Virus record (IMG/VR): IMGVR_UViG_3300007511_000003
Span: 104,901 to 168,900 of that record
Reading direction: 5' to 3' (one strand)
From: a virus
Length of the DNA: 64,000 nucleotides
Positions 1 to 64,000 of this stretch are shown piece after piece. Numbering within the stretch: position 1 is the first letter of the stretch; each line of letters begins with the position of its first letter. The position numbers and the translations under genes are program-made. The notes below the pieces were generated by a model. The model had not been told where the DNA came from and searched no databases. It saw only the letters and a program-made list of their open reading frames with translations.

Positions 1-157
1 TGAGTTCCTTGGACAGAGGAGACCCTGGAGTTTTGGTCATCGTCAAGGCATCTTCGACCATCGTGTATAATTTGTCGATGATTTTCAGGGCAGGGTCTGC
101 GGTACCTGCCTGTTGGCATTGTCTGAGGCGTGCCACCGCTTGTCGTGTCGTGGTCAT
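1..157 (-). CDS. Hypothetical protein, runs off the left edge (MTTTRQAVARLRQ...)
   Basis: ATG at 157 with upstream AAGGAAGA; open to the window edge; co-oriented with neighbours; not in the ORF track. Confidence 0.6.
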   Translation of the reverse strand, partial: MTTTRQAVARLRQCQQAGTADPALKIIDKLYTMVEDALTMTKTPGSPLSKEL

Positions 158-173
158 TTCGTCTTCCTTTGGG

Positions 174-608
174 TTACAGGGATTTGTAAACCAAGTCATC
201 CAATTCACGGATAACCTGGTGGGTAGAAGAGCGTAAACACCGCAGGGTATCTTGTGGTGTACCCTGCTTATAAAGCAAGTTGGCTAGGCCCCGGGCTTTG
301 CTTCTCTTTTCTAACCAACGTTGGCACAATTCTTGGGCAGTAGTAAGGGCCTTTAAAGCATGAAGAATATATAACCGCCCTGCGAGTTCCTGGACATCGT
401 AGTAATCCAGGCTAGATACCCCATCAAACAAGGTAAGAACCTGAAGAACATCTTGTGGGTATTGTTGGTCAGACTGGGCTACAAAATCATCAAGATCAAA
501 GTCTGAGCCAGACCCAGACCGAGTGGGCTCCAAGGCGTCAAAACTTGCGTTAACCGAGGAGCGGCCCATTCTTTTCAGGCGAGTTAAGGCTTGTTTGTGG
601 GTGCTCAT
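174..608 (-). CDS. Hypothetical protein (possible internal head protein)
   Basis: 144-aa ORF coupled to the upstream gene by an ATGA overlap. Confidence 0.7.
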   Translation of the reverse strand: MSTHKQALTRLKRMGRSSVNASFDALEPTRSGSGSDFDLDDFVAQSDQQYPQDVLQVLTLFDGVSSLDYYDVQELAGRLYILHALKALTTAQELCQRWLEKRSKARGLANLLYKQGTPQDTLRCLRSSTHQVIRELDDLVYKSL

Positions 609-979
609 TCCATTTCCCCTTCAGCCTCAGGCTCTTCTCCGTGGGTTTGTTGGAGACGCAGGAACAGGTCGATCCCGAAAGTATCGAGGTCCGACGTCAA
701 CTTAGTGACCTGCCGAGCTGCAACAGATGCCCGTTTCTTGAATGCGATGAGTGCCTGTATCACCTCATCACTATACTCAAGTTCGCGGGCCACATCCAGG
801 ATCGTCCACAATACCTGGTCGGAGATCACCCCTTGTAGAGGTTCCAGTTGGTCTACGATTTTCTTTTCTTGGGGTCCCAGACCACCCAGCTTCTTCCGGT
901 CGAAGCCTGCCAAAACAGGCTCCCTACCGGTAAAGCGAAGGCGTCCGAGAGCCTGTTGGTGTGCAAGCTCACGTTTCAT
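605..979 (-). CDS. Hypothetical protein
   Basis: 124-aa ORF, stop/start overlaps on both sides. Confidence 0.7.
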   Translation of the reverse strand: MKRELAHQQALGRLRFTGREPVLAGFDRKKLGGLGPQEKKIVDQLEPLQGVISDQVLWTILDVARELEYSDEVIQALIAFKKRASVAARQVTKLTSDLDTFGIDLFLRLQQTHGEEPEAEGEME

Positions 980-1899
980 CAGACGACTCCATGGGTACGC
1001 ATCAGTTGTTCGAGGTTGCTGTAGTAGCTGGGATCCTGTTGGTATAGGTCGGCGTAGTACTGCTTGAGGTCGGTCTCCGTCAAGTCCTCTGGGTCTTCGA
1101 CCGTGATGGGCTTGATTTCGTCCGCAACCTCTTGTTTCTTGGCCCAGGCTTTCAACTTCTCCTCGGGGATGTAGGTAGGTCGTGCCTTGGCCGTCACCTG
1201 CATTTTGGGTTCGCTGTCACCCAAGGAAGCCACCTCCACGATCAGGTCAGGGTGCGTGGCCACAGCCTCTTCGTCCCGCACCGCAATCAGCACGTCGCCG
1301 GAGTCCGTGCAGGAGGTTAGGACGTAACCGAACTTGACAATGCCCTCGGCTGGATCGACAAACCCAACGTAGGACCTCTCAGGGCTGGCAATACGTGCGA
1401 TCTCCTGAATCTGTGGAACACCTACCCGACGGGTGCGGGCATGGGCCAGCAACTCAGACAGGTCTTCGTCTTGGTCACGGCACAGGAACTTCTGACCACC
1501 GCTTGTCTTGACGTTCCACAAGCTTTGGTCTTTGGCATCCATCAGGATATTGGATGCCATCACCCGCATGTCCTTGACACGCTCATCGGTGTAGGGTTCA
1601 ACCACACGGTTGGGAACAACGAAACCCGAAAGGATTGGCCGGTTACCTCGGATGTTTACCAACTGGCGGAAAGAGTCAGGTACGATCACGGCCTTACCGT
1701 CAAAGGCGTTGTTGATAGCCGCCTGGATGGCTTTCCGGTCAGAGGTAGGGGACGACAGGCCAACGATAACTTGGCCCACTTGACCCTCCGCCAACACATT
1801 GAATTCATGGACGGTTGCAAGCAGACGGCGGCTGTTACGCTTCTGCAATTTCTTGGCAACCCGCGCGGGGTCAAAGTAACGACTACGATTGGCGTTCAT
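979..1899 (-). CDS. Putative virion head-associated protein
   Basis: 306-aa ORF with SD (AGGAG) and an upstream TGTAAATA motif; function inferred from context only. Confidence 0.6.
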   Translation of the reverse strand: MNANRSRYFDPARVAKKLQKRNSRRLLATVHEFNVLAEGQVGQVIVGLSSPTSDRKAIQAAINNAFDGKAVIVPDSFRQLVNIRGNRPILSGFVVPNRVVEPYTDERVKDMRVMASNILMDAKDQSLWNVKTSGGQKFLCRDQDEDLSELLAHARTRRVGVPQIQEIARIASPERSYVGFVDPAEGIVKFGYVLTSCTDSGDVLIAVRDEEAVATHPDLIVEVASLGDSEPKMQVTAKARPTYIPEEKLKAWAKKQEVADEIKPITVEDPEDLTETDLKQYYADLYQQDPSYYSNLEQLMRTHGVV

Positions 1900-1946
1900 T
1901 TACGCTCTCCTACTGGGGTGTTATGCCTTGTATTTACAAGACGGGT

Positions 1947-2426
1947 TCATTGGTCAGGCAGAGCCTGGACTTCCTTGATGACACCGGCCACCATCTTTTC
2001 CTGAGCCATCATGACACTCGCCCACATTTTTTCCAGTTTGCGGAACTTGGCGTTCATCACGTGACCCTTTTTGATTAACGGATTGATCACGGCTTTAAAG
2101 GGCTTGAGACGCCACTGCTCTGCCAACCACTGCTGTACTTTCTTGGCATCAAGGGATCTAGACACAGATACCACGATAAACGCCTTCCCGGGCTTGGCTC
2201 CGGAGTACGGAGCGGCACCACTACCATCCAGCTTTAACTCGAGGGCTTCTTCCATTTCATCGGTATCAATCACCAGGTAATGCCCGTCAACGTCATACGT
2301 TTCACCGTCAACGATCTCCATCAACAGGTCGATACGTCGTAACATACCACGAAACTTGCGGACCAGCTCTTTGAAATGCTGGTTTTCTTCTGGGCCGAGG
2401 TCGGCCAACACACGTAGTTTCCTCAT
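1947..2426 (-). CDS. Hypothetical protein (start corrected to MRKLRVLAD)
   Basis: ATG at 2426 overlaps the upstream stop (ATGA). Confidence 0.7.
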   Translation of the reverse strand: MRKLRVLADLGPEENQHFKELVRKFRGMLRRIDLLMEIVDGETYDVDGHYLVIDTDEMEEALELKLDGSGAAPYSGAKPGKAFIVVSVSRSLDAKKVQQWLAEQWRLKPFKAVINPLIKKGHVMNAKFRKLEKMWASVMMAQEKMVAGVIKEVQALPDQ

Positions 2427-3571
2427 CGCCCTACTGCCCTCCCGGCTTGACTGACCAGACTCATCTGGACACCGCATACTCCAACCCGGCTGGCGTTGGC
2501 GCCTGCGTTCTCAGACCCATCCCCTCCGATAATGCCCTTCTTACGAGCCTGCCGTTTAAAACGCTCTGCATTCTCTTGGAGGTAGGACTCAGCGTTTGAT
2601 AGTTGACTTTCAAGGTACCCTGTAACATCGGTGGACAGACTGATGGCTTGCCCTCCAAAGTCAAAGCTTTTCTCGCCTTCAGCCAGGTACTGACTACGGA
2701 GGGCCACTGCCTTGGCGGCTGTGATCCAGAAATGAGCAATAGGTCCTTTGGCCCGTGTCATGGAAAAGGTAGTGACCTGATCCAGAGTGTTAAAATAATC
2801 AGCCCCGCTCTTAAGGAACGACATCATGTCAACCATCGTATACTGGGCTTCTTCCAGGCCAGTATCCGTGTGGAGCCTGTTAATCCAATCACCGAGTTCC
2901 TTCTGAGCCTGCAAAATAGATGGAGTGGTCACAAATAGACGGCCAAGTTCCTGTTGGGGAACTCGATCGACTCTGTAGTTCCATATAACTGAGTATGGAA
3001 CGAGGGAAGGGACCAACTTATTGGTCACTAGGTCAACGGCATCAACAAAGCGGTACTTGCCATTATCCCCGGCAGAGGAACGGATTACCTGCTTGGAGTA
3101 AAGGGAGACGTTATCTTCGTTGAACACCGTGACAGAAGCGGTTGGAATACGACCACCAATAGGAAGGATACAAATCAGCTCAGCAGATCCCATGCCATAT
3201 ATCTCCACGGCATCCATAGGACCAAAGGGATCAGTAACAGGTGGATAAACCAGGAAAGACTCAAAATAATGTAGGTCTTCTTCACCGTCAAAGTCAAAAA
3301 TCCACTTAACTTGGTATTCGGTACCATAGTCGTCGGCTTCGAGGTTATCAGGTAAAGAGAAGTAAGCGGTCGCAGTGGTACGTCGGGTCATGACCTCCAC
3401 GTGTGGGGCAAACCCGCGGGCATACTCAACACCGTCTGGGTCTTGGAGGATCCAAGTCACTACGACGTGTTCTACCTCTTCCAACGGTTCTGGAATCTGG
3501 ACGACAGCCCGCGCGGTTACTTGATGTCCTACCACCGCTTTGAGAATAGCCTCGATGGTATCGTGACTCAC
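2423..3571 (-). CDS. Putative head-completion/adaptor (neck) protein
   Basis: 382 aa; C-terminal FDFGGQAISLS segment and helical region resemble head-tail adaptor proteins; context. Confidence 0.5.
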   Translation of the reverse strand: MSHDTIEAILKAVVGHQVTARAVVQIPEPLEEVEHVVVTWILQDPDGVEYARGFAPHVEVMTRRTTATAYFSLPDNLEADDYGTEYQVKWIFDFDGEEDLHYFESFLVYPPVTDPFGPMDAVEIYGMGSAELICILPIGGRIPTASVTVFNEDNVSLYSKQVIRSSAGDNGKYRFVDAVDLVTNKLVPSLVPYSVIWNYRVDRVPQQELGRLFVTTPSILQAQKELGDWINRLHTDTGLEEAQYTMVDMMSFLKSGADYFNTLDQVTTFSMTRAKGPIAHFWITAAKAVALRSQYLAEGEKSFDFGGQAISLSTDVTGYLESQLSNAESYLQENAERFKRQARKKGIIGGDGSENAGANASRVGVCGVQMSLVSQAGRAVGR

Positions 3572-5136
3572 AATTCGGCTCCTTCAAAAGCACGTTGCAT
3601 ACTGCTAACCGAACTCATCATACGCAACAAGGGTTGTGGTGTGCGAACACCAATCGACCGGAAATGCTGAATCATGATCGATGGGTCAATGTAGTTTTGT
3701 ATGGCCGTGTCTGGAGTGAGCTTATCCCCACTGTAATGGCCCAACGCCTTTGCTACCTTCATCAGCAACAAACGAAATTCTTGTAGGGCCTCCTTTTGGG
3801 AAGGCGGGACCCCTTGTCTATGGTACCTGCTACCCTTCAATACCTGTTCCGCCAAAAGAGTACCGCGGAGGGTGCGTAACTTGTGGATGGTAACAGGACT
3901 TCCGATCCCTTTGAAATAAGCGTTCACCACGGTAGCAGAGACATGGGCTCCTGATGGTCCGCGAAACACCAAGTCATCTGGTTCCAGACCTTCTGTCAGG
4001 ATCTTGAGCAAAGCCATTACCTTGCGGCTCCATTTGGTGTCCGGAATAATAGCATGCTTATGAGAAATACCGTCCTTGCCCTTATAATGCAGTACCGCAG
4101 TGTTTCCCTTAAGCTGGATATGTTTGGCCCTCAGCGTGGACAAACCATAGGTACTCTGTCCTTTGGTCGAAGAACCAGGGGTCCCTATACGACCCTGTGT
4201 AAGGTAAGCAATTTCCACCAGCAAAGCCGGAATCTGCTTCTTGGAGCCATCCGACATCAGGTCACGGCGCCATTTCTTGAGAAGGGCTTCGATACCTTTG
4301 ACCAGCTTAGCCACCTTGGCAAACTTTTCCTTGGTACGGGCCTTGTGGTACTTTTCGGTATAGTAATACTTGAACTTGGTCCCTTTTGGAGGCTGACCTT
4401 TAAACACCCAAGTGTCATCAGATTTGGGGTCATACTTAGGGTTCATTTCGATCGTACCAGCAGGAACCCCATTAATCTTTTGTCGTGCCTTGGTATACAG
4501 GCCACCGTCTTCCCCAACAAATCCGGTAAACCCCTCTGGTATCTTGACCGCCACCCCTTCTTGGGACGCAGCGGTCCTTACATCAGAGGCATCCAAGATT
4601 GGTTTACCGCTACTCCGAATGTGGTTAAGTAACCACTCTTTTGGTGTGCTCGGTGGGTCCTCATGGACAAAAAGCTTATTGATATGGGGGTCTTTCAATA
4701 CACCTATGTTCTTATGAAACCGCTTGTAGGCGGCAGGGCTAGGCTTGGCAGACAGGACGGAAAAGTCTTTCAGGAGAGCAAAATATTCCTCTGGAATTGA
4801 GTCCTCAGTGGCTCCGTATATATTAGGAAATTTGACCTTCAGGATGGAACCCAAAGCGAGTAGGGCCTTGCTTTCATCCGAGGCGGTGCCACCCTGCTCT
4901 AGCTTATCTACAACCTTGCGTAGAGGCGGGACTTTGATACCGAATTGGGTGAGGAAGTCCTCAGCTTGGGCAAAGAGCTGGTTCAAACGTACCCTTTGCT
5001 GGACCTGTAAGGGCCTTCCAGACTTGACAGAATAGATGATATATGCAAGGGTGCGAAAGAAGGAAAGGACGGCTTCAGGGGTTAAATCCACCTGTAACGC
5101 GATCTCTACATTGGCAAGAACCCGCAACTCTTTCAT
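3568..5136 (-). CDS. DNA topoisomerase IB with N-terminal extension
   Basis: TopIB motifs in order: GRIG, YGLSTL, YKGKDG, HKLRT, ALGH, NYID (catalytic R-K-R-H-Y). Confidence 0.9.
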   Translation of the reverse strand: MKELRVLANVEIALQVDLTPEAVLSFFRTLAYIIYSVKSGRPLQVQQRVRLNQLFAQAEDFLTQFGIKVPPLRKVVDKLEQGGTASDESKALLALGSILKVKFPNIYGATEDSIPEEYFALLKDFSVLSAKPSPAAYKRFHKNIGVLKDPHINKLFVHEDPPSTPKEWLLNHIRSSGKPILDASDVRTAASQEGVAVKIPEGFTGFVGEDGGLYTKARQKINGVPAGTIEMNPKYDPKSDDTWVFKGQPPKGTKFKYYYTEKYHKARTKEKFAKVAKLVKGIEALLKKWRRDLMSDGSKKQIPALLVEIAYLTQGRIGTPGSSTKGQSTYGLSTLRAKHIQLKGNTAVLHYKGKDGISHKHAIIPDTKWSRKVMALLKILTEGLEPDDLVFRGPSGAHVSATVVNAYFKGIGSPVTIHKLRTLRGTLLAEQVLKGSRYHRQGVPPSQKEALQEFRLLLMKVAKALGHYSGDKLTPDTAIQNYIDPSIMIQHFRSIGVRTPQPLLRMMSSVSSMQRAFEGAEL

Positions 5137-5903
5137 GGCATGTGCTCCAACATTTGTACCTTGGATGAAACGAGGAGGTTCTCTTCAGCCAACAAGGAAG
5201 GGAGGAGGGAGAGACCTTCACGGAGGGAAGTAAATTGCTTGGCACCGGAATGGGTGCTCAGTGGTGTAAATGATGGGGACAGTGAAAGGGAAAATTGAAA
5301 ACCAGATTTTGTTTGTGTGCCAGATACGATGACATGGAAGGAGTCGTAGGTAAAACCTTCTGGGTCCGTTACTCCTGCCAACTCAAGTACCGAAGTGAAA
5401 AGAGGGGAATCATTTTCAGCAGACACGTGACTATGTATACGGTGATGGTCAAACCTGCCTGAAAGAAGGCGCCGACTCCGTTTATGGATGCCTTTTGCCA
5501 CTGCTCTTACTTTCGTAGGCATTACCTTCAACGTAGCTTTTTCTGTGCAGGCCCTTATAGTAAGGAGTTCAGCACGGACCAAAGCTTGGAGTTCCTCGAT
5601 CTCCCCGAAGACCTTGCCTAGCTTGTTTTCGTTATGGAACTGGTATGTTAACTGTGCCTTTAGGGCACCCAAGGTATCCAATTTGGTTCCATAGACTTGC
5701 AAGGCTTCAAGATGCCGGTCCAACGTCAACAGGGAGGGCCCTACCTCATCCTCTTGTAGTTGGTCGAAAGCAGCAGAGAGTTTGTTTACCCGGGAACGCA
5801 CACCACGTAAGTAACGAGAAACGTCGGGCAGACTGCGAAACTTGGGTTCCCCATTTCGACTTAGGATGCGTATTTCCTTCAGCAATTTCTGTTGGACACT
5901 CAA
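5133..5903 (-). CDS. Hypothetical protein
   Basis: 256-aa ORF tightly packed in the operon. Confidence 0.7.
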   Translation of the reverse strand: MSVQQKLLKEIRILSRNGEPKFRSLPDVSRYLRGVRSRVNKLSAAFDQLQEDEVGPSLLTLDRHLEALQVYGTKLDTLGALKAQLTYQFHNENKLGKVFGEIEELQALVRAELLTIRACTEKATLKVMPTKVRAVAKGIHKRSRRLLSGRFDHHRIHSHVSAENDSPLFTSVLELAGVTDPEGFTYDSFHVIVSGTQTKSGFQFSLSLSPSFTPLSTHSGAKQFTSLREGLSLLPSLLAEENLLVSSKVQMLEHMP

Positions 5904-5906
5904 CGG

Positions 5907-7076
5907 TCAAATCCTCTCAATAGGGTTACCAGCTTTCATCGCTTTGTTACCTCCGTGTGGTAACATGGTGCCCAACTCAAATTCTTTTAATGGAAAGGCG
6001 TTACACTCGTGCCCGTAAACATGACCGCGGGCATCCATCAATGGGTCAGAATCTGTGGTACGCCAATATCGGCTATATACGTGGTCAAACAACATGGACA
6101 GCTTGGGTACCTCAGCCACCAGGGAGGGTAAAACAATAGTGCCCGTTGCAAGTCCTTCCAACAGGATGATGTCCTGCAGGTCCTGAATCTTGGAGAAGTC
6201 CGCCAGTAACATTTCACTGGACAGACGGAATTGCAGTTCAATGTGAGTAATCTTGGCACCACGGACAGGAAACTCCAGCTTCAGGAGGCTTTTCACACCT
6301 GTGGCAAAGGCCAGGATAGACTCTGGGGAACATCCACCCTCACCGCCCAACAATACGTTGTTGACAGACAGGGGTAAAAACACCTGTTGCTGGTTATCAA
6401 AGATGCGGATAGATTCGACCGCTACCGCGTTCTTGGGTACCATTATATTAAACAGTACAAACGCGCCTTCTCGTTCCGCCATCAGCTTATTGGGTGCCGA
6501 GGTATGGTCAATGGAAACGCCCTCTGCATCTTTAAAATTAGAGGGCGTGAGCACTGTGCGAGAACCTCGAAAAACGTTGTACCCGCCAATATAAGAGGTA
6601 CCAAAGCAAACGGGACACGAGGTCCCAGAAAAGCCAAATGGGTTGGTGGATGGTGTGGACATGGACTCATCTATTTCCCCGAGATCCACGATTTCTTCGT
6701 CGGCTGTCAATGAATCAGGTGTACGCTTGTTCTCTCCGGTACGCATACGAATGTTGGTTGTGTTGGTCAATGTCGACCGGTCAGCATGAGCACTGTCGGC
6801 AGGCGTCATCGTAACAGGGGATCCGCTCAACAAGGTGTCCATCACTTCTGGTTTCATGGATCCATCAGAAGCCAAGGTATCGTTATAAGTGCAGGTACAA
6901 CGATAACCATTGGTGAGAGGTAGGTACAAGGTTACAGGGTGCGGGTTCACCAAAAACGCATTGTTGAACTCATGCTGGGCTACTTCAGAGGTACGCTCCA
7001 ACACACGATCTGCCACCTCTTTCACCCTGTGATTCTTGGGCTTTCTCTGGCGCCCTCTTTGACGAACAACTGGCAT
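5907..7076 (-). CDS. Putative head-closure/neck protein with Zn-binding motif
   Basis: CTC...CPVCFGTSYIGGY motif seen in large-phage neck proteins; start moved to MPVVRQ (SD GAGGG). Confidence 0.5.
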   Translation of the reverse strand: MPVVRQRGRQRKPKNHRVKEVADRVLERTSEVAQHEFNNAFLVNPHPVTLYLPLTNGYRCTCTYNDTLASDGSMKPEVMDTLLSGSPVTMTPADSAHADRSTLTNTTNIRMRTGENKRTPDSLTADEEIVDLGEIDESMSTPSTNPFGFSGTSCPVCFGTSYIGGYNVFRGSRTVLTPSNFKDAEGVSIDHTSAPNKLMAEREGAFVLFNIMVPKNAVAVESIRIFDNQQQVFLPLSVNNVLLGGEGGCSPESILAFATGVKSLLKLEFPVRGAKITHIELQFRLSSEMLLADFSKIQDLQDIILLEGLATGTIVLPSLVAEVPKLSMLFDHVYSRYWRTTDSDPLMDARGHVYGHECNAFPLKEFELGTMLPHGGNKAMKAGNPIERI

Positions 7077-7167
7077 GAAAATCCCTCGTATAATCCAGAA
7101 AAAGTGCTGGTATCGGCCCAAACGCCCTTAGTTCCCTGTAAATTAAGAGAGTACAAGGCGTACCTAA

Positions 7168-7818
7168 ATGAAATTATTGACAGACGGGACAGATATAGTG
7201 GAAAAAGGAAGGATAAGGGTCATAGGGCATGACCCAGGATCACGTAATTATGCCTACTCAGTGGTGGATGCTCGTGTGTGGGGGCACCTATTCCAGTACA
7301 AGGTACGCAAGTGTGGCATCATAGAAAAGGCAATACCTGCCCTTAAAGATGACCTCAAGGAGGGTACCGTTCAATTTATTAAAGAGGTAGATGGTATAAT
7401 AGGAGACTTTAAACCTGTCAACTATTTCATCGCAGAGCGGTTCGTGAGTAGGGGGCTGCGTGGAGATATTGGGGAACGTGCCAATATCATGCTAGGCATC
7501 GCGCTAGCACTCACCACCAGAAAAAAGGTAGGTGTGGTGGAGACCCCCATGATTACCGCCTCCACCTGGAAGAACAGGACGAAAAAGATTTTGGACCTAA
7601 AAGAGTTATACAAGCAATGTCGGGTGCCACCACATGAGGTAGACGCTACGTTAATTGCCTTGTTTATAGCGTGCCAGCATTTTAAAATTAAACCCTATTC
7701 CTTCTTCAAGTCGGTAAAACATGTCCGAAAGTTTGTAGACAGGGTGGAGTCGGCTACAACCAGCAAACACCGCAACATACGACCAAAAAAATCTTTTGAC
7801 CAATGTTTTGTCCATTAA
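7168..7818 (+). CDS. RuvC-like Holliday junction resolvase
   Basis: GHDPG (D), FIAERF (E), ASTWK and HEVDA (D) motifs of the RNase H-fold RuvC family. Confidence 0.8.
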   Translation: MKLLTDGTDIVEKGRIRVIGHDPGSRNYAYSVVDARVWGHLFQYKVRKCGIIEKAIPALKDDLKEGTVQFIKEVDGIIGDFKPVNYFIAERFVSRGLRGDIGERANIMLGIALALTTRKKVGVVETPMITASTWKNRTKKILDLKELYKQCRVPPHEVDATLIALFIACQHFKIKPYSFFKSVKHVRKFVDRVESATTSKHRNIRPKKSFDQCFVH

Positions 7819-8267
7819 TAGGGAACCGGTTGGCAGAGTGCCAACCATCATGTATGTGGCAATCCAACTCTGGGTGCCTGCACTCGGAGGACGAGATACC
7901 AGATAAAATTCTGGCCAAGGCTAAGGGAATACCAGTACAAGAGGTAAAAAGGAGGAGGGAGGAGGGTGTGCGCAAAATCCACATCCTGATCATGTTACAC
8001 CATTACCTAGAATACACGGCTAACAGGGCGGGACCCGCCCTGAACCCCTTGCAAGAGAGTTTACATATAAGGTATCCGTACAACCTACCAGACATTAAGG
8101 GGAAGCTAGGGTACGTCCTACCCGCAACCAACAAAAATTTATTTAGGTCCTTTTTAAATGATACGAAGGCCCGACGAAGGTTTCCATTAAAAACCGTATT
8201 ACACCTATCTGCCAAGGAGTTACACCGACTCCGACGCCACCACAAGGAGAACGAAACTGATGGATAA
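7803..8267 (+). CDS. Hypothetical protein, Cys-rich N-terminus
   Basis: 154-aa ORF overlapping both neighbours. Confidence 0.6.
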   Translation: MFCPLIGNRLAECQPSCMWQSNSGCLHSEDEIPDKILAKAKGIPVQEVKRRREEGVRKIHILIMLHHYLEYTANRAGPALNPLQESLHIRYPYNLPDIKGKLGYVLPATNKNLFRSFLNDTKARRRFPLKTVLHLSAKELHRLRRHHKENETDG

Positions 8268-8907
8268 CGACCAAGCAATGCGCCCGAGTGAAGTTACCAG
8301 ACTGGATTTCCACGAGTTGGAAAAGGCCAGCATTGGTCCTGTATGGGTATTCAACAACACCAAGGGTACCAAACGTAGTGACATCATGTTCAGTAGTGCC
8401 CGACCCAATGGCACGGGTACCGACACAGTGAAAATACCTGTTACGTTCCTACCAATCGATCTCACCACCCAGGTCCCTCGTGAACAACTTATGACAGGCG
8501 CCGAGTTTCGGCGAGCGGTATCCGGGGGGCTTCTCAAAGTGGTGTCAGATACGGACGCCCGCGGTTACATGCGGTCGCTAGATCGGGAAAGCATCTCAGA
8601 AGAAAAACGGCGGCTGCGTGATCTGGATGCCACCAGTGCTATCCAGAGCCAGTCTACCAGCATGGGACATTCTGCGGCGGAAGCCGTGGTGAGAAACAGT
8701 TTGGACGTGGATGGAGTATCACCGGCTGTAGTAAGCTTGATGGCAAGCGTGGGGGAAGACTCCCACCAATCCCAACTTAACAACACCTTGAGGTCCATGG
8801 CAGAGAGTCTGACCGATACGGATTGGGATCACATCATGAGTGAAGCCCGTCGAAACAAGTTGAAGAAGACCCTCCAGTATGCGAAGAAGGAAAAAGAGCA
8901 GAGGTAA
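8260..8907 (+). CDS. Hypothetical protein
   Basis: 215 aa, SD AGGAG, followed by a terminator. Confidence 0.75.
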   Translation: MDNDQAMRPSEVTRLDFHELEKASIGPVWVFNNTKGTKRSDIMFSSARPNGTGTDTVKIPVTFLPIDLTTQVPREQLMTGAEFRRAVSGGLLKVVSDTDARGYMRSLDRESISEEKRRLRDLDATSAIQSQSTSMGHSAAEAVVRNSLDVDGVSPAVVSLMASVGEDSHQSQLNNTLRSMAESLTDTDWDHIMSEARRNKLKKTLQYAKKEKEQR

Positions 8908-8935
8908 CACGCCCGTCACCTTTGCTGGTCCTGTG

Positions 8936-8975
8936 AGGGTCCAGGTCGGGTTTTAAGCCTGCCTGGACCCTTTTT
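8936..8975 (+). terminator. Rho-independent terminator between convergent genes
   Basis: AGGGTCCAGG...CCTGGACCCT stem followed by a T tract. Confidence 0.8.
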
Positions 8976-9016
8976 ATCATGTGTGAGCTAAAAGTAGTGG
9001 AGAGGACCAGAGGAGG

Positions 9017-10126
9017 TCAGGAAAGGCGAACGCGGAGTTCTTGGAGGAAGGCAAGGCCCGTACGTTGTGGAACGTCCAGGGAACGAAGACAGTACCGGAT
9101 GTAGCGGTGTAGGCGCCCGCAACCCAACAAACGTTCAAAGTATTGTTCGTTGGTTACACCTTTACGTACCATCTTCTTTTCTTGTAGCCAGTCTGTGAAC
9201 CGGGCATCATGAGTACCCGTAAGGAGTTCCAGGAACCTACGCTTTTTCCCACCGTACCCAGCCAGCAAGGATCTGGCGGTTAAAGCATCTTCGATTGTGA
9301 AAGCTCGATCACGGAAACTCTGTTGGGAACCTGTCAACGTCGATACCAAAAAGTCATCCGATTCCACCACGCGGAGGCTATCCCGTAACATATCCAATGA
9401 CACCTTGAGGCTGGAGAAAGTACCATCATCATTCCGGATGAGGTTATTCCTGCTCTTGGATGTATGCTTGAGGATCAGGTTCACACCATGGTTGTGGATA
9501 CTGCGTTTGGCAATGTTCGTGCTGTGAAGCCGACTGTCCACACAGGGGTACATCAACAACAGACTTTGGATACCCCTAAGCAACAAGTCCATCACAAGGT
9601 CTTCAAGGTCAATGCCATAGGACCGGGCCAGAAACCGCATTTTCTTGGTAACAAATTTTCGGGTATATATGTCCACCTCTTTTACCACCCGCTCTGTAGC
9701 GGCGTTAATGCCTCGTAGGGGCAAGGCCTTGTAGCGGTCTGTATAGGGGGGTAATGCCCGTCGAAGGTCCTTCGACCGTTTGAGATATCGGGCAAGCTCA
9801 GTGTCACGGCTTTTGACTTCAAATTCCTGGGAGGTCCTGGTGGCTTGCTGACGTGTCCAGTAGGCATTATGGACGTAGCTGTAGTATAACCAGGTTTTAA
9901 TATTTTTTAAGATGTACCCTTGTACCCCCAACTCTGCCCTAAATTCCCTGACGCTGATACCTTCACCAAGGAGGTCCTCCAACCGTCGGGTAAGCTCTCG
10001 GCTCTTAATACCCCTGAACAGGTAGAGCAGAACGGCGGTAACTGCCCTACGTTGCCAGCTTAGGGGTATCCTTAAATAACTTGGGAAGTGGTGTATTAAC
10101 ATCAACTCGATGGTGTTTCGGCCCAT
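9017..10126 (-). CDS. Divergent sigma-factor-like protein
   Basis: RFLARSYGIDLEDLV...AKRSIHNHGVNLI resembles sigma70-family region 2, followed by a VSLD motif. Confidence 0.55.
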   Translation of the reverse strand: MGRNTIELMLIHHFPSYLRIPLSWQRRAVTAVLLYLFRGIKSRELTRRLEDLLGEGISVREFRAELGVQGYILKNIKTWLYYSYVHNAYWTRQQATRTSQEFEVKSRDTELARYLKRSKDLRRALPPYTDRYKALPLRGINAATERVVKEVDIYTRKFVTKKMRFLARSYGIDLEDLVMDLLLRGIQSLLLMYPCVDSRLHSTNIAKRSIHNHGVNLILKHTSKSRNNLIRNDDGTFSSLKVSLDMLRDSLRVVESDDFLVSTLTGSQQSFRDRAFTIEDALTARSLLAGYGGKKRRFLELLTGTHDARFTDWLQEKKMVRKGVTNEQYFERLLGCGRLHRYIRYCLRSLDVPQRTGLAFLQELRVRLS

Positions 10127-10137
10127 TTGTCATCCCC

Positions 10138-10917
10138 TCACTTTTCGTCAAATTCGATGCTAACGGTAGCCCCTGTTTCATGGTCCCGGACCTTCATCGT
10201 GTCCCGTCTGCTGCGGGAACCGCGTTTCTTTTTTGGCTTTTTCCCTTGAGCCAAAGATTCCAAGTCTGAGGTACAAGCATCAATGGTGGGTGCTTCGTAA
10301 CTATCCAGGTCTGACTTCTTTCGGATGACGGGCATACGCTTTTTGGTCAAAAGGTGGGAACGTAGATCTTTGGGCGTTTGGATTTTCCCTTCTTCCGTCA
10401 AACGTTCCGATAGGGCTGTAAACCGACTCTTGGACAGGACTGAGGCAATCGGAAGGGTTAAGAAAACCAACTTTTTGCGGTAACGTTTGGAACGGAGTGA
10501 GCTGGCAACATGGAGGTACTTGAGGTCCTTGGTGGCCCCAATGACACGCCCCTGAAACCAACAGTCGAGGTAGGATATACGGGGAGCCGACAAGTTCATA
10601 AAAATGGGCTGGCCAAATTTGTAACCCGTCTTTTGGACGGTGGCAGCGTACTTGAACAAGTAGGCCAATATGCGGAGTTGGCTGGGTTTGAGGTCCTTGG
10701 CGATTATCGCGATTTGCTCGATCGCGTCTTCCTGGACCGTCACCAGCTTGTAGGTATCTGGGGTAAAATCGTCACAGGCAGAAGCAAAGGACTGAACCCC
10801 GAGGTCCTTACACTTTTTATCATAAACAGCGGGCCCTCTCTTATGATGGAGGCATTCCCCGCACTTCATACCCAAACTTAGCTTCCCTGACTTGGAAGGC
10901 GTCCCTTTCTTCAACAT
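10138..10917 (-). CDS. Hypothetical basic protein with Cys/His cluster
   Basis: 259 aa; CGECLHH...C...C. Confidence 0.7.
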   Translation of the reverse strand: MLKKGTPSKSGKLSLGMKCGECLHHKRGPAVYDKKCKDLGVQSFASACDDFTPDTYKLVTVQEDAIEQIAIIAKDLKPSQLRILAYLFKYAATVQKTGYKFGQPIFMNLSAPRISYLDCWFQGRVIGATKDLKYLHVASSLRSKRYRKKLVFLTLPIASVLSKSRFTALSERLTEEGKIQTPKDLRSHLLTKKRMPVIRKKSDLDSYEAPTIDACTSDLESLAQGKKPKKKRGSRSRRDTMKVRDHETGATVSIEFDEK

Positions 10918-10972
10918 AAGGATTCCCCGGTTGGTAGGTGAGCGTTATACGCTCACGGTTGGTAGTTGGTAT

Positions 10973-11467
10973 CTAGTGCCCTATGTGCCTCATATATACC
11001 ACTTTAATTCCCTCTTTCACCACTTGGTCCTGCGTTAACCCTAGACCCTTCGCTGATAGTTTTAACATACGATGGGTTGCAGCGTCAAGCGTTGTCATGT
11101 ATTTCACGGGTCGGTGGTCGGAACCCTTTGATATTTCGTTCGCTTTGGAGATGACAGAAGCCAGATAAACCGCTTGGTCTACCTGGCCGGAACCCTTCCA
11201 TTTGGAACAGAGTTGGGTGATATACTGGGTACCATACTTGACATACTGGGGAATGCGTATCTGGTGGGTGTTATAATGACAAATCCCGCACAGGGTTACA
11301 GTAGGACCGGTTTCCCCTCCGCAATGCCGAGGTACCACATGGTGTTCTTCCAAGCCATCTTTGTCTTGGCAAATCCAACAGTGGTCCAACTTCAATGTAC
11401 GCTTAATTTCCAAACGTTGTGCCCTTGTTAATACTTTAACTTGATGGAGCCGTGCGGGTTTGCCCAT
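10973..11467 (-). CDS. HNH endonuclease with possible C-terminal ribbon-helix-helix
   Basis: CWIC...EEHHVVP...GG...LCGICH; start moved to MGKP because a sigma70 promoter lies at 11486-11514. Confidence 0.8.
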   Translation of the reverse strand: MGKPARLHQVKVLTRAQRLEIKRTLKLDHCWICQDKDGLEEHHVVPRHCGGETGPTVTLCGICHYNTHQIRIPQYVKYGTQYITQLCSKWKGSGQVDQAVYLASVISKANEISKGSDHRPVKYMTTLDAATHRMLKLSAKGLGLTQDQVVKEGIKVVYMRHIGH

Positions 11468-11485
11468 ACCCAACACTACGACACC

Positions 11486-11514
11486 ATTGTAACATATACC
11501 AACAGAAGAGTCAA
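11486..11514 (-). promoter_or_regulatory. sigma70-type promoter
   Basis: TTGACT-17 bp-TACAAT. Confidence 0.75.
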
Positions 11515-11554
11515 GTAAAATTTCATGACTCGAAAAACCCAAGGATTTCAATGT

Positions 11555-11663
11555 CTTGCCATAGAAGAGCCCAGATGGAGGCAGGCAACGTTGGGCATGG
11601 ACGTTAGGCGGCACTCGGAGACCGGGGAGATCACACTATACACCTGGGCCCTTCTATGGCAAG
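11555..11663 (-). ncRNA. Long-stem hairpin RNA
   Basis: 23-bp stem (11555-11577 with 11641-11663); mismatches become G-U only on the minus strand; TGTAAATA at 11700-11707 upstream. Confidence 0.5.
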
Positions 11664-11734
11664 GCAGGCCCACCTACTTGGGACCCTGCCCTCATGGTTT
11701 ATTTACAAGAAATTATTATAAACTGAGCCAAAAA

Positions 11735-11822
11735 TGGAGCCAGGAACAGGATTCGAACCTGCGTTGGGTTTTCGCCGTCGGCTTACAAAGCCGCTCCTCT
11801 CGGCCGCTGGAGGGACCCTGGC
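11735..11822 (-). tRNA. tRNA-Thr(UGU), atypical, 15-nt variable arm
   Basis: GCCAGGG/TCCTGGC acceptor, U73, CCA, D stem CCTC/GAGG, anticodon loop TTTGTAA, T arm GCAGG-TTCGAAT-CCTGT. Confidence 0.75.
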
Positions 11823-11845
11823 AAATCAAGATTAGACTAGAGATA

Positions 11846-11919
11846 TGGACCTGCGTTTGGGTAGAACCAACAACCTAAGGCTTAACAGGCCCTCACTTTA
11901 CCAACCAAACTACTGTGGA
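11846..11919 (-). pseudogene. Degenerate or chimeric tRNA-Asn(GUU)
   Basis: 5' TCCACAGTAGTT..., anticodon arm AGGGC-CTGTTAA-GCCTT, ends in CCA, but the T loop is degenerate and acceptor strands do not pair. Confidence 0.6.
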
Positions 11920-11925
11920 TTAAGA

Positions 11926-12034
11926 TGGCACGTAGTAGGAATCGAACCTACGATTCTCGCTTAAACGGTTGATCAGTCCGCTATCGGCGAGCACAGACTC
12001 TGCCTGCGCGTTTACCACTCCGCCATACGTGCCA
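11926..12034 (-). ncRNA. tRNA-like RNA with collapsed anticodon arm and ~40-nt extra arm
   Basis: Acceptor-like TGGCACGTA/TACGTGCCA, D arm GCG-GAGTGGTAAA-CGC, T arm GTAGG-TTCGATT-CCTAC; middle CAGGC-AGA-GTCTG plus CTCGC...GCGAG arm. Confidence 0.7.
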
Positions 12035-12042
12035 CAAAGAAA

Positions 12043-12297
12043 ATATGGTGTGCTATTACGCCAAAGAGGAGTTCACCCTTACCATCTCTGGGGTGGCTTA
12101 CTACTTCACCAAGTGGCGCCCGTCGCCTATCCCTCATAGCAGGTGGTCCTGCAGAGCTCTTTATTTGGATGCCGCCACCCAAACGTTAGCCTAGAGGTTT
12201 CCCTGGTTCATGCCCTTGCAATCCAGGTACGTACTACAACTAACGGCCTTTGCCTCACTCTTTAAAGGATGGCTGCTTCTAAGCCAACCTCCCATAC
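12043..12297 (-). ncRNA. 23S rRNA GTPase-associated-centre (H43/H44) mimic RNA with ~195-nt structured insert
   Basis: GGAGGTTGGCTTAGAAGCAGCCATCCTTTAAAGAGTG...GCGTAATAGCACAC matches 23S nt ~1055-1104 (E. coli numbering, recalled from memory); closed by GTATGG/CCATAT. Confidence 0.85.
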
Positions 12298-12309
12298 CTT
12301 ATAGTATAT

Positions 12310-12681
12310 TCAATACCACGTTCGATGTTGTTCAAATACCCATTCACGACCATCGTCAGCTTCACCGATACTCCACTTAATGTCCTCCGGAATCTCTATG
12401 ACCTTCAGGTCAGGGGCCAAATCCTGGTGTTGGTTGAATGCTTCCAAGAGAGCAGGGTCATCACGCGGTATATCAAACACTGGGCAAAATCGTTCACCAT
12501 CCTTGGTGTAGTTAAAGGATGCATGTGGTTCGTCTTCATGGGCCTGGTCTTTATAAGATTGGACATACACTCCGTCCAGTTCCCACTGGAGATCAACACC
12601 AGTAGCCTGTGCCCAGGCCATCACAATTTTGTGTGGAAGGGAAAACCCACCGATTTCTTTGTTAATGAGTATATGCCTCAC
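12310..12681 (-). CDS. Hypothetical phage protein
   Basis: RDDPAL...LKVIEIP...W.I.E.D.GREWV.EQHRTW pattern common in small phage proteins. Confidence 0.75.
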   Translation of the reverse strand: MRHILINKEIGGFSLPHKIVMAWAQATGVDLQWELDGVYVQSYKDQAHEDEPHASFNYTKDGERFCPVFDIPRDDPALLEAFNQHQDLAPDLKVIEIPEDIKWSIGEADDGREWVFEQHRTWY

Positions 12682-12708
12682 GAGTAACTACCTTAAGTAC
12701 TGGTTGAT

Positions 12709-12785
12709 TGGCTGGCCCTCCTGGATTCGAACCAGGGATACACAGAATCAAAATCTGTTGCCTTACCAAACTTGGCTAAGGGCCA
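12709..12785 (-). tRNA. tRNA-Gln(UUG)
   Basis: TGGCCCT/AGGGCCA acceptor, G73, CCA, anticodon loop TTTTGAT, canonical T arm. Confidence 0.95.
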
Positions 12786-12790
12786 ATCGA

Positions 12791-12957
12791 ATACCACAGG
12801 CTGGGCGTTACTCCAGCTACACGGTTTCTCACCAGGAATATAACCGGGATCACCTGGTAATTCGCACGAGCTACACTGGCATCAGGCCCTTATCCCTTGC
12901 CATTTGGGCAATATCCCTCCTGTCACCAGGAGGCCCCCGTTTACCGCGGGGCGGTAC
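12791..12957 (-). ncRNA. Multi-hairpin structured RNA of unknown class
   Basis: Closing stem GTACCGC/GTGGTAT enclosing hairpins CCCCG/CGGGG, CCTCCTG/CAGGAGG, TTGCC/GGCAA, ACCAGG/CCTGGT and GCTGG/CCAGC; no sense ORF. Confidence 0.6.
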
Positions 12958-12964
12958 AACGCAA

Positions 12965-13213
12965 TTATGCCACTCCTCTATATATTATTATTATATAGAG
13001 ATGTGTCCTGTTTCCCCGCCCGATCAGGTGACGGGCCTGACGCTCGGTGCCGACACGCCAGTCTTGTTCTTGAGCGAGTTTGGCAAAGGCAAGGGCCAAT
13101 AGGTTGCGATCATAATAGGCGGCCTCCAATGCTTGCCCCTCCGCTCGCAACTTAACCACTTCTGCCTTTCGCAGTTCCTCAGCATGAGCGCCTGATAATT
13201 GGACATTACACAT
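12965..13213 (-). CDS. Hypothetical protein
   Basis: 82-aa ORF with SD, in operon orientation. Confidence 0.55.
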   Translation of the reverse strand: MCNVQLSGAHAEELRKAEVVKLRAEGQALEAAYYDRNLLALAFAKLAQEQDWRVGTERQARHLIGRGNRTHLYIIIIYRGVA

Positions 13214-13222
13214 GGTCAGTTC

Positions 13223-13411
13223 CTAATCAACAATAGTAAAATCAAAGGCCCCATAATCCAAGATCACGCTTTTACCTGGAGGAACATGTGTCAGAACAAA
13301 CTGTTCAAAGGTAGGGTCGTTTCCTTTTAAACGGAGAAACCGTTCATCCTTTGGCATTCCTTCCCACTGCTCCTTAACCATCTTTTCCAGTTCGTCATAG
13401 GTTAACTTCAT
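13223..13411 (-). CDS. Hypothetical protein
   Basis: 62 aa; ATGA-coupled to the upstream small ORF. Confidence 0.65.
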   Translation of the reverse strand: MKLTYDELEKMVKEQWEGMPKDERFLRLKGNDPTFEQFVLTHVPPGKSVILDYGAFDFTIVD

Positions 13412-13587
13412 GATAGTGACCCTAAGTTACCACCCCAAGTATTTTTGATCACATGGCCACGCCACATGTGAAGACCCTCCTCCGTGGCGTGGCACCTTTT
13501 GCAAATACAGGCCCCTGCATAAAACCTATATATCTCGTTGTCTTCCTTGGGCTGGTGGCAACAAACACAATTCAGAGTTTCTTCCAT
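13408..13587 (-). CDS. Small Zn-finger-like protein (59 aa, below the ORF-track cutoff)
   Basis: MEETLNCVCCHQPKED...ACICKRCH...; stop overlaps the next start (ATGA). Confidence 0.65.
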   Translation of the reverse strand: MEETLNCVCCHQPKEDNEIYRFYAGACICKRCHATEEGLHMWRGHVIKNTWGGNLGSLS

Positions 13588-13606
13588 GGAACCATGCCTT
13601 TAAGTT

Positions 13607-13682
13607 TGGTGGAGACGGACGGAATCGAACCGCCGACATCCTGCTTGCAAAGCAGGCGCTCTCCCAACTGAGCTACGCCCCC
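13607..13682 (-). tRNA. tRNA-Ala(UGC)
   Basis: GGGGGCG/CGTCTCC with G3-U70, A73, CCA, anticodon loop TTTGCAA. Confidence 0.97.
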
Positions 13683-13693
13683 ACGAGATAAAA

Positions 13694-14233
13694 TTACTTC
13701 TTTTGGAAAACCAACATCAAAGCCCCAAGGATCGATGCAAGACCAGCAAAAAGTTGACCGGGCAAAGGGTTAGTGTTGTTCGGAGTCTGCGCCAGCTGGA
13801 CCGCCGCCACCCGAAGCTGGTTCAGAAACATTGGGTTGGTCAAATCCATGGCCCCGCTTTGCTGAGGAATCTGGGCAGGAGCAGAGGGACCACCCCCAAC
13901 CACAGGAAACACCTGCTTCTCCTCAGGGTTCACAGCAACCTTCTGATCAACCAGGAACCCCTGTCCCGCTGTCAGGTGCTGCTTGAGCTGGTCAATGGTC
14001 CACAACATTCCTGCGTGGTCGGGTGGGGCCGGAGGGGGGCGGCGGAGGTTACGTGGTTTGAACCCTTGTTCCAAGGCAGACATGTACAGGACCTCAACAC
14101 CATTCTGGCGGGTGTACAGGCTGACGTTGAACACTGTGTTATCCGCTACTCCATAGATACGTACCTGTTGGCCTGGGGTAAATTTACGAAGCTGCTCCAA
14201 ATCAGCTGGTTTGTGGACTTCGATTACACTCAT
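13694..14233 (-). CDS. Hypothetical protein with hydrophobic C-terminus
   Basis: 179 aa, SD AGGAG. Confidence 0.7.
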   Translation of the reverse strand: MSVIEVHKPADLEQLRKFTPGQQVRIYGVADNTVFNVSLYTRQNGVEVLYMSALEQGFKPRNLRRPPPAPPDHAGMLWTIDQLKQHLTAGQGFLVDQKVAVNPEEKQVFPVVGGGPSAPAQIPQQSGAMDLTNPMFLNQLRVAAVQLAQTPNNTNPLPGQLFAGLASILGALMLVFQKK

Positions 14234-14312
14234 CTCGGCTCCTTTGTTCTACTGTTCCCACTGAACATGATCTAACCTCTGATAACCCAAAACCACCTCG
14301 GCTCTCAATAAT

Positions 14313-14400
14313 TGGTAGGGCTGGAGGGAGTTGAACCCACGGTAGGTCGCCCTACGTCGGTTTTCAAGACCGGTACCTTTAACCACTCGGCCACCCTTCC
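14313..14400 (-). tRNA. tRNA-Ser(UGA) body with non-matching 3' acceptor strand (chimeric or pseudo)
   Basis: GGAAGGG...CTTGAAA loop and long V arm GTAGG-GCGA-CCTAC, but the 3' strand is CAGCCCT-A-CCA. Confidence 0.7.
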
Positions 14401-14406
14401 ACAAAC

Positions 14407-14661
14407 CTACAAGGATTCCTCTAGGCAGGAGAACTCTGTGTGCCCGCAGTTTGGACATACGTCATCCTCCAGCTCTTCTGTTGTAAACTCTTGATTACAC
14501 TGCAGGCACTCACAAAGCTTACCGTAAGTGGTAGTTTCCCCTTCTGGTTCCGCGGTCCAATGGAGTTCATCGTTCCCACAGTTAGGGCAAGCATCACTGT
14601 ATAATTTATCAGGTGGACCTTCCCAACAACAATCCGGACACTCACAAACTCGATCACTCAT
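14407..14661 (-). CDS. Double zinc-ribbon protein
   Basis: CPDC...CPNC...CLQC...CPNC. Confidence 0.7.
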   Translation of the reverse strand: MSDRVCECPDCCWEGPPDKLYSDACPNCGNDELHWTAEPEGETTTYGKLCECLQCNQEFTTEELEDDVCPNCGHTEFSCLEESL

Positions 14662-14956
14662 CCCACACTCCAATTATTCCTTGGTAGGCATCTGGTGGTG
14701 GTCCATGGCCAGGTCGTGGTCTCCAACGTAACGATGCCTTAATTTGGCCCGACTTTTCAGAACACCAGTAAGCTTCAACGGTACCACTTACGTTCAAAGG
14801 TGAGCCTATGCCCACCCTGTATACTGGTGTTGTGGTTGTTAACGAGAACTTTGCGAGGACTTCGTTGTTATGGAGGACCTCCACCTGACAGGTTTTGGAC
14901 TCCAGATAACGTTCCCAACGAACCTTGATAGGACCTAAGATTATCATTTCGCTCAT
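14654..14956 (-). CDS. Hypothetical protein
   Basis: 100 aa, SD GAGGAG. Confidence 0.65.
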   Translation of the reverse strand: MSEMIILGPIKVRWERYLESKTCQVEVLHNNEVLAKFSLTTTTPVYRVGIGSPLNVSGTVEAYWCSEKSGQIKASLRWRPRPGHGPPPDAYQGIIGVWDE

Positions 14957-15052
14957 TGCGGCTCCTCAGAGGGCCACCCAAGCACTTTAGGTCCTTGAGA
15001 GTCCAAAGATATGTCCAAAGATAAAAACCCGACAGAAGTCCTCTGAGGGCGT

Positions 15053-15436
15053 TTATGAGGTAAAGGGTATTGACGGGGCTTTAGGTCCCAGTTTGAAGAA
15101 CTGCTGGTTCCCGTCTTTGTAATCCTCTGTCAACCATCCCTTATCCAACCACTTGCGGATGGTCTTCCACTGAGCACCTTTTGACCTATACACCACCCGT
15201 TCACCCTCCCGTACTTCATTTGTGACCTTACCTTTATCATCGGTTGAGGTGTAAGGTACCTTCTTGACCACACGTTCGATGACCACAGAGACACGGCCGC
15301 GAGCGGCAGCCCGCAACACTCGCAACTGACGACGATCAGCGATACCAGGAGGGAGTGGTTGTTTCTTATTTAACCTTCCGTCAATGCCGGAGGGTTGACG
15401 GGAAGTCTTCTCTTGTTTCGGTTTCTTGGCACTCAT
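15053..15436 (-). CDS. Basic hypothetical protein (start MSAKKP)
   Basis: Lys/Arg-rich with a wHTH-like end. Confidence 0.65.
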   Translation of the reverse strand: MSAKKPKQEKTSRQPSGIDGRLNKKQPLPPGIADRRQLRVLRAAARGRVSVVIERVVKKVPYTSTDDKGKVTNEVREGERVVYRSKGAQWKTIRKWLDKGWLTEDYKDGNQQFFKLGPKAPSIPFTS

Positions 15437-15483
15437 TTCAACGTCCCTTTGGGTACCCAGCCAACTAAGCCGGTTCGTTAAAG

Positions 15484-16455
15484 TTAAAAACCTAAGCCCC
15501 AACCGCGTATCTTCATGGAGCGATCAGTGCCCACCATATGGTTATATTGTGATTCTGGAATCAACCAAATATAGGAGAACCCTGTGCCCTCATGAGTGGC
15601 AGTGGTTTCTGAGGGCACGAATGAAAATCCAAGCCGTTCCGTCAATAAGTGCTGGATACGCTTCAGATAGTTTAATGGAGTAAGCCCACGCTTCTTTAGG
15701 TAACGTTGGTTAATCCCAACGACTGGTTGGCCCTTCAGGATCACGTAGGTTTCCATCACTCGAATATCAAAGCCTGCCTGTGCCAAGTCTTCTCGGTTAA
15801 TGAAGCCTTCAAACACAGGGGCTACCGGCAATTTCAGTACCTGAAATTTTTTCCTGCTCGTTTTTACGTTAGGCAAAAGGTCCTTAAAATGTTGTACCTC
15901 CGCCAACACACCTTTAGCTTGTTCCATGGTACGAGTGGCTTTTCGGTCGGACTCTGCTTGGTTGGGATCGTTCGTATCTACCACCACCGTCTCACGGGCC
16001 TTGGCTTGTTCCATGGCGGCATTAAGTCCATCATTCCATTCCATGGATCTAGAAAGCCCCTCCTTTAATTTAACAGGAGCAGAGCCTACTCGTTCATCCT
16101 CAAGAGCTACCGCGACCCTCAGTAAATCGTGCAACCGGGATCCGACCTGGGCTTTGACACTACGGAGGTCATCTACTTCCAAGTCACCCTCTTCCAAAGC
16201 CTCCAGCGCACTCTCCACAGCGTTGTGACAGTAATCAATGCCTTCCCGGATCTCCTTCAAAAACTGCGGCAGGCGTTTACTAGCACGGGAAGCTAAGGCT
16301 TCCCTGGCGGTTTTTAAAAATGTGACCAGCACTCCTAAGATATCTACACCTTCGGTCTCTGCCGTTTTACGGTTAAGACGACGGAGTTCCTTCTGGGCTT
16401 CCTGTAGGTGCAGGACCAGTGCCTCTTTCCGACTCTTGCTGATCCTCGTTGCCAT
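15484..16455 (-). CDS. Hypothetical protein with coiled-coil N-terminus
   Basis: 323 aa, SD AGGAGG. Confidence 0.75.
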   Translation of the reverse strand: MATRISKSRKEALVLHLQEAQKELRRLNRKTAETEGVDILGVLVTFLKTAREALASRASKRLPQFLKEIREGIDYCHNAVESALEALEEGDLEVDDLRSVKAQVGSRLHDLLRVAVALEDERVGSAPVKLKEGLSRSMEWNDGLNAAMEQAKARETVVVDTNDPNQAESDRKATRTMEQAKGVLAEVQHFKDLLPNVKTSRKKFQVLKLPVAPVFEGFINREDLAQAGFDIRVMETYVILKGQPVVGINQRYLKKRGLTPLNYLKRIQHLLTERLGFSFVPSETTATHEGTGFSYIWLIPESQYNHMVGTDRSMKIRGWGLGF

Positions 16456-16699
16456 GATTTTCCTCCTGATTGATTGTCGGGGTAGTACCCCTTGTTGGTT
16501 GGTGTTCTTGTGTTAATATCTCTTTACAGTCTGCCAAACAGTGGGAACAAATGCATACACGTTCTTCCTGTTTGGCGCCTTCTATGACCTGCATAGGGCC
16601 TAAAGCCACTTCCTTTGGAGGTCGTAACTCCATGCAAAAATGGCAACGAAAGGCACTCCATTTTAGTAACGACTTTTCTCCAGGAAGGATCTCTGTCAT
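16373..16699 (-). CDS. ClpX-type C4 zinc-finger protein
   Basis: CHFC...VALGP...CICSHCLADCKEIL resembles the ClpX N-terminal Zn-binding domain; start coupled to the topoisomerase A stop. Confidence 0.55.
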   Translation of the reverse strand: MTEILPGEKSLLKWSAFRCHFCMELRPPKEVALGPMQVIEGAKQEERVCICSHCLADCKEILTQEHQPTRGTTPTINQEENHGNEDQQESERGTGPAPTGSPEGTPSS

Positions 16700-18165
16700 T
16701 ACACCGTCACCTTGGCAAACTCGCGAAGGTCCTCCACCATTTTTGGGCGTGGGTCTTTAAGGTGGTATCGCAGATCATCCCTCTGTTTATTCAAATTATT
16801 AATGCGGGCCTCAAGGTCCTCGATATTCCAGCGGTGTAACTGCAGGATCTTAAACCCCAATATCTGGTCAGCCTCTTCCAAGGTAATACCCTCGAGGTGC
16901 TTAACCAAGTAATTGGCAGGCTCCTCATCATCCAAGGACTTCAATACCGTGTCTTTATTCAGGGACGCCAGCAGACGTAGTTCCAAGTCCCGTATCTTTT
17001 TATCCAGCACTCGTATTAGGTACCGCAAGCTACGACGTTCCTGTTTGAGCCTCCAAGCCACCCAGTTTTTCAGTAACTTGGGGATCGAGGTCCTACGGAA
17101 CCGGGCCCTCATCTTCCCAGTACTGGCATCGAATGACCTACTGACAATGTTGACGCGGAAGTCTAGTTTGGAATCAAAGTAGGACACCACCTCTTGGGAT
17201 AACGTAACAAAGCGTGAAGCCGCGGTCTTCTTCAAGAATACCGTATACCTTGGACCCGTCTCTAGGGAAGTCTCATCGTCTACAGAGGCAACGTAGGACA
17301 GCTCTCGTACTTTGGCAACCACTTTTCCGATATTCAGATTGGGTGCGAATCCGGTAAACGTGAGGGAAAGCTGGTGTTGGTTTACGTGATGGGGCGAGCT
17401 GAACCACACCCCACCTGTGCCCTGTTCGTAGAAAGCCCTTAGGTCTGCCAGACCTTCTTTGTCCAGGATGGCTTCCCCACCATATTTATACCGGAATTTC
17501 AGATGTTTAACACACTCGGCAACACCCACTGGTTCATCGTCCAATAAACGTTGGACCAATGTGATGAGACCCTTGAGCTCATAACTTGGTATGTGGGCGG
17601 TACCGCCCATTGCGATCCCGAAAGTACCATTCACCAAGATATTGGGGACTAGGGAGGGCAGCACTACAGGCTCCACCGCCTTTCCATCATACGTGGGCAT
17701 CTCCTCAAGGGTAGGTACGTAGTCAGGGTGGAAGAGACCCTTGTCTGCATATTTGGTGAGGCGACCCTCTGTGTACCGCATAGCAGCGGGCCCGTCTGTT
17801 AGCGAACCCCAGTTACCTTTACCATCGATGAGGGGCGTACTGAGGTTTGCCATGGTGACAGCGGCCCCATAGATAGCACTGTCACCATGTGGGTGGAACT
17901 TACCCATTGTATCACCAACAATCCTGGCGGCTTTCAAAACCCCGGCGTTATGGGTAAGCCCTAACTTGTGCATCGCCCAAAGGATGCGACGTTGGACTGG
18001 CTTGAGTCCATCTCGGAAGTCGGCAATTGCCCGGTCCTCCAAGGTGTACTTTCCATAGTCCATCATCGCCCCTCGGGCGTACTCCAATAAACCTACCTCT
18101 GGAACATGGGCAACACTCGCAGGGGCTTGGAGCGCGGGGTTAACTTTTCGTGTTCGTCGGCTCAT
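16699..18165 (-). CDS. gyrA: Type IIA DNA topoisomerase subunit A (GyrA/ParC-like, no C-terminal pinwheel)
   Basis: DGLKPVQRR, VGDTMGKFHPHGD and AAMRYTE (catalytic Tyr). Confidence 0.93.
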   Translation of the reverse strand: MSRRTRKVNPALQAPASVAHVPEVGLLEYARGAMMDYGKYTLEDRAIADFRDGLKPVQRRILWAMHKLGLTHNAGVLKAARIVGDTMGKFHPHGDSAIYGAAVTMANLSTPLIDGKGNWGSLTDGPAAMRYTEGRLTKYADKGLFHPDYVPTLEEMPTYDGKAVEPVVLPSLVPNILVNGTFGIAMGGTAHIPSYELKGLITLVQRLLDDEPVGVAECVKHLKFRYKYGGEAILDKEGLADLRAFYEQGTGGVWFSSPHHVNQHQLSLTFTGFAPNLNIGKVVAKVRELSYVASVDDETSLETGPRYTVFLKKTAASRFVTLSQEVVSYFDSKLDFRVNIVSRSFDASTGKMRARFRRTSIPKLLKNWVAWRLKQERRSLRYLIRVLDKKIRDLELRLLASLNKDTVLKSLDDEEPANYLVKHLEGITLEEADQILGFKILQLHRWNIEDLEARINNLNKQRDDLRYHLKDPRPKMVEDLREFAKVTV

Positions 18166-18214
18166 ATGTTATTTCCTTGGACCTTTCTACGTTGGACCAT
18201 TGTTTACCCCTATA

Positions 18215-18243
18215 AGTATAGCATCGGGCGAGCCCAATGTCAA
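18215..18243 (-). promoter_or_regulatory. sigma70-type promoter of topoisomerase subunit A
   Basis: TTGACA-17 bp-TATACT. Confidence 0.85.
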
Positions 18244-18260
18244 GCGAGTGTTTTTGACCA

Positions 18261-18668
18261 CTATTGACAGATTGGCACCACGTTTGTCATGTTGTTTCCA
18301 CTACCTTCTGGGAGCGCAGAGGTTCCAGCAGGGATGATGCCGGTCATTGCCTGGATGTACTTGTCCTGGATATCCTTCTTGGGGAAGTAGGGCATGGTTT
18401 CCACCTGACTGAAGTGGAACCGCATGTCAGAGGTCGGCAACTTCATCTGGTTGGTGGGTTCCTGCATGTAGTATGAGATGGGTACGAATCCAATCTGGGC
18501 GACCTTGACGGGCTTTCCCGTGGCGGGATCCGTTTGATTCTGGATCGCCAGTTGCAACAGGACGGCATTGTCCAAGTAGATCATTTGCTGCTCTTGGTCA
18601 ATACGACACTGGCCCAGATACTCGCGGTTTGGTGACCGCATGACAACCATGATGGTACTTCTGTCCAT
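18261..18668 (-). CDS. Hypothetical protein, possible Sm-like fold
   Basis: Start MDRSTI with SD AGGAG; EYLG...IYLDNAV...IGFVP pattern. Confidence 0.55.
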   Translation of the reverse strand: MDRSTIMVVMRSPNREYLGQCRIDQEQQMIYLDNAVLLQLAIQNQTDPATGKPVKVAQIGFVPISYYMQEPTNQMKLPTSDMRFHFSQVETMPYFPKKDIQDKYIQAMTGIIPAGTSALPEGSGNNMTNVVPICQ

Positions 18669-18679
18669 TGTTCTGCTCC

Positions 18680-19381
18680 TTAACAAACATCAAAGTGGTT
18701 GAGGCGTTCCAGTAGGGGATCGGATAACCCAGCATCCGCAAAACCCTTGGCACGCAATAAGCAACTACGGCACTTGGTACATGGGGATTTACCCCCTTCA
18801 TAGCAAGTGGTGGTGAAGGCCAATAATTCCATACCACGCGGCAACGACTGAGCAAACTCTACCACCCCTTGCTTACCCCACTGCATTAGAGGAGTAAGTA
18901 CCTGGAAGTGGTAGTCCATTCCTTTCGTCAGAGCCTCGGCCATGGCATCCGCAAAGTCACGGCGAGCGTCTGGGTACCCGCCCAACCCCTGTTCAGATAT
19001 GCCAAACACCAGGTTAGGGCAATCCAAAGCATAGGCCCTGTTCGCGAGCAAAATGGAAAACAGGATGTTACGCCCTGGAACGAACGTAAGGTCCTTGCCA
19101 CCATCTGGGATCTCCGACGCGTCTTCGTATCGTTTGACTTCGTTCGCGCTGTTTACCAGTGGACTGGTGGACCGCAAGAGCTCATTCGGGACACTGATAA
19201 TATCCTGACGTATGCCAAGTTGGCGGCATATGGTCTGGGAAGCAAGCCGTTCCGCTTCCCATGTTTTGTGTCCATAGTTGAAGGTGATAGCGCGAACCTC
19301 GTCAAACTCTTGCTGGGCCCAAATCAGGGCAAGAGTCGAGTCGAGGCCTCCGGATAAACTGACAAGGGCTTTCGTTGTCAT
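18680..19381 (-). CDS. queC: 7-cyano-7-deazaguanine (preQ0) synthase
   Basis: SGGLDST, FVPGRN, YPD, TCY...CTKCRSC motifs. Confidence 0.93.
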   Translation of the reverse strand: MTTKALVSLSGGLDSTLALIWAQQEFDEVRAITFNYGHKTWEAERLASQTICRQLGIRQDIISVPNELLRSTSPLVNSANEVKRYEDASEIPDGGKDLTFVPGRNILFSILLANRAYALDCPNLVFGISEQGLGGYPDARRDFADAMAEALTKGMDYHFQVLTPLMQWGKQGVVEFAQSLPRGMELLAFTTTCYEGGKSPCTKCRSCLLRAKGFADAGLSDPLLERLNHFDVC

Positions 19382-19435
19382 GGTAGGTTCCTTTCAATAA
19401 AATTATGGCTACCCTTTATTTACATTATACAAATC

Positions 19436-19470
19436 AAAAGGGCCAACGTCGTGTTTAACGTTGGCCCTTT
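19436..19470. terminator. Intrinsic terminator, possibly bidirectional
   Basis: AAAAGGGCCAACG...CGTTGGCCCTTT. Confidence 0.8.
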
Positions 19471-19506
19471 GTTGGAAATCCTATTGGGTTGTCAGGTTCC
19501 GAGGTG

Positions 19507-19743
19507 TTAACTGTCGTCACTTTCTGATCGGTCCATCATCTCTGTCAACAGGTCTTCAAAGTCATCACCCCCTGTAACCTGTTCTCCTCCGTCATTATCC
19601 CAGACCAGAAACGACACGCCAGCGTCATGGTCCTCGGGAAGTGGGTATAGGTTGACCCTGAAACTCCCGCCTGTTCCCTCAACTACCAATACATCCCTGT
19701 GGCCTGTGGGAGTTTCCTGGTTTCTGATTGCGTAAATAGCCAT
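19507..19743 (-). CDS. Small acidic hypothetical protein
   Basis: Start MAIYAI with SD AGGAGG. Confidence 0.65.
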   Translation of the reverse strand: MAIYAIRNQETPTGHRDVLVVEGTGGSFRVNLYPLPEDHDAGVSFLVWDNDGGEQVTGGDDFEDLLTEMMDRSESDDS

Positions 19744-19797
19744 CTTGTCCTCCTTGGCTTCCACCCTTGCTGGTCCTCATAGGGCCTCCTGCAGGTC

Positions 19798-20019
19798 CTA
19801 CATGTTTTCGGGTATATTTGGGTTACCCGGATCCCCTGTCCGATTGCGGGCGGGCTTCTCTTCGGTAGCACCTTGTAAACGTTGGTCCAACCACTCGATC
19901 TTTGCATCCAAGGAATTCGGGGACATTGCGTCATGAAAAAGTTTGGATAATGTTCCTCCGAAAACCCGAAGGGGTGTGGGTTGGAGTCCTTCATATACGA
20001 TCCTCATTTTGACCTCCAC
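19798..20019 (-). CDS. Small hypothetical protein sharing a repeat with the upstream gene
   Basis: Contains GATEEKPAR encoded by the same 31-bp DNA as in 20080-20670. Confidence 0.5.
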   Translation of the reverse strand: MEVKMRIVYEGLQPTPLRVFGGTLSKLFHDAMSPNSLDAKIEWLDQRLQGATEEKPARNRTGDPGNPNIPENM

Positions 20020-20079
20020 ATTTTACCTTGGAGGGGTTGGGATCAAACTTATTTCCCAACCCCTCGAGGGGCCACCATG

Positions 20080-20670
20080 TTACTTGGAGGCTTTGAAAGC
20101 GAGGCCGTGAGAGGCCAAAGCATCCTTGACAGCCCTAACCGACCGGCGACCCAAGCCTGAGATATCGCTCATCTCGGCATGGGTTTTGGCCTTGAGCTGG
20201 GAAACGGTCTTGATTCCAGACTTGGCCAGTGTCTCAACCACACGATCAGTCACACCCAGGTCTGCCACGTTCCGCGGGGCCTTGTCACCGGAAGCCTTGG
20301 TTTGGGTTCCCCGACGGGACTTGCGGGCGGGCTTCTCTTCGGTAGCACCTTCGGTGGCCTTGGCTTTCCGGCTCCGACGGCTGGACTTTTTGGTCGCCTC
20401 TTCCTTGGGTTGGCTGTCATCAGCGGTCTCCGCCTTGGCTTTCCGACGGGACTTGCGGGCGGGCTTCTCTTCGGTAGCACCTTCGGTGGCCTTGGCAGTG
20501 GGCTTGCGGACGCGAGTCTTTTTGCCTTCGGTCTGACGCTTTTTGAGCTCCTGCTCCCACTGCTCCGCGAAATCGAAAGCCTTGGCAGCAACGTTCTCAG
20601 TTTCACCAGACTCGATCAAAGCGGCCATGGCGAGGATGGAAACCTGGGTTTTGTTAGACTGACTGTTCAT
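20080..20670 (-). CDS. Histone-like linker plus RNA polymerase alpha-CTD-like domain
   Basis: K/A/R-rich repeats then DLGVTDRVVETLAKSGIKTVSQL...ISGLGRRSVRAVKDAL (alpha-CTD/HhH pattern). Confidence 0.75.
   Translation of the reverse strand: MNSQSNKTQVSILAMAALIESGETENVAAKAFDFAEQWEQELKKRQTEGKKTRVRKPTAKATEGATEEKPARKSRRKAKAETADDSQPKEEATKKSSRRSRKAKATEGATEEKPARKSRRGTQTKASGDKAPRNVADLGVTDRVVETLAKSGIKTVSQLKAKTHAEMSDISGLGRRSVRAVKDALASHGLAFKASK
20311..20496. repeat. 54-bp direct repeat (20311-20364 and 20443-20496); its 31-bp core also occurs at 19844-19874
   Basis: ttgcgggcgggcttctcttcggtagcacctt occurs three times. Confidence 0.9.
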
Positions 20671-20769
20671 CGTTTTGTTCTCCTATGAAATGGTTGCGGG
20701 CAAAAACACGCCCTCTTTTTGGTCCTGCTCCTTGCTACCTGCTTCTCGTCATTCCTAACCTTCGCCTAC

Positions 20770-20798
20770 ATTGCAGCCTACCGGCCTCCTGGAGGCAA
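20770..20798 (-). promoter_or_regulatory. sigma70-type promoter with conserved downstream element
   Basis: TTGCCT-17 bp-TGCAAT then GTAGGCGAAGGTTAGG. Confidence 0.6.
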
Positions 20799-20852
20799 AT
20801 AAAAAAATGCGCGTGGTGGTGGATTTTTCGTATCTGGCTGGAAGGAGTACCT

Positions 20853-21254
20853 TTATCTTACCTTTAGCTTATGACGAATCCCCTTGTCATTTAACTTATC
20901 GATGATCCTCTGACGAGCGTGCTTACCCAGTCCTGTGATGGCTACGAAGTCCTCTTGGGAAAGCTTTGCCACCAGTGACCTGTCCAAACCAGCTTTCCGC
21001 AAGGCGTTGTCGATGCGAGTCCCAAGAGCATCACGCTTTTTCTTCGACTCTACTTTCTTGGGTTCAGCTTTGGGTTCTGTGGTCGATCGCCGGGAGGCGT
21101 TGGTCGGTTGGGTAGTGGTACTTCTCTCCACCCCTAGAAAAGCGTCTGCATATTTAAAAGCCTCTTGAGCCGCCTCTGTGTGGTGTTGGTGGCGACCCAC
21201 CTGTATGATGGCATTCAATGCTGCCAACGCTATATCTGATCTACGTTTATCCAT
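20853..21254 (-). CDS. Second alpha-CTD-like protein (paralogous layout)
   Basis: ALGTRIDNALRKAG...ITGLGKHARQRI; N-terminal helix pair similar to 20080-20670. Confidence 0.65.
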   Translation of the reverse strand: MDKRRSDIALAALNAIIQVGRHQHHTEAAQEAFKYADAFLGVERSTTTQPTNASRRSTTEPKAEPKKVESKKKRDALGTRIDNALRKAGLDRSLVAKLSQEDFVAITGLGKHARQRIIDKLNDKGIRHKLKVR

Positions 21255-21331
21255 TAGGTTCTCCTTGACAAAACAAGCAGGGGTATGAATCTTGCTTTTT
21301 ATTTACAGCCCTAGCCCGATTCCAGAACAAG

Positions 21332-21360
21332 AAAAAGCCCTGTGAGGGCACACAGGGCTT
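21332..21360 (-). terminator. Terminator after topoisomerase subunit B
   Basis: AAGCCCTGTG/CACAGGGCTT stem plus T tract on the minus strand. Confidence 0.75.
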
Positions 21361-21379
21361 CGATTATTGGGAAGCGAGT

Positions 21380-23260
21380 TCAGATACCCAACAGTTCTCG
21401 GCGGTACGCTGGGTTGTCGGCCATCAAGAGGCGGAACTCAGCCATCTGTTTTTTGGAAGGAGCCCCAATCCTAACCATGCGTCGGGTTGATGGATCGAAA
21501 GCTAGAGGACGCAGGTCCTCTGGATCTATCTCTCCCCACCCTTTCAGGTAGGTTACTTGCTTCGGATCCATCTTTGGGCATTGCTTCCGAATCTCGTCTA
21601 CGGTATCCCCGAAATATTTTTTGCTCCTGTGGGTTCCTGCATACCTTGGACCCTGTATGGCGTAAATGAGCCCCCTGTCAAACATCCCTGGTAGGTACTG
21701 TGCAATGAGAGCAAGGATGAGGGTGTTAATATGTCCACCATCGTAGTCGGAGTCTGACAAGAGTATTAAGCGTCCAATACGAAGGTTACCAAGAGGGTCG
21801 GTGTGTCGAGGGTTGAAGCCTAGGACTTTGAGGATGTTCATCACCTCGTCGGATGTGAAGGCCCGGCCCTCCTTGGCCTTCATCACGTTCAAGATCTTAC
21901 CCTTTAGCGGGAGCACGCCTTGGAATTTACGGTGTCTGGCTTGTCGAGCGGATCCCCCGGCTGAGTCCCCTTCCACCAGATAACATTCCCGTTTATGTGC
22001 AGGGCACCCACGGGCAGCGTCAGTATACTTGGACGGGAGAACCGACCCACCTACCTTGGCATTCAGTTTCCTTAACGCCTGTTTATTAAGGGTGAACTCC
22101 TCACGAGCGGCCCGAATGTCTGCCGCTCGCTTACACCAAGCCCGCGCCAGTTTCTTGTTCTTGGTAAAGAACGCTGATAAAACCCCGGCCAGCACATCTT
22201 CAACAGGTTTCTTGGCTCTTGGATCCACCAGCTTCTCTTTTGTCTGCGAAGAGAATTGAGGTTCATCAAGTTTGGCATTCACCAACCCAATGATGCCATC
22301 CCGAAGATCCGGCCCCATGAAAGAATTGCGGCCCTTATATGGCATGAGGGCCTTTGTCAACGCCGCCCAGAGGGCTGTGACCTGGACACCCCCATCAGCG
22401 TTGAGGCTACTGTTGGTGTATGCTTCTACCTTCTCTCCATCATTATTGGTAAAAGAAAGCGCTACGTCAACGTTGGTGTCACGAACGACAAAATGTGGTC
22501 CCTGACTTTGGACCTTCAGTTTTTCGGCCCGAGCGAACAGATAATCTTCAAGGCCCCTCTTAAACCACCAGCTCTTCTTTGTGCCATTGAACGCCAGTTG
22601 GATGCGGAGTCCTTCATTGAGGTAGGCAGTAATCTCGGCCCACTCTTCAATCGGGGTTTTTGACAGCTTAGCCCGCTTATCAAAAATGGTAGGATCGTGC
22701 TCAAAACAGATAACCGTACCAGACTTTGGGCGTGGTACTCTGAAGGGTAGCCTGGGTGGTCCTCCACACGTTCCTACGGCATCCTGTTCCTCTCCTTGGG
22801 CAAAGGTAGTGGTCCACCATTTATGGTTCCTGAAGGTCCATACCTGCATGTACTGAGTAAGGGCGTTCACGACTGTCAAACCAACACCGTGAGTGCCCCT
22901 AGCATTTTTGTAGGCCTTGGCGTCAAACTTCCCTCCGGCATGAAGCTTGGTCAGGATCGTGGTCAGGGTGGAGGTTCCTGTCGAGCGATTTTTCTGGACT
23001 GGGATGCCTGCCCCGTTGTCAATCACCCAGACTCTCTTTTTGTCCACCAATATCATAATGCGATCGTTACGGCCGGCGGCTGCTTCATCCACCGAATTAT
23101 CCGCCACCTCTTTCAACAGCTGGAACAGGCCCTGGCTATTGGTAGGACCCAAATACATGCCGGGACGTTTCCGTATACCCTCGATGGTGCCCAAAGCTTG
23201 GATGTGGCTTTCATCATAGGCCTTGGTACCTCGGTTTCTTGTCGTTCGAGCCACTGTCAT
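21380..23260 (-). CDS. gyrB: Type IIA DNA topoisomerase subunit B (GyrB/ParE-like)
   Basis: IRKRPGMY, DNSVDE, LHAGGKF, GVGLTVVNAL, EGDSAGG, PLKGKILNV, DSDYDGGHI, KGWGE. Confidence 0.94.
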   Translation of the reverse strand: MTVARTTRNRGTKAYDESHIQALGTIEGIRKRPGMYLGPTNSQGLFQLLKEVADNSVDEAAAGRNDRIMILVDKKRVWVIDNGAGIPVQKNRSTGTSTLTTILTKLHAGGKFDAKAYKNARGTHGVGLTVVNALTQYMQVWTFRNHKWWTTTFAQGEEQDAVGTCGGPPRLPFRVPRPKSGTVICFEHDPTIFDKRAKLSKTPIEEWAEITAYLNEGLRIQLAFNGTKKSWWFKRGLEDYLFARAEKLKVQSQGPHFVVRDTNVDVALSFTNNDGEKVEAYTNSSLNADGGVQVTALWAALTKALMPYKGRNSFMGPDLRDGIIGLVNAKLDEPQFSSQTKEKLVDPRAKKPVEDVLAGVLSAFFTKNKKLARAWCKRAADIRAAREEFTLNKQALRKLNAKVGGSVLPSKYTDAARGCPAHKRECYLVEGDSAGGSARQARHRKFQGVLPLKGKILNVMKAKEGRAFTSDEVMNILKVLGFNPRHTDPLGNLRIGRLILLSDSDYDGGHINTLILALIAQYLPGMFDRGLIYAIQGPRYAGTHRSKKYFGDTVDEIRKQCPKMDPKQVTYLKGWGEIDPEDLRPLAFDPSTRRMVRIGAPSKKQMAEFRLLMADNPAYRRELLGI

Positions 23261-23304
23261 CTCCTGGCTTGGGTTAATAATCCTTAGTCTATTTACAACT
23301 CAAC

Positions 23305-23383
23305 AAAAAGGCGGCCTATCCCGAAGGATGCCGCCTCCAACACCCTTCATGGGTATTGTAACATAATTTCTTGCGCCTGTCAA
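23305..23383 (-). ncRNA. Promoter-terminator unit producing a ~50-nt small RNA
   Basis: TTGACA-17 bp-TACAAT at 23355-23383, immediately followed by the hairpin GGCGGC-ATCC-TTCG-GGAT-AG-GCCGCC-TTTTT. Confidence 0.6.
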
Positions 23384-23410
23384 GACCACACATAGGTAGA
23401 GCCTCACCAT

Positions 23411-23710
23411 TTAATAAAACCCTCGGTGTGTGAACAGGACGGGGTTAAGGAACACCGAGGTACACTTATCACAAACACGAGCCGCTATCTCCCCCATCTT
23501 AAAGGTGTGGTACTTGCGACCCAAACATATAGGACAACGAAAATTGCTGGAGGCGTGCTTTTCATTGTAGGTGGACAACCTTTTCAACTCTCCCAAAGGT
23601 ATGCGGTTTAATTTTTCCGCCTCCACATCATAGATTCGATCGGCTTCCTGCCTTATTTCCCGTATGCCCAAGAGTCGTTCATTTTCGTCAGGGCCCGCCA
23701 TGGGTGTCAC
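23411..23710 (-). CDS. Hypothetical Zn-ribbon protein
   Basis: CPIC...CDKC; ATGA-coupled. Confidence 0.65.
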   Translation of the reverse strand: MTPMAGPDENERLLGIREIRQEADRIYDVEAEKLNRIPLGELKRLSTYNEKHASSNFRCPICLGRKYHTFKMGEIAARVCDKCTSVFLNPVLFTHRGFY

Positions 23711-24399
23711 TCCTTATCCAAAAGGAGCTTCACTATTTCAGATGTGGCCTTCACCGAAAAGAAAAAATTGACCTTTATGTTATGGTTCCGAGAACGTTTG
23801 TCTTCCATTTTTACTGTACTGGTTTGCTGTAGATCAACCGATACCTTTATACTGTCAGGTATCAGTGGTTGACCACCTAAGTGAAAGGGTGACAAGGACA
23901 CGCAAACCTGTAATTGTATCACCGCGTCATGGATTTTTTGATTAAGGGTGGTACGGAATATCTTGGATCCCTCCAGGCTGTCCAATGTCTTCCCAGCAAG
24001 GGCTTCTTCCAACATGGAACCCAGGTCCTCGATAACAGCGAATCGAATGGGTATTTTCCCTTTGCTGTATAGCTTGGTAACTCGGGCAACAGCCACCTCC
24101 GAATCTCCCTCAATAGGACGGCTCTTGCTGTCGAGTGCTATCTTCGGTCCTCCATCAGTAGTCCATTGAGGTACACAGAAAGGGCCTTTCGCTTTTGGAT
24201 GGGTACGAAAACTGGTAATAAGGAGTTGACGTTCCTGGAACCTTCCTGTGATCCAATCTGACATAAAAGTAAAGGCTGCTTGAACATTCATTGGTATACC
24301 CTTCTTAGTGATAAGGGGACCCCTTAACCTATGTACAAACCTGGGGGTCCCCTTTATCTTTCCGCGTACGGTGATGAAAGACGCGCTTACAAACATCAA
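23707..24399 (-). CDS. Hypothetical protein
   Basis: 230-aa ORF in the operon; start uncertain. Confidence 0.65.
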   Translation of the reverse strand: MMFVSASFITVRGKIKGTPRFVHRLRGPLITKKGIPMNVQAAFTFMSDWITGRFQERQLLITSFRTHPKAKGPFCVPQWTTDGGPKIALDSKSRPIEGDSEVAVARVTKLYSKGKIPIRFAVIEDLGSMLEEALAGKTLDSLEGSKIFRTTLNQKIHDAVIQLQVCVSLSPFHLGGQPLIPDSIKVSVDLQQTSTVKMEDKRSRNHNIKVNFFFSVKATSEIVKLLLDKE

Positions 24400-24860
24400 G
24401 AGCCAGTGGGTTGCGGTTCCTCCTGGCTGGGGGTTTCCCCATCAACAAGGGAAATGTCCACCACCTTTTGGAGGCCCATCTGGAACACGCGTTCTGAAAC
24501 ACGAGGCCCCAGCTTTTTCAACTTCTGGCAAATTTTCCCCAACCGCGAGGGGTCGGCATCCAGGAGGGCCTCGACGAAGCCATCGCTGGCTTTGTCAAAA
24601 TCGGTACCCACATAACCCTCCGTTGTGGCCGCAGGACATTGGTGGTTCCCTTGTGAAAAATGGCATTCATCGTAGGTCTTTTCTTCATGATCGAAAAGGT
24701 ATTTGCACTGGGTACACTCCTTGCGGTACAATAACAAGGCATCCTTTTTGACCTGTTGCTGGGCGTTCTCTTGTGTGATGGCATCGGCCTCGGGTTCCGG
24801 CCGATCATCGACGTTTTCAGCTACCTCCTGAGGAGGGGTTTTTATTTCGGCATTAGGCAT
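24396..24860 (-). CDS. Hypothetical Cys-containing protein
   Basis: CTQC...CH...CPA. Confidence 0.7.
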   Translation of the reverse strand: MPNAEIKTPPQEVAENVDDRPEPEADAITQENAQQQVKKDALLLYRKECTQCKYLFDHEEKTYDECHFSQGNHQCPAATTEGYVGTDFDKASDGFVEALLDADPSRLGKICQKLKKLGPRVSERVFQMGLQKVVDISLVDGETPSQEEPQPTGS

Positions 24861-24943
24861 AACGTTTTTCCACCAAGGTGAGGGAAGACGGGAGGGGTAA
24901 AACCGCTACCCCTCCCGACAAATCAGTAAGACCCTGTTAAGGT

Positions 24944-25735
24944 CTACCAGTCACCGTGGCCGTCTTCACCCTCATCATCTTCACCTTCGTAGTCACCGTC
25001 TTCACCCTCATCTCCGTCGTAATCGGCCTCGGGTTCCGGTTCCTTCTTCTTGCGGCGGCTGGAAGTCGAAGCCTTGGAAGAACGACTCCGCTTGGGCTTC
25101 TCCTCCTCAGCAGGCTCTTCGTCACCCTCGTAGTCACCGTCTTCACCCTCATCTCCGTCGTAATCGGCCTCGGGTTCCGGCTCCTTCTTCTTACGACTCC
25201 GCTTGGGCTTCTCTTCCCCAGCGTCCTCTTCTTTGGACTTCCTGCTCCGACGGCTGGAGGAAGACTTCCGCCCCTCCCCGTCCTCTTCCATCACCACCGT
25301 GGTACCCTCGGCAGGAACCTGGATTTCGGAACCGTCTTCCAAGGTACAAAGGAATCCAGCTTCGGTGGCGGTAACTTCACTGGCCAAGAAGCTCTCGACC
25401 TGCACCGGCAGATCATTCCGCTTGATGACACCGGCATCGGCCTTGCCGTCAGCACCCGACATGGAGGCAATCACGCTGTTGTGGACCATCTGGTTGAGTA
25501 CCTTGCTCGACCCTGGCTTACTGTGACGGATGGTAGCAGCGTTCTCATCGGCGGAGGTAATGGTACCTGGTTGCCGACGATTGGCGCCAAGGGCCGTCAA
25601 ACCGATAGGGCTAACCGTGTTGACCTGCCACATCCCCTGGGCCCGTTGCCGACGGCTCGGGCGACGATTGCGGGAAGAGGTTTTGGAGGCAGTGGTTTTT
25701 TTGCTGCTGCTGGAACTGCTGGAACGTCGTGCCAT
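24944..25735 (-). CDS. Low-complexity protein: basic N-terminus, alternating basic/acidic duplicated C-terminus
   Basis: SD AAGGAG; KKKEPEPEADYDGDEGEDGDYEG occurs twice. Confidence 0.8.
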   Translation of the reverse strand: MARRSSSSSSSKKTTASKTSSRNRRPSRRQRAQGMWQVNTVSPIGLTALGANRRQPGTITSADENAATIRHSKPGSSKVLNQMVHNSVIASMSGADGKADAGVIKRNDLPVQVESFLASEVTATEAGFLCTLEDGSEIQVPAEGTTVVMEEDGEGRKSSSSRRSRKSKEEDAGEEKPKRSRKKKEPEPEADYDGDEGEDGDYEGDEEPAEEEKPKRSRSSKASTSSRRKKKEPEPEADYDGDEGEDGDYEGEDDEGEDGHGDW

Positions 25736-25908
25736 GGTTGGCTTCTCCTTTGAAAGTGGAATGAGCTTTCGGCTCTGTAAAACATCAACTGTAGTACTAC
25801 ATCGTGTGACTGTTCTTTGCTTTCCCTAAACTTACTGTTTAATGTTTATCTGTGTCGGCCCTCCTTATGTTCTCCTCGTTTACACCTGCTGCCCTAACGC
25901 TCGCCTAC

Positions 25909-25937
25909 ATTGTATCGAATCCTTGGGCGCCTGTCAA
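25909..25937 (-). promoter_or_regulatory. sigma70-type promoter with conserved downstream element
   Basis: TTGACA-17 bp-TACAAT then GTAGGCGAGCGTTAGG. Confidence 0.85.
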
Positions 25938-26107
25938 GGAAAAAATCCTGCATCACATCCCTACGATTCTCAGCAAGTTAGGCACAACGCCTCGGCCCAA
26001 CAAACCATGCCTTGCAAAAATCCTTGCTTACACCTTCTATTTACAACGTTGGGCTCAAATCTGGTCAGAAAGCCCTGGATTAAAAAATTTCATTGGATAA
26101 CACGACG

Positions 26108-26962
26108 TTAGGCACCCACAAAGAACCTAGGTACCAATTCACAACGAGATGGCAGAGAAGACCTCTCAAGGGAGTGGCCCTGTAACCGGTGCAAACGGCG
26201 CCCTCTTTGGCTCCAATACAGGAAGGGTGCAGCCAAGACCGGTGCTAGGTGCCTGTTAGAAGTCAGACACAAGTCCAAAATATGGGCTTCATTTTCACAA
26301 AACGTAACTATCGCCGCACCCTGCACTGTTGTTTGGGCTTTATCCAGCAACACCAGTATGCCTTGTTCTCTGATATGAATGTCCTTCAAAAGGACCTTTA
26401 AATAAGGCTGGGAAGTGTTACCCCGCTTGGTGTCCTCCAAGCGCCGTAAAGCATATACCTCTGTCAGGTCAAAATCTTGGATAAGTTGGGCACGGCTACG
26501 AGGACTCTCGGCTATGCGTAATCTACCAGAGTCTAACAGCTTTTGGGTCCTTGTATAAACAGAGGACCCAACATCCAACTCATGTATGTAGTGGCGGGCG
26601 GTCCCGGAGAACTGGAAGGTAGGTATGTTCATCCCTGATAATACCCTCTGTTCTTCCCTTGTCCAAAAAGGTGCTATGAATTTGCTTAAAAGTTCGAACC
26701 CATGCGGAGGCATTAGGCCGCGCATGTTAGACACCAAAGGGATGGATACATCTTGCACTACACCTATGGCTACGGTAAAAGGTTCCTGATCCAATAAATG
26801 ACTTAAACATTGGAGGCGCTCTAGTGACAGCATCAAATTGTGTAGCGTATCCACGGTCGGGGCATACCTGTGGTGGTTGGTACGTTCAATCCATGTATCC
26901 AGACCCCCCACTATAAGTGACCAATCCGCACGTATGGCTTCAGCACCAATAATAACGTTCAT
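26108..26962 (-). CDS. Hypothetical protein, possible GNAT-like C-terminus
   Basis: Start moved to MNVIIG; QGAAIVTF...AHILDL segment. Confidence 0.5.
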   Translation of the reverse strand: MNVIIGAEAIRADWSLIVGGLDTWIERTNHHRYAPTVDTLHNLMLSLERLQCLSHLLDQEPFTVAIGVVQDVSIPLVSNMRGLMPPHGFELLSKFIAPFWTREEQRVLSGMNIPTFQFSGTARHYIHELDVGSSVYTRTQKLLDSGRLRIAESPRSRAQLIQDFDLTEVYALRRLEDTKRGNTSQPYLKVLLKDIHIREQGILVLLDKAQTTVQGAAIVTFCENEAHILDLCLTSNRHLAPVLAAPFLYWSQRGRRLHRLQGHSLERSSLPSRCELVPRFFVGA

Positions 26963-27668
26963 CAGTTTTCCAAATGTAATGTGAAGGACTCTGGTTTTTA
27001 TGGGTACGTAGGTCAACGCTATTGACCTCTAATACCAGACCAGACGTAGGATAGGGAAATTGTGGACTGTCAAGGCGCCCAAACACCTTTTGTAAACGGG
27101 CCTCCACTGTTGCGAGTGATAAGGTTCCTATGTCTCGACACAAGAAAGCAGGAGAGGCATGAGGTGTCAGGAAGGGTACACCCGCAAGTAAGTCTAACTC
27201 ACCTAGCCTGTTTATAAGTTCCTTTTCCGGTGTCCTGAGGCTATGAGCCGCGAACGCCAAATAGCGTGTCCTCCTCACCCAGATTTGCTCATCCTGTTGC
27301 GTCACGGTTGCATGTAGGGCACCTAAAGTAGCGAGTCCTAACGTTCCCTTGAACAAGTGTCTGTCTACGGTCAAGGTCCCAAATACGGATATCCTAGGTT
27401 CCTTAAACCCACCAAACACCTTACCCTTGGCAATCAACCGTTGTGGCAACAAAGGACCCAGACGTTCGGTAAAGCACGCTTCTTGTCCAAGGGAGTTCAT
27501 GTACACCACCCTATCAAGTTTGTATTTGTCGTAACGTACTTCCAGTGGGAGCCCTTGCAGGACAGGGCGCACTAACAGGTAACACTTACCCGTGCTCTTG
27601 GACTGTAAAGTGGAAAGAAAATTGTGGAGCCCTTCTCTTTTTTGTTGGTTTAAAGAAAACATGGACAC
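26940..27668 (-). CDS. Degenerate NAD-dependent DNA ligase adenylation-like domain
   Basis: RPVLQGLPLEVRY aligns with the EPKxDGLxxxLxY motif I; YPTSGLVLEV aligns with the YxIDGVVIKV motif IV; catalytic residues replaced. Confidence 0.55.
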   Translation of the reverse strand: MSMFSLNQQKREGLHNFLSTLQSKSTGKCYLLVRPVLQGLPLEVRYDKYKLDRVVYMNSLGQEACFTERLGPLLPQRLIAKGKVFGGFKEPRISVFGTLTVDRHLFKGTLGLATLGALHATVTQQDEQIWVRRTRYLAFAAHSLRTPEKELINRLGELDLLAGVPFLTPHASPAFLCRDIGTLSLATVEARLQKVFGRLDSPQFPYPTSGLVLEVNSVDLRTHKNQSPSHYIWKTDERYYWC

Positions 27669-28279
27669 CTCGATAAAAATTTTTGGGTACCTAATGATAT
27701 GCGACCTACCGTCTATTTACAAGAAAATTTCCATTTTAGGGTTGGTCAAATCTTGATCTTATTTGGACAATTTTTCAATGAATTTGGTATGGCGTAAAAT
27801 GAGGTTGAAAACCAAAACGTATAGGGTATAAGAGAAACTTAGGGCACCACATAAAGGGAGGTGGGGCCTATGAAGGAAGGGCGGGTAGAAAGTTAAGATC
27901 CAAAATCGGTTCAAACTTGGAAAAGCGGGATTTCAGAATACCTCTTAATCCAGTATAAATACCGAAAGGATAAAGCGAATAGGTTGAAGGATTTTGGTCA
28001 AAAATCGTGATCCACAAGAAAATCTTTACCAAACCAAATCCTGCCTATCCAATTAATCCAAGGTAACGTCTGAGGTTAATGATAGGTAAAAAGCATATGG
28101 GTACCACCACTTGGGAGAACTATATAGAAGTAGCGAGTCGGGCCAGCGGGTATTGGTTTCTAACATTGGGACTGGATCTCACAAGGGACATGGATCTAAA
28201 GATATCCAAAAACCCTAGGGTATACCCTGTTACAGAAGGCGTCGCGGCGCGGAGCGCGTGCGCCTTCTGGTGGACTAAG

Positions 28280-28370
28280 GACCGTCCCCACTCATCCTAG
28301 ACATGTAAAATTGGATACCACCTCTTCCTCCATTTGGTAGGTTCAATGTCTAGGATGAGTGGGGACGGTC
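28280..28370. repeat. Perfect 25-bp inverted repeat with 41-nt spacer
   Basis: gaccgtccccactcatcctagacat / atgtctaggatgagtggggacggtc. Confidence 0.95.
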
Positions 28371-28381
28371 AAGGATAGAAA

Positions 28382-28421
28382 GAGATGTAGGCTGTCGCTA
28401 CGCTCCAGGCGCCTACATCTC
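28382..28421. repeat. 11-bp inverted repeat
   Basis: gagatgtaggc / gcctacatctc. Confidence 0.85.
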
Positions 28422-28601
28422 CCTCCAGTAGGGCGTAGCCCTGGTGTTTAGGTAAGGAAAGAAATTTAAGACCTCCTCCAGAATCGGAGTAATCACCACT
28501 GGGTCTGACTAATTTAAAATTGAAGATGGTTGATTTGCGGTGTACCGCCCTACTCTAATTTCTTGTAAATAAATTGGGAATGAGGATGGTCACAATCAAC
28601 C

Positions 28602-30122
28602 GTGAATGAGGATGGTATGAGATTGAAGGATCATGTATTTGAGCCGGCCCTGGCATCCTACCTAGAGGAGTTGGTTCCGATTCAATGGGATCAACGATTT
28701 TTTACCAATAGGGAGAGAAGCCAGATTAAGAGGTTCCTGTGTCACCTAGCCTACGAAGGCTTGTTTGGGTTAGGGAGATCTACGTTTAAGGTTTGGGTAC
28801 CTATTCCCTGGACCACCTTACATGTAGAAGCCAGAACCGTTACCCGTTCTTTTGGTACCGACAAAGGTTACGAGCTCCTGGAAAAGCTGGGTCTCATTGA
28901 AACCACCAATTATGATAGGCACCGTCGGTTGTGCCGCGAGTACCGACTCGCGTGGAAACACCTTAAGGCTCTTATCATTAGGATGGTTTCTTTATTTCAT
29001 CTGGACCACCATCCTTGGGGCCAGGACAGGCGGCAAGATCATATTTTATTGAAAGCGGTCCTCGGTAGGGTAGAAGGAAAGCGGTTACCTAGGAACAAGA
29101 TATCGGTACCACTTACCACCCACAGTCTACGCGTTATGAAAAACCGATACGTGGATTTTCCTGGACTGGTGACCCACATGTATCAGAGTTATAGAGATCG
29201 GGCAAAGAATGTTGGCGGCTCTTGGAACCGGTTTAAAGCCAACCTTCGGGTATGTTATTTTTTGTTGAGGCACCTCAAGCTGGATACAATAGGATGGTAT
29301 TACCGTCCGCGGTATAAGAGTGGTACGACCGGACGTATCCACGAAATAGGTGGTGGACTGCAAAACGCTCCTGTAGAAATGAAAGTTCGATCTCTCACCA
29401 CAGGGCAGGTCAATTACGACCTAGCGGCATCTCAACCAACAATATTGATTTCTGAATTTGAACAACACGGTATCGACACCCAATGGTTGGAGAACTATGT
29501 TGAGAATCCAAAGGCCAAGGAAAACGCCGCCCAGCGGTGTGGTATTTCTGTAGCTTGCTGGAAGACTATTTTTTGTGCCCTCCTGACAGGCGCCCGTCTT
29601 GTCAAACATCCTCAAAGCTCTATCATGCAAGAACTAGAGCACCATCTTGGAACATGGGATGCCGCCTGCGAGGCATTTGATCGGTTCCACTCTTACACAC
29701 AACCACTCCAAAAAGGTATCAAGGACTGGATCCAGGTTTTACTGGATACCCCTGCTGGTGTTCGCGGTGGTAAAAAATGGTGGCGTAACAAAATCGGTTT
29801 GAGGTTCGTACACCACCGAAATTGTGGCCAGCGTCTGATGGCGTTTATGGTACAGGGACAGGAGTCGGCTTTCATCCAAACATTGGTCATTGAACTGGCC
29901 AAGGTGGGAATTCCTGTTGTGGCCAATGAACACGATGGGTTTATTGCTGTCGGGGACCTGCCCTTGGGGGCCTGTCAACAAGCAGCAGAGAAGGTGGGTC
30001 AGGGAAGGTGGCGTTTTAAGATAGACGCTGTAGGGCCCTCAGAGGGCCAGGGGAGGTCTTTGGAACCATACCTGAGGGAAGTAGAAGCGGGGTACAAGAA
30101 ACAGCAAGGAAGGACCGTATAG
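28602..30122 (+). CDS. Divergent family-A-like polymerase (palm/fingers only, no exonuclease seen)
   Basis: TTGRI...GLQN, motif A NYDLAASQP, motif B K.IFCALL.G, QGQES, motif C NEHDG. Confidence 0.7.
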   Translation: MNEDGMRLKDHVFEPALASYLEELVPIQWDQRFFTNRERSQIKRFLCHLAYEGLFGLGRSTFKVWVPIPWTTLHVEARTVTRSFGTDKGYELLEKLGLIETTNYDRHRRLCREYRLAWKHLKALIIRMVSLFHLDHHPWGQDRRQDHILLKAVLGRVEGKRLPRNKISVPLTTHSLRVMKNRYVDFPGLVTHMYQSYRDRAKNVGGSWNRFKANLRVCYFLLRHLKLDTIGWYYRPRYKSGTTGRIHEIGGGLQNAPVEMKVRSLTTGQVNYDLAASQPTILISEFEQHGIDTQWLENYVENPKAKENAAQRCGISVACWKTIFCALLTGARLVKHPQSSIMQELEHHLGTWDAACEAFDRFHSYTQPLQKGIKDWIQVLLDTPAGVRGGKKWWRNKIGLRFVHHRNCGQRLMAFMVQGQESAFIQTLVIELAKVGIPVVANEHDGFIAVGDLPLGACQQAAEKVGQGRWRFKIDAVGPSEGQGRSLEPYLREVEAGYKKQQGRTV

Positions 30123-30224
30123 GCAGATGGGGGCGGATCCCGGAGCCGATTCGGAACCCACCCCCATGGTGGAGAAGCAACGCCCGATGAGGCTATAATT
30201 ACCCTTCACGAACGTCACTATAAA

Positions 30225-30623
30225 TTAGTCAGAGCCTTGAGTTGGTTGGACAGTCAAATATTTGGCGGCATACTCAGGTGTGGAAAAAAGCCTGGTGACT
30301 CCCACTATGTCCCCAAAGTTATTCCTTACAGTGCTACCCCAACTGGTGTCAGGTGCGAACACGTCAGGGCGGCTTCTTATATGGGTGATGACCAGGCGAC
30401 TGACCAGGTATACAGTGCCCTCTTGAGGATCTGGAAGCCCCTCAATAAACTCCGGTTCGCTAAGGGGGTTCACAGGTACCGGAAGTCCCTCCACCAGTCG
30501 GAGGCTTTTCTTTTTGAACTTGATGCGGGCTATCTTTCCAGATGGTGGTATCTCGGTTATACCCGCTTTACCGATTAAACTGATCGGGTGTTTGGTCAAG
30601 TTGATCATTTTGGTGATTTCCAT
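30225..30623 (-). CDS. Hypothetical phage protein
   Basis: NLTKHPI...IPPSG...GLPDP..G..YLVS pattern common in viral proteins. Confidence 0.75.
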   Translation of the reverse strand: MEITKMINLTKHPISLIGKAGITEIPPSGKIARIKFKKKSLRLVEGLPVPVNPLSEPEFIEGLPDPQEGTVYLVSRLVITHIRSRPDVFAPDTSWGSTVRNNFGDIVGVTRLFSTPEYAAKYLTVQPTQGSD

Positions 30624-30660
30624 TTTTGTCCTTGCCGTGGTTGACTAATAAGCATGTAAC

Positions 30661-31140
30661 TCAACGACGGTCGGTTTTCCTTATTGGCCGCCACATGTCT
30701 TGAGGGTTATAGACTCCTGGTGGTATAGGGAACCAACGGTCCTTATATCGTTGGATGGTTTTCAAGGGGATCCCTTTTGTGTTGTGTCTCTGGCATCCCT
30801 CAGGGTCCCAAGCCCAGTCTGTAGTGGGTTCCATGATATGGACGGATGCTCGATGCTCATAAGCGATCTGGAAATAAGGTAGGAGCTCTTGGAGTCGAGT
30901 CAGGGTATTTGATACCACTCCCCCACCACGTTCCTCTAGTGCTCTTTTAATACCCTCCCTACACCACCTGTGTGCTGACCGTAGTTTCTTTGCGTCATGG
31001 GCATACCGGCCCGAGTTGGCGTCTACCATTAACATGTCCACTTCATAGTGGGACACGCCATATTCTCGGGCTACGTGCTGGGCCAGGGTGGTTTTCCCTG
31101 ACCCAGGCAGTCCCCTGACAATCCAGAGGTTGTTTGACAT
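30661..31140 (-). CDS. P-loop kinase (AAA_33 / polynucleotide-kinase-like)
   Basis: RGLPGSGKTT Walker A; VVSNT; RHNTKGIP. Confidence 0.8.
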   Translation of the reverse strand: MSNNLWIVRGLPGSGKTTLAQHVAREYGVSHYEVDMLMVDANSGRYAHDAKKLRSAHRWCREGIKRALEERGGGVVSNTLTRLQELLPYFQIAYEHRASVHIMEPTTDWAWDPEGCQRHNTKGIPLKTIQRYKDRWFPIPPGVYNPQDMWRPIRKTDRR

Positions 31141-32324
31141 TACTTACTCCAATCGTTGTTTACTTCGCGTTTCGTGTAACACTCCTCACAGAACGCTCTC
31201 TCAACCTCAGAGTTCTCATCCTTGTTGTCCGGAACACCCCATCCCTTCCGCCCCAGTTCTGCTGTGCAATCGGAACATTTCCGCTTCTCAGGCTCTCCCC
31301 AACATTCGTCACATAGGTCGTCCCCTCCGTCGATTTCCTCTTGAGACAGGCGCCCACCACAGTTGTCACAGAATCCCATCGACACTGTTTTGGTATCCTG
31401 GACCTCCACTGTTCCTTCCTCGAAGCCTTCCTGGTCTTTGTACAATATCTTCCGCCTTGCCTCGTACACTTCTGGGGAGACAAACGTGGCACCCTTGCGG
31501 TGTTTGACGAGTCCGCTGTAGCTGAATTTCAGGAACCGGAATAAGGCCAGCACATCCTCAGCCACTGCCTCCTTCCCTTCCGCTTTTAGTAATCCCTTGG
31601 CCTGTAATGCTTTAAGATGTACCAAGGTATCCCCTGTAGCGGCCCCCTCTATAAACGCCTCTCCGTTTATCCCCCAATTAAACAGAGTTGCCATAATATC
31701 AACTTTAAATTCCTCTCTACCCTTAACTGAAGTGTCATCAACTCGGATGATAGCCACACCTGGAATGTGGAACTTGGTTTTGTGGGTGGGTTCTCCATAA
31801 AGTTTTCGTTCCGTCATGGCCCTATAGAGGTCCCCTTGTGTCATCATGTAGCCATGCCAGTCAGAGAATGGGCGTAGGATCGGTTTCAGAGAGGGTTTTT
31901 TGTGTTGTTTAACCACATTTCTTGGTACTAGAAGGGGAAGGACGTATTCGGTTTTGGGCGGGCAGAAAGCTGGCTTGGTATCAGGAACCAAAAGTCTATC
32001 TTCCTCAGGAAGCGGTTCCTGTTTTTCAGGAATCTGTGGCGGTTGGACCTCAACGGGTAGAGGTTTTTTGGGCTCCTCTTTTTCTGTAGTGGGTACCACG
32101 CTCAATGGTGGTACTTGGGTGCGGAGTTGAGGGATAGCATCCAAATCGGGGAGTCGGTCCGCCATGTAGAGTTCCAACGAACGATACCCAAGCACATACC
32201 ATCCCTTGTGTTTGATGAAGTCCTGTAGGTTGGCGTTGAACCGAGACGCTTGTTCCACGTGCTCTTTGCTCCTGGCTTGAGCTTCGGCGAATGTTATTTC
32301 TTTTTGCGCGGGATTTATCATCAC
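31140..32324 (-). CDS. Hypothetical protein with C-terminal Zn ribbons
   Basis: CDNC, CDEC, CSDC and CEEC pairs. Confidence 0.7.
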   Translation of the reverse strand: MMINPAQKEITFAEAQARSKEHVEQASRFNANLQDFIKHKGWYVLGYRSLELYMADRLPDLDAIPQLRTQVPPLSVVPTTEKEEPKKPLPVEVQPPQIPEKQEPLPEEDRLLVPDTKPAFCPPKTEYVLPLLVPRNVVKQHKKPSLKPILRPFSDWHGYMMTQGDLYRAMTERKLYGEPTHKTKFHIPGVAIIRVDDTSVKGREEFKVDIMATLFNWGINGEAFIEGAATGDTLVHLKALQAKGLLKAEGKEAVAEDVLALFRFLKFSYSGLVKHRKGATFVSPEVYEARRKILYKDQEGFEEGTVEVQDTKTVSMGFCDNCGGRLSQEEIDGGDDLCDECWGEPEKRKCSDCTAELGRKGWGVPDNKDENSEVERAFCEECYTKREVNNDWSK

Positions 32325-32545
32325 TATTGACCTCCTGCTGTTTTCTAGGGTCTTTTAATACAACTGTGGGTTCGTCTGGGGAGAGAATCGGAAGGAGGTC
32401 CTGTGGTGGGTGTTGCTGGGCGATCTTATCGCGGGGACCCTTCTCATGGATAATATCCTCAGGGAACGTTCAACATTTATTTACAAGCTCTCGGGCGGCG
32501 GCCCAGGAAACCTGGGAACACCACCCTCAAGAGCCCTTTGTTTGG

Positions 32546-33379
32546 TTATGCGGGCATTGCCACCTGACCGTTGTTGATTAACATGGCCATCTGGCTGTCC
32601 GTAAGCTTCAGTTCAACAGCTTCCCGGTCTTCGGGGTTCATCATGGCCATCATGGCTTGGGTGAGGAATTTGGTTCCACCCTCAACCGCTTTCTTCGCCC
32701 GACGTTTGGCCACTGCCTTGATCTGGGCCAGCCTCTCTTTGGTAGCTGCCGGGTTTTTCTTGGTCTCGACTTTTTCGGCCATGGCTACCGCTTCCTGGGC
32801 TCCCGCTTTCTTGGCCGCTCTGCGGGCCTTGCGGGTGGCTTTCTTTTTGGTCTCGACTTCCACTTTATTGTCGGCGGTCCTGGCGAGCCTGAACATACCC
32901 TGCTCTTCCATCAACCGGACGGTACCTTCGATGTGCTTGCAAACGCCGGGGATATGCTCGGGATTGCGGGGCTTGCCTGTGCCTTTGGGCTTCTCATACT
33001 TAAATGCTGGGCCCGTCATCTGCTCGGTCTCTTTCAGGGTGGGTGCCCAAGTAAATTTGAAATCCTGGCAAGAACACCGAACCTGCGGAGTCGAGCGGGT
33101 CGTGATCGGGCGGATGAAAACTGGGCGGTTTTTGCGGCCTCTCTTATAGACCGCGGCTTCGACCGAATAACGCCGGCTCTTGGTCTCGGTCATCAGTACC
33201 TTGTCAAAAACCATCTGGACTTCGTAGTTTTCACCGGTTCCTTCGACTCGGGCAACGATGCGGGCCCTGGTGCTGTCCTTGGGATTAATCTGAACTTTTT
33301 GAATCGTGACCTTGTTGGTCGGGATGTGGTTGACTTTGCGAAGTTTTTCGCCGCTTGCGATCAATGCTTGGATATTCAT
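32546..33379 (-). CDS. SWIM zinc-finger protein with K/A-rich tail
   Basis: VRCSCQDF...CKH. Confidence 0.8.
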   Translation of the reverse strand: MNIQALIASGEKLRKVNHIPTNKVTIQKVQINPKDSTRARIVARVEGTGENYEVQMVFDKVLMTETKSRRYSVEAAVYKRGRKNRPVFIRPITTRSTPQVRCSCQDFKFTWAPTLKETEQMTGPAFKYEKPKGTGKPRNPEHIPGVCKHIEGTVRLMEEQGMFRLARTADNKVEVETKKKATRKARRAAKKAGAQEAVAMAEKVETKKNPAATKERLAQIKAVAKRRAKKAVEGGTKFLTQAMMAMMNPEDREAVELKLTDSQMAMLINNGQVAMPA

Positions 33380-33457
33380 CTGTTTACCGCTCCTACGTTT
33401 GGGTTGTGGCCTATGGCATCCTGCCTGCCCCTGCTCTCTTCCCTAATCTTCACCTAC

Positions 33458-33486
33458 ATTGTATATGAACCCTCCGGTGCCGTCAA
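33458..33486 (-). promoter_or_regulatory. sigma70-type promoter with conserved downstream element
   Basis: TTGACG-17 bp-TACAAT then GTAGGTGAAGATTAGG. Confidence 0.8.
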
Positions 33487-33747
33487 GATAAAAATGCACG
33501 TGGAGGCGCATTTTTCGTATCCGTTTGGTTTGGCACCTGTTTTTGACGCGCATTCCACGCTATACAGCTCTCCCAATTTTTTCATCCCTGGAAAATTTTC
33601 GGTCCTGGGCCTTAAATCGAGGTCAAATTTTTGCACAATCTAATTTTATCCCAAGTCAGCTTGGCTCCTTCGGCGGTGCCCAAGTCTGTAAGTATGCAAA
33701 GGGTCCTAGTACACATTTGAAACACACATGCGTGTAAGGAGAAACAC

Positions 33748-35133
33748 ATGAAGAAACGTCGGAAAAAGGTCACGGCGGGTGAAAGCCTCCATGGCCAGAA
33801 TCTTGTTTCTTCGGTCGTGGTTGCCTCCGAGGCCGCGGTGCCAACAGGACTGAAAGTTACGGCGCACAAGTGCCGTGGGTGTGACACTACTTTCGCAACC
33901 AACGCAGACATCAAACCATTTTGCGTACATTGCGGGAGTGATAGTGTGATTACTGTCAATGACATGGGTGGCCGTAAGGTCGAGTCCATGGCAGACGAGA
34001 GTAAACTGTCAAGTGTCCAATGCCCAGGGTGCCAAAACCGTAACATTCTGTCCGACACCACTGCCAAAGCCTTGGAAGGTTATATGGCTTGCGTGGTGTG
34101 CTCTCACGACATCCTTTTTGAAACCGTTGCTGAGGATGATGAGCCACCCGCCGCCGAAGATCCCATGGTCGATGACACAGACCAACCAACTGAAGATCCC
34201 GCTCTCGAAGGTGACACCGCTGATGGTGAATCCGACATTGGTGGGGATGATGTAGGTGGTGAGCCCGAAGAAGAAGACGAGGTTTTGATGAACTTGTCTG
34301 AGCTCGCTTTGGCTTCCGCCCCTGATAGAAAGGTCGTTTTCGTCCGTGCAGGTAAGAGTTCCATCTGCGCCTACGTCGGAGACGTGTCCATTGCTCGACT
34401 GAAACAAGCCGATGCTGGTGACAACGAGGATCTATTCCAAGAGCAAGCTTTCCTCAAGTCAATCCGTCAATCCATGGCGACAGCTGGTTTGGACAAAACG
34501 CTTGACGATTTTGGTTTTACCAAAACTCAGGTGGCTTTGTCCGGCTCTCACCTCCGTAAGTTCAAGATCTCTGAAGCGGTTACTGCCGAACGGGAGATCA
34601 TCCGCAAGGAAATGGCAGATTCCCAGGCGGTGTTGCAACAGTGCCTCCAGATTGCTGCTGCTGGCTTGAATAAAGGCTTTTTCAAAGATCGTGTTCATGT
34701 CCTGAAAGCCAAGTTGTATGAGTCACTGGTTGAAGCCGGCATGAAGAGTCCCAACGTGGTGATTGATCAAGTCTTTTCTGCCCATTCGGATGAGTACAAC
34801 ACCACGCTGTTGGCGTTAGCTACCGAGTTGTTGGGTAAATCCGAGGACGTTCGTAACGAACTTGCGGACACCATCCAAGGTACCAACTACCAATTGGCGG
34901 AGGATGAACCAACCGAAGACGACGAACTGGAGTTGGAAGAAGAGTTCACCGAGGATGACCTGGAGGATGCCCCTCTGGAGTCACGATTGGAGGCCTCTTT
35001 GCGCCCATCTCGCCCAAGGCGTTTGAATGGTAAAGCAGCCGTTCATTCCCATACGGGTGAACCACCCCGGTCCGTTGCGGATATCCGTCATCACGTTACC
35101 AGTCAGGCGGGCCAGAACCTGTTTAGCCGGTAA
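33748..35133 (+). CDS. Putative capsid scaffold/core protein with N-terminal Zn fingers
   Basis: Four CxxC pairs, acidic linkers, coiled coil; first gene of the capsid operon. Confidence 0.6.
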   Translation: MKKRRKKVTAGESLHGQNLVSSVVVASEAAVPTGLKVTAHKCRGCDTTFATNADIKPFCVHCGSDSVITVNDMGGRKVESMADESKLSSVQCPGCQNRNILSDTTAKALEGYMACVVCSHDILFETVAEDDEPPAAEDPMVDDTDQPTEDPALEGDTADGESDIGGDDVGGEPEEEDEVLMNLSELALASAPDRKVVFVRAGKSSICAYVGDVSIARLKQADAGDNEDLFQEQAFLKSIRQSMATAGLDKTLDDFGFTKTQVALSGSHLRKFKISEAVTAEREIIRKEMADSQAVLQQCLQIAAAGLNKGFFKDRVHVLKAKLYESLVEAGMKSPNVVIDQVFSAHSDEYNTTLLALATELLGKSEDVRNELADTIQGTNYQLAEDEPTEDDELELEEEFTEDDLEDAPLESRLEASLRPSRPRRLNGKAAVHSHTGEPPRSVADIRHHVTSQAGQNLFSR

Positions 35134-35170
35134 TAGGGCCACTCAAAACTGTTTATAAGGAGTTTCAACC

Positions 35171-35833
35171 ATGTTGCAACTGGACAAAAGTCGTTTTCGT
35201 GACAGTGTTGAGCGGCCCGTGGCAGATGGATATTCCATCACTGCCGAAGGGCAAGCTCTCATTGGCGAACTGATGGATGGCGTTTTCGGCGTCCGTCCAT
35301 CAACCGGGGCGGCTGACGAAGTTTTCGCCGGCGTCTCTATCGCTCAAACCATCAATGTCGAGCTGATGCCTGAAGTGGCCGATGTCGTGCTCGATGCCAA
35401 CAAAAAAGCCATGCTCCCGCATGAACCGGTTGCCGGTTCAATCCGTGTGCTGGATGCTGCTGGCACCACTATCGCTCCTGCCAATTATACCATCACAGGG
35501 AAAGAAATCGAAGTTCCTGGCGGGGCAGAGGGTGACGCAGTTCAGGTGCGGTCCAAGTATGTTCCCAACGTTCAGGAAGCCAAATTGCTGCAAGGCGATG
35601 AAGCTCCCGGTGGAACAGCCGCAGCTTTCATGTCCTCAGTGGGTACCATTACCGAGGGCGATGTTTACACCACCGAGTATGATACGGCTGCGGATTGGAG
35701 TGGAACCAATCCCGAGGTCAAACTCGGTCCCGGAGGACTGTTCACCACGGCCGGAAGCGGTACTGCTGTGAACGGTTTCGTCATTCAGGTTCCCACGGCG
35801 GCAGACCCCACGCTGGGCCTGGTACTTCGGTAA
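35171..35833 (+). CDS. Putative capsid decoration/cement protein
   Basis: Small, beta-rich, G/A/T-rich protein directly upstream of the capsid gene. Confidence 0.65.
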   Translation: MLQLDKSRFRDSVERPVADGYSITAEGQALIGELMDGVFGVRPSTGAADEVFAGVSIAQTINVELMPEVADVVLDANKKAMLPHEPVAGSIRVLDAAGTTIAPANYTITGKEIEVPGGAEGDAVQVRSKYVPNVQEAKLLQGDEAPGGTAAAFMSSVGTITEGDVYTTEYDTAADWSGTNPEVKLGPGGLFTTAGSGTAVNGFVIQVPTAADPTLGLVLR

Positions 35834-35867
35834 TCGGGTTCCACACCAAGGAGAATGGAGATAAACT

Positions 35868-36983
35868 ATGCGTAAGCGTAAAAACAATCCTTACAGTGGG
35901 GTCCAGTTTCAACATGCTGGTGCCTCACAGCAGGTTCTGGCAACAGACTTGCGTCTTCCCGGTACCACTGAGCGTTTTGTTGGACAAGACGGTCATGTGA
36001 ATGCTGGTTCCAACCAAGAGCTGGCTCGGAAAGTTGCAGAGCTGGCCAAGTATATCGAGACCAGCGGTCGCGATGTGGTGACCGAATCTGAAGCCCAACA
36101 GCGGCAAGAGCTGGCGGCCGCCCATCGTGAGATGGTATTGGCAGCTTTTGAAGACCGCGCGGAATTGGCGTCTCTCGGTGAAGTATTGGCCGAAGAGATT
36201 TACATGACCAGCAACCGCGAAGGCTTTATGCGGCGCTTCATGCTTCGCCAAGACCTGGGGCAAGGCCAAATTCCACAGATTGACGTGGATCAAAAGAACG
36301 TCGTGGCCATCGTTTCGACCTCGCCGGTCAAAATCGAAACCCAGTTGGTACGTGACTCCGTCCTGTACCCACCAGAGTTTTACATTTCCAGCCGGCCCTT
36401 CATCGAGCAGCGTGACATCGCCCGCTCCAACACCGACATCCTCGAGAAGAAGTATCTCGAAGCCCTTGAGGGTGTCATGGTAGAAGAGGACCGGGTGTGG
36501 TTGCGTCTAGCCAATGCCACCGTCAACGTCGTCAACACCATGAGCACTGTTGTCGGTACTATGACTCCAGCGGCTTTGGGTGCCATGTCCAACCAGGTTA
36601 CTCGGTGGGGTATCCCTGCCTTGTACTGGCTTATCGCCAATGACATCTGGCAGGATGTGGTGGCCGACGAAGGTTTTCAAACCATCATCGACCAGGTGAG
36701 CAAGTTTGAATTGCTCAAGACCGGGAAACTCGGTACCATCTTGGGCATGGAGGTCATCTCCGACGCCTTCCGTCATCCGCAACACAAGGTTTTGTCTCGC
36801 GGTGAGATGTACATTATCGGGGATGCAACCAACCATGGTCAGTACACTGATCGTGGTGGTGTGGATTCCAAGCCCATCGACGAAACCCATGAGAAGGTTC
36901 CTGGGCGCGGTTGGGTCATGACCGAACTGATGAGCATGGCTATCGCCAACGCTCGCTCCGTCGCCAAAGGCGAGCGTGAGTAA
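35868..36983 (+). CDS. Major capsid protein
   Basis: 371 aa, HK97-like pattern (EED..W, GKLGTILGMEVISD), strong codon bias, gene order. Confidence 0.8.
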   Translation: MRKRKNNPYSGVQFQHAGASQQVLATDLRLPGTTERFVGQDGHVNAGSNQELARKVAELAKYIETSGRDVVTESEAQQRQELAAAHREMVLAAFEDRAELASLGEVLAEEIYMTSNREGFMRRFMLRQDLGQGQIPQIDVDQKNVVAIVSTSPVKIETQLVRDSVLYPPEFYISSRPFIEQRDIARSNTDILEKKYLEALEGVMVEEDRVWLRLANATVNVVNTMSTVVGTMTPAALGAMSNQVTRWGIPALYWLIANDIWQDVVADEGFQTIIDQVSKFELLKTGKLGTILGMEVISDAFRHPQHKVLSRGEMYIIGDATNHGQYTDRGGVDSKPIDETHEKVPGRGWVMTELMSMAIANARSVAKGERE

Positions 36984-37010
36984 CCCTTGAGAATGTGAAC
37001 GGAGATAACC

Positions 37011-37469
37011 ATGCGATTCAAAGCGTATAGTCGTGAACTCGACCATGTGATTGCTGCCCTTGGATTCATCCGGAAGGGACAATCCAAACTGGCTCGCAAG
37101 CATCTGCTTGCAGCCGCCAAATCCAAGAAAACTGGCGCCCTGCTGGCTTCTTTGGGTCAGGCCAACCAACAGGCTTTGGCCCGTGCCACTGCCCACACCA
37201 AACGCCGTGTCCAAGCCGAGGACGATCTGGGTCTGGATGACCTGGACCTCGAAATGGAGGAAGATCTTGAACTCGATCCGGAAATGGACGACATGGATAT
37301 GGCCGGCGATGATGAAGGAATGGAGGAAGAGGACGTTGGTGAGGATGAGGAAATGGACCTCGAAGAGGATTCCACTGCCTTGACCGCCAGCGCCAAACGC
37401 CGTTTGTCTCGTGCCCAGGCCAATGCCAAGGCTTTGCATCAGAAGCGGCGCCAACAGCGTCAAAAGTAA
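37011..37469 (+). CDS. Acidic-core head-associated protein
   Basis: Basic ends around a D/E-rich centre; follows the capsid gene. Confidence 0.7.
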   Translation: MRFKAYSRELDHVIAALGFIRKGQSKLARKHLLAAAKSKKTGALLASLGQANQQALARATAHTKRRVQAEDDLGLDDLDLEMEEDLELDPEMDDMDMAGDDEGMEEEDVGEDEEMDLEEDSTALTASAKRRLSRAQANAKALHQKRRQQRQK

Positions 37470-37522
37470 AACCTTAGGTGGGTGGGGTCCCTTGCGGCTC
37501 CACCCGCTTGTAGGTCCTTATA

Positions 37523-38149
37523 ATGACCGAAGAGACAACCACCAAGATACAACCACTATCCTACTATGTGTTTGCTGGTCTCCAGCAAATGATAGCTCAG
37601 GACTTTGCTGTGAAACCACCCATCTTTTCCACAGCAGAGAACGTACAAGAGTTGTTGAGAACAGGTGTTAAACCCGAGTATCCCTTTTGTTACCTGCGTT
37701 TGGTAACAATGGGTGTATCAACCAAAAGTGATGATGGTAAGTCTCGGAACCCACATGAGATGGCACGTCTGGGTATGATGAATAGGTTTAATACTGACCG
37801 ATCAGAAGCCCAAATCACAGCAGCCATTCCTACTACCTATGCCATCGAACTCCATTTTATTACCGATAATTTCAACCAGGTGATGACATTTAACACCAGG
37901 TGGACGTTTGCTCATATTAGAAACCGTTTAGACTTCAAGCTTGGGTACATGGACTTTGACTACGATATTGGTATCGAGTTGGATCCGTCTTTAACCGTAC
38001 CCACCCAGGAAGGGGACCTTTCATCCCCAGGGCCTTTTGAATTCGTTGGCAACCTCTCAGTGCGTGGATATCTCATTAACGATGACCCACGAGACATCCG
38101 GGACGTGCCATTGGTTAAACACCTCAATTTACGGTTGCAAACGACATGA
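37523..38149 (+). CDS. Putative tail terminator/completion protein
   Basis: EYPFCYL motif; position before the sheath gene. Confidence 0.55.
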   Translation: MTEETTTKIQPLSYYVFAGLQQMIAQDFAVKPPIFSTAENVQELLRTGVKPEYPFCYLRLVTMGVSTKSDDGKSRNPHEMARLGMMNRFNTDRSEAQITAAIPTTYAIELHFITDNFNQVMTFNTRWTFAHIRNRLDFKLGYMDFDYDIGIELDPSLTVPTQEGDLSSPGPFEFVGNLSVRGYLINDDPRDIRDVPLVKHLNLRLQTT

Positions 38150-38493
38150 GTACTATTGTTTTAAGGCTTGATGCCTACCTATCAAAGGGTTCTGGTGCCC
38201 GACGATATCTTACCAAGGGTAGGCTGGCTGTAGAGGTGGCAGGCGAAGCCGACTGCCGGTGCATAACCATTGACAAAGACAGTGGGTACATTCTGGATCC
38301 CTCTGTCAACAGCAATAAGGTTACTGCACTCGTTGCGTCCGCTCCTCTTGAAGTTGAGGTCACCAGAGCCCCAGACCAGACCTTCAACTTCACCCTTGTA
38401 GGACTCTTTGTATTTCCAGACACCCTCCAGACCGTTCGATTGGTCAATACTGACACAAAGAACAAAGTGGAGGTAGAGTTAATCCACGGATAA
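38146..38493 (+). CDS. Hypothetical virion protein
   Basis: 115 aa, ATGA-coupled. Confidence 0.65.
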   Translation: MSTIVLRLDAYLSKGSGARRYLTKGRLAVEVAGEADCRCITIDKDSGYILDPSVNSNKVTALVASAPLEVEVTRAPDQTFNFTLVGLFVFPDTLQTVRLVNTDTKNKVEVELIHG

Positions 38494-38511
38494 CGTTGAA
38501 GGAGACGTTTC

Positions 38512-38724
38512 ATGACCGACGAAAGTCCTGTTCCTGCTCAGGAGCAAAAGGTTGTTATCGTGAGTCGGCGTGATCATCCGGTGCGGGTAAAGTTAAAGCC
38601 TGCACCTGGCGACCCGGAGAAAGGGAATTACATTATGATCCCTCCTCGTGGTCGCTCCCGGAAGATCGCCCAATCCCGGCTCGATGTGGTTCCACCTACT
38701 GTAGTTGCCGTTCCGGCAACTTAA
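38512..38724 (+). CDS. Small pre-sheath protein
   Basis: 70 aa with SD, directly before the sheath gene. Confidence 0.65.
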   Translation: MTDESPVPAQEQKVVIVSRRDHPVRVKLKPAPGDPEKGNYIMIPPRGRSRKIAQSRLDVVPPTVVAVPAT

Positions 38725-38738
38725 AGGAGATTTAAGGC

Positions 38739-40310
38739 ATGGGTGTAGCCACTGGTGTTCCAAAGGTCAATATTCGGGAGATCGACCTTACCACAAAAGT
38801 ACCGTCATTCCCTGGCGTGTACGGTGGTATTATTATTCCCGGCGCCAAGAAAGGTCCTGTGAGTGACCCGTACTTGTGCGCTTCTGAGACTCAGTTCTTG
38901 CAGGTGTTTACACCTGACGAGCGGATTGAAGTCGGTTACGACTTGGCTTACTACTCAGCTATTGCGTTCCTGGCAAAGTCCAACAAACTCTGGGTCATCC
39001 GCGCTGCCATTAATTCGCTGTACGGCGGTGTTGCAATTTTGGAGTCTGGTGGTGGTTCCGCCATCCCTGTGACTGCCGGTATTGAAGACCCTGAAGCCTA
39101 TGCTTTTGGTGGTAATGAGTGTCTGCTCATTACAGGCGCTAGCCAAGGCGACTGGGCAAATGACCTGTATGTTGAGGTCCTTGACAATGACGAGAAGGAA
39201 CCCGGCTCTTTTCGTATCAACGTCATCAAAAATGGTGTCGAAGTCGAGCGGTTTGTCTGTAGCCGGACTGCTGGTACAAAAGATGGTTATGGTCGCAACA
39301 TCTACGTTGAGGACGTGACCCGTGCCAGCCGGTATATCTCTGTCGTTGACAACATTGCCATCGATCCAGAGGTTTTGCCAGAGTTCACCACAACCCCTGT
39401 TCAAATGGCGTCTGGTGACGATGGCGACCCTGTTACCGACAACGAGATGATCTTGAACCTCGACAAGTTCAGTAACAAGAACAATGCTCCAATGACGCTG
39501 CTCATGGATGGTGGCCGGGCAACTGAAGGCTACCAATTGGCACTTATCCAGCTGTGCGAAGCCCGCAAGGATTGTATCACCATCTTGTCGGTTCCGTTCG
39601 AAGCTGAGGATAGCGCGGATTACGTCAACGAGATCATCGACTATCGTGACAACCAACTCAATGCCAGTTCCAGCTATGCGGCGATGTACAGCCCGCATGT
39701 GCTGATCGAGGACAAGTTCAACGATCGTCAGATCTACGTCAGCCCGGATGGTTACGTCGGTGGTATCATTTCGGAAACCGCTGCCAACTATGAAATCTGG
39801 TATCCGCCTGCTGGTGCCCGTCGTGGTACTTTGTTGGTGCTGGATGTTCGGCGTCGGTTCCTTGAAGGTGAGATGGACCTCTTGTTTGACAAGGGTATCA
39901 ACCCAATTCGTTTCCGTCCTGGTCAGGGTATTGCGGTTTGGGGTGACAAGACTTTGTTGGGTCGTCCGTCCAACCTCGATCAGTTGTCAACTCGGTTGCT
40001 GTTGATCGTTCTGGAGCCTGCCATCGCAGAAGCGTTGGAAGACTTCGAGTTTGAACTCAATGATGTGGCGTCTCGTGCCCTTGTTGAATCCATGATCAAC
40101 AGTTACATGGAAGGCATCAAGGCGCGGCGTGGTGTCTACGGCTTCATGACCGTGTGTAACGAGGACAACAACACGCCAGAGGACATTGGCAACGACCGCA
40201 TGAACGTTGACTTGTTCGTGAAGCCCATCCGTGGTATCCGGTACATCGAGTTCACCACCATTATCACTCGGACGAGCATGGACTTCAAGCTCGCCCAACA
40301 GTCGATTTAA
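38739..40310 (+). CDS. Contractile tail sheath protein
   Basis: REIDLT N-terminus, KGP, WYPPAG..RG, GINPI...WGDKTL, FELND, PIRGIRYI. Confidence 0.95.
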   Translation: MGVATGVPKVNIREIDLTTKVPSFPGVYGGIIIPGAKKGPVSDPYLCASETQFLQVFTPDERIEVGYDLAYYSAIAFLAKSNKLWVIRAAINSLYGGVAILESGGGSAIPVTAGIEDPEAYAFGGNECLLITGASQGDWANDLYVEVLDNDEKEPGSFRINVIKNGVEVERFVCSRTAGTKDGYGRNIYVEDVTRASRYISVVDNIAIDPEVLPEFTTTPVQMASGDDGDPVTDNEMILNLDKFSNKNNAPMTLLMDGGRATEGYQLALIQLCEARKDCITILSVPFEAEDSADYVNEIIDYRDNQLNASSSYAAMYSPHVLIEDKFNDRQIYVSPDGYVGGIISETAANYEIWYPPAGARRGTLLVLDVRRRFLEGEMDLLFDKGINPIRFRPGQGIAVWGDKTLLGRPSNLDQLSTRLLLIVLEPAIAEALEDFEFELNDVASRALVESMINSYMEGIKARRGVYGFMTVCNEDNNTPEDIGNDRMNVDLFVKPIRGIRYIEFTTIITRTSMDFKLAQQSI

Positions 40311-40325
40311 AGGAGGTAGCACGAT

Positions 40326-40928
40326 ATGCCGCGACCAACTATTGAGAACATTCGGGGCTTGCCTGATTTTGCTCCGATGTACAAATGGAATGTGGAGATT
40401 TCGACACCGCCAAAGTCGGTTCCCACTCCACCAACCTTGAACTTCCAATGCCTGTCCTCTGAAATCCCCAAGATGGATGATGGCCAAGACATTGAGATCA
40501 AAATCCGTGGTCACAACATCCAACAGCCAGGTATCTATGACTATACCCACAGCCTGACCCTGAAGTTTGTTGAGACCATCGACAACGTGATGAACATCTG
40601 GTTCCAGAAATGGCGGGAAGCCGTCTGGCAGACAGGAACCGGTATCCAGGAGATGCGTAAGGATACAGAAGCGGTTCTTAACCTGTTCCGCCTCAATCGG
40701 CAAGATGAACCGATCTGGCGTTATGAGGTAATCGGTTGCTTCCTCAAAGGGTACGACCCTTCCGGTGGTGAACTGGATGGTGAAAACTCGGAGATCCTGC
40801 GGCCCGAACTGATCTTGACCTACCACTATTTTAAGGACTATCCAATGTCCGGTGGTGGTGGTCGTGTCTCAGGTACTTCTGCCTCCACGGCAAGCGCACA
40901 ATCCGGATCACAGGCGGCTGGAGCGTAA
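40326..40928 (+). CDS. Tail tube protein
   Basis: Follows the sheath; T4 gp19-like pattern (LTLKFVET...WFQKW...LTYHYF). Confidence 0.85.
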   Translation: MPRPTIENIRGLPDFAPMYKWNVEISTPPKSVPTPPTLNFQCLSSEIPKMDDGQDIEIKIRGHNIQQPGIYDYTHSLTLKFVETIDNVMNIWFQKWREAVWQTGTGIQEMRKDTEAVLNLFRLNRQDEPIWRYEVIGCFLKGYDPSGGELDGENSEILRPELILTYHYFKDYPMSGGGGRVSGTSASTASAQSGSQAAGA

Positions 40929-40958
40929 AAGCTCCTCGCATCACAGTAGTACCCCGAG

Positions 40959-40998
40959 AAGGGCCAGCGAGGCACCAACCTGGCTGGCCCTTTTTTTT
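40959..40998 (+). terminator. Rho-independent terminator
   Basis: GGGCCAGC/GCTGGCCC plus T8. Confidence 0.85.
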
Positions 40999-41014
40999 GT
41001 TTAAGGAGTATGGT

Positions 41015-41605
41015 ATGGCATTGTTTTTAAAGCATATCGAACAAGTCCGGTCTATTGACTGGGGAAAGGCCTACTTATGGGATATCCTACTCCCTGACGC
41101 TCCTCCACCCTTTCATAAGTGGTTCCCCGCCACTGACGTGGAGGAACCCCTGTTCAATGTCGAGTCATTTAACTTCGACAGTTCCATGGGTGTGCATAAA
41201 ATTCCATTAAGGAACGGTGGTGCCCCTGTGATGAAGATCACGTTTCTGGACAATGACCGCCACGCCCTCTCCGACTTTTTTGAGGAATGGGTAGATGATC
41301 AAGTCCTCCCAAAGGACCGGACAACTGTAAATTGGGTAGAGAGTGCTGTCAAATCCATCATGATCGCTAAGTATGATCATACCCACAGTAACATCAAGAC
41401 CGTTAATTACTGGGTGTACCCAGAAGGGGAACTTGGGTTCCACGGTTCCGGTGAATCCTCCTCGGAGCCTTTGGTGCTTGATTTCGTTATTGTGGGTAAG
41501 GGTAAGCAAAAAGGTAGTGTGGGTGGAGTAGCCCCACAAATGTCCACGAGCCTTTCCAGTCTCATTCCAAATATCCCGAATGTCAGTGGACTTTTTTTAA
41601 CGTAG
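41015..41605 (+). CDS. Tube-like baseplate/tube initiator protein (gp54-like)
   Basis: Tube-fold pattern (KITFLD...FFEEW). Confidence 0.6.
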   Translation: MALFLKHIEQVRSIDWGKAYLWDILLPDAPPPFHKWFPATDVEEPLFNVESFNFDSSMGVHKIPLRNGGAPVMKITFLDNDRHALSDFFEEWVDDQVLPKDRTTVNWVESAVKSIMIAKYDHTHSNIKTVNYWVYPEGELGFHGSGESSSEPLVLDFVIVGKGKQKGSVGGVAPQMSTSLSSLIPNIPNVSGLFLT

Positions 41606-41638
41606 AGCCGATAACAAAATAGGAGAAGGAGAGCCGAT

Positions 41639-42628
41639 ATGACAACACCGGAACAAAAGGCAGGTACTTTTGTACCACCTATGGGACCTGGAGTCCCTGG
41701 GGTATCCCCTGCCGCCGCGAGCACAGGGAACGATCCTAACGTGGCTATACCTAGCAGTCCCAAGGTAAAGCCAACTACTGTAACCGAAACTCCGTCAGAT
41801 CCTCACAAGGATCGGTTTCCGACGAGTGCTCTCAACAAACCGGAGGACCTTCCGTCCCAAGGTAAAGCCTATGATAAAGGATACACTATTACCTACCGGC
41901 CGTATTCCTTTGGAGAGATAAAAAAGTTCGGTCAATCCACTGGTATGTCTACCCATGACAAACTCCAGTTTTTGGCTAAAGGAGTAGAGACCTCTTTTGA
42001 CGGCGCACTGAAGATGACCTTACAGGACTTCCTGTATGTGTGTTTCTTGCGAAAGTTATCCACGATGGGTGCCCAGCAATTTTTGTTGGACCTGGTGTGC
42101 CCACACTGTAAGCAAAAGCAGACCAAAACCTTACAGTTTGACGATATCGCGTTTGACGAGATCCAGGCCCCTGCCCTGCCCGCTATCGTTACCGTGGGTG
42201 GTCAAGAGCTTCACATCTCTCCGATTACGCTGGAGGGGTATCTAAAGGCTCTCAAGGATGGATACGCTGAACGTGAATTCCAACGTGGTACTGATGGTCA
42301 GGTGTTGACAGACCAGGAAGGGGAGCCATTACGCGAACCCGATGATGAGGTTGCGTTGATGGCACTCCAAGTAACGAACAAACCTTTTGACGAGGCGTAT
42401 ACCCTCATTGAGAGCGCGGTTGGGGAAGAGTCCTGGGTACTGCAGAGCCTGGACAATTATTTCTTTCATGGTGTGAAACCCCACGAAACAGCCTGCTCGA
42501 AGAAAACATGCGGAGGTAAGATGAGTGTTCGTATTGATGCAAAAGAAACACTCATCTATCCTTTTCGTGAAGGGGAGGACGCTATTCGAGATCGCGTTCA
42601 GTTTGGGGTACCGAATGCAGGGCCTTGA
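41639..42628 (+). CDS. Baseplate hub / tail assembly chaperone (T4 gp26-like)
   Basis: LPSQG..Y...YRPY...E, CPHC, terminal C..C; upstream of the tape measure. Confidence 0.7.
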   Translation: MTTPEQKAGTFVPPMGPGVPGVSPAAASTGNDPNVAIPSSPKVKPTTVTETPSDPHKDRFPTSALNKPEDLPSQGKAYDKGYTITYRPYSFGEIKKFGQSTGMSTHDKLQFLAKGVETSFDGALKMTLQDFLYVCFLRKLSTMGAQQFLLDLVCPHCKQKQTKTLQFDDIAFDEIQAPALPAIVTVGGQELHISPITLEGYLKALKDGYAEREFQRGTDGQVLTDQEGEPLREPDDEVALMALQVTNKPFDEAYTLIESAVGEESWVLQSLDNYFFHGVKPHETACSKKTCGGKMSVRIDAKETLIYPFREGEDAIRDRVQFGVPNAGP

Positions 42629-42728
42629 CATAACTGGATTGGATAACTTGGACTACGGTGAGGTCCTGTTCTATGCTCAGCGTTTGGCCAAGCAAATGAA
42701 GGAAGAGAGGAAGCATCTCGGTGGCTGA
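42564..42728 (+). CDS. gp51-like chaperone segment, possibly reached by +1 frameshift
   Basis: LFEIAFSLGY...LDNLDY.E...RLAKQMKEE in the +1 frame; no clear own SD. Confidence 0.5.
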   Translation, partial: FVKGRTLFEIAFSLGYRMQGLDITGLDNLDYGEVLFYAQRLAKQMKEERKHLGG

Positions 42729-45700
42729 TTTTCCTACCCTTGGTGGTGTGAGCGACAGCATCAGTAATGCCCTTGGAGGAGTCTTTGGGGAATCCTTCGG
42801 GGGTATCTTTGTTCCGGAGGCAGAAAAACTCCACCGACAACTCACCTCTGTAGTAGCCCGTCTAAAGACTACTGAAAAGTTTATCCAGGTTGATGCCGAA
42901 GCCAAGCTGACCTTAGAGCAAGAGTTGGCTACCGCTCGAGAGGACGACAACCAAGAACAAATCGACCTGTTAACTCGTCAGATGGAGGCGATGGAGCGCC
43001 TCCAAGAACTGATGGAGGACCAGGATGCTCAGTCCTACCAAGAGAAAGTCTTGGACCGCGAAGCCCTAAACGCGGAACAAGCAGCCGCCCTTATCACTCA
43101 CATGCGGCAGGTTTCAGAGAACATGGACGTTCTCCAAGATCGTATGGAAGGAAGCGGGGCCGACATCGTTGGGGCTTACCGTGATACCATCATGGACCAA
43201 CGTGTTGACAACGCCCACCGCATGACTATGCTTCAGGAACTTGTGTCGAATGTCAAAGAAACCGGCAAGTCTCCGGAAGTAGTAGCACAACTTGAACGAC
43301 TCTCACGCCAAAGCAACCTTACCGAAGCACAACTTGCTACTGTTGGGTCCACACTTGACGGGTACCAGAAACACCTCCAGGAGCTAGGGGGTATCCGGGA
43401 TCTGCAAGAACAGACACAAGCTTTGCTGGATAACCAAGATGTTGACGCAGGTGTACGACAACAACAGCTAGAACAATTTATTTCTCACTTATCAACTTTT
43501 GACGATTTTGGGTCTGAGGTCGCTTCTCTGCGGGATGCCACCAAAGATGGTGCCGATCTAAACAGAGAACAGTTGGAAGAAGTTCGGCGTGTGATGGACC
43601 GGGTATCCGATAAAACTACAGAGGCAAAAACCCTCCACAGTTTACGGGAACTCAATACCAACTTTGACCGCGCCATCATGACCAACGAGCAACTGTCAGA
43701 AGGTCTGACAGAGAATAAGCTCCAAGAAAAATTTAAGGCGAACCCCAGTTTGGTTGCTGAAGGCCGGGAGATGGCAAATACCGGCATGAGCTTGCTCTTG
43801 TCCCAGATCAGCCCCGCCCTCGGAATGGTTGATCAGGCCTTCGGAGGAGCCCTGTCCTCGATGTTAGAGGCCCTGCTTGCCTCTGCTGTAGGTAAGATCG
43901 GATCCGTCGTGGCAGCCCCTTTCAGGGGCATGGCTAACATGGTTACAAGTACGGTTAGCGGTATCTTGAGTCCTGTAAGGGATACTGCCACTGGGGCCTT
44001 CAGTTCCTTGACGGCTGGTGTCACTAATCGTGTAGGCATGGCCATGACGGCTATGAAAGATAAGCTCGCCCGTGGTGTTGGTTCTATGGTGGGTCACGTA
44101 CAAAATGGCTTAGGTAGCCTAGCCAACAGTCCGATGGTGACCTCGGCTTTCGATAGTATTAAAAACCTGGGCAACAAAGGTATGCTCAAGTTTGGGGAGA
44201 TGGTAGGACATGTCCAAGGGTTTGCCTCCAAAGGTATGACGGCTTTGGGTGGCCTTACTTCTCGCGTCACTTCCTCAATAGGGTCTCTCGTATCTTCGGG
44301 TACCGCCTCCCTATCAGGAATGGCTGGTCAAGCACGTACAACCTTCGGTTCCTTAACCTCCTCTGTTACGTCCACACTTGGAGGACTTGCAGCCAAAGGT
44401 AAAGCGAGTTTGGCAGGTCTTGCATCTTCTGGACGTGGTTCTCTTGGTCGCCTTGCTTCAAAAGGTGTTGCGTCTCTCTCAGGTCTAGCCTCAAAAGGCT
44501 TGGACCTTCTAGGTTCCTTAAAAGACAAAATGGGTGAACCAGCACTTCCAGGGGGAGGTGGTCCTCTTCGTAAGATCGGCAAAATGTTTGGGCCCGTTGG
44601 TAAGCTTTTAAGTAAAGCGGCCCCGCTTTTAAGTAAAGCGGCACCCATTGCTATGGCAGGCATGGCACTTGTTGACGGTGTTTCTGCCATCAGCAGATCT
44701 GCTGATATCTTTGGAAAAGCAGAAGGCGAAAAAACCTCCCTTGGTGAAGATATCTCCGCCGGTCTTGGTGGTGCCCTATCAGGTTTTACTATGGGGTTTA
44801 TCGGGGAAGATACGCTCGCCAAGGGTATTCATGGGGTTGGCTCTGCTGTTAGCGATGCCGTATCTGGTATTGGGAATGTCCTTACCTTTGGCCTTTTCAG
44901 TGACGATGATGGGGGTAAGGAGGATAAAAAGAAGAAAGAAAAAGAGGTACCGAAGGTAGAGCCTAAGTACGTGGAACCACCATCCCTTCTCAATCGTATG
45001 TCTTTCGGATTATTTGGGGATGACGGTACTACCGAGGAAGAAGCGAAGGCCGCCAAGAGAAAGGCTATTATTCCGGCTCAGGTAGATGGTGTGGCACCAG
45101 AGGAACAAAAAGCTCTGGTGGACACCCACATGCAGTCCTACATTTCAGATGCTGAAGTACCTGCTGGGGTAGCCGGAGACCAGTTTAAAACAAACCAGCT
45201 GGTATACGCCGAGCGATCTAATTGGGTATCTGAAGCCGAATCCGCCGACCTGCAACCTAACTTGATGGCTAAACGAAACTTTCGAGCTCAGATGACCAGC
45301 AAGGTACATGGTCAATGGGCACCTGAACAACAAACACAAGAATCGGAGGTAGCACAAGCGGAAGCCAAGGCAGTAGCAACGGTTCCAGCCGGAGCGGAAG
45401 AAGCCCCATCTATCTTGGACAAGGTGCTTGATGTCGCATCCATGGTATCCCCAATAGGTATCATAGGGAAAGGAATATCCGGCTTATTTGGAAAGGAAGA
45501 CCCTGCTGTTGTTGATCAAGCAGTACTAGGAGCCGAAGCACAAGAACAATCCTTGTTGTCTAAGGTAGGCAGTGCCGTGGCCTCCCTTACTCCATTCGGA
45601 TTAATCTCCAAAGGGCTAGGCGCCATCTTTGGGGATGACTCAGCCCCTGATCCGGTGGCCGCTGAAGCTGTAGCCCAGAGATCAGCCTCTGAGGCGTCGG

Positions 45701-48402
45701 CCTCTGCTAGTTCCTTGTTAGATAAAACTTGGGACGTAGTAAAATCTGTTTCTCCGATAGGATTTATTTCTAGTGCCCTTGGTGGTCTCTTTGGTGATGA
45801 TACTACCCCTGTTGATTCTGCTGTAGCGGGTGCCCAGGCAAAAGAGGCTTCTCTGTTATCTAAGGTAGGGGACGCGGTATCCTCGATTAATCCCTTTGGT
45901 TTGATTTCCAAAGGGCTAGGCGCCATCTTTGGTGATGACTCAGCCCCAACGCCAGATGAAACCAAGGCCGCCGTTCAAAGTGCCGCTGATAGGGCAATGT
46001 CGGCAGGGCAATCCTTGCTGACCGCCACTAAAAATATTGTAGACTCAGTACCTATCTTGAGTACTATTTCGTCAGGAATCTCCAGTTTATTTGGAGGAGA
46101 CGCCTCCGTGGCGTCTCCTGTTGGAGTAGCCCCTGGTGCTACGGTGCCCCCTCAGACTATTGAACAACACATGGACCAATGGGTGGCTTCTGCCGCGGTC
46201 CCTAACTCTGTTGTACAAGCCTCTGAGAATACTCATTACTCTTTTGTTGAAGCCCAGCGGGTACAATGGGTACAAGAGGTAACGTCTGCTATTAGTGCCC
46301 CTTCTGGCGAAGACCTGCAGATGTTTAGGCTCAAGTTCCTGAAACGTTTGCGGGACCTCAAAACAGATTGGATGAAAGGACGTGAATCAGAGGCTCGCTC
46401 TTTGGCGGCGGAAGTTTCTGCTCCTGTGGAGAGTGGTTTCCTCGCAGGGCTAGGAAACCTTTGGGATTCTGTAGCATCAACTGCTCAGAACGTGATACAA
46501 GTCGTGGCCCCGAAAGTACAGGCCGCAATCCCTGCTATTACGGCGGCCACTCAAAAAGGACTGGAGTCGGTGGCTCCTGGTGTGTCTCAAAAGATACAGT
46601 CTTTCACAGGAATCGACCAATCTACGATTAAAGGTACCGGGGGTACCCCTCCAGTGCCATCCGGTGCTATCACTTCCCCATCGTATGCCATGCCTCCAAC
46701 TACCATGGGAGGACCGGGCGCAGCCTCTGGTGGGCAGTCGATACCTACTGGTTCCGCAGGGTCCGTGCGGGCTCCGCAGGAAGCGACTCGGGCAGTACAA
46801 GAGCAAAAGATAGGAGATGCTACTCCTAAAGGTCCTACGGCCCAAGGAAGTACAAGACCTGTCGTGGCCTCGGCTCCGAGAATAACGGCTCCAACACCAC
46901 CTAGTACAACGACAAGGGTTGGGCCTGCCCCTGCTAAAGGTGGTGGAGGTTCGCCCGCACCGCCTAAGCCCCCAAAACCAGCGACACCCACAATCAAACT
47001 TCCATCGGGGCCTGTTCCGCCTTCCCCTGCTACTATGGCGGCAGCAGTAGGTCCTGCAAAACCAAAAGAAGGAGGTCTTTGGGGTGCCTTGAAGTCTGGT
47101 GCCTCTGCGGTGGCATCTGGGATCGGTTCGCTGTTCTTCGGAACAGCGGAAGCGGCGTCGGCTCCCACGACCAAGGGGTCTGCCCCTGCCCCTGGAAGTG
47201 CTGGTTCACCCACCAGCCAAGCACTTCCCGTGGTTGAGCCCGCCGCTATAACTACACCCGCACCTACTGCGTCTTCTACAGTCGTTCCTTCTGGTACTCC
47301 TATCCAACCTCCCGCGAGATCCACAAAACCGAAAGGTCAAGTTACAGGTGGGATGGCCGGTGTAAAGGCCATGATTAAACAGCACGAGGGCCTACGTCTT
47401 AACGTGTACAACGATAGTGTTGGTCTACCAACAATTGGGTACGGCCACCTCTTGCGCCCACACGAGAAACATCTAAGGTCCATCTCAATGCCCCAAGCGG
47501 ATGCCATGTTCGAGACGGACTTTACCCATCATAAAAAAGCCGCAGAACGGATTCCTGCTTTCCCCCAGATGAGTGAAGCTGGTCAGGGCGGACTTATTGA
47601 CCTAACATTCAACATGGGGCCTGCTTGGTACAAGAAGTGGCCTAACATGATGAGCCAACTCAAGAACGAAGATTACGAGGGCGCAGCCAATAATCTACTG
47701 GACTCAAAGTACGCTCGACAGGTACATGGACGTGCCAACACTGTGGCATCCTTGATACGGGCAGGGGGTGACGGATCCCCATCGGCAGATTCAGGTCCTC
47801 CTCCCGAGACATCAGCTGCTATTGGTGAATCGGTATCTGCAGCTGTGCCCACAGGGGGTCCTCCAGCGGGATCTGGTGGCGGAGGGGCGCCAACATCGCC
47901 TCAGGTCCCTGAAGTGCCTGGAGCGGCCTCTCCAAGGGCAGGAGGTGGTGCTATCCCGACAGGCGGAGCCATCATAAACGGTTCGACAGTTCCTGCAGGG
48001 CTTGGCCTTCCTTCTGTCCGCAGTGGTACCCAAGGTGAATCTCCTGGCTCTCGGGCAGGGTTCCCTTCCGTTCGTCGTGGTCGTAGGGGAGGTAAAGCGG
48101 CTCCCGCCCGTGGAAGAATTCGTGAACGCCAACGACCTTCCGTAGTATCGGGTGTGACCCAACCAGCACCGAATCCGTCTGCTGTGTTGGCAGAAGCAAC
48201 ATCCGCCAATAATTTACTTATGAGTGAACCCCGGGCCAAAAAAGAGGCCCGTGTTGCTTCGGGTGGTCCACCTCGTGGTGGAGGTGGTGCGGCTCCTGCT
48301 CCAACTGATGCTCGCGGTGGCAAAGGTGGGGGTGGTTCACCAGAAAAGAAAACATCCATCGACGACCCCTTGTTGATGCTGGCTTCTATGGAGTTATTTT
48401 AA
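42721..48402 (+). CDS. Tape measure protein with GH24 (T4-type) lysozyme domain
   Basis: 1893 aa; coiled coil, G/S/A repeats; HEGLRLNVYNDSVGLPTIGYGH (E-D-T triad) at ~47371-47760. Confidence 0.88.
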   Translation: MADFPTLGGVSDSISNALGGVFGESFGGIFVPEAEKLHRQLTSVVARLKTTEKFIQVDAEAKLTLEQELATAREDDNQEQIDLLTRQMEAMERLQELMEDQDAQSYQEKVLDREALNAEQAAALITHMRQVSENMDVLQDRMEGSGADIVGAYRDTIMDQRVDNAHRMTMLQELVSNVKETGKSPEVVAQLERLSRQSNLTEAQLATVGSTLDGYQKHLQELGGIRDLQEQTQALLDNQDVDAGVRQQQLEQFISHLSTFDDFGSEVASLRDATKDGADLNREQLEEVRRVMDRVSDKTTEAKTLHSLRELNTNFDRAIMTNEQLSEGLTENKLQEKFKANPSLVAEGREMANTGMSLLLSQISPALGMVDQAFGGALSSMLEALLASAVGKIGSVVAAPFRGMANMVTSTVSGILSPVRDTATGAFSSLTAGVTNRVGMAMTAMKDKLARGVGSMVGHVQNGLGSLANSPMVTSAFDSIKNLGNKGMLKFGEMVGHVQGFASKGMTALGGLTSRVTSSIGSLVSSGTASLSGMAGQARTTFGSLTSSVTSTLGGLAAKGKASLAGLASSGRGSLGRLASKGVASLSGLASKGLDLLGSLKDKMGEPALPGGGGPLRKIGKMFGPVGKLLSKAAPLLSKAAPIAMAGMALVDGVSAISRSADIFGKAEGEKTSLGEDISAGLGGALSGFTMGFIGEDTLAKGIHGVGSAVSDAVSGIGNVLTFGLFSDDDGGKEDKKKKEKEVPKVEPKYVEPPSLLNRMSFGLFGDDGTTEEEAKAAKRKAIIPAQVDGVAPEEQKALVDTHMQSYISDAEVPAGVAGDQFKTNQLVYAERSNWVSEAESADLQPNLMAKRNFRAQMTSKVHGQWAPEQQTQESEVAQAEAKAVATVPAGAEEAPSILDKVLDVASMVSPIGIIGKGISGLFGKEDPAVVDQAVLGAEAQEQSLLSKVGSAVASLTPFGLISKGLGAIFGDDSAPDPVAAEAVAQRSASEASASASSLLDKTWDVVKSVSPIGFISSALGGLFGDDTTPVDSAVAGAQAKEASLLSKVGDAVSSINPFGLISKGLGAIFGDDSAPTPDETKAAVQSAADRAMSAGQSLLTATKNIVDSVPILSTISSGISSLFGGDASVASPVGVAPGATVPPQTIEQHMDQWVASAAVPNSVVQASENTHYSFVEAQRVQWVQEVTSAISAPSGEDLQMFRLKFLKRLRDLKTDWMKGRESEARSLAAEVSAPVESGFLAGLGNLWDSVASTAQNVIQVVAPKVQAAIPAITAATQKGLESVAPGVSQKIQSFTGIDQSTIKGTGGTPPVPSGAITSPSYAMPPTTMGGPGAASGGQSIPTGSAGSVRAPQEATRAVQEQKIGDATPKGPTAQGSTRPVVASAPRITAPTPPSTTTRVGPAPAKGGGGSPAPPKPPKPATPTIKLPSGPVPPSPATMAAAVGPAKPKEGGLWGALKSGASAVASGIGSLFFGTAEAASAPTTKGSAPAPGSAGSPTSQALPVVEPAAITTPAPTASSTVVPSGTPIQPPARSTKPKGQVTGGMAGVKAMIKQHEGLRLNVYNDSVGLPTIGYGHLLRPHEKHLRSISMPQADAMFETDFTHHKKAAERIPAFPQMSEAGQGGLIDLTFNMGPAWYKKWPNMMSQLKNEDYEGAANNLLDSKYARQVHGRANTVASLIRAGGDGSPSADSGPPPETSAAIGESVSAAVPTGGPPAGSGGGGAPTSPQVPEVPGAASPRAGGGAIPTGGAIINGSTVPAGLGLPSVRSGTQGESPGSRAGFPSVRRGRRGGKAAPARGRIRERQRPSVVSGVTQPAPNPSAVLAEATSANNLLMSEPRAKKEARVASGGPPRGGGGAAPAPTDARGGKGGGGSPEKKTSIDDPLLMLASMELF

Positions 48403-49067
48403 TGCCCTCAGTTATAGCCATTGATGCAGTTCGGCAGGATCCGAATTCTCAAATCCGATTGACCTCTGAAGACGGTGCCGTCCCTTCGATCATTGGGTTT
48501 ATTACCGATGATATGCAGGTATCAGGTGCCGCTGAGTACAACGCTCCTTTTGAAACAGCGATGGCTAAGCAGAGCATACGATTAAACGCGCTCACCACCT
48601 TGGCCAACGACTGGTTCGGTGCTAAGATTCCACAGATGCAACTCAAGTCACGGGCTCATACTGTGAACATGTGGGTGTCCTCGCAACGTCCTAGCTTCCT
48701 GGTGTCTTTCTTATACCCGGCTCTTCGTGAAGGGGAAGACATTGTGGACAACGTAAAGTATCTGGTGGGTGCTACCTACCCGGATGCCGAAGATGGTGCC
48801 ATGACCACCTTGTTGGAAGCACCTAACGGCTACGCTGTAGGCGCTGGCGGGGCTCAAGACTTGACAACTGGTACCTCCCTGGCAGGTACTTGGATGTTGG
48901 AATATGGCCGGTGGTTCCGGGCAACCAACCTGGTCTTACGCTCTGCTTCTGCTACCATGTCCAAAGAGATTACTCCTTATTCCGGGCCTCTCTACGCCAA
49001 GATTGACGTGACGCTTGAACCCTACAGGTTGATTTCAGCAGAAGAATTCCATGACTACTTCCTGTAG
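48402..49067 (+). CDS. Baseplate-tube junction protein (gp48-like)
   Basis: Position after the tape measure; tube-like fold pattern. Confidence 0.55.
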   Translation: MPSVIAIDAVRQDPNSQIRLTSEDGAVPSIIGFITDDMQVSGAAEYNAPFETAMAKQSIRLNALTTLANDWFGAKIPQMQLKSRAHTVNMWVSSQRPSFLVSFLYPALREGEDIVDNVKYLVGATYPDAEDGAMTTLLEAPNGYAVGAGGAQDLTTGTSLAGTWMLEYGRWFRATNLVLRSASATMSKEITPYSGPLYAKIDVTLEPYRLISAEEFHDYFL

Positions 49068-49075
49068 GAGCCTAC

Positions 49076-49465
49076 ATGTTTTTCTTTGATCCTGATGTTG
49101 AGTCTGCCGATCGTTATGACCTATCCAAGTTTATGGCCTGGCGCGAGGACACCTACGATTTCCTTGACAGCCTATTCCTAGAACAGTTACGGTTGATCCC
49201 CCATAGGGGAGAGTTCATCATTCAAAACGAGGAACGTAGGCCCGACCTGATTGCTTGGAAGGTGTACAGGGACGTTCGGTACTGGTGGCTTATTCTACAC
49301 TATAATGATATCCCTGACCATGAAGAGCTCTTGTCTGGCATGGTTCTCAAACTCCCCTCTATCTCGGATGTAGAAGACCTGTATTTCAGGCTCCGCGCTC
49401 TTGAACGGTCTGCCGAAAGGTCAGGGGCTGTTAACCTTCCAACACTTGTGGTGACAGCAGGATGA
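49076..49465 (+). CDS. Baseplate wedge protein gp53-like (LysM-like)
   Basis: RPDLIAWKVY....WWLILHYN.I.D...L..G.VLKLP. Confidence 0.85.
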   Translation: MFFFDPDVESADRYDLSKFMAWREDTYDFLDSLFLEQLRLIPHRGEFIIQNEERRPDLIAWKVYRDVRYWWLILHYNDIPDHEELLSGMVLKLPSISDVEDLYFRLRALERSAERSGAVNLPTLVVTAG

Positions 49466-50589
49466 TAGGCGTTGATGGCCAATACTTACTTTCATTCTCT
49501 CTTGGGGGCTTAACGGATTTCCTCGAGGAAGAGGACATCATTGACTTTGTCCTCATCGAGGATGCAGGTAACATCCTACCTACCTTTGAACTTAAGGTCC
49601 TGATTCGTGATCAATCGGTGATCTCCAAGTTTAACGAAGGTAACGTCATGAGTCTTTCATTTGGTGCCACCAAGGACGCCATGATTGACACCAGGCTAGT
49701 TATCTTTCGGTCGAATGTAACTCGTGCTGGTAAAGGTTCCTACACGTTGGTCATTCGCGGTATGTATGATGCCATCCCTTACATCTCGGATCCCAAGCTC
49801 AAGACGCACGATGCCAAGTCAGCAGTGGAAACCATCCAGGCTGTAGTGGGTTCTCACTTCACGCCAGACATTGATCCTGGTACTTCCTCCGATAGCCAGC
49901 AATGGTGGCAGTTTAATACCTCGGATAAAAAATTTGTTTCCGACTGTTGGATGCGTACCGATTTTCCCAACTCCTTCCCCCTTATTGGTATCTCCAGTGA
50001 TGGTAAGTTTCGTATGCGGGATGCCAAGCAAGCGGCAGGTCAATCTCCCGCTTACACATTCTCCTACGACCCAAAAGGACCTAAAGAAATAGGCATCGAA
50101 GGCGACTATTTTGCGGACTCCAATACGGGGTTTATGAATCTCTGGAAGGGATATGGAGAAGACCGCTTGATCTACGACATTGAAGCCGGTACCTCTAGTA
50201 CCGTGTCAGAAGAAGCGGAGCCTGTACTAGCCCTATCTAGTAGCCTAAACCGAAAGTCTGGTATGGGTAAACGAGTAGGGCAGATCGCGTTCAACAGTGA
50301 AAACGTGCACAACAATTACTTCGCAGCACAGAACCGTAACCAAATGAACCTAGCGGTATTCAGCTCTGCTAAGGTAACGTTCTCTTTTAGCAGTGCATTA
50401 CTCCCGGTACGGGTACTAGACCTTATTATGTTCAAGGATGACAAACCAAACAAAGCAGAAGCCGCCGATCATTACACAGGTCTTTGGTTTGTTACCAAGG
50501 TAAGTCGATCGGCTGGAGCCAAGCAGTTTACCACCCTATTGGAGGTGTGTCGTGAGGGCTTCAGCGATACCCAAGGGAGCTTCAAATAA
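49462..50589 (+). CDS. Baseplate hub protein (gp27-like)
   Basis: Size, position, C-terminal YTGLWFVTKV...FTTLLEV.R. Confidence 0.7.
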   Translation: MIGVDGQYLLSFSLGGLTDFLEEEDIIDFVLIEDAGNILPTFELKVLIRDQSVISKFNEGNVMSLSFGATKDAMIDTRLVIFRSNVTRAGKGSYTLVIRGMYDAIPYISDPKLKTHDAKSAVETIQAVVGSHFTPDIDPGTSSDSQQWWQFNTSDKKFVSDCWMRTDFPNSFPLIGISSDGKFRMRDAKQAAGQSPAYTFSYDPKGPKEIGIEGDYFADSNTGFMNLWKGYGEDRLIYDIEAGTSSTVSEEAEPVLALSSSLNRKSGMGKRVGQIAFNSENVHNNYFAAQNRNQMNLAVFSSAKVTFSFSSALLPVRVLDLIMFKDDKPNKAEAADHYTGLWFVTKVSRSAGAKQFTTLLEVCREGFSDTQGSFK

Positions 50590-51341
50590 TGTCCATGTTC
50601 AAGATTGGAGAGCACATCAAAAAGCCGAACCTGTTATCGGTTCCCCACATGGGCACAGTGGTAGACAACATGGATCCGAAGAAGCTGGGTCGGGTGAAGT
50701 GTACGATTCCGACTATCATGGATGGCGCTCCAGATAAATTACCTTGGATCTATCCGATGGCGCCTATCGGGCTTGGTGGAAGCCTTGAGAGCTGCACCTT
50801 TTCTGTACCTGAGATGGACTCACGGTTGACCATAGTGTTTCCTTTCGATGACGTTCATGCTCCATTTTATATTGGATACTGGCGGTCTGAGAAGACACAA
50901 CCACATGAAACGTTTGATGAGAGCGAGGAAGGTGCCAAGTACCCAGAGATTTATGGGCACATCAACAGCAAAGGGGATTGGTTCCTGATTGCCAAGGACC
51001 AAGAATGGATGAAAGCCTACCACCATACTGGTACCTTTATTAAAGTAGACAAGTATGGTGACGTGTACATCGAGCAGGTTCGTGACATGTACATGGAAAA
51101 CGCTCGTGACATATTTATTGAGAATGGGCGAGACATCCAGATTGGGAATGGTCGGGATATTGTTCTGTCCAATGGGAATGACATCGACATTGTTAATGGT
51201 AACAACATCACCATTAACAACGGAACGGACATCAACATTGACACTGGTGGAAACGTCACGATTAACGTTGGAGGTAATGTCGATTTGACGGCTGGCGGTA
51301 ACGTGCGGGTGACCGCCGCCATGATTTTTCAAAATTCGTAG
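50589..51341 (+). CDS. Central spike protein (gp5/VgrG-like)
   Basis: GTVVDNMDPKKLGRVK OB-fold motif and 8-residue beta-helix repeats. Confidence 0.88.
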   Translation: MSMFKIGEHIKKPNLLSVPHMGTVVDNMDPKKLGRVKCTIPTIMDGAPDKLPWIYPMAPIGLGGSLESCTFSVPEMDSRLTIVFPFDDVHAPFYIGYWRSEKTQPHETFDESEEGAKYPEIYGHINSKGDWFLIAKDQEWMKAYHHTGTFIKVDKYGDVYIEQVRDMYMENARDIFIENGRDIQIGNGRDIVLSNGNDIDIVNGNNITINNGTDINIDTGGNVTINVGGNVDLTAGGNVRVTAAMIFQNS

Positions 51342-51350
51342 GAGCCGGTA

Positions 51351-51656
51351 GTGCCAAATGATAGTCGTATTAGTGACATTGGGGTAGGGATTTGCTGTTG
51401 CCATTGTCCTGCCTGCTGTATTGGAATGTCAGGACATCTTATTACAGGGGCTTCCACCGTTATCTACGAGGGGATGCCGACCTCTCGGTTGACAGATATC
51501 GTGCTGGGCTTCTGTGGTCACACAGGTACAATGGTAACGAGTAGTACCACGGTTATAGTGGAGGGCTTGGGTACTGTTCGTATAGGGGACAATTTTGAGG
51601 GGTGCTTTACAGGTGTACTTGTGACAGGGGCCTCTACAATCATTTCGGGAGGGTAG
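51351..51656 (+). CDS. PAAR-like spike tip protein
   Basis: SRISD, SRLTD and VRIGD repeats, CGH; follows the spike. Confidence 0.8.
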   Translation: MPNDSRISDIGVGICCCHCPACCIGMSGHLITGASTVIYEGMPTSRLTDIVLGFCGHTGTMVTSSTTVIVEGLGTVRIGDNFEGCFTGVLVTGASTIISGG

Positions 51657-51657
51657 T

Positions 51658-53058
51658 ATGTTACGCGGAGCCGATAACTGGGTTAACGCCCATGATTACT
51701 TAAAGAACCAGATTTTGATTTATAATTACCTGGATGAGGAGCAACGTCATAAGGTCATGATGAAGTTTTGGATCCTGGATGGTGTTATTTTAATAGAGGA
51801 TGGAGGCGAAGGTATAGACACGGATGTAATGTCTCCTATGAACCATGTGAAGAGCCTCCTGAATGAGTTAAAGTTCCTTGATCGGTACATTCGCACCAAG
51901 GATGGTCTCTTGCTTTTTGGTGAGGAACCGTTTGATCTGATGGTGTCCAAGCGTGAAGCAAACATGGCGAAATGGGTTACAGACCCTTACCTGCCTTCTT
52001 GTCAGATTGTGGTAGGGGACGACGGGCTCCCACGGGTTGTTGAAGGTTCTTGTCGGAATAAATACGACTACGAGATGCCCTTTAATAGCCGACCAACTTT
52101 ATTAACCTCTGAGCAGTTCGAAGAGTTATACCAATTGTTCAAGGTAAAGCAAGAGGCTGGTGAATTGTCTACTGCTTTTGATATCATGGTCAGCCTAACC
52201 GATTACAATTTGGACCAGGAGGCATTCTCCACAGAGACCGCCATTAATGGTTATGGGGTTAAAGAAGGAACCTTTGAAGAGTCGGCAGTCGCTGGTCAAA
52301 AGAAAGCCATGGGGATCGACTATAACGTGGTTCGCGAGATGCAAAGGATTCATGAGGAACTATGGCCCTACATACAAAATTTGAATCCGCCATCACCTAC
52401 GCCCCCACCCGCTGAGCTTATTGACACCGACGCCGAGCCAGACCCTGAAACTGGTGAACTACCAATGAAGCCTAACCCGCTCTCTTGGCCCTCCAGTGTC
52501 GTGGCTATCGCAGGGTTTCCACAGAATAGGGTACAAATCGAAGCTCTGGGAGGTGAAGGCCCTTCGCACAAAGGTATCATACCTGTTGGGGGTGGTTACC
52601 TTTTCCGCTTCCTAAACGTTGACGGTACTGTGAATACCACTATTCCCGACCCATCAGCGGAACCCCCAATTGATTATCTGGATGCTGGTATCCAATACGG
52701 GGATGTTGAGTGGGACGTCTCCAATTTTTCTTGGGTGCACTATTATATCGAAACAGACGATGATGAAGGTACAGAGGAATCCCACCTACATAAGTTAAGC
52801 AGTGGAGACTTTACAGGGTTCCCTCATGGGGCAGATACTCCTGGGGCAGGCACCCAAGAAAGGTTCCTCTCACTCGCCGAGCGTTGGGCTAATTTGAATG
52901 ATATACGAGAGAACCGTATACAACAGACAGGCACGCGTGTAACGGTGGAAAGTCAGTGGAAGATACTGTCTGACCATATACGCTATTTGGAGACCATTAA
53001 GGACCAGAAACAACAGTATGGTGACACCTTGAAGGAGATTTGTCCGGAGTTTACCTAA
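51658..53058 (+). CDS. Hypothetical baseplate-region protein
   Basis: 466-aa acidic ORF between PAAR and gp25. Confidence 0.7.
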   Translation: MLRGADNWVNAHDYLKNQILIYNYLDEEQRHKVMMKFWILDGVILIEDGGEGIDTDVMSPMNHVKSLLNELKFLDRYIRTKDGLLLFGEEPFDLMVSKREANMAKWVTDPYLPSCQIVVGDDGLPRVVEGSCRNKYDYEMPFNSRPTLLTSEQFEELYQLFKVKQEAGELSTAFDIMVSLTDYNLDQEAFSTETAINGYGVKEGTFEESAVAGQKKAMGIDYNVVREMQRIHEELWPYIQNLNPPSPTPPPAELIDTDAEPDPETGELPMKPNPLSWPSSVVAIAGFPQNRVQIEALGGEGPSHKGIIPVGGGYLFRFLNVDGTVNTTIPDPSAEPPIDYLDAGIQYGDVEWDVSNFSWVHYYIETDDDEGTEESHLHKLSSGDFTGFPHGADTPGAGTQERFLSLAERWANLNDIRENRIQQTGTRVTVESQWKILSDHIRYLETIKDQKQQYGDTLKEICPEFT

Positions 53059-53453
53059 TGACCATATATTCTGACATGAACCAATATAAGTTTGGGCCGC
53101 AGATTAAGCCCATGCTTCATGACGTGGAGCCGGTTTACCAGTCTATTAATAATATTCTGGCGACTGATCCTGGCGAACGTCTCATGAATCCTGAGTTTGG
53201 ATCGCGTTTGCGCGACTTGTTAATGCAACCGATTGATGCCATTACTACGAGTGAAATCTATGCCGCTGTGGTTCAGGCAATCAAGCGTTGGGAGCCGAGG
53301 GTAATTTTAATTCATGCGAAGTCGAAGGTGGTGGCGTTCCCTGATGAAAATCGGTACGAGGTCCAACTCTATTTCAAAATCCGAGGCATTGAAGGCCAGG
53401 TGTTCGATTACATTGGGTCCGCAGTGAAGCTTGGGAAAACGGCGGTGTTTTAA
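53058..53453 (+). CDS. Baseplate gp25-like protein
   Basis: SINNILAT.PGERLMNPEFGS...WEPRV. Confidence 0.92.
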   Translation: MTIYSDMNQYKFGPQIKPMLHDVEPVYQSINNILATDPGERLMNPEFGSRLRDLLMQPIDAITTSEIYAAVVQAIKRWEPRVILIHAKSKVVAFPDENRYEVQLYFKIRGIEGQVFDYIGSAVKLGKTAVF

Positions 53454-55328
53454 ATGGCTATCAAGATAATCGATCCCAAACAGGCGTCCTATGCGAAGGT
53501 CTTCGAAGACCTCCAGAAGAATGTTGAGGCGCGTGTTGACTTCAATAGCTGGAAAGATTTCTACGAAAGCGGTAGTGGTGTTACCGTCACCCAGTTGTTG
53601 GCAGGTCTCGGTTCCTTTTTGTCCTACAACTCTCTGGCTTCACGCCGTGAGAGCGGTCTTTACACAGCCAAACTCCGCAGCTCTCTTTACAGCCTTTGCG
53701 ATACTCTAGGTTATCCCCCAAACCGAAAACTCTCCGCTCAACTCCGCCTACAGATGACTATCAACCAACCTCAGTTCTGGGACCGTACGATCCCTCTCGG
53801 GGTTCTAGGTGGTGTTTCTTTGTCCTTGATCGATAGTCATCATTTTACAGGTGGTGACCACCTCATTAACGTGGTATGTGGAGAGTGGGAAACCTTTACT
53901 TATACATCTGACACCAACAGGGCGTTCGCTGAGATCCAGTTTCCTGACCTGGATATTGACGCGATTGATAACCGGTTTATCGAGCTCTACATCAACGGCG
54001 AAAAGATCGAGCTTACCCTGTACCCGGAAGAGATGACGGAACAGAACGTCCTACTCAAAACAATGGCGGATAGGCTGTCCTTGGTCTTTGGGTTCCAAAA
54101 TCTGGGTCGCCAGCTTCTTAAGGGAGATAACATAGAGCTCAAGTATATCAGGGTCCACGGGGTCCCAACAACGGGCTATAACTTACCGAATGCCCAGCTG
54201 GATATCGAGGGTGTGGTTGCTCATGACATGCAGTTGATTGAGAACCTCGCTGCCCCTGACCCAATGATTAAGCTGACGCGGGTAGCCAGTGGTTACTTTG
54301 CCTCCAAACGTCGGATGGTTTCACGTGAGGATCACGAGTTCCTTATCATGAGCTATGAGGGCATCATATCTGCCAAGGTTAATCCCGGTTGGTGTCAGAT
54401 CGAGGATGGTGAAGGGAACATCACCAACTATTACGAGAAATATTTCTCACCCAAGGAATGCCGTGAAGCAGGAGGTAATTGGAAACGCCCTTTTGAGTGT
54501 TGTACCATCGAGATCGCTTATCTATACATTGATGAGCACATTATGCTGGATACCGAAGAGGACCACATCTTAACCTATTTGGATGAGTTCCGGATGCAAG
54601 GCGAAGAGATCATTTTTCGGGACCCAGAAGTTGTATTGGTAGACGCACAGGTCGTGATTGTGATGCAAGAGGGTACGGATACTGCAGGGTTTGATGATTA
54701 CATGCGGGATGCCCTTGAGAAGCAGATGTTTATCCTAGGGGGTAAGTTTTCGACGGCGGAGATTGTAGCGGCAGGTAATATGTTGGATGGTGTTATCAGA
54801 ACTTATTTGACCAAACCTATCGCGGACCGTCAACTCCCCTTCTGGAAGTACTTCAAGCTGCGTACGGTAGCTGTGACCTACACGACTGACCAAGCAGAAG
54901 TGCTTGAGTTTGGTTCCTCTCCTGATAGTGGTTACCAGCAGGATTGTGTTTACGGGGCTCTTTGCTTACACATTGCCAAAGGTGGTGAGGGTAACACTGG
55001 TGAGTTTGAGATCTGGGTTGACGGCCAGTTGTGGCGTACAGAGACGACCGACGTTCCTTACAACTCTACTGGTGAATGGGACTTCCTGTCACTCGAGGAA
55101 CTCTACCTCAGTTCCAACATCAACCACCAGGTTATGATTAAACCAGTCAATGCTAACAGCCATATCTTGGTGAACAAGATTGTGTATGATGCTCGTGGGT
55201 ATGAGGCTAAGACTGACGGCGCGGTAGGCGCCACCCAAGGCGCCGCCCATAGTGGGGCTGTTGAGTTTGATTCTTACGTCAAACTCAACCAGCATGGAAC
55301 CCTGACGTTTAACGTGATGCCAGAGTGA
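53454..55328 (+). CDS. Baseplate wedge gp6-like protein with C-terminal CBM-like domain
   Basis: W.DF.ES..G, TAKLRSS...LGY, RMVSREDH. Confidence 0.85.
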   Translation: MAIKIIDPKQASYAKVFEDLQKNVEARVDFNSWKDFYESGSGVTVTQLLAGLGSFLSYNSLASRRESGLYTAKLRSSLYSLCDTLGYPPNRKLSAQLRLQMTINQPQFWDRTIPLGVLGGVSLSLIDSHHFTGGDHLINVVCGEWETFTYTSDTNRAFAEIQFPDLDIDAIDNRFIELYINGEKIELTLYPEEMTEQNVLLKTMADRLSLVFGFQNLGRQLLKGDNIELKYIRVHGVPTTGYNLPNAQLDIEGVVAHDMQLIENLAAPDPMIKLTRVASGYFASKRRMVSREDHEFLIMSYEGIISAKVNPGWCQIEDGEGNITNYYEKYFSPKECREAGGNWKRPFECCTIEIAYLYIDEHIMLDTEEDHILTYLDEFRMQGEEIIFRDPEVVLVDAQVVIVMQEGTDTAGFDDYMRDALEKQMFILGGKFSTAEIVAAGNMLDGVIRTYLTKPIADRQLPFWKYFKLRTVAVTYTTDQAEVLEFGSSPDSGYQQDCVYGALCLHIAKGGEGNTGEFEIWVDGQLWRTETTDVPYNSTGEWDFLSLEELYLSSNINHQVMIKPVNANSHILVNKIVYDARGYEAKTDGAVGATQGAAHSGAVEFDSYVKLNQHGTLTFNVMPE

Positions 55329-55332
55329 CCTG

Positions 55333-58300
55333 ATGGTAACCAAAACTCCGCACTCGATGCGGATTTTTAACAAGTCAATTGCCAACGTAGAGGACTATTT
55401 TCCATACGAACTCCGCGGCGAACCCCTGTACCAAAAGGTTGCAGAGCTCTCCCAATGGATTGTCGAGGAGTTCCATGATAAAGACATCCGCAAGGTCCGT
55501 AACTTTTGGAACGCGGGCCATGAGGATTTCGATGCCTCTGCTGTCCTCAAGATGCTTGGTGGGGAGATCTACGACAAACATCTCTTTAATGAGACATCAA
55601 AGACGACCCTCACACACCTCATAAGCCGCCTTTACAACCTCAAGGGTACCTATAAGGGCCTTCGCTTGTTGCTGGGCTTGTTGGACCTTGACGGGACTGT
55701 GTACGAATGGTGGAAAATCAACCGTGACATTGAACGTCAACAAGGTGAGTGGGAAACCTGGATCGCCGACCCGTCTATCGGTGAAGACGGGATGGAACCC
55801 TGCACGGTTATCATTGATCTTGGTGTTGGTGACTGGGTTCTCGATGAAACCCTAGACGAACGCCTCGCACTCCTGATCCAGACCTTTTTGTGGGTATGCG
55901 TCAAGGTTGACGAGATTCGTTGGCTCAAGCCCATCATTGATCAGGTAGAGTCTAGTACCTTATTCAATTCTGAAATGGAGATTTATACCGCCGACCGGTA
56001 TAACGCTCTCCGCTTTTATTGCCCTAACGTTCCCATTGTTGGGATTGGTTGGGACACTCCCACTAAAGTCTATGATTGTCCAATTGTAGGTGAGTTCACC
56101 GTTCTCTCCATCACAGACCCAAATCGTGTGTTGGTATTGGCCGCCGACCACTATTACGAAGAAGAGTTACCTTTGTGGTACGGTATCGACCCAGATTGGG
56201 TATGGTATGTCGGTGAAGGCGGATACCTCATTCCGGGAGAGCATCGTGAATTTACCCTGACAGTCGGTGAATTTGTTGTTGGGGAAGGATACGACGTTAC
56301 TGTAGGGTTGGACTGGAGCCTACAGGTCCAACCGGATATTTGGGTTCCCGAATCCCCGGGAATCCAATACGTAGGTGAATGCCCTGGCTTTCCTGGGTTT
56401 CCAGTCGCTGGTTCCATTATTGAACGGATTGAACAAACTCACGAGGTGGAAACACCCTACCAGATTATTAATGAGTTTGTTGTTAGCCCAGAGAGGGTCG
56501 TTTCCGACCAGTATGTAGTCTGGGCGCCGTTACCCCTACCTTGGTCTGAGGAGTGCTGGCAATACGTAGGCACTTTTGATGTAGGTCCTGATGAGACGGT
56601 AGGTGTTAACTGGAGGCAGTATGAGTACTTCCCCTCAGGGATTCAGATTACCCACCAAGAGATTGGTCTGGCTGAGGATCATTTCATCAACGCCAGTATC
56701 CTGTCAGAGTTGGATTTTCCGACTATCATGGCTGTGGCTGAGGATTCAATCCCAGAAGATCTTGCCTACCAAGTGGATTGGGCGCAGTTTACAGGAGGTG
56801 ACTTGATCGCAGAGCGTTTCCTTGAGGTGGGGGACGCCGTTGCTAATCCAGTGGTGGGTGGTTTTAACGTCGGAGACTTTACCGAGGACTTCACAATCCT
56901 TGAGCGGCACTACAGCCGACAAAATGAGGATGGTACTTACTACTATCTAAACTGGTTGGAGATGCCCCTTCAAGAGGTAGAACTCTCCAATCGGGTGATC
57001 GTCTCGACCGACAATCTGGTAGGTCACTTCACAGTAGGTGCCTACGAAGTTGGATCCACCTTGATCGTTGGAGATTTCAAAGTAGGTGATTGGTCACACC
57101 ATGTCCTCCCAGCAGACGCCAATATATATGCCGCAATGGCGGACCTACAATCGCATACCGAACTAGGATTTGACAATGTTTCGCCAGACTTGAGACAGGA
57201 CCTTTTTGGTGACATTGAAACGTCCGCTGAAGAACTAGAGTCCGCGTTCCTGACATCGGTTGTCGGGGACTTTATTATTGGGGATGGAACACACCTTGCA
57301 GGGTACGGTTCACACCTTAGCCACATTGAGACAGTAGAAGGTGCGTTCTACGGTCCCTACTCTCGGTCGACTCCGAGTTGGACAGAAGCCAGCGGTGAAC
57401 ACCACCTGTACCGGGCTGGCGGCCAGCATACCATCGGATCCTTTGTTGTTGGTGGGGGGTACCAAGAACTTCTGCCGTGGTTCCAAGCTGATACTGAAAT
57501 TGATTGGGCGACCGTTATTCCGGTTGATGACCCCTACGAGGTGTTACTAGAAGAGCGGGCAGTTGATCATTGGTTGGACCTCGACAAGAATCGATTTGAC
57601 TTCTCTTATTTGGAGGACCTAGATCCTGTTCTAGTACGCGTAGGTGATCCGCTTGTCGGCGCTTTCGATGTCGGTCAAGTACTAGCTCGTCGTACTTCTG
57701 ACAAACATTGGTTTCACCACCATCATGACGTGGTTGAAGTTGGAGCCTTTCACGTAGGTGAGATTGATGTGGGACAGGTCCACGAACACAGGGACCTTGA
57801 GGGGCCGTGGCCTGTAGTCGGCGTCTCCCACCTCAGGCAACCGGAACAAGAGGTGGGCTTTGTTGGTCACTACTCTGCTAACCCAGAGGCCACTGTAGGC
57901 GCTTTCATTGTAGGGGCTCATGCGGTAGGAAGCCTTACGGTCGGGGACTTCATCGTTGGTAACTCTAACTACCACGTGTTGCCAGATTCCGTCCACTATG
58001 TTACCTCCAACCTGACTCTCTCCCAAGAGGTAGAATCTTTTGCCGGGACCATAGATTCAGATGATAGTTGGGGCCAACAACAGGTTGAAACAGAGATCTG
58101 GACAAACCTTCAACTAATCGTCGGGCAGTTTGTTGTTGGTGCCGAGGTTGTTCGTGGTTGGGGTTCTTCTCTGCATACGCTGGAAGATGAAGTCCTTGCT
58201 TCTGCTTATGATGTGTCCCAGCCCTACGTCGAAGCAGAAGCCCAGTCAGTTCCCAACCTGGTAGGTACCATCGTTATTGGGCAGTTCGTTGTCGGTCCTT

Positions 58301-61300
58301 CGATTAACCTTGAGTGGTTTGGCCACGATGAAGTAGACTCAATTACCACGAACGTGCCCAGTGATGACCTCCTGGGGTTTGCTCCTACCCTCGAGGACCT
58401 TGCAAGTGACCTTAGGGCTCAAGACCCCCTAAGGTTTGTCCTAGGTGCCCTCGAGGGATTGGTAAGCAGCGCCCCTGTTCAGGTGAATGACTTTGAGGTC
58501 GGTGGCTTTACAGTAGGCGAACAGTACCAAGGTACTACAGACGGGCATTTTTACAAGGAAGCCCTGGAATTTCCCTTGGTAGGGTCCTTTGATGTAGGGG
58601 CCACTGTTATCGAACCCTTCGTTCAAACTCGGTTGTATGGCCCACTATTAGTTGGGGAATTTGACGTTGGGTCCACTGAGATCGGCTCTGACGTTGAGGC
58701 CTCCCGTCTTTACGGTCCGACGGTTAATCCTGTCGCTATTGGTCATTTCCGTGTACCAGAACAGGAAGCTTATTTCGAGCAAAGGTTTAACCTGAGTCCT
58801 TCTTTGCTGGTCGGGGAGTTTACCGTAACGTCCCATGAGGTAGGGGGCTTAACAGTAGGGTCCTTCATTGTTGGAGGTGCCGACCATCATGTGATCGAAC
58901 ACCAGGACTTCATCTTTGACCTCACGGGTGTTGGTCTCCAAGAAGCCCTAACATCGACTGTTGAACTGGGAACCGACCAATTAGAGGTCGGAGACAGCCA
59001 GACTTCGATTGATACCCCTTACTCTGAAATCGTCGGAAAATTTGTCGTTGGCGCCGCCACTGTTAGCGGGATGGCGGACACTCTTGATAGTTCAACAACA
59101 GGTTCCTACTTTGAGAGTGCCTATGTTCCAACGTTTGACAACCAAGTGGATCCACATGAGTTCGTTCCTAATTATGTGGGGGCCTTCCTCGTCGGTGAGT
59201 TTACGGTAGGCTTCAAGACAGATTGGACCCGGTTATCAGAAGAAGTTGGGGTCGAAACGTCGGTATCTGCCACAGATGAATTGGATACCTTGTCGGCTGT
59301 TGAGACTTGGACGGATCCCTATAACTTGGACCCGATGCGTTTCGACTGGAGTGTTCTCGAAGACCCCGAAGTCGAACACCATCCTACTCTTGTTGGACAA
59401 TTTATAATAGGTGCCCATACCCTAGGAAATCTGCAAGAGCGTCACACCGCTACTGACGGGCATTGGGTAGGGGACGTTGCTCGCTTGGTCGAAGTTGGTG
59501 AGTTGCTTGTAGGAGCTTTTGACGTAGGACAATCTTTGGTTGTCCCTACTTTACATCCCGTTGGTTCTGACCCATTAGGTATCAGCCACTTACGGGCCCC
59601 TCACCAAGAACACTCGATGGTCGAAGAATTCCAGTTGAATGCTGGGGTTATCGTCGGTCGGTTTAACGTTGACTTGGTGGCTGTAGACGAATCGTTGGTT
59701 GTTGGGGCTTTCAACGTTAGTGGGGCAGAGGCTAACGTACTACCACACAAGAACTACATCACAGACCAAATAGGCGTCCAGGAAGTATCTAACATAGAAC
59801 AACCAGTTGGGGTTGGCCAAGAATTCGACCATCAATTGACGGTTGCTTATGAAGACAGCCAAATGGCGTTTGTCGGGTCCTTCCTTGTGGGAGAGGCCAA
59901 TATATTTGGTCACACATCGGTTCAAGAAGCGGTTATCGAGGAAGGGTTCAGCGACACTGTTACACCTCATGTCGTAGTGGTTGGTCCTCGATTAGTCGGT
60001 ACCTTTAACGTTGGTGCGGACTCGGACTGGGTGGGTGCTGACGTTCATGTGGTCTATGAAGAACCTATGACCTCAGATGATACGTTTAATGCCCTCCAGA
60101 GGTCCTACCTCGCGAGTTCCCTGGATGGACTACCCTTAGATCGTTTTGACTTCTCGGGCCTGCCTAACACCTCTCAGGCCCCTTTGCAGGTGAACGGATT
60201 TATTGTTGATGATGGAACGGTGGTTGGCCAGCAGTTAGCTCAAGCGTCAGACGGTCATTATACAAGGACCGAATTCCTGTCCGAGGGTATCCCACATCTT
60301 GAATCCACCGTTTATCCACTGCTGGTTGGCGATTTCACGGTTGGGGTAGCAGATGCCATAGGCGACCAGATTGCGGTTGATGAAGAGGTAGATAGTTATC
60401 AGTTCGAGAAAGTGCTAGAAGGGCCCGCTGGAGGTCTTCCAGGCGTGTCCCATCTGACGTTCGGGGACCAAGACGTTGCCTATCAAGAAACTTGTGATGT
60501 TAATCCACGTGCCACCGTTGGGTCTTTTGTGGTCGGCTCTAACTTGGTCGGTTCTTTGGTCGTTAATGAATTCCTGGTGGGTGCTGCCGACTACTATGTA
60601 ATGAGCGATGAGGATTGGACCGCCTCTGATCAGATCACTCACCTGGAACAAGGCGAAGCCTTCGATGACACCGCTCCTCCGATGGATTCTGCTTTTACCA
60701 CAGGAACGCAAGGTACCTCGGTTACAACTCCGGTGACCCAGACCGTAGGATCTTTCATCGTTGGACAGGACATCGTTCGAGGACATACCTGCCAGTTAGA
60801 CATTCACCAGGAATTGGGGGACGCGATCTTCCACGATGAATATAACACTTCAATATTGGTCGGAGACTATCCTGTCGGGGCTTTTGTTGTCGGGCACCAA
60901 AATACCGATTTTCTCTCTGACATAAGGCAAGCGGTTGGCTTTGACCAACAGGTGGCTTCTGATGACAACCACCATGTGATGGCCGAAACGTCTTTGGAAT
61001 CTACCCATGTAGGACTCCAGGAACTACCCCTACAGCTTTTGTCGGACCTACATACCATCGAGATCCCACAAATGGTTGGGCAGTTTGTTGTAGGTTCAGA
61101 ATCTATGGTGGGTGCCCAGCAAGTAACAGGAACATCTGACGGTCACCACATGGTGCCACGGCTGGAGGTTCTTGAAGTCGGGGCTTTTACAGTCGGTTTT
61201 GTGTTGGTAGGATCCTATGAAGTACACGAAGAGTTGGTGCGTCCCTCAGATATAGGGGCCTCTCACTTGTCTAGCCCTTACCAGGATGTTGAACTCTCAG

Positions 61301-62652
61301 ACACGGTCAAGGTTAACTGTCCATTGGTTGTGGGTAACTTTAATATCTTCAGCCTGCCTGTAAGTGAAGACCTGATAGTAGACCGGTTCTTTGTAGGTGC
61401 TGCCACACATTACATCCAAGAGGACAAACCCTATGTCACTGACTGGTCCCAAGCCCTGGTAGAAGATTTTGACGTGGCAGGAAACCCTATAGGTGCCGAG
61501 GTAGTGATCCTTGGGTATCGCGAGGCTACCATTGAAAACAACCTTTACGATAACTCAGGGGATGCTACGTCAGGGTTGGTTGAGAGCGTTTACATGGAAG
61601 GGCGTTTTGAATTTGACCTTCCCATGACTATCGAGGATCAAATCCTGGTAGATGATGATTACTTAGAGGAGATGTTGGTAGCCATCCAGGACCAGCAAAC
61701 CCTTTCGGATTCCTTGGACATTATCGAACTAGACGGTACTCGCACTACAACCTTGCCGGGTAACCAGATTCAGTCTGGGCATACCGATCAAGTGGTAACA
61801 GGCGCTTCCTTTGGTTTCGAGTCCACAGTGGCTATGGAGGAGGGACCCTACCCTGTTATAGGGACTTTCATTGTAGGGGATGGTACCGTAATATCAGGGG
61901 CTGAGAGTCGGCTGCAACTTGAGTATGAAGCCGACGATCTTATGTTCGCAGACCCATATGTTCTCGAAGTGTTGGTTGGTAACTGTGTTGTTGGAGCCTT
62001 TGAAGTCCAGCCCCATGACACCGACCACATTAATTTTGGAACGAATCAAGACTTGACCACTAACGTGAACCATGCCGACCAGGTAGGTGTACAAGAGTTG
62101 CTTGGGGTTCATAACGTGTTTGAGAAGCAAGTACAAACAGCGGACCTCCAAAGCATAGAACACCTGCTGGTAACCCAGAGGGTATACGAGGTTGGAGAGT
62201 TCGTAGTAGGTCTTGCTATTTCCGTAGGTCAAATGGTGCGAGTGGACCCGCGTACTTCAGATGGCCATTATGTTCAACCAACGTCTATGGTCCTTACCGT
62301 GGGCGAATTCATCGTAAACGAAAGGAGCGTAGGCGAAACTTGGACTGAAGACGTTTTGACGGGCCCACTTGATGTGTTGGGTGTGAGCCATGTAGTGGAA
62401 ACTGTTGATACAGGTCTGGTCTCTCTGTATGGTCAGACAGGCACTGTTGTTGGCGGTTTTATTGTGGATGTGACTGAGGTCGGATCTTCGTTGTTGGTTG
62501 ATGGGTTTGTTGTTGGGGCCTCCCCTACCTATGTGACAGCGGATCAGCCGGAAGGCTCCGATTTCGCAGGTGTAAAGATTGAGGAGTATGACGTGCAAGG
62601 TGCGCTCATATCAACTGAGTACAGAAATTTGAGTTTGGGCATCCCTGCCTAA
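55333..62652 (+). CDS. gp7-like baseplate protein with a giant acidic VGxFxVG-repeat extension
   Basis: N-terminal LYNLKGT..GL.LLL....VYEWW; dozens of VG.F.VG motifs follow. Confidence 0.75.
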   Translation: MVTKTPHSMRIFNKSIANVEDYFPYELRGEPLYQKVAELSQWIVEEFHDKDIRKVRNFWNAGHEDFDASAVLKMLGGEIYDKHLFNETSKTTLTHLISRLYNLKGTYKGLRLLLGLLDLDGTVYEWWKINRDIERQQGEWETWIADPSIGEDGMEPCTVIIDLGVGDWVLDETLDERLALLIQTFLWVCVKVDEIRWLKPIIDQVESSTLFNSEMEIYTADRYNALRFYCPNVPIVGIGWDTPTKVYDCPIVGEFTVLSITDPNRVLVLAADHYYEEELPLWYGIDPDWVWYVGEGGYLIPGEHREFTLTVGEFVVGEGYDVTVGLDWSLQVQPDIWVPESPGIQYVGECPGFPGFPVAGSIIERIEQTHEVETPYQIINEFVVSPERVVSDQYVVWAPLPLPWSEECWQYVGTFDVGPDETVGVNWRQYEYFPSGIQITHQEIGLAEDHFINASILSELDFPTIMAVAEDSIPEDLAYQVDWAQFTGGDLIAERFLEVGDAVANPVVGGFNVGDFTEDFTILERHYSRQNEDGTYYYLNWLEMPLQEVELSNRVIVSTDNLVGHFTVGAYEVGSTLIVGDFKVGDWSHHVLPADANIYAAMADLQSHTELGFDNVSPDLRQDLFGDIETSAEELESAFLTSVVGDFIIGDGTHLAGYGSHLSHIETVEGAFYGPYSRSTPSWTEASGEHHLYRAGGQHTIGSFVVGGGYQELLPWFQADTEIDWATVIPVDDPYEVLLEERAVDHWLDLDKNRFDFSYLEDLDPVLVRVGDPLVGAFDVGQVLARRTSDKHWFHHHHDVVEVGAFHVGEIDVGQVHEHRDLEGPWPVVGVSHLRQPEQEVGFVGHYSANPEATVGAFIVGAHAVGSLTVGDFIVGNSNYHVLPDSVHYVTSNLTLSQEVESFAGTIDSDDSWGQQQVETEIWTNLQLIVGQFVVGAEVVRGWGSSLHTLEDEVLASAYDVSQPYVEAEAQSVPNLVGTIVIGQFVVGPSINLEWFGHDEVDSITTNVPSDDLLGFAPTLEDLASDLRAQDPLRFVLGALEGLVSSAPVQVNDFEVGGFTVGEQYQGTTDGHFYKEALEFPLVGSFDVGATVIEPFVQTRLYGPLLVGEFDVGSTEIGSDVEASRLYGPTVNPVAIGHFRVPEQEAYFEQRFNLSPSLLVGEFTVTSHEVGGLTVGSFIVGGADHHVIEHQDFIFDLTGVGLQEALTSTVELGTDQLEVGDSQTSIDTPYSEIVGKFVVGAATVSGMADTLDSSTTGSYFESAYVPTFDNQVDPHEFVPNYVGAFLVGEFTVGFKTDWTRLSEEVGVETSVSATDELDTLSAVETWTDPYNLDPMRFDWSVLEDPEVEHHPTLVGQFIIGAHTLGNLQERHTATDGHWVGDVARLVEVGELLVGAFDVGQSLVVPTLHPVGSDPLGISHLRAPHQEHSMVEEFQLNAGVIVGRFNVDLVAVDESLVVGAFNVSGAEANVLPHKNYITDQIGVQEVSNIEQPVGVGQEFDHQLTVAYEDSQMAFVGSFLVGEANIFGHTSVQEAVIEEGFSDTVTPHVVVVGPRLVGTFNVGADSDWVGADVHVVYEEPMTSDDTFNALQRSYLASSLDGLPLDRFDFSGLPNTSQAPLQVNGFIVDDGTVVGQQLAQASDGHYTRTEFLSEGIPHLESTVYPLLVGDFTVGVADAIGDQIAVDEEVDSYQFEKVLEGPAGGLPGVSHLTFGDQDVAYQETCDVNPRATVGSFVVGSNLVGSLVVNEFLVGAADYYVMSDEDWTASDQITHLEQGEAFDDTAPPMDSAFTTGTQGTSVTTPVTQTVGSFIVGQDIVRGHTCQLDIHQELGDAIFHDEYNTSILVGDYPVGAFVVGHQNTDFLSDIRQAVGFDQQVASDDNHHVMAETSLESTHVGLQELPLQLLSDLHTIEIPQMVGQFVVGSESMVGAQQVTGTSDGHHMVPRLEVLEVGAFTVGFVLVGSYEVHEELVRPSDIGASHLSSPYQDVELSDTVKVNCPLVVGNFNIFSLPVSEDLIVDRFFVGAATHYIQEDKPYVTDWSQALVEDFDVAGNPIGAEVVILGYREATIENNLYDNSGDATSGLVESVYMEGRFEFDLPMTIEDQILVDDDYLEEMLVAIQDQQTLSDSLDIIELDGTRTTTLPGNQIQSGHTDQVVTGASFGFESTVAMEEGPYPVIGTFIVGDGTVISGAESRLQLEYEADDLMFADPYVLEVLVGNCVVGAFEVQPHDTDHINFGTNQDLTTNVNHADQVGVQELLGVHNVFEKQVQTADLQSIEHLLVTQRVYEVGEFVVGLAISVGQMVRVDPRTSDGHYVQPTSMVLTVGEFIVNERSVGETWTEDVLTGPLDVLGVSHVVETVDTGLVSLYGQTGTVVGGFIVDVTEVGSSLLVDGFVVGASPTYVTADQPEGSDFAGVKIEEYDVQGALISTEYRNLSLGIPA

Positions 62653-62723
62653 GTTAGGGATTTTTCCCTACGCTAATTTTACTCAACTGTGCTTTAGGGA
62701 TAACCTACGGACCAAATGAGGAT

Positions 62724-63302
62724 TTGGACATGAGATTGCGTGATAACATACGAACAGGAATGGAGATGGGAATGAACCAAGCGATTGTGTTGGACGACAC
62801 TATCCAGGTTCGCGGTGCCGTCCGTGCAATGTTCTGGGACTACGAGAGCCCTGACAGTGATCGGATCGTGGGCCAGGGTATCTGTCATGAAAAGACCAAC
62901 CTGATTGTGAACCTGGCCCGGAAGGCGCTGGCACACCTCGTTGCTGAGGGTGAAGGCGTGTACGTGGTCAACACGTTCAAATTGGGTACTCAAGGTCACA
63001 GCGGTACGGATATTTTGACCCCAGTGGATCCGACCGTGACTGACACCGGGCTGATTGATGGAGCACCTTTTTCCAAGGCCATCACAACCCTTGAATACTT
63101 GCCGGTAGGCAATGAAACATCAGTGAAGTTCACGATCCCCGTGGAAAAGGCAGAGGCGAACGGTGGTGGCGGTGGATCCGTCGCATATACCGAGGCCGGG
63201 TTGTTTTCGACAAACGGGAACCTCTTTGCGCGGGAGACCTTTCCTGCGATCGTGAAAAACGCCAATCGCAAGGTTACCTTTGAGTGGACCTTGCTGTTTT
63301 AA
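62724..63302 (+). CDS. Tail collar / fibre-attachment protein
   Basis: NLIVN..R, EANG...YTEAGLF...LFAR.TFP...K......EWTL. Confidence 0.75.
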   Translation: MDMRLRDNIRTGMEMGMNQAIVLDDTIQVRGAVRAMFWDYESPDSDRIVGQGICHEKTNLIVNLARKALAHLVAEGEGVYVVNTFKLGTQGHSGTDILTPVDPTVTDTGLIDGAPFSKAITTLEYLPVGNETSVKFTIPVEKAEANGGGGGSVAYTEAGLFSTNGNLFARETFPAIVKNANRKVTFEWTLLF

Positions 63303-63396
63303 CAAAGGAACCGTCCACTTTCAGGGTTATCGCTAGGTTTGTCCAAATCCTCGTTACTCCGGAGTAGACACCGCCAACTAATAGGAGATCCAACGA

Positions 63397-64000
63397 ATGT
63401 CTGTTTTTACAGTGAACCCTCAGTGGGTCATGAACGGGGAGCCAGCCTCTGGTTCACCTGACGGTGTAACCCCGTCTGGTAACCTCAACCGGGCTGTTAA
63501 CCTTGTCAATGAGAACACCAAATACCTCAAAGACCGCCTGGATGTGTCTGTCGAAGAGAACGGTGACCTGAAAGCCAGTAAGGTCCTCGAACACCTCGAC
63601 GAAACCACCGGCATTACCAACGCCAAGGTTGCGACCGGCGCCGCCATTGCCGAGGCCAAATTGGCTCTGTCTATCACAGGGCAGAACCGAGTTGGCGGCG
63701 GAACCTTCTCCGCACTCTCCGAGGTCGCCACCGATCTGCAAACCGTCTACGACCAGATCGGTCTGAGCGTGATGGGTCGGGAAGAGTTCGAGATGATCGC
63801 CGCCCAAGCCCGTGAGCAATACGCCGGCTCCGGTTTCATCGAATGGGGGAAACATCACTCGTCCGCCAGCCACCCCCCGATGGGGGAAGGTCTCTGGTCC
63901 TGGGGCTCCGGCACCCTCACCCAGCAACTCTACCTGGGACGTAGCGTATCATCCTTCGGCGGCGAGAGCCGAGCCGAGTTCCCAGTCCTCAACGTCAACG
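63397..64000 (+). CDS. Tail fibre protein, partial (runs off the right edge)
   Basis: ATG at 63397 with SD AGGAG; LNRAV...ENTKYLKD N-terminus typical of tail fibres; open to the window end. Confidence 0.75.
   Translation, partial: MSVFTVNPQWVMNGEPASGSPDGVTPSGNLNRAVNLVNENTKYLKDRLDVSVEENGDLKASKVLEHLDETTGITNAKVATGAAIAEAKLALSITGQNRVGGGTFSALSEVATDLQTVYDQIGLSVMGREEFEMIAAQAREQYAGSGFIEWGKHHSSASHPPMGEGLWSWGSGTLTQQLYLGRSVSSFGGESRAEFPVLNVN

Follow-up and report, generated by a model that had tools for sequence, protein, structure and literature searches.

Our results favor a model, to which we assign a probability of roughly two in three, in which the RNA island at positions 11555 to 12957 is a lineage-specific accretion of independent, separately moving small RNA genes that are cut apart by tRNA processing. 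Positions are those of the window, the whole stretch of 64,000 nucleotides that was analyzed. The accretion would have piled up in a variable interval between gyrA and an HNH-like gene of a phiRSL1/Lu11-like jumbo phage, an interval comparable in kind to the tRNA regions that phages T4 and T5 carry, and its oldest resident is a mimic of the uL11 site of 23S rRNA, which the closest relative (L098) has in common with the source virus. Several lines of evidence point to this model: the gene order in L098, the mutual absence of two RNA families, the freely varying neighbors of the mimic, the separate promoter motifs, the signs of decay, and the T4 and T5 precedent.

Setting and layout of the island

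The source of the window is an IMG/VR virus record of 168.9 kb, with a completeness of about 65%. Protein comparison places the virus with phiRSL1/Lu11-like jumbo myoviruses, and its distant cultured kin, at 25 to 33% identity, are Vibrio phage GR7B, Xanthomonas phage PhiXhv-12, BcepSauron, Motura, and Pseudomonas phage Voja-6. Relatives of the virus were drawn from the protein database; protein-pattern scans gave none. The island sequence is identical in two independent assemblies and is therefore no assembly artifact. The first-pass annotation had described seven RNA elements and one small CDS packed closely on a single strand, and all of them are present on the minus strand. In order of transcription, the features of the island and its surroundings are as follows.

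14316..14397, minus strand: tRNA-Ser(UGA), probably broken (Rfam 33.7 bits with an acceptor gap)
13607..13682, minus strand: tRNA-Ala(UGC), normal (67.9 bits), outside the limits of the island and in the same variable interval
12964..12972, minus strand: extended -10 promoter candidate (TG-n-CATAAT; sequence and motif scan)
12791..12957, minus strand: 167-nt RNA, a divergent member of a large phage RNA family (pattern search, covariation)
12709..12785, minus strand: tRNA-Gln(UUG), normal, with encoded CCA (ARAGORN; Rfam 63.3 bits)
12310..12681, minus strand: small CDS of up to 123 aa, phrog_16527 (E 1e-9)
12042..12298, minus strand: mimic of the 23S rRNA GTPase-associated center (top of H42, H43, H44; comparison with E. 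coli 23S rRNA)
11926..12034, minus strand: tRNA-shaped RNA (Rfam 43.7 bits; fold z = -2.6)
11843..11920 (approximate), minus strand: broken tRNA-Asn(GUU) (Rfam 24.7 bits, model positions 8-63 only)
11735..11822, minus strand: tRNA-Thr(UGU) with a long variable arm and encoded CCA (ARAGORN; Rfam 37.2 bits)
11700..11707, minus strand: TGTAAATA, candidate phage late promoter for the hairpin (motif scan)
11555..11663, minus strand: long hairpin with a 23-bp stem (z = -4.9, 0/200 shuffles)
11486..11514, minus strand: sigma-70-type promoter candidate for the HNH-like gene (10 of 12, TG extension)
10973..11413, minus strand: HNH-like gene bounding the island (weak HNH hits)

The individual descriptions also held. 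The long hairpin, the normal tRNA (tRNA-Gln), the atypical tRNA (the long-armed tRNA-Thr), the defective tRNA (tRNA-Asn, whose acceptor stem is unmatched), and the nondecoding tRNA-like RNA (11926 to 12034, with a 3-nt loop in place of the anticodon loop) were all recovered; the rRNA-domain mimic is a real conserved RNA; and the other structured RNA, at 12791 to 12957, has a fold z of only -2.1 but belongs to a conserved family. Most elements are indeed noncanonical, as had been noted, although phage T5, with seven annotated stable RNAs of unknown function among its tRNAs, shows that this is nothing out of the ordinary. The tRNA region runs past the island, with tRNA-Ala and the broken tRNA-Ser lying upstream, and these included, the whole genome record has six tRNA-like genes; no tRNA-Lys or tRNA-Tyr was found in the 169 kb of the source record. 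Among the island elements and homologous loci, only tRNA rose above chance with the Rfam 15 covariance models. GOLLD, ROOL, tmRNA, YrlA/Y RNA, 6S, SRP, and RNase P were considered for the island elements and rejected, with no Rfam or ARAGORN match. No rRNA family was detected in the window, and the island elements had no other significant 23S or 5S similarity. Comparison of the 167-nt RNA, the insert of the mimic, and the hairpin with E. coli rRNA gave no second rRNA mimic; the best of 12 tests was matched by 2 of 100 shuffles.

tRNA-Gln resembles the tRNA-Gln of T4-like phages. tRNA-Thr has a cloverleaf, a regular 7-nt anticodon loop, and a Thr-type acceptor (G1-C72, C2-G71, and U73, which we take to match the Thr identity rules), and a T run follows the gene. 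Its nearest matches are the long-armed tRNA-Lys of Xanthomonas phages X1 and XacN1 and the long-armed tRNA-Thr of T5-like phages; with long-armed tRNAs of cultured phages as its best matches, it represents a type that recurs in phages, and it probably decodes, as judged from its sequence. Codon use made no special case for Thr ACA (21%). tRNA-Asn lies below the Rfam tRNA cutoff of 29 bits, its D and anticodon arms are recognizable, and its acceptor stem is destroyed. Its 3' end has 9 nt in common with the neighboring tRNA-Thr, a repeat reached in 6 of 3,000 shuffles, and from this repeat the damage looks like a local copying accident; the gene seems damaged rather than designed. tRNA-Ser, which ARAGORN missed, lacks 3 nt of the 5' acceptor strand.

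Like tRNA-Asn, which fails at the acceptor, the RNA at 11926 to 12034 does not have the build of a working tRNA, failing at the anticodon loop. It has a Leu-type D arm, an intact T arm, an 8- to 9-bp acceptor, an extra arm of about 40 nt, and a shrunken anticodon hairpin, with all stems intact. RNAs built broadly in this way are common in phage tRNA regions, and one look-alike with a shrunken anticodon hairpin was found (L022). An intron-containing tRNA-Ala, as proposed by ARAGORN for this position, is not credible. The long hairpin consists of a 23-bp stem with two G-U pairs (arms 11641 to 11663 and 11555 to 11577) and a 63-nt branched loop. No close homologue of the tRNA-shaped RNA and no homologue of the hairpin was found, and blastn against cultured phages returned nothing specific for either, negatives that are weak because the same kind of single-sequence model likewise missed the large family of the 167-nt RNA. 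A HEARO-like or homing pair of hairpin and HNH-like gene was rejected, because in the relative L098 the gene is present with no such hairpin next to it. A second long inverted repeat, of 25 perfect base pairs, lies at window positions 28280 to 28370, near a sign change of the GC skew, and is unrelated in sequence to the island hairpin. The small CDS matched no Pfam family.

The uL11-site mimic and the family of the 167-nt RNA

The GTPase-associated center of bacterial 23S rRNA (H42 to H44, E. coli positions 1051 to 1108) is the site of uL11 and thiostrepton binding, and the mimic has its H43/H44 sequence and secondary structure. Window positions 12297 to 12257 correspond to E. coli 23S positions 1050 to 1090 and positions 12061 to 12043 to 1091 to 1109, and the ends of the mimic are identical to E. 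coli 23S rRNA at 45 of the 50 positions between 1055 and 1104. The mimic keeps the H43 and H44 loops, U1060-A1088, and the partners of the G1071/C1072 triple, the last two being tertiary contacts of the ribosomal center. Unlike the 23S center, it is free-standing, outside any full rRNA gene or operon; it is split between E. coli positions 1090 and 1091 by a 195-nt insert (12256 to 12062) with its own closing helix and UUUG linker; and it has a U1090-A1101 pair.

We collected 102 distinct copies of the mimic, with inserts of 29 to 304 nt. The split design recurs in unrelated cultured phages, namely Pseudomonas phages Astolliot, UNO-G1W1, pf16, and Milchi, Serratia phage BF, Cronobacter phage GAP32, Xanthomonas phage XacN1, and Aeromonas phage 4_4572. 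It also occurs in IMG/VR, and genome bins of prokaryotes contributed another 38 contigs, where the mimic often sits in a tRNA array. Covariation was counted in 55 in-register copies, where positions 1062-1075 and 1091-1104 are partly fixed by the search patterns and weigh less as evidence. Among the pairs that the patterns do not fix, 1057-1081 and 1058-1080 are formed in all 55 copies with several pair types, 1082-1086 in 53 of 55, the closing helix in 48 to 55 of 55, and the first three pairs of the phage-specific inserted helix, which comes with a conserved linker, in 53 to 55 of 55. The covariation at pairs that were not fixed by the search patterns argues that the mimic is real and under structural selection, and the mimic thus has the fold of the rRNA domain to which uL11 binds. 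A kink-turn-42-like context was present in none of the 102 copies by a crude test, and the uL10 site is therefore probably missing. We found no description of the mimic in the literature searched.

The neighborhood of the mimic varies. Directly downstream lies a canonical tRNA in 22 of 97 cases (12 different types), a T-arm-bearing odd RNA in 11, and neither in 64, and in BF, GAP32, and XacN1 the mimic is located among protein genes. Several variants were observed in addition. Of 64 distinct mimics, 28 have a conserved sub-module, a tetraloop hairpin with an internal loop, just short of where the insert ends (in the window at 12066 to 12095, minus strand). An extra insertion near 1078-1080, a second tolerated site, occurs in mimics L043, L052, L053, L064, L070, L082, and L172, and the copy in L082 spans about 700 nt. 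In Astolliot (L001), a further 5' half, which has diverged, lies at around 2160 to 2210, some 330 nt upstream of the intact mimic. Mimics sit within large tRNA arrays in contigs binned to bacteria and one archaeon (L124, L131, L139, L140, L158, L182, and L183). In a related phage group (L033, L039, L042, L050, L085, and L168), the mimic is followed directly by a large tRNA-shaped RNA that is AT rich and has two long arms in its middle, and in L061, L079, and L089 a short odd tRNA takes this place.

We consider it likely that the mimic binds uL11, and most likely it serves as a free decoy or a protein-stabilized platform for the uL11 ribosomal site. RelA activation needs uL11 (PMC4974054), so damping of the stringent response by the mimic would be a reasonable consequence; that uL11 drained by the mimic damps RelA is one possible outcome, which we regard as rather unlikely. 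It is doubtful that the mimic could draw uL11 off existing ribosomes within one lytic cycle. A decoy role in the island would plausibly fit only this element.

The 167-nt RNA belongs to a second family. A 20-nt pattern from its last hairpin matched eight metagenome contigs, in which the closing helix and the 5' hairpin are common to all but one truncated copy, and a relaxed 3'-hairpin pattern matched more than 118 viral contigs. By their 3' motifs we distinguished 125 copies, 78 of them with the canonical 5' hairpin. Members of the family are closed by a helix on which a conserved 3' hairpin stacks, and they have a loop hairpin on the 5' side and a middle part that varies. In the 78 canonical copies, closing pairs 3 to 8 are paired in 442 of 468 cases, compared with a shuffled mean of 218. 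The 5'-loop pyrimidine covaries with the 3'-loop purine (68 C-G, 9 U-A, and 1 U-G), which points to contact between the two loops, like that in the tRNA elbow, though lineage and base composition could explain part of the pattern. We infer a tRNA-elbow-like scaffold that carries a variable payload. In the window copy, the 3' hairpin (12800 to 12817) is fully conserved and the 5' hairpin is atypical, for which reason we class this copy as a divergent member; it also has a 2-nt offset. Family members are mostly 100 to 250 nt long and mostly located in phage contigs of 15 to 100 kb, only 8 of 89 have a tRNA nearby, and their motifs occur in cultured Pseudomonas phages PotUPM1, Persinger, and Orimi01. 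Neither the window copy nor the homologous loci matched Rfam 15, blastn of the 167-nt RNA against cultured phages returned nothing specific, and its single-sequence model found no homologue, although the short pattern then revealed a large family. The loci are L189 to L314 (for example, L201 at about 4605 to 4755, plus strand, and L196 at 884 to 1020, plus strand). In L265 a tRNA match of 41 bits lies inside the middle of a family member (1630 to 1697, minus strand), and within 1.3 kb of L307 the 3' hairpin occurs three times.

A further reading, which we hold to be less likely than not, is that phages widely encode a free uL11-center RNA and a separate family of tRNA-elbow-like carriers, that this genome collected both, and that the free RNA captures uL11 or docking factors and so blunts RelA or ribosome-targeting defense. 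If true, the island is a natural sampler of RNA-only translation mimicry, though one that is not inherited as a unit. The mimic copies a defined ribosomal site and is present in cultured phages such as Pseudomonas phage pf16 and Serratia phage BF, and an RNA-only phage mimic of a ribosomal functional center would, if true, represent a new principle of counter-defense or host control.

Synteny, co-occurrence, and transcription

L098, the closest relative, has 58 to 62% protein identity to the source virus and the same gene order around the site, keeping gyrA, a 319-aa gene, the HNH-like gene, and two downstream genes. The HNH-like gene is 58% identical to its syntenic counterpart and, being common to both phages, is not island cargo. 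The 437-nt gap before the HNH-like gene of L098 contains the mimic together with a sigma-70-like promoter and a short leader hairpin; no tRNA, tRNA-shaped RNA, long hairpin, or 167-nt RNA was found at this syntenic site. The more distant relative L101 and five cultured kin had no RNA in the corresponding interval, and the five cultured kin had no mimic anywhere. The claim that the island is one co-conserved set was thus not borne out, as L098 keeps the mimic alone at the site and the other kin keep nothing. Between gyrB and gyrA, a QueC-family gene and a gene for an RNA polymerase alpha C-terminal domain lie at about 18680 to 19381 and 20080 to 20670 of the window, and both occur between gyrB and gyrA in L098 too; gyrA of L098 (4772 to 6710) is in two open reading frames (ORFs), the first with an intein-type (Hint_2) hit.

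Nor are the element families kept together across unrelated phages: the mimic and the 167-nt family share none of the 96 records tested. The 167-nt family was absent from 50 records, 49 of them mimic bearing, and the mimic was absent from 46 records and 126 loci of the 167-nt family, a mutual absence that partly reflects phage size (contigs of 15 to 100 kb versus mostly larger phages). The hairpin and the small CDS were each found in 0 of 50 records, 49 of which had been chosen for the mimic. These co-occurrence negatives are those of single-sequence models and exact patterns, which miss diverged homologues, and of one close relative. Since the pieces occur independently in other phages, the island is a patchwork of RNA cargo rather than one inherited decoy unit. 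Against accretion, the remaining elements might sit elsewhere in L098, the single close relative, and about one-third of the mimics are directly followed by a tRNA-shaped unit, which is a real if loose association.

The extended -10 candidate lies 7 nt ahead of the 5' end of the 167-nt RNA, with AT-rich sequence upstream. tRNA-shaped 5' ends lie right behind both family RNAs, with spacers of 5 and 8 nt, the latter between the mimic and the tRNA-shaped RNA. One upstream promoter motif and these short spacers are what would be expected if the stretch between the 167-nt RNA and tRNA-Thr, both included, were transcribed together and processed as tRNAs are, and the spacers would suit release of both family RNAs by RNase P. 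The motif TGTAAATA has 25 copies in the genome versus 4 expected, and about half of them lie 30 to 60 nt ahead of a co-oriented ORF; because it is enriched and usually just ahead of ORFs, the hairpin probably has its own late promoter, and the promoter motifs suggest that the island comprises at least two transcription units. TGTAAATA differs by one base from the T4 late promoter and is also found in L098 and Vibrio phage GR7B. In the accretion model, the promoter ahead of 12957 would probably yield one transcript from the 167-nt RNA through tRNA-Thr, which host RNase P and 3' nucleases would cut at the tRNA-shaped units, with the tRNA-shaped RNA behind the mimic setting the mimic's 3' end, and the hairpin would be transcribed from its own late promoter. 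Once cut, the products would act separately. tRNA-Gln and the long-armed tRNA-Thr would function as tRNAs, supplementing or replacing those of the host, while the visibly damaged tRNA-Asn and tRNA-Ser would be decaying, presumably without effect.

Competing explanations and comparison with known systems

The first-pass annotation had proposed a set of decoys against translation-targeting defense or the stringent response. Parts of this proposal stand, since the rRNA mimic is real and two tRNA-shaped elements cannot decode, but co-conservation fails. One co-transcribed and co-selected decoy set that jointly absorbs anticodon nucleases, toxins, and the stringent response now seems improbable to us. 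The dense same-strand packing with 5- to 8-nt spacers at two junctions, the rRNA mimic beside two tRNA-shaped nondecoding RNAs, the anticodon arms kept in both broken tRNAs, and the need of RelA for uL11 (PMC4974054) would all suit such a set, which is nevertheless largely refuted by synteny, with no co-conservation in kin or across families. The separate promoter motif of the hairpin and the accident-like damage of tRNA-Asn also speak against it, and the published anti-defense phage tRNAs overcome PrrC, PARIS, and retron Eco7 as substitutes for the cut tRNA rather than as decoys (PMC11464382, PMC11555353). For tRNA-Gln and tRNA-Thr, replacement is a better fit than a decoy role is for the broken tRNAs.

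A functional hotspot without linkage, where elements arrive separately and each is kept for shielding translation from host defense, much as anti-defense genes cluster in variable regions, is unlikely in our view. T5-like tRNA-rich regions do hold several unrelated anti-defense functions (PMC11555353), and unrelated phages repeatedly carry long-armed tRNAs and tRNA-shaped RNAs; however, shared transcription could by itself account for elements lying together, as has been proposed for GOLLD and ROOL (PMC5737381), and the 167-nt family shows little tendency to lie near tRNAs. We consider it very improbable that the island is mostly debris, a decaying tRNA array with a captured rRNA fragment whose function is limited to two or three intact tRNAs. 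Such a reading would account for two broken genes among the six tRNA-like genes of the genome, for a hairpin and a tRNA-shaped RNA without close homologues, and for a 167-nt RNA without the canonical 5' hairpin, but not for the compensatory changes, inserted helix, and conserved linker of the mimic, the strong covariation of the 167-nt family, or the intact stems of the tRNA-shaped RNA.

As a unit, the island that we attribute to accretion is of a familiar kind, a phage tRNA region with extra stable RNAs such as T4 species 1 and 2 RNA. The value of the island lies in its two conserved RNA families unmatched in Rfam 15. The T4 tRNA cluster (species 1 and 2 RNAs, rnaC, and rnaD) and the T5 tRNA region (RNA I, III, IV, 1, 2, 2H, and 3) show the same mix of tRNAs, small ORFs, and stable RNAs of unknown function, and they and the island have several promoters, HNH genes, and a variable region in common; T5 RNA1 and RNA2 are tRNA shaped with oversized middles, like the RNA at 11926 to 12034. 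In contrast to these regions, the variable interval of the island has only three tRNAs that look functional. The homology of the island RNAs to those of T4 and T5 amounts to the T arm or to chance-level alignments, and the T4 and T5 regions have neither an rRNA mimic nor the 167-nt family motif. T5 tRNA-Lys, which acts against PARIS, and SP15 tRNA-Tyr and tRNA-Lys, which act against retron Eco7 and PrrC, likewise come from tRNA-rich variable regions, whereas the source record holds neither isoacceptor; tRNA-Lys is the target of PrrC and AriB (PMC11464382, PMC11555353), and the island has none. By analogy, its tRNA-Gln and tRNA-Thr could act like the T5 and SP15 replacement tRNAs. GOLLD and ROOL are large structured phage RNAs of unknown function that are often found near tRNA islands (PMC12286853, PMC5737381); compared with them, the island elements, which have no Rfam match, are much smaller and have other conserved cores.

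Follow-up and report, generated by a model that had tools for sequence, protein, structure and literature searches.

A tRNA-shaped gene that lacks an anticodon loop and carries a long extra arm is confirmed as a real feature of the minus strand of a phage genome. Its pairing pattern shows a canonical elbow chassis that should be incapable of reading a codon. We favour, with moderate confidence, the reading that it encodes a functional RNA of the phage that has a tRNA chassis but does not decode, and in which host tRNA processing would serve to display a protein-binding arm. The window, i.e. the whole stretch of DNA that was analysed (64,000 nucleotides), is the end of a 168,900-base (169-kb) virus record rated 65% complete. 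As this record contains a tail sheath gene, the virus is a myovirus. An identical copy of the gene is present in 7 contigs of sibling strains, and an assembly error was thus ruled out as its source. A search for the elbow pattern in 2.0 Mb of reversed sequence gave 0 matches.

Anatomy of the gene and its tRNA island

All tRNA genes of the record lie in one minus-strand island (Table 1). The tRNA-shaped gene was matched by the Rfam tRNA model, a check suggested by an earlier sequence-only reading of this DNA, with 43.7 bits (E 5.5e-6; gathering cut-off 29), and its folding z is -2.9. Several claims of that reading were borne out directly: the T arm is perfect, the anticodon loop has 3 nt, and the acceptor (7/7 Watson-Crick) is extended by G-1:C73 and U-2:A74 to 9 bp, a tenth pair (G.U) being possible. 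Two others needed correction. The giant arm exists and has two 5-bp stems, but it is 36 nt rather than ~40 nt long; the D arm exists as well, but its motif is not specific for Leu/Ser, since tRNAs for His, Ser, Leu, Ile, Cys and Gln have it, those for His most often among the canonical ones. The D stem consists of 3 bp (GCG/CGC) and G13.A22. No lesion was found in the acceptor, D stem, T arm or 15:48 pair. The mature RNA is predicted to have ~107-108 nt, plus CCA if this is added. The cloverleaf is not the minimum-energy fold (-39.6 vs -42.7 kcal/mol); acceptor, short hairpin and long arm are common to both structures, and tertiary contacts could close the gap of ~3 kcal/mol.

Table 1. The tRNA-shaped gene, its parts and its neighbours (positions in the window)
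Feature	Position	Strand	Support or remark
23S rRNA H43/H44 (uL11-site) mimic with insert	12042..12298	minus	8 nt upstream of the tRNA-shaped gene
tRNA-shaped gene, G-1 to A74	11926..12033	minus	108 nt
Acceptor 5' strand: G-1 (12033), then 1-7 GCACGTA	12026..12033	minus	pair probabilities 0.88-1.0
D arm GCG/CGC, G13.A22, A14, G15 at 12018, G18G19	12008..12023	minus	Rfam match and fold
Collapsed anticodon arm: 5-bp stem, 3-nt loop AGA (CAGGC-AGA-GTCTG)	11994..12006	minus	pair probabilities 0.98-0.99
Extra (variable) arm, 36 nt: 5 bp, 4x3 internal loop, 5 bp, 9-nt apical loop ACUGAUCAA	11956..11991	minus	fold
Apical hairpin of the 36-nt arm	11964-11982	minus	fold
C48, Levitt partner of G15	11952..11952	minus	sequence; 15:48 covariation across the look-alike class
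T arm GTAGG-TTCGATT-CCTAC, consensus T loop TTCGATT	11935..11951	minus	5/5 Watson-Crick
Acceptor 3' strand and C73	11927..11934	minus	then ATC: CCA not encoded in register
Decayed tRNA-Asn(GUU), directly downstream of the tRNA-shaped gene, ends in CCA	11845..11918 (approximate ends)	minus	Rfam 24.7 bits, below cut-off
tRNA-Thr(UGU), long variable arm, CCA encoded	11735..11822	minus	Rfam 37.2 bits
tRNA-Ser(UGA), broken acceptor stem, ends in CCA	14316-14397	minus	Rfam 33.7 bits
tRNA-Ala	island	minus	Rfam 67.9 bits
tRNA-Gln	island	minus	Rfam 63.3 bits

The gene conforms to a canonical tRNA (RF00005) in its acceptor (7 bp), its D arm, its T stem (5 bp, with TTCRANY) and its elbow invariants, including U8, A14, G15:C48 and G18G19; it also has G26. 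Its nearest relatives in this family are tRNA-His, with which it shares the D arm and G-1:C73, the tRNA-His signature, and the class II tRNAs for Leu, Ser and Tyr, which have a long variable arm. It differs from canonical tRNAs in the size of its variable arm, in the unencoded CCA and in its anticodon loop, which is AGA where canonical tRNAs carry, on a 5-bp stem, 7 nt that include U33 and R37. The GUG anticodon and short variable loop of tRNA-His are likewise missing.

We regard it as extremely improbable that this is an ordinary decoding tRNA, either interrupted by an intron or using the apical loop of the long arm (CU-GAU-CA) as a displaced anticodon. ARAGORN made no call without its intron option. 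In intron mode it proposed Ala(AGC) with an 18-nt intron, a call that was rejected: similar ones were forced on nearly all look-alikes, with scattered isotypes. Exhaustive single excisions between positions 26 and 48 did not yield a canonical tRNA, the criterion being a Y-U-NNN-R-N loop on a stem of 4 bp or more; among 300 shuffles, 62 yielded one. No bulge-helix-bulge was detected in the gene, nor did Rfam find a group I or II intron core in it. Archaeal tRNA genes with bulge-helix-bulge introns have a similarly long D-to-T spacer, but both their motif and a restoring excision are missing here. The virus record (rated 65% complete) yielded no tRNA splicing endonuclease, and also no RtcB or CCA-adding/poly(A) polymerase. 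The apical loop does have letters like those of C32/U33, and its hairpin is similar to a tRNA-Asn arm at E=5 (not significant), but it has no R37 and lies two helices too far from the elbow. With a complete elbow, a 3-nt loop and no excision that restores a tRNA, the view of the sequence-only reading that this is a non-decoding tRNA-shaped RNA, and not an intron-containing tRNA, is supported.

A tmRNA was not indicated by ARAGORN or Rfam; the gene has 108 nt and a D stem, in contrast to the tagged mRNA-like domain and stemless D loop of tmRNA. A Plastid-ycf2 match in Rfam on the plus strand (E 0.23; 23 bits vs a cut-off of 65.7) proved to be the antisense of the T arm.

All five other tRNA genes of the island encode CCA. 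Two of them show that the island tolerates decay, the Asn gene being decayed and the Ser gene damaged; in both, the decay has hit the acceptor and T arm, two parts without any flaw in the tRNA-shaped gene. The tRNA-Thr(UGU) gene has G1-C72, C2-G71 and U73 besides its long variable arm. In E. coli, Thr(UGU) is the target of P2-OLD (PMC12445682). The gene behind the island (10973-11614) has an HNH-like CxxC...HHxxP...CxxCH pattern; its homologue begins at residue 68, so that the actual start codon probably lies further downstream, the 200 nt before it being non-coding. A structured non-coding stretch (12791-12957) without an Rfam match precedes tRNA-Gln. A promoter and terminator scan gave results at chance level.

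Homologues and viral look-alikes

Homologues of the insert were sought by blastn in cultured phages and plasmids and by exact patterns in IMG/VR, JGI metagenomes and GTDB; none was found, and only words of the T and D arms matched. The long arm was not copied from elsewhere in its own genome. A search for related loci with one neighbour protein as query gave no match. No diverged homologue of the gene was found: the sibling strains are at least 99.5% identical and thus provide no test of insert conservation. The nearest related phage (loci L065/L400), with 52-62% protein identity on both flanks, has none of the island's tRNAs, and the island is lineage-specific. We counted this against a functional scaffold.

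These observations bear on the possibility that the gene is a recent relic, i.e. an ordinary tRNA (His- or class II-like) that lost 4 nt of its anticodon loop and gained an insertion, its elbow being so far undecayed. We consider this rather unlikely. Two events would in principle suffice for the layout, the lineage-specific island holds the decayed Asn and the Ser with a broken acceptor, and conservation in an orthologue is lacking. Moreover, the stability of the whole insert only slightly exceeds that of dinucleotide shuffles (z -0.97), which also counted against a functional scaffold. However, the acceptor, D stem, T arm and 15:48 are free of lesions, and the decayed neighbours are damaged exactly there. 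Two 5-bp stems close the long arm (z -2.4 for the arm alone, dinucleotide shuffles), which was not copied from elsewhere, and both the layout and the loss of encoded CCA recur in many lineages. The argument of the sequence-only reading that intact stems speak against decay holds insofar as the stems are intact, but it is weak for a single gene with no diverged homologue and with decaying Asn and Ser neighbours.

The recurrence emerged when IMG/VR was scanned for a T loop preceded by the D-arm motif. D-to-T spacers of 25-37 nt belonged to ordinary tRNAs, and nearly all longer spacers to RNAs without an anticodon loop. The class was defined as viral sequences with a GGCGRARTGGTAAACGC-type D arm in which both acceptor and T arm are intact, the anticodon loop is missing and CCA is not encoded; the gene has all of these properties. 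The class comprises 65 distinct sequences, 48 of them non-redundant by insert, in 16 acceptor lineages, our gene included; L018 (misregistered), L026 (intron-containing) and L165 (chimeric) are left out of the final counts. At positions outside the search pattern, pairing is found in 327/336 cases in the acceptor and in 144/144 at T-stem positions 49-51. The Levitt pair 15:48 is A-U in 40 and G-C in 7 of the 48. The random stem decay that the sequence-only reading had named as evidence against its proposal is not seen in the look-alikes, which were selected by exact D and T motifs, a procedure that hides decayed copies. CCA is encoded by 1/48 look-alikes and, among canonical tRNAs that share their D arm, by 10/23 (Fisher p 2e-5, an optimistic value as the sequences are related and not independent).

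Several subfamilies have inserts with 90-99% conservation and an acceptor that has changed by compensation (at 10/14 positions in L025/L350). Because the insert is conserved while the acceptor turns over, it is the insert, and not an aminoacylation identity, that is kept in those subfamilies. These patterns of pairing and substitution show that selection acts on the elbow of the class and, in some subfamilies, on the insert as well. Across the class, the inserts are unrelated and slightly more structured than shuffles (38/48 below zero). Similarity between our insert and those of the class is at most 0.45, which is the background level, and no 6-mer insert motif or neighbour family is shared between this locus and the class. 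Membership is thus by the chassis alone and may be convergent. Judged by these comparisons, the gene is an orphan member of the class, near-identical siblings being the only relatives found.

A short hairpin followed by a long arm, as in our gene, is also found in L047, L106, L343 and L365, and many class members lie in loci without a detected ordinary tRNA. A pattern scan of GTDB gave 45 matches, mostly archaeal intron-containing tRNAs, so that the class seems largely viral. Two look-alikes compared with cultured phages gave no match. No description of the class was found in a literature search that had most subscription journals outside its reach. The class is widespread among phages and apparently unpublished.

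G-1:C73 is present in our gene and in 5 other non-redundant look-alikes. This might point to the acceptor end as the working part: after CCA addition, the RNA would be charged by HisRS, or would sequester a synthetase or a tail-cutting nuclease, without taking part in translation, and the arm would be incidental. Irregular G-1 tRNAs are indeed histidylated by E. coli HisRS and not used in translation (PMC5389517). However, CCA is not encoded, U-2:A74 can bury the end, the acceptor sequence of the class turns over faster than the insert, and the anticodon position has no GUG triplet. We thus hold this to be highly unlikely.

Some further genes came to light in these scans. Cultured Aeromonas phage 4_4572 (MK813943; L004) has an unannotated tRNA-shaped RNA in which an insert replaces the anticodon loop, ~2.08 kb downstream of an rRNA mimic of the type described below. 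Anticodon-less tRNA-shaped genes were also seen in bacterial assemblies (L354, Roseomonas; L387, Anaerolineales; L365, a Coxiellaceae bin). In two tRNA-Lys/Asn-like genes (L301, L288), a 60-70-nt insert interrupts the anticodon loop; it appears to contain a T-arm-like hairpin, and its end is close to CCA. The L026 gene (7825-7922) is a viral tRNA-Ser(UGA) whose anticodon is followed by an intron of 35 nt that looks archaeal.

The upstream rRNA mimic

At the 8-nt spacing given by the sequence-only reading, the gene is preceded by a mimic of the uL11 site of 23S rRNA. Mimics of this family gave more than 120 pattern matches in IMG/VR, with both halves present in 98 distinct loci. They also occur in cultured phages (among them Astolliot, UNO-G1W1, BF, 4_4572, pf16, Milchi, XacN1 and GAP32), and in those examined they are unannotated or lie under spurious CDS calls.

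The tRNA-shaped RNA might be processing punctuation or a partner for the mimic, with RNase P cutting at its 5' end, thereby maturing the 3' end of the mimic, and selection acting on the elbow only. The spacer is indeed only 8 nt, an ordinary tRNA follows within 60 nt in 23/98 mimic loci, and one lineage (L232, L253, L273, L295) has, ~35 nt downstream of its mimic, a tRNA-shaped RNA that bears two long hairpins and no anticodon loop. However, the ordinary tRNAs are of 13 isotypes, i.e. any isotype serves, and 64/98 loci have no detected tRNA behind the mimic. At the syntenic site of the nearest relative (L065:9185-9490, also L400), the mimic has its own TTGACA-17-TATCAT promoter and no tRNA after it. 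None of the 68 loci from the long-spacer scans carries a mimic, and the structured arm would be left unexplained. We thus judge this explanation very unlikely. Since the mimic of the nearest relative has no tRNA, most of the 98 loci have an ordinary one or none, and the count among long-spacer loci is 0/68, an obligate partnership is rejected on the strength of these comparisons. The suggestions of the sequence-only reading that the gene is a partner of the mimic or a signal needed for its maturation are therefore not supported. An RNase P cut may still free the 3' end of the mimic as a by-product.

Five loci that had been flagged as non-canonical beside the mimic (L002, L280, L286, L293, L315) turned out to be ordinary tRNAs that were misregistered. 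In a more distant relative (L399:5030-5330), the same site is occupied by a different, promoter-driven non-coding stretch of 300 nt that is not a mimic.

Known tRNA-like RNAs and a possible mode of action

Several known systems resemble the gene in part. The T4 RNAs rnaC (species 1, 139 nt) and rnaD (species 2, 119 nt) are also non-decoding, of similar size and located in a phage tRNA cluster, and rnaC likewise ends in a T arm; in contrast to them, our gene has a full cloverleaf with a D arm. Homology was rejected, as only a 9-nt word of rnaD (E 0.08) and the T loop align. Allo-tRNAs and irregular tRNAs (five-stem-junction allo-tRNA(UAU), E-loop tRNA, G-1 tRNA1) have extra stems on a tRNA body and G-1, and some irregular tRNAs are charged yet not translated (Mukai et al., PMC5389517). 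However, allo-tRNAs have a 12-bp acceptor branch of 8/4 or 9/3 and a 7-nt anticodon loop, whereas the branch here is 7/5 (8/5 with G-1). The long D stem with tetraloop of allo-tRNA and selC* was not found either, the gene having a 5-bp T stem and a 3-bp D stem. The Y RNA YrlA of bacteria and phages also mimics D arm, T arm and acceptor (PMC4201824), but is permuted, has a Ro60-binding stem and lies next to the Ro60 gene, whereas our gene has the canonical order, no Rfam match to YrlA and no TROVE gene in its record (rated 65% complete). In the engineered tRNA scaffold of Ponchon and Dardel (PMC3753655), the acceptor, T and D arms are kept and other RNA replaces the decoding region, as here; it is artificial, and its insert sits in the anticodon stem instead of mainly in the variable arm. 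By analogy, our gene is most plausibly related to this scaffold in function, not by homology.

How such a functional, non-decoding RNA might work can be sketched as follows. It would be co-transcribed with the tRNA cluster, and host RNase P would cut its 5' end, probably keeping G-1 as in tRNA-His. The 3' end would be trimmed and the RNA stabilised like a tRNA, while codon reading is excluded. For RNase P processing and 3' trimming, we infer from engineered scaffolds, which undergo processing and are stable in E. coli when their anticodon arm has been replaced (PMC3753655), and from YrlA, a substrate of RNase P and the CCA enzyme in M. smegmatis (PMC4201824). The chassis would thus mature, protect and display the extra arm, and the arm would bind a host protein during infection, which is the weakest step.

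As partner we prefer a tRNA-directed defence nuclease or sensor that would read tRNA shape, stems or the variable arm and not the anticodon; it takes about half of the weight that we give to a functional scaffold. Septu and retron-Eco7 cleave tRNA-Tyr in its variable loop (PMC13096335), OLD cleaves the anticodon stem (PMC12445682), and Cas12a3 recognises the T arm and acceptor (PMC12851939). Because there are known nucleases that read the variable loop, the anticodon stem, the T arm or the tail, our preferred guess is a bait or inhibitor shaped like a tRNA. More tentatively, and with clearly less confidence, we suggest that the tRNA chassis serves phages as a natural scaffold for expressing RNA effectors that change fast, and that the 36-nt arm would be a host-specific inhibitor of, or bait for, a tRNA-targeting defence protein, made in one transcript with the mimic of the rRNA GTPase centre.

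RelA activation requires that a deacylated tRNA bearing CCA be paired with a codon in the A site, and the RelA decoy considered in the sequence-only reading is thus disfavoured.

The gene seems to belong with the tRNA-like non-coding RNAs of phages, and its look-alike class seems not to have been published. Such genes are overlooked by annotation tools or wrongly labelled as pseudo tRNAs or as tRNAs with an intron. As a test case, our gene is weaker than the subfamilies with conserved inserts or the anticodon-less RNA of Aeromonas phage 4_4572. If the class is functional, phage tRNA clusters would contain a layer of non-decoding RNA effectors, and this would bear on the question why phages carry tRNA genes and on the long-unexplained species 1 and 2 RNAs of T4.

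Follow-up and report, generated by a model that had tools for sequence, protein, structure and literature searches.

The 64,000-nt stretch of marine phage DNA analysed here (the window) carries an RNA gene that reproduces, as a self-contained unit, the GTPase-associated centre (GAC) of bacterial 23S rRNA. As far as could be found in the searchable literature, a phage gene for a near-exact, self-contained copy of the site of uL11, thiostrepton and EF-G has apparently never been described, and we did not find the GAC-mimic RNA family described in the literature or in Rfam 15. Conservation and covariation among its relatives demonstrate, at the level of sequence comparison, that purifying selection acts on this element at the level of its RNA, and that the H43/H44 secondary structure and the tertiary-fold nucleotides of the GAC are preserved. 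We tentatively propose that this is a dedicated phage gene whose RNA loads uL11 and quite possibly acts either as a decoy against a ribosome-directed toxin or immune effector or by blocking RelA-dependent stringent signalling.

The source record (168.9 kb) comes from a large marine phage of myovirus type, with genes for tail sheath, baseplate and topoisomerase II, and contains the GAC-mimic RNA gene in a single copy. The features of the gene and its downstream neighbour are listed below in the direction of transcription, with 23S positions in brackets.

12042 to 12298, minus strand: GAC-mimic RNA gene in full, 257 nt with both strands of the closing stem, scoring 96.9 bits with model R1 as a member of its training set
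12292 to 12298, minus strand: 5' strand of the closing stem, GGUAUGG (counterpart of the top of H42, 1049-1055), paired with 12042-12048
12266 to 12290, minus strand: copy of H43 (1057-1081) with the 1067 loop UUAGAAGC, equal to E. coli except for the compensated pair 1058:1080
12257 to 12265, minus strand: junction UUAAA (1082-1086), in which 1082:1086 covaries, and 5' strand of lower H44, GAGU (1087-1090)
12066 to 12256, minus strand: variable arm of class-1 type, 191 nt, between U1090 and G1091, without an Rfam match
12075 to 12097, minus strand: class-1 module of the arm, consisting of a GCC/GGU helix, an ACC/UAAG internal loop and a CCA-GAGA-UGG hairpin with a GNRA tetraloop
12062 to 12065, minus strand: UUUG linker from the arm to G1091, conserved as UUUR in the family
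12049 to 12061, minus strand: hairpin of upper H44, containing the 1095 loop, together with the 3' strand of lower H44 (1091-1103), in which A1101 is nucleotide 12051
12042 to 12048, minus strand: 3' strand of the closing stem, CCAUAUU (1104-1110), paired with 12292-12298
11927 to 12032, minus strand: tRNA-like gene (RF00005, 43.7 bits), the downstream neighbour, 9 nt past the closing stem

The resemblance to 23S rRNA lies in two halves on the minus strand, GGAGGTTGGCTTAGAAGCAGCCATCCTTTAAAGAGTG at 12292-12256 and GCGTAATAGCACAC at 12061-12048. A first, sequence-only reading of this DNA had reported these halves with matches of 33/37 and 13/14 to E. coli 23S; their sequences and coordinates proved exact, and both counts were reproduced against the E. 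coli rrl sequence (L138). When joined without the insert, the core shares 45/50 nucleotides with E. coli 23S and 47/50 with a Paenibacillus 23S (L006), the sole changes from the latter being the compensatory pair 1058:1080 (U-A to G-C) and U1101 to A. That the A1067 and A1095 loops are intact, as had been claimed, is correct (A1067 is nucleotide 12280 and A1095 is 12057), and the H44 hairpin, with G1091-C1100, C1092-G1099 and the GUAAUA loop that holds A1095, is present at 12052-12061. The compensatory G-C pair at 1058:1080 was likewise confirmed; in the family both this pair and 1057:1081 covary. The outer ends, proposed to pair as GTATGG/CCATAT, form a stem of 7 bp, GGUAUGG/CCAUAUU.

In an Infernal search of 901 nt, the 5' half aligned to positions 1094-1147 of LSU_rRNA_bacteria (21.8 bits, E 1.8e-4). 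At the gathering score no Rfam family covered the GAC-mimic locus and no rRNA was found in the window. At permissive E-values, Rfam 15 returned for the window and six relatives tRNAs and sub-threshold LSU matches of the 5' half only, and no intron, ribozyme, GOLLD or ROOL family. Nor is the locus part of a 23S gene proper, the flanks being tRNAs and phage ORFs and H44 being interrupted by 195 nt. The analysis thus bears out the earlier description of a stand-alone RNA gene inside a tRNA cluster and co-oriented with the tRNAs, with no rRNA operon around it and, by the Infernal check that had been suggested, no match to a characterised family.

It is extremely improbable that this locus stems from a chimeric assembly with the 23S of a bacterium or from a captured piece of rRNA in decay. 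Logan contigs from all four metagenome runs do break within a 37-nt word common with bacterial 23S, where depth is 2,400-15,000x, and in the public runs that contain the stretch (four runs of DNA, all from a single study of a marine metagenome, with no RNA run listed among the public sequencing runs) no single contig bridges the 37-mer. However, both phage contigs overlap within this word at equal depth (41/38, 48/47, 6.6/8.2 and 6.9/7.4 in the four runs), the closing stem is formed by sequences from opposite sides of the break, and this architecture recurs, with compensatory changes, on over 150 contigs of independent origin and in the genomes of six cultured phages. Contig depth, overlap and closing stem together argue against the chimeric assembly that the sequence-only reading had named as a danger to its own interpretation.

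The GAC-mimic RNA occurs on more than 150 distinct IMG/VR phage contigs among the matches listed, and is carried by six phages in culture, namely Pseudomonas phages pf16, Astolliot, UNO-G1W1 and Milchi, Aeromonas phage 4_4572 and Xanthomonas phage XacN1. It is conserved in hundreds of large phages that are not related to one another, sampled from marine, freshwater, soil, groundwater and gut environments. Homologues with both halves and variable inserts, for which a search had been advised, are therefore numerous, and they covary. XacN1, which lay outside the training set of model R1, scored 86.6 bits. The same model gives true 23S sequences 47-63 bits and is for that reason unsuitable for surveying cellular genomes. 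A pattern scan of genome contigs, covering short arms only, recovered four true members, all on small MAG contigs, together with six chance matches, and so gives little information on prophages.

The core covaries. In it 93.1% of cells were paired, compared with 70.9% in shuffles (0/500), and the covariation score was 0.575 versus 0.137, with slid controls at 0.09-0.16. Changes on both sides were found at 15/24 pairs, including 1082:1086, which is UA in 49/84 members, CG in 25/84 and AU in 9/84. In the closing stem, all seven pairs (7/7) were changed on both sides among 36 members, and its length varies across the family, lying mostly between 5 and 14 bp, with 9 bp the commonest value. A fixed 7-bp stem resembling an acceptor stem was considered and rejected, since the length varies among members. 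The H42 portion is a freely covarying stem without conserved sequence, which makes the binding of uL10, suggested by the sequence-only reading, unlikely. With the uL10 site in H42 unconserved, the full stalk cannot form, which counts against the decoy reading set out below.

U1060, A1069, G1071, C1072 and A1077 are conserved at 99-100% in 84 members (with U1060, A1088, C1072, A1084 and A1085 in 84/84 each, G1071 in 83/84, A1067 in 76/84 and the U1090:A1101 pair in 82/84), figures that the search patterns inflate for 1091-1104 and partly for 1062-1076, although each half was also cross-checked in the set retrieved via the other half. In the set retrieved via the 5' half, GCGUA..AGCACAC is nearly invariant, and A1084, A1085, G1087 and A1088 are invariant in the family set. 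G1071, C1072 and A1084/A1085 are nucleotides that we take to be tertiary contacts of the GAC. The variable positions 1058, 1080, 1082, 1086 and 1097 are those in lower case in the Rfam bacterial LSU consensus, while the invariant ones are in upper case; the domain therefore evolves within the limits that hold for the native site, those on the exposed A1067 and A1095 among them. The U1060-A1088 pair is contacted by Gly130-Thr131 of uL11 (PMC2175356).

The halves of the core are separated by the variable arm. All members are interrupted at 1090/1091 by a helix and then the UUUR linker, and the arm measures 28-338 nt with the linker included; some, that of L029 for example, consist of a simple hairpin of about 24 nt. 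In the window the basal helix is formed by GAGG (12256-12253) and CCUC (12069-12066), and it covaries at 4/4 pairs. The four bases preceding G1091 are UUUG in 52/66, UUUA in 9/66 and other sequences in 5/66 members of the set retrieved via the 5' half alone. An alternative in which the UUUG linker pairs with AAAG, or else with C1102/A1103, found no support in the variants.

The earlier description of a core split by an insert holds in that both halves are present and interrupted, and does not hold as an accidental interruption or an intron, since an arm at 1090/1091 with UUUR defines the family. The range of insert sizes, 28-338 nt, indicates that the arm is built-in and variable and is not a group I intron. 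We regard as very unlikely a more general version of the same idea, namely that the arm is an intervening sequence removed by group I self-splicing or by RNase III, leaving a 66-nt or two-piece mini-GAC with a native H44. Its attraction is that without 12062-12256 the core is exactly colinear with 23S, and that the boundaries (GAGU/G ... UUUG/GCG) have the U/ ... G/ form of a group I intron, which is necessary and not sufficient. Yet there was no match to Intron_gpI (RF00028) or to a ribozyme at E-values up to 10 here and up to 5 in six relatives, and there is no internal guide to pair with the 5' exon, the 5' end of the arm pairing with its own 3' end and covarying with it. Arms of 28 nt, linker included, are far under the size needed for self-splicing, the UUUR linker and A1101 resemble adaptations to a permanent junction, and arm-free members number 0/66, unlike the situation in mobile introns.

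The internal structure of the arm is only partly the one first proposed. Five of the seven insert helices of the sequence-only reading appear in thermodynamic folds, and two were wrong. The supposed basal helix AAAGAG/CTCTTT joins AAAG, which belongs to the GAC (1084-1087), to UUUG, which is the conserved linker, and the basal helix is GAGG/CCUC instead; CACCC/GGGTG is replaced by the family-supported GCC/GGU and CCA-GAGA-UGG. The CCUGG/CCAGG helix has a compensated counterpart, CCAUG/CAUGG, in L016. Taken alone, the minimum free energy fold is uninformative, with a z-score of -1.2. In 47 members, 97.6% of the cells of the class-1 module were paired versus 88.4% in shuffles (0/500), and two pairs were changed on both sides. 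Class 1 makes up 32/99 arms in one set, and its ACC/UAAG loop is invariant. By eye, the class-1 junction fitted none of the hammerhead, HDV-like, K-turn, bulged-G or UAA/GAN motifs, and local alignment of the module to the E. coli rrn operon was no better than that of shuffles, so that a copy of another piece of rRNA was rejected. A sarcin-ricin mimic in the arm of the window (UAGUACGUACC) was rejected too, as it lacks the GAGA-GGA part. Among the 153 unique members listed, a sarcin-ricin-like bulged-G hairpin, AGUA-GNRA-GA(A/C), was found in L064 and L085 only.

Such modules raise the alternative that the GAC core is a stable, protein-protected platform, or a tether to the ribosome or uL11, and that lineage-specific arm modules bind other targets. 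Every member is armed, the arm classes have conserved and covarying modules of their own, and the class-1 module was seen solely within GAC-mimic RNAs, the 69 pattern matches elsewhere resembling chance matches within coding DNA. On the other hand, plain-hairpin arms of about 24 nt leave little room for a separate function, and across classes the core is conserved far more than any arm. We consider this explanation rather improbable.

The genomic context is consistent with an RNA that is released together with tRNAs. A tRNA lies within 500 nt at 78/141 family loci, the nearby tRNAs are co-oriented with the mimic gene in 196/196 cases, and the median gaps to flanking co-oriented tRNAs are 7 and 11 nt. 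No particular tRNA identity was found next to family members. Neither was a conserved protein neighbour: when the 2,293 ORFs that flank the 141 loci were compared all against all by BLASTP, the largest cluster spanned 7 loci, and the largest clusters comprised TerD, CCA-adding enzyme, UDG and similar proteins. The ORFs beside the mimic gene of the window had no Pfam match, and no ribosomal-protein gene was found. A uL11 gene was found neither in the source record nor in five complete carrier phages.

One could also read this context as that of a cis element, a processing, stability or regulatory signal of the tRNA/ORF transcript such as a sensor of a free ribosomal protein. The mimic gene does lie within polycistronic arrays of tRNAs and ORFs, and nothing near it resembles a promoter or terminator of its own. 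This reading is a long shot, however, as neither the downstream gene nor the tRNA identity is constant, the self-closing stem and the tRNA-like spacing on both sides fit a released RNA, and ribosomal-protein leaders mimic rRNA loosely and not at identities of at least 90%.

Our preferred reading, which could equally turn out right or wrong, is that the RNA is freed by tRNA processing, binds host uL11 and stands in, as a free decoy, for the site at which factors bind. The mimic RNA would be part of the tRNA transcript, from which RNase P and the enzymes of tRNA 3' processing would release it; in the window, RNase P cleavage at the 5' end of the tRNA-like gene would set the 3' end of the mimic RNA. 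It would then fold like the native 58-nt domain and capture host uL11; no uL11 gene was found in the phages examined, and the pair U1060-A1088, which the C-terminal domain of uL11 reads, is invariant. Off the ribosome, the resulting RNP would display the A1067/A1095 cleft as a decoy and compete with ribosomes for a ligand of this site, the likeliest candidate being a GAC-directed host factor of toxin, defence or stress type. The variable arm would add lineage-specific surfaces, such as the class-1 GNRA module here and the sarcin-ricin-like hairpin in rare relatives. A decoy of the GAC would parallel phage tRNAs that offset attacks on host tRNAs. The sequence-only reading had likewise conjectured that the RNA may titrate uL11, translational GTPases or RelA, or decoy defence enzymes.

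There is a precedent for a toxin of this kind in Tre23, which ADP-ribosylates H44 around 1095-1098 and impairs the GTPase activity of EF-G (PMC8661411). It is, however, the only toxin known to act on the GAC, and as a T6SS effector it is used between bacteria and not in phage defence. Three further points weigh against the decoy. Since a cell holds some 10^4 ribosomes or more as competitors, a high copy number or a scarce target would be needed. The arm leaves H44 beside the 1095 loop, where it might change or obstruct the access of a factor or toxin. Finally, the class-specific conserved modules suggest that the arm rather than the GAC core may carry the function.

Activation of RelA requires uL11, and an alternative use of the captured protein follows. 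The RNA may withdraw exchangeable uL11 from the free pool and from ribosomes; ribosomes poor in uL11 would then fail to activate RelA, and the cell would show a relaxed phenotype in which no stringent response shuts translation down during a long infection. The structural evidence is the same as for the decoy, the uL11 determinant U1060-A1088 is invariant, and the source record yielded no RelA/SpoT-family or (p)ppGpp-related gene of the phage that might take this role instead. Even so, we judge it unlikely. Withdrawal of uL11 needs no exposed A1067 and A1095, which the RNA-binding domain of uL11 does not read, and yet both are conserved. It also leaves the conserved arm modules and the sarcin-ricin-like hairpins unexplained, and the stripping of uL11 off existing ribosomes during one infection is unproven.

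If the mimic acts off the ribosome, it would imply an unrecognised host activity against the GTPase-associated centre or a phage manipulation of uL11-dependent signalling. Either would add a new layer, beside phage tRNAs, to the conflict between phage and host over the translation apparatus, and would widen the view of phage tRNA arrays as translation-protecting islands. As at least six cultured phage-host pairs carry a member, the mimic is directly testable, and testing is eased by the fact that the 58-nt GAC-uL11 complex is among the best characterised RNA-protein systems. The universal arm at 1090/1091 with its UUUR linker also amounts to a natural experiment in engineering the GAC fold.

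The closest known counterpart is the bacterial 23S GAC itself (E. coli 1051-1108; the 58-nt uL11/thiostrepton domain), with which the phage RNA shares its helices, the 1082:1086 covariation and the invariant contact and loop nucleotides. Unlike it, the phage RNA has a gene to itself, about 110-440 nt long, in phage tRNA arrays, with a covarying closing stem of its own, always with an arm and UUUR linker at 1090/1091, and with A1101 where bacteria have U. Positions 1087-1090 read GAGU or GAAU in all phage copies, those of gammaproteobacterial phages included, whereas E. coli 23S has GAAA, so the phage RNA was not copied from the host gene recently. The L10 and L1 leaders of ribosomal-protein operons are RNAs that imitate a protein-binding site of rRNA off the ribosome, as 5' UTRs acting in cis and with loose mimicry; the phage RNA, by contrast, has no associated ribosomal-protein gene, is near-identical to rRNA and looks released. 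GOLLD, ROOL and the T4 species 1 and 2 RNAs are structured phage RNAs that adjoin tRNA genes and have no assigned function. They have no sequence or structure relation to the GAC mimic, and to our knowledge none of them copies a functional centre of rRNA. 6S RNA, a mimic of the open promoter, and phage pseudo-ToxI, an antitoxin RNA, each imitate a target and titrate a protein; they share the decoy logic proposed for the GAC mimic, while target and fold differ. On the side of the attacker, the target of the T6SS effector Tre23 (H44 1095-1098) is the very loop that the phage RNA has kept (PMC8661411).

The GAC-mimic RNA lies at 12042-12298 of the window, and its sequence was read off the minus strand, exactly as in the sequence-only reading. 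The 66 nt left after removal of 12062-12256 align without gaps to 23S positions 1055-1104. As references we used a real E. coli rrl (L138) and authentic Paenibacillus 23S sequence from L006; against the former, the matches first reported (33/37 and 13/14) were correct. The joined core matched E. coli at 45 of 50 positions and Paenibacillus at 47 of 50, differing from the latter only at 1101, where A replaces U, and at the compensated pair 1058:1080, which is G-C instead of U-A. Using Infernal, the 5' half was aligned to LSU_rRNA_bacteria positions 1094-1147 (21.8 bits, E 1.8e-4), and no Rfam 15 family reached its gathering score on the element. The window holds no rRNA gene, in agreement with the earlier statement that no rRNA operon surrounds the element. 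The source record (168.9 kb, completeness estimated at 65%) is a fragment of the genome of an uncultured marine phage of the myovirus type; it carries genes for tail sheath, baseplate and topoisomerase II and a single copy of the element.

A chimera of phage with bacterial 23S, which the sequence-only reading had named as grounds for dropping the element, was examined in Logan contigs from four metagenome runs of one study. Every assembly broke within a 37-nt word identical to bacterial 23S (window 12256-12292), which occurs unchanged in 23S genes of bacteria that abound in these samples. Because bacterial rRNA genes carry it, depth at this word rises to 2,400-15,000x; the highest of these values compares with a phage depth of about 40x. 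The two phage contigs overlap inside the word, their depths agree in each run (41/38, 48/47, 6.6/8.2 and 6.9/7.4), and the 7-bp closing stem is formed by sequences from opposite sides of the break; all three speak against a chimera, and we regard the chance of an artefact as negligible. De Bruijn assemblies break at this 37-mer, and members of the family are probably under-assembled in metagenomes.

BLASTN against cultured phages revealed the same device of two halves plus insert in Pseudomonas phages Astolliot, UNO-G1W1, Milchi and pf16, Aeromonas phage 4_4572 and Xanthomonas phage XacN1. These copies carry no annotation or overlap with small 'hypothetical' ORFs, and most lie between co-oriented tRNA genes. 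In XacN1 (L005 831-1790), a gene annotated as 2'-5' RNA ligase ends about 20 nt before the copy, and a terminator-like GC hairpin with a U run comes after it; the arm of this copy is of another class (…CCCUUAGAGCAUUUG), common to jumbo-phage contigs of 358 kb (L092) and 378 kb (L044). Paenibacillus phage Pd_22F and some Staphylococcus and Acinetobacter 'phage' records were discarded as plain 23S sequence. The ordinary, uninterrupted 23S in L006 (Pd_22F, MZ092003.1, about 82.5-85.5 kb), OR845016, OR850018, CAKLQF020000045 and CAKLQH020000072 is not the mimic and stems either from contamination by the host or from host DNA that was packaged.

Three pattern scans of IMG/VR yielded 13, more than 120 (a lower bound) and 99 stretches. 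After de-duplication, 153 distinct members were obtained among the matches listed, so that homologues with both halves and variable inserts, proposed earlier as a check, do exist. Of the 80 contigs listed in the second scan, 26 are at least 100 kb, the longest being 518 kb. To avoid circularity, each half was examined in the set found via the other; the 3' half was present downstream in all 66 unique hits to the 5'-half pattern.

The GAC secondary structure and the basal helix of the arm were tested for covariation, another check suggested at the outset, in an alignment (A1) of 36 short members and the window. Cells were paired in 93.1% of cases versus 70.9% in column shuffles (0/500), the covariation score was 0.575 versus 0.137 (0.09-0.16 for partner-slid controls), and 15 of 24 pairs changed on both sides. 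Among 84 members, 1058:1080 occurs as U-A, G-C, A-U and C-G, 1057:1081 as A-U and C-G, and 1082:1086 as U-A (49), C-G (25) and A-U (9), while each position of the closing stem shows all four Watson-Crick types. U1060, A1088, A1069, C1072, A1077, A1084, A1085 and G1087 are each present in 84/84 and G1071 in 83; these invariant positions are the ones that build or decorate the native GAC fold. A1067 is present in 76, and the 1093-1098 loop keeps GUA..A. The variable positions are lower-case in the Rfam bacterial consensus. The U1060-A1088 pair is contacted by uL11 Gly130-Thr131, and the two GAC loops together with the uL11 N-terminal domain form the thiostrepton cleft (PMC2175356). The H42-equivalent stem has no conserved sequence and varies in length (mostly 5-14 bp), and therefore the uL10 site is not copied. 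The element is under strong selection at the RNA level and reproduces both the determinants of the GAC fold and its exposed functional loops. Nine members carry a second insertion, directly after A1077 in the 3' strand of H43, beside the universal arm at 1090|1091:

L026, L058, L069, L097, L098, L101, L123, L131, L133: IMG/VR loci with the second insertion

By alignment to 23S, cutting out the insert (boundaries U|...G|) restores native H44, as originally noted, and an excised intervening sequence was considered on that account. The four bases at its 5' end pair with the four at its 3' end in a helix that covaries at 4/4 pairs (GAGG/CCUC in the window; GGGA/UCCC, GGGG/CCCC, GAGA/UCUC and GAAG/CUUC elsewhere), and thus there is no P1 or internal guide sequence. 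No intron or ribozyme family in Rfam matched the insert. Arms span 28-338 nt including the linker, some being plain hairpins, and none of 66 members lacks one. The four bases between arm and G1091 are UUUG in 52 of these members, UUUA in nine and other in five; position 1101, U in bacteria, is A in 82/84 members, giving a U1090-A1101 pair adjoining the junction. An intron was therefore rejected as very improbable, and the interruption is a constitutive, family-defining junction.

The window's arm belongs to the commonest class (class 1; 32/99 in one set), a three-way junction of basal helix, variable helix or domain, and conserved 3' module:

12075-12097, minus strand: class-1 3' module with a GCC/GGU helix, an invariant ACC/UAAG internal loop and a CCA-GAGA-UGG hairpin with GNRA loop

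Across 47 members, the module is 97.6% paired versus 88.4% in shuffles (0/500), with compensated changes at the helix middle pair (GC, UA, AU, CG) and the loop-closing pair (GU, GC, AU, UA, CG). Of the helices first drawn in the insert, the hairpins of the variable domain (about 150 nt in the window) occur; CACCC/GGGTG gives way to this module, and AAAGAG/CTCTTT is nonexistent, AAAG being 1084-1087 and UUUG the linker. The module resembles nothing in the E. coli rrn operon and was seen only inside GAC-mimic RNAs; the smallest class-1 arm has 61 nt (L125). Larger class-1 arms (window 12190-12230, minus strand; L016, L045, L072) have in common an extra hairpin with a (G)RAAGGGCAU loop and a GGGUGGC-containing hairpin; the stem of the former shows compensatory changes from member to member (CCUGG/CCAGG, CCAUG/CAUGG, GGUUGG/CCAACU). 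A hairpin resembling the sarcin-ricin loop (bulged-G motif and GNRA-type loop) was found in two of the 153 members among the matches listed, and not in the window:

L064, about 7742-8117, minus strand: about 380-nt member, hairpin GGUACGAGAGGAA or AGUACGGGAGGAA
L085, about 3691-4065, minus strand: about 380-nt member, hairpin GGUACGAGAGGAA or AGUACGGGAGGAA

That the GAC core merely serves as a scaffold for a functional arm strikes us as unlikely.

The genomic setting is that of a tRNA array. A tRNA lies within 500 nt in 78 of 141 unique loci and within 100 nt in 66, with median gaps of 7 nt upstream and 11 nt downstream, and the 196 nearby tRNAs are all co-oriented with the mimic; the neighbours show no preferred identity across these loci. 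In the window, the closing stem is followed after 9 nt by a tRNA-like gene, bearing out the co-orientation first described, and no promoter-like or terminator-like site of the mimic's own was seen. All tRNA-like genes of the record fall in one 2.7-kb stretch, among them:

11927-12032, minus strand: 106-nt tRNA-like gene (RF00005, 43.7 bits; no ARAGORN call) with normal acceptor stem, D arm and T arm, and 49 nt folding into two hairpins in place of the anticodon/variable region
11855-11912, minus strand: weak tRNA match (24.7 bits), Asn-like CUGUUAA loop, no acceptor stem
11735-11822, minus strand: 88-nt tRNA-Thr(UGU), long variable region
14316-14397, minus strand: 82-nt tRNA (33.7 bits), missed by ARAGORN

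Judging from this spacing, the ends of the mimic may be made by tRNA-processing enzymes. In four loci (L037 8677-10140, minus strand, and three related), the mimic is followed at a distance of about 100 nt by a CCA-adding enzyme/poly(A) polymerase-family gene whose product has an HD domain. All-against-all BLASTP of 2,293 flanking ORFs from the 141 loci gave no protein family in more than seven loci, and the window's neighbouring ORFs had no Pfam matches; a cis-acting element seems highly improbable. The record lacks genes for uL11, EF-Tu-type GTPases and RelA/SpoT, and five complete carrier genomes lack a uL11 gene. A protein partner, if there is one, is therefore encoded by the host or unlinked.

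We give about even chances to a model in which the RNA would be freed from the tRNA transcript, bind host uL11 and, away from the ribosome, present the A1067/A1095 cleft as a decoy to something acting at the GAC. The existence of toxins aimed at this loop is shown by Tre23, which modifies H44 at 1095-1098 by ADP-ribosylation and impairs the GTPase activity of EF-G (PMC8661411), although it is not a phage-defence protein. The stoichiometry of a decoy relative to ribosomes is unfavourable. A uL11 sponge blunting RelA activation would also use uL11 binding, yet the exposed loops, which are not read by the uL11 RNA-binding domain, are conserved; this argues for more than a sponge, and we consider that explanation unlikely.

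No Rfam 15 family matches the GAC-mimic family, which answers the earlier concern that it might already be characterised, and full-text literature searches found no description; in our judgement it is a phage RNA of a new kind. Its nearest known counterparts are the native GAC and the leaders of ribosomal-protein operons that mimic rRNA. The mimic would work like the former without being rRNA, whereas the latter are cis-acting, loose mimics and are placed differently.
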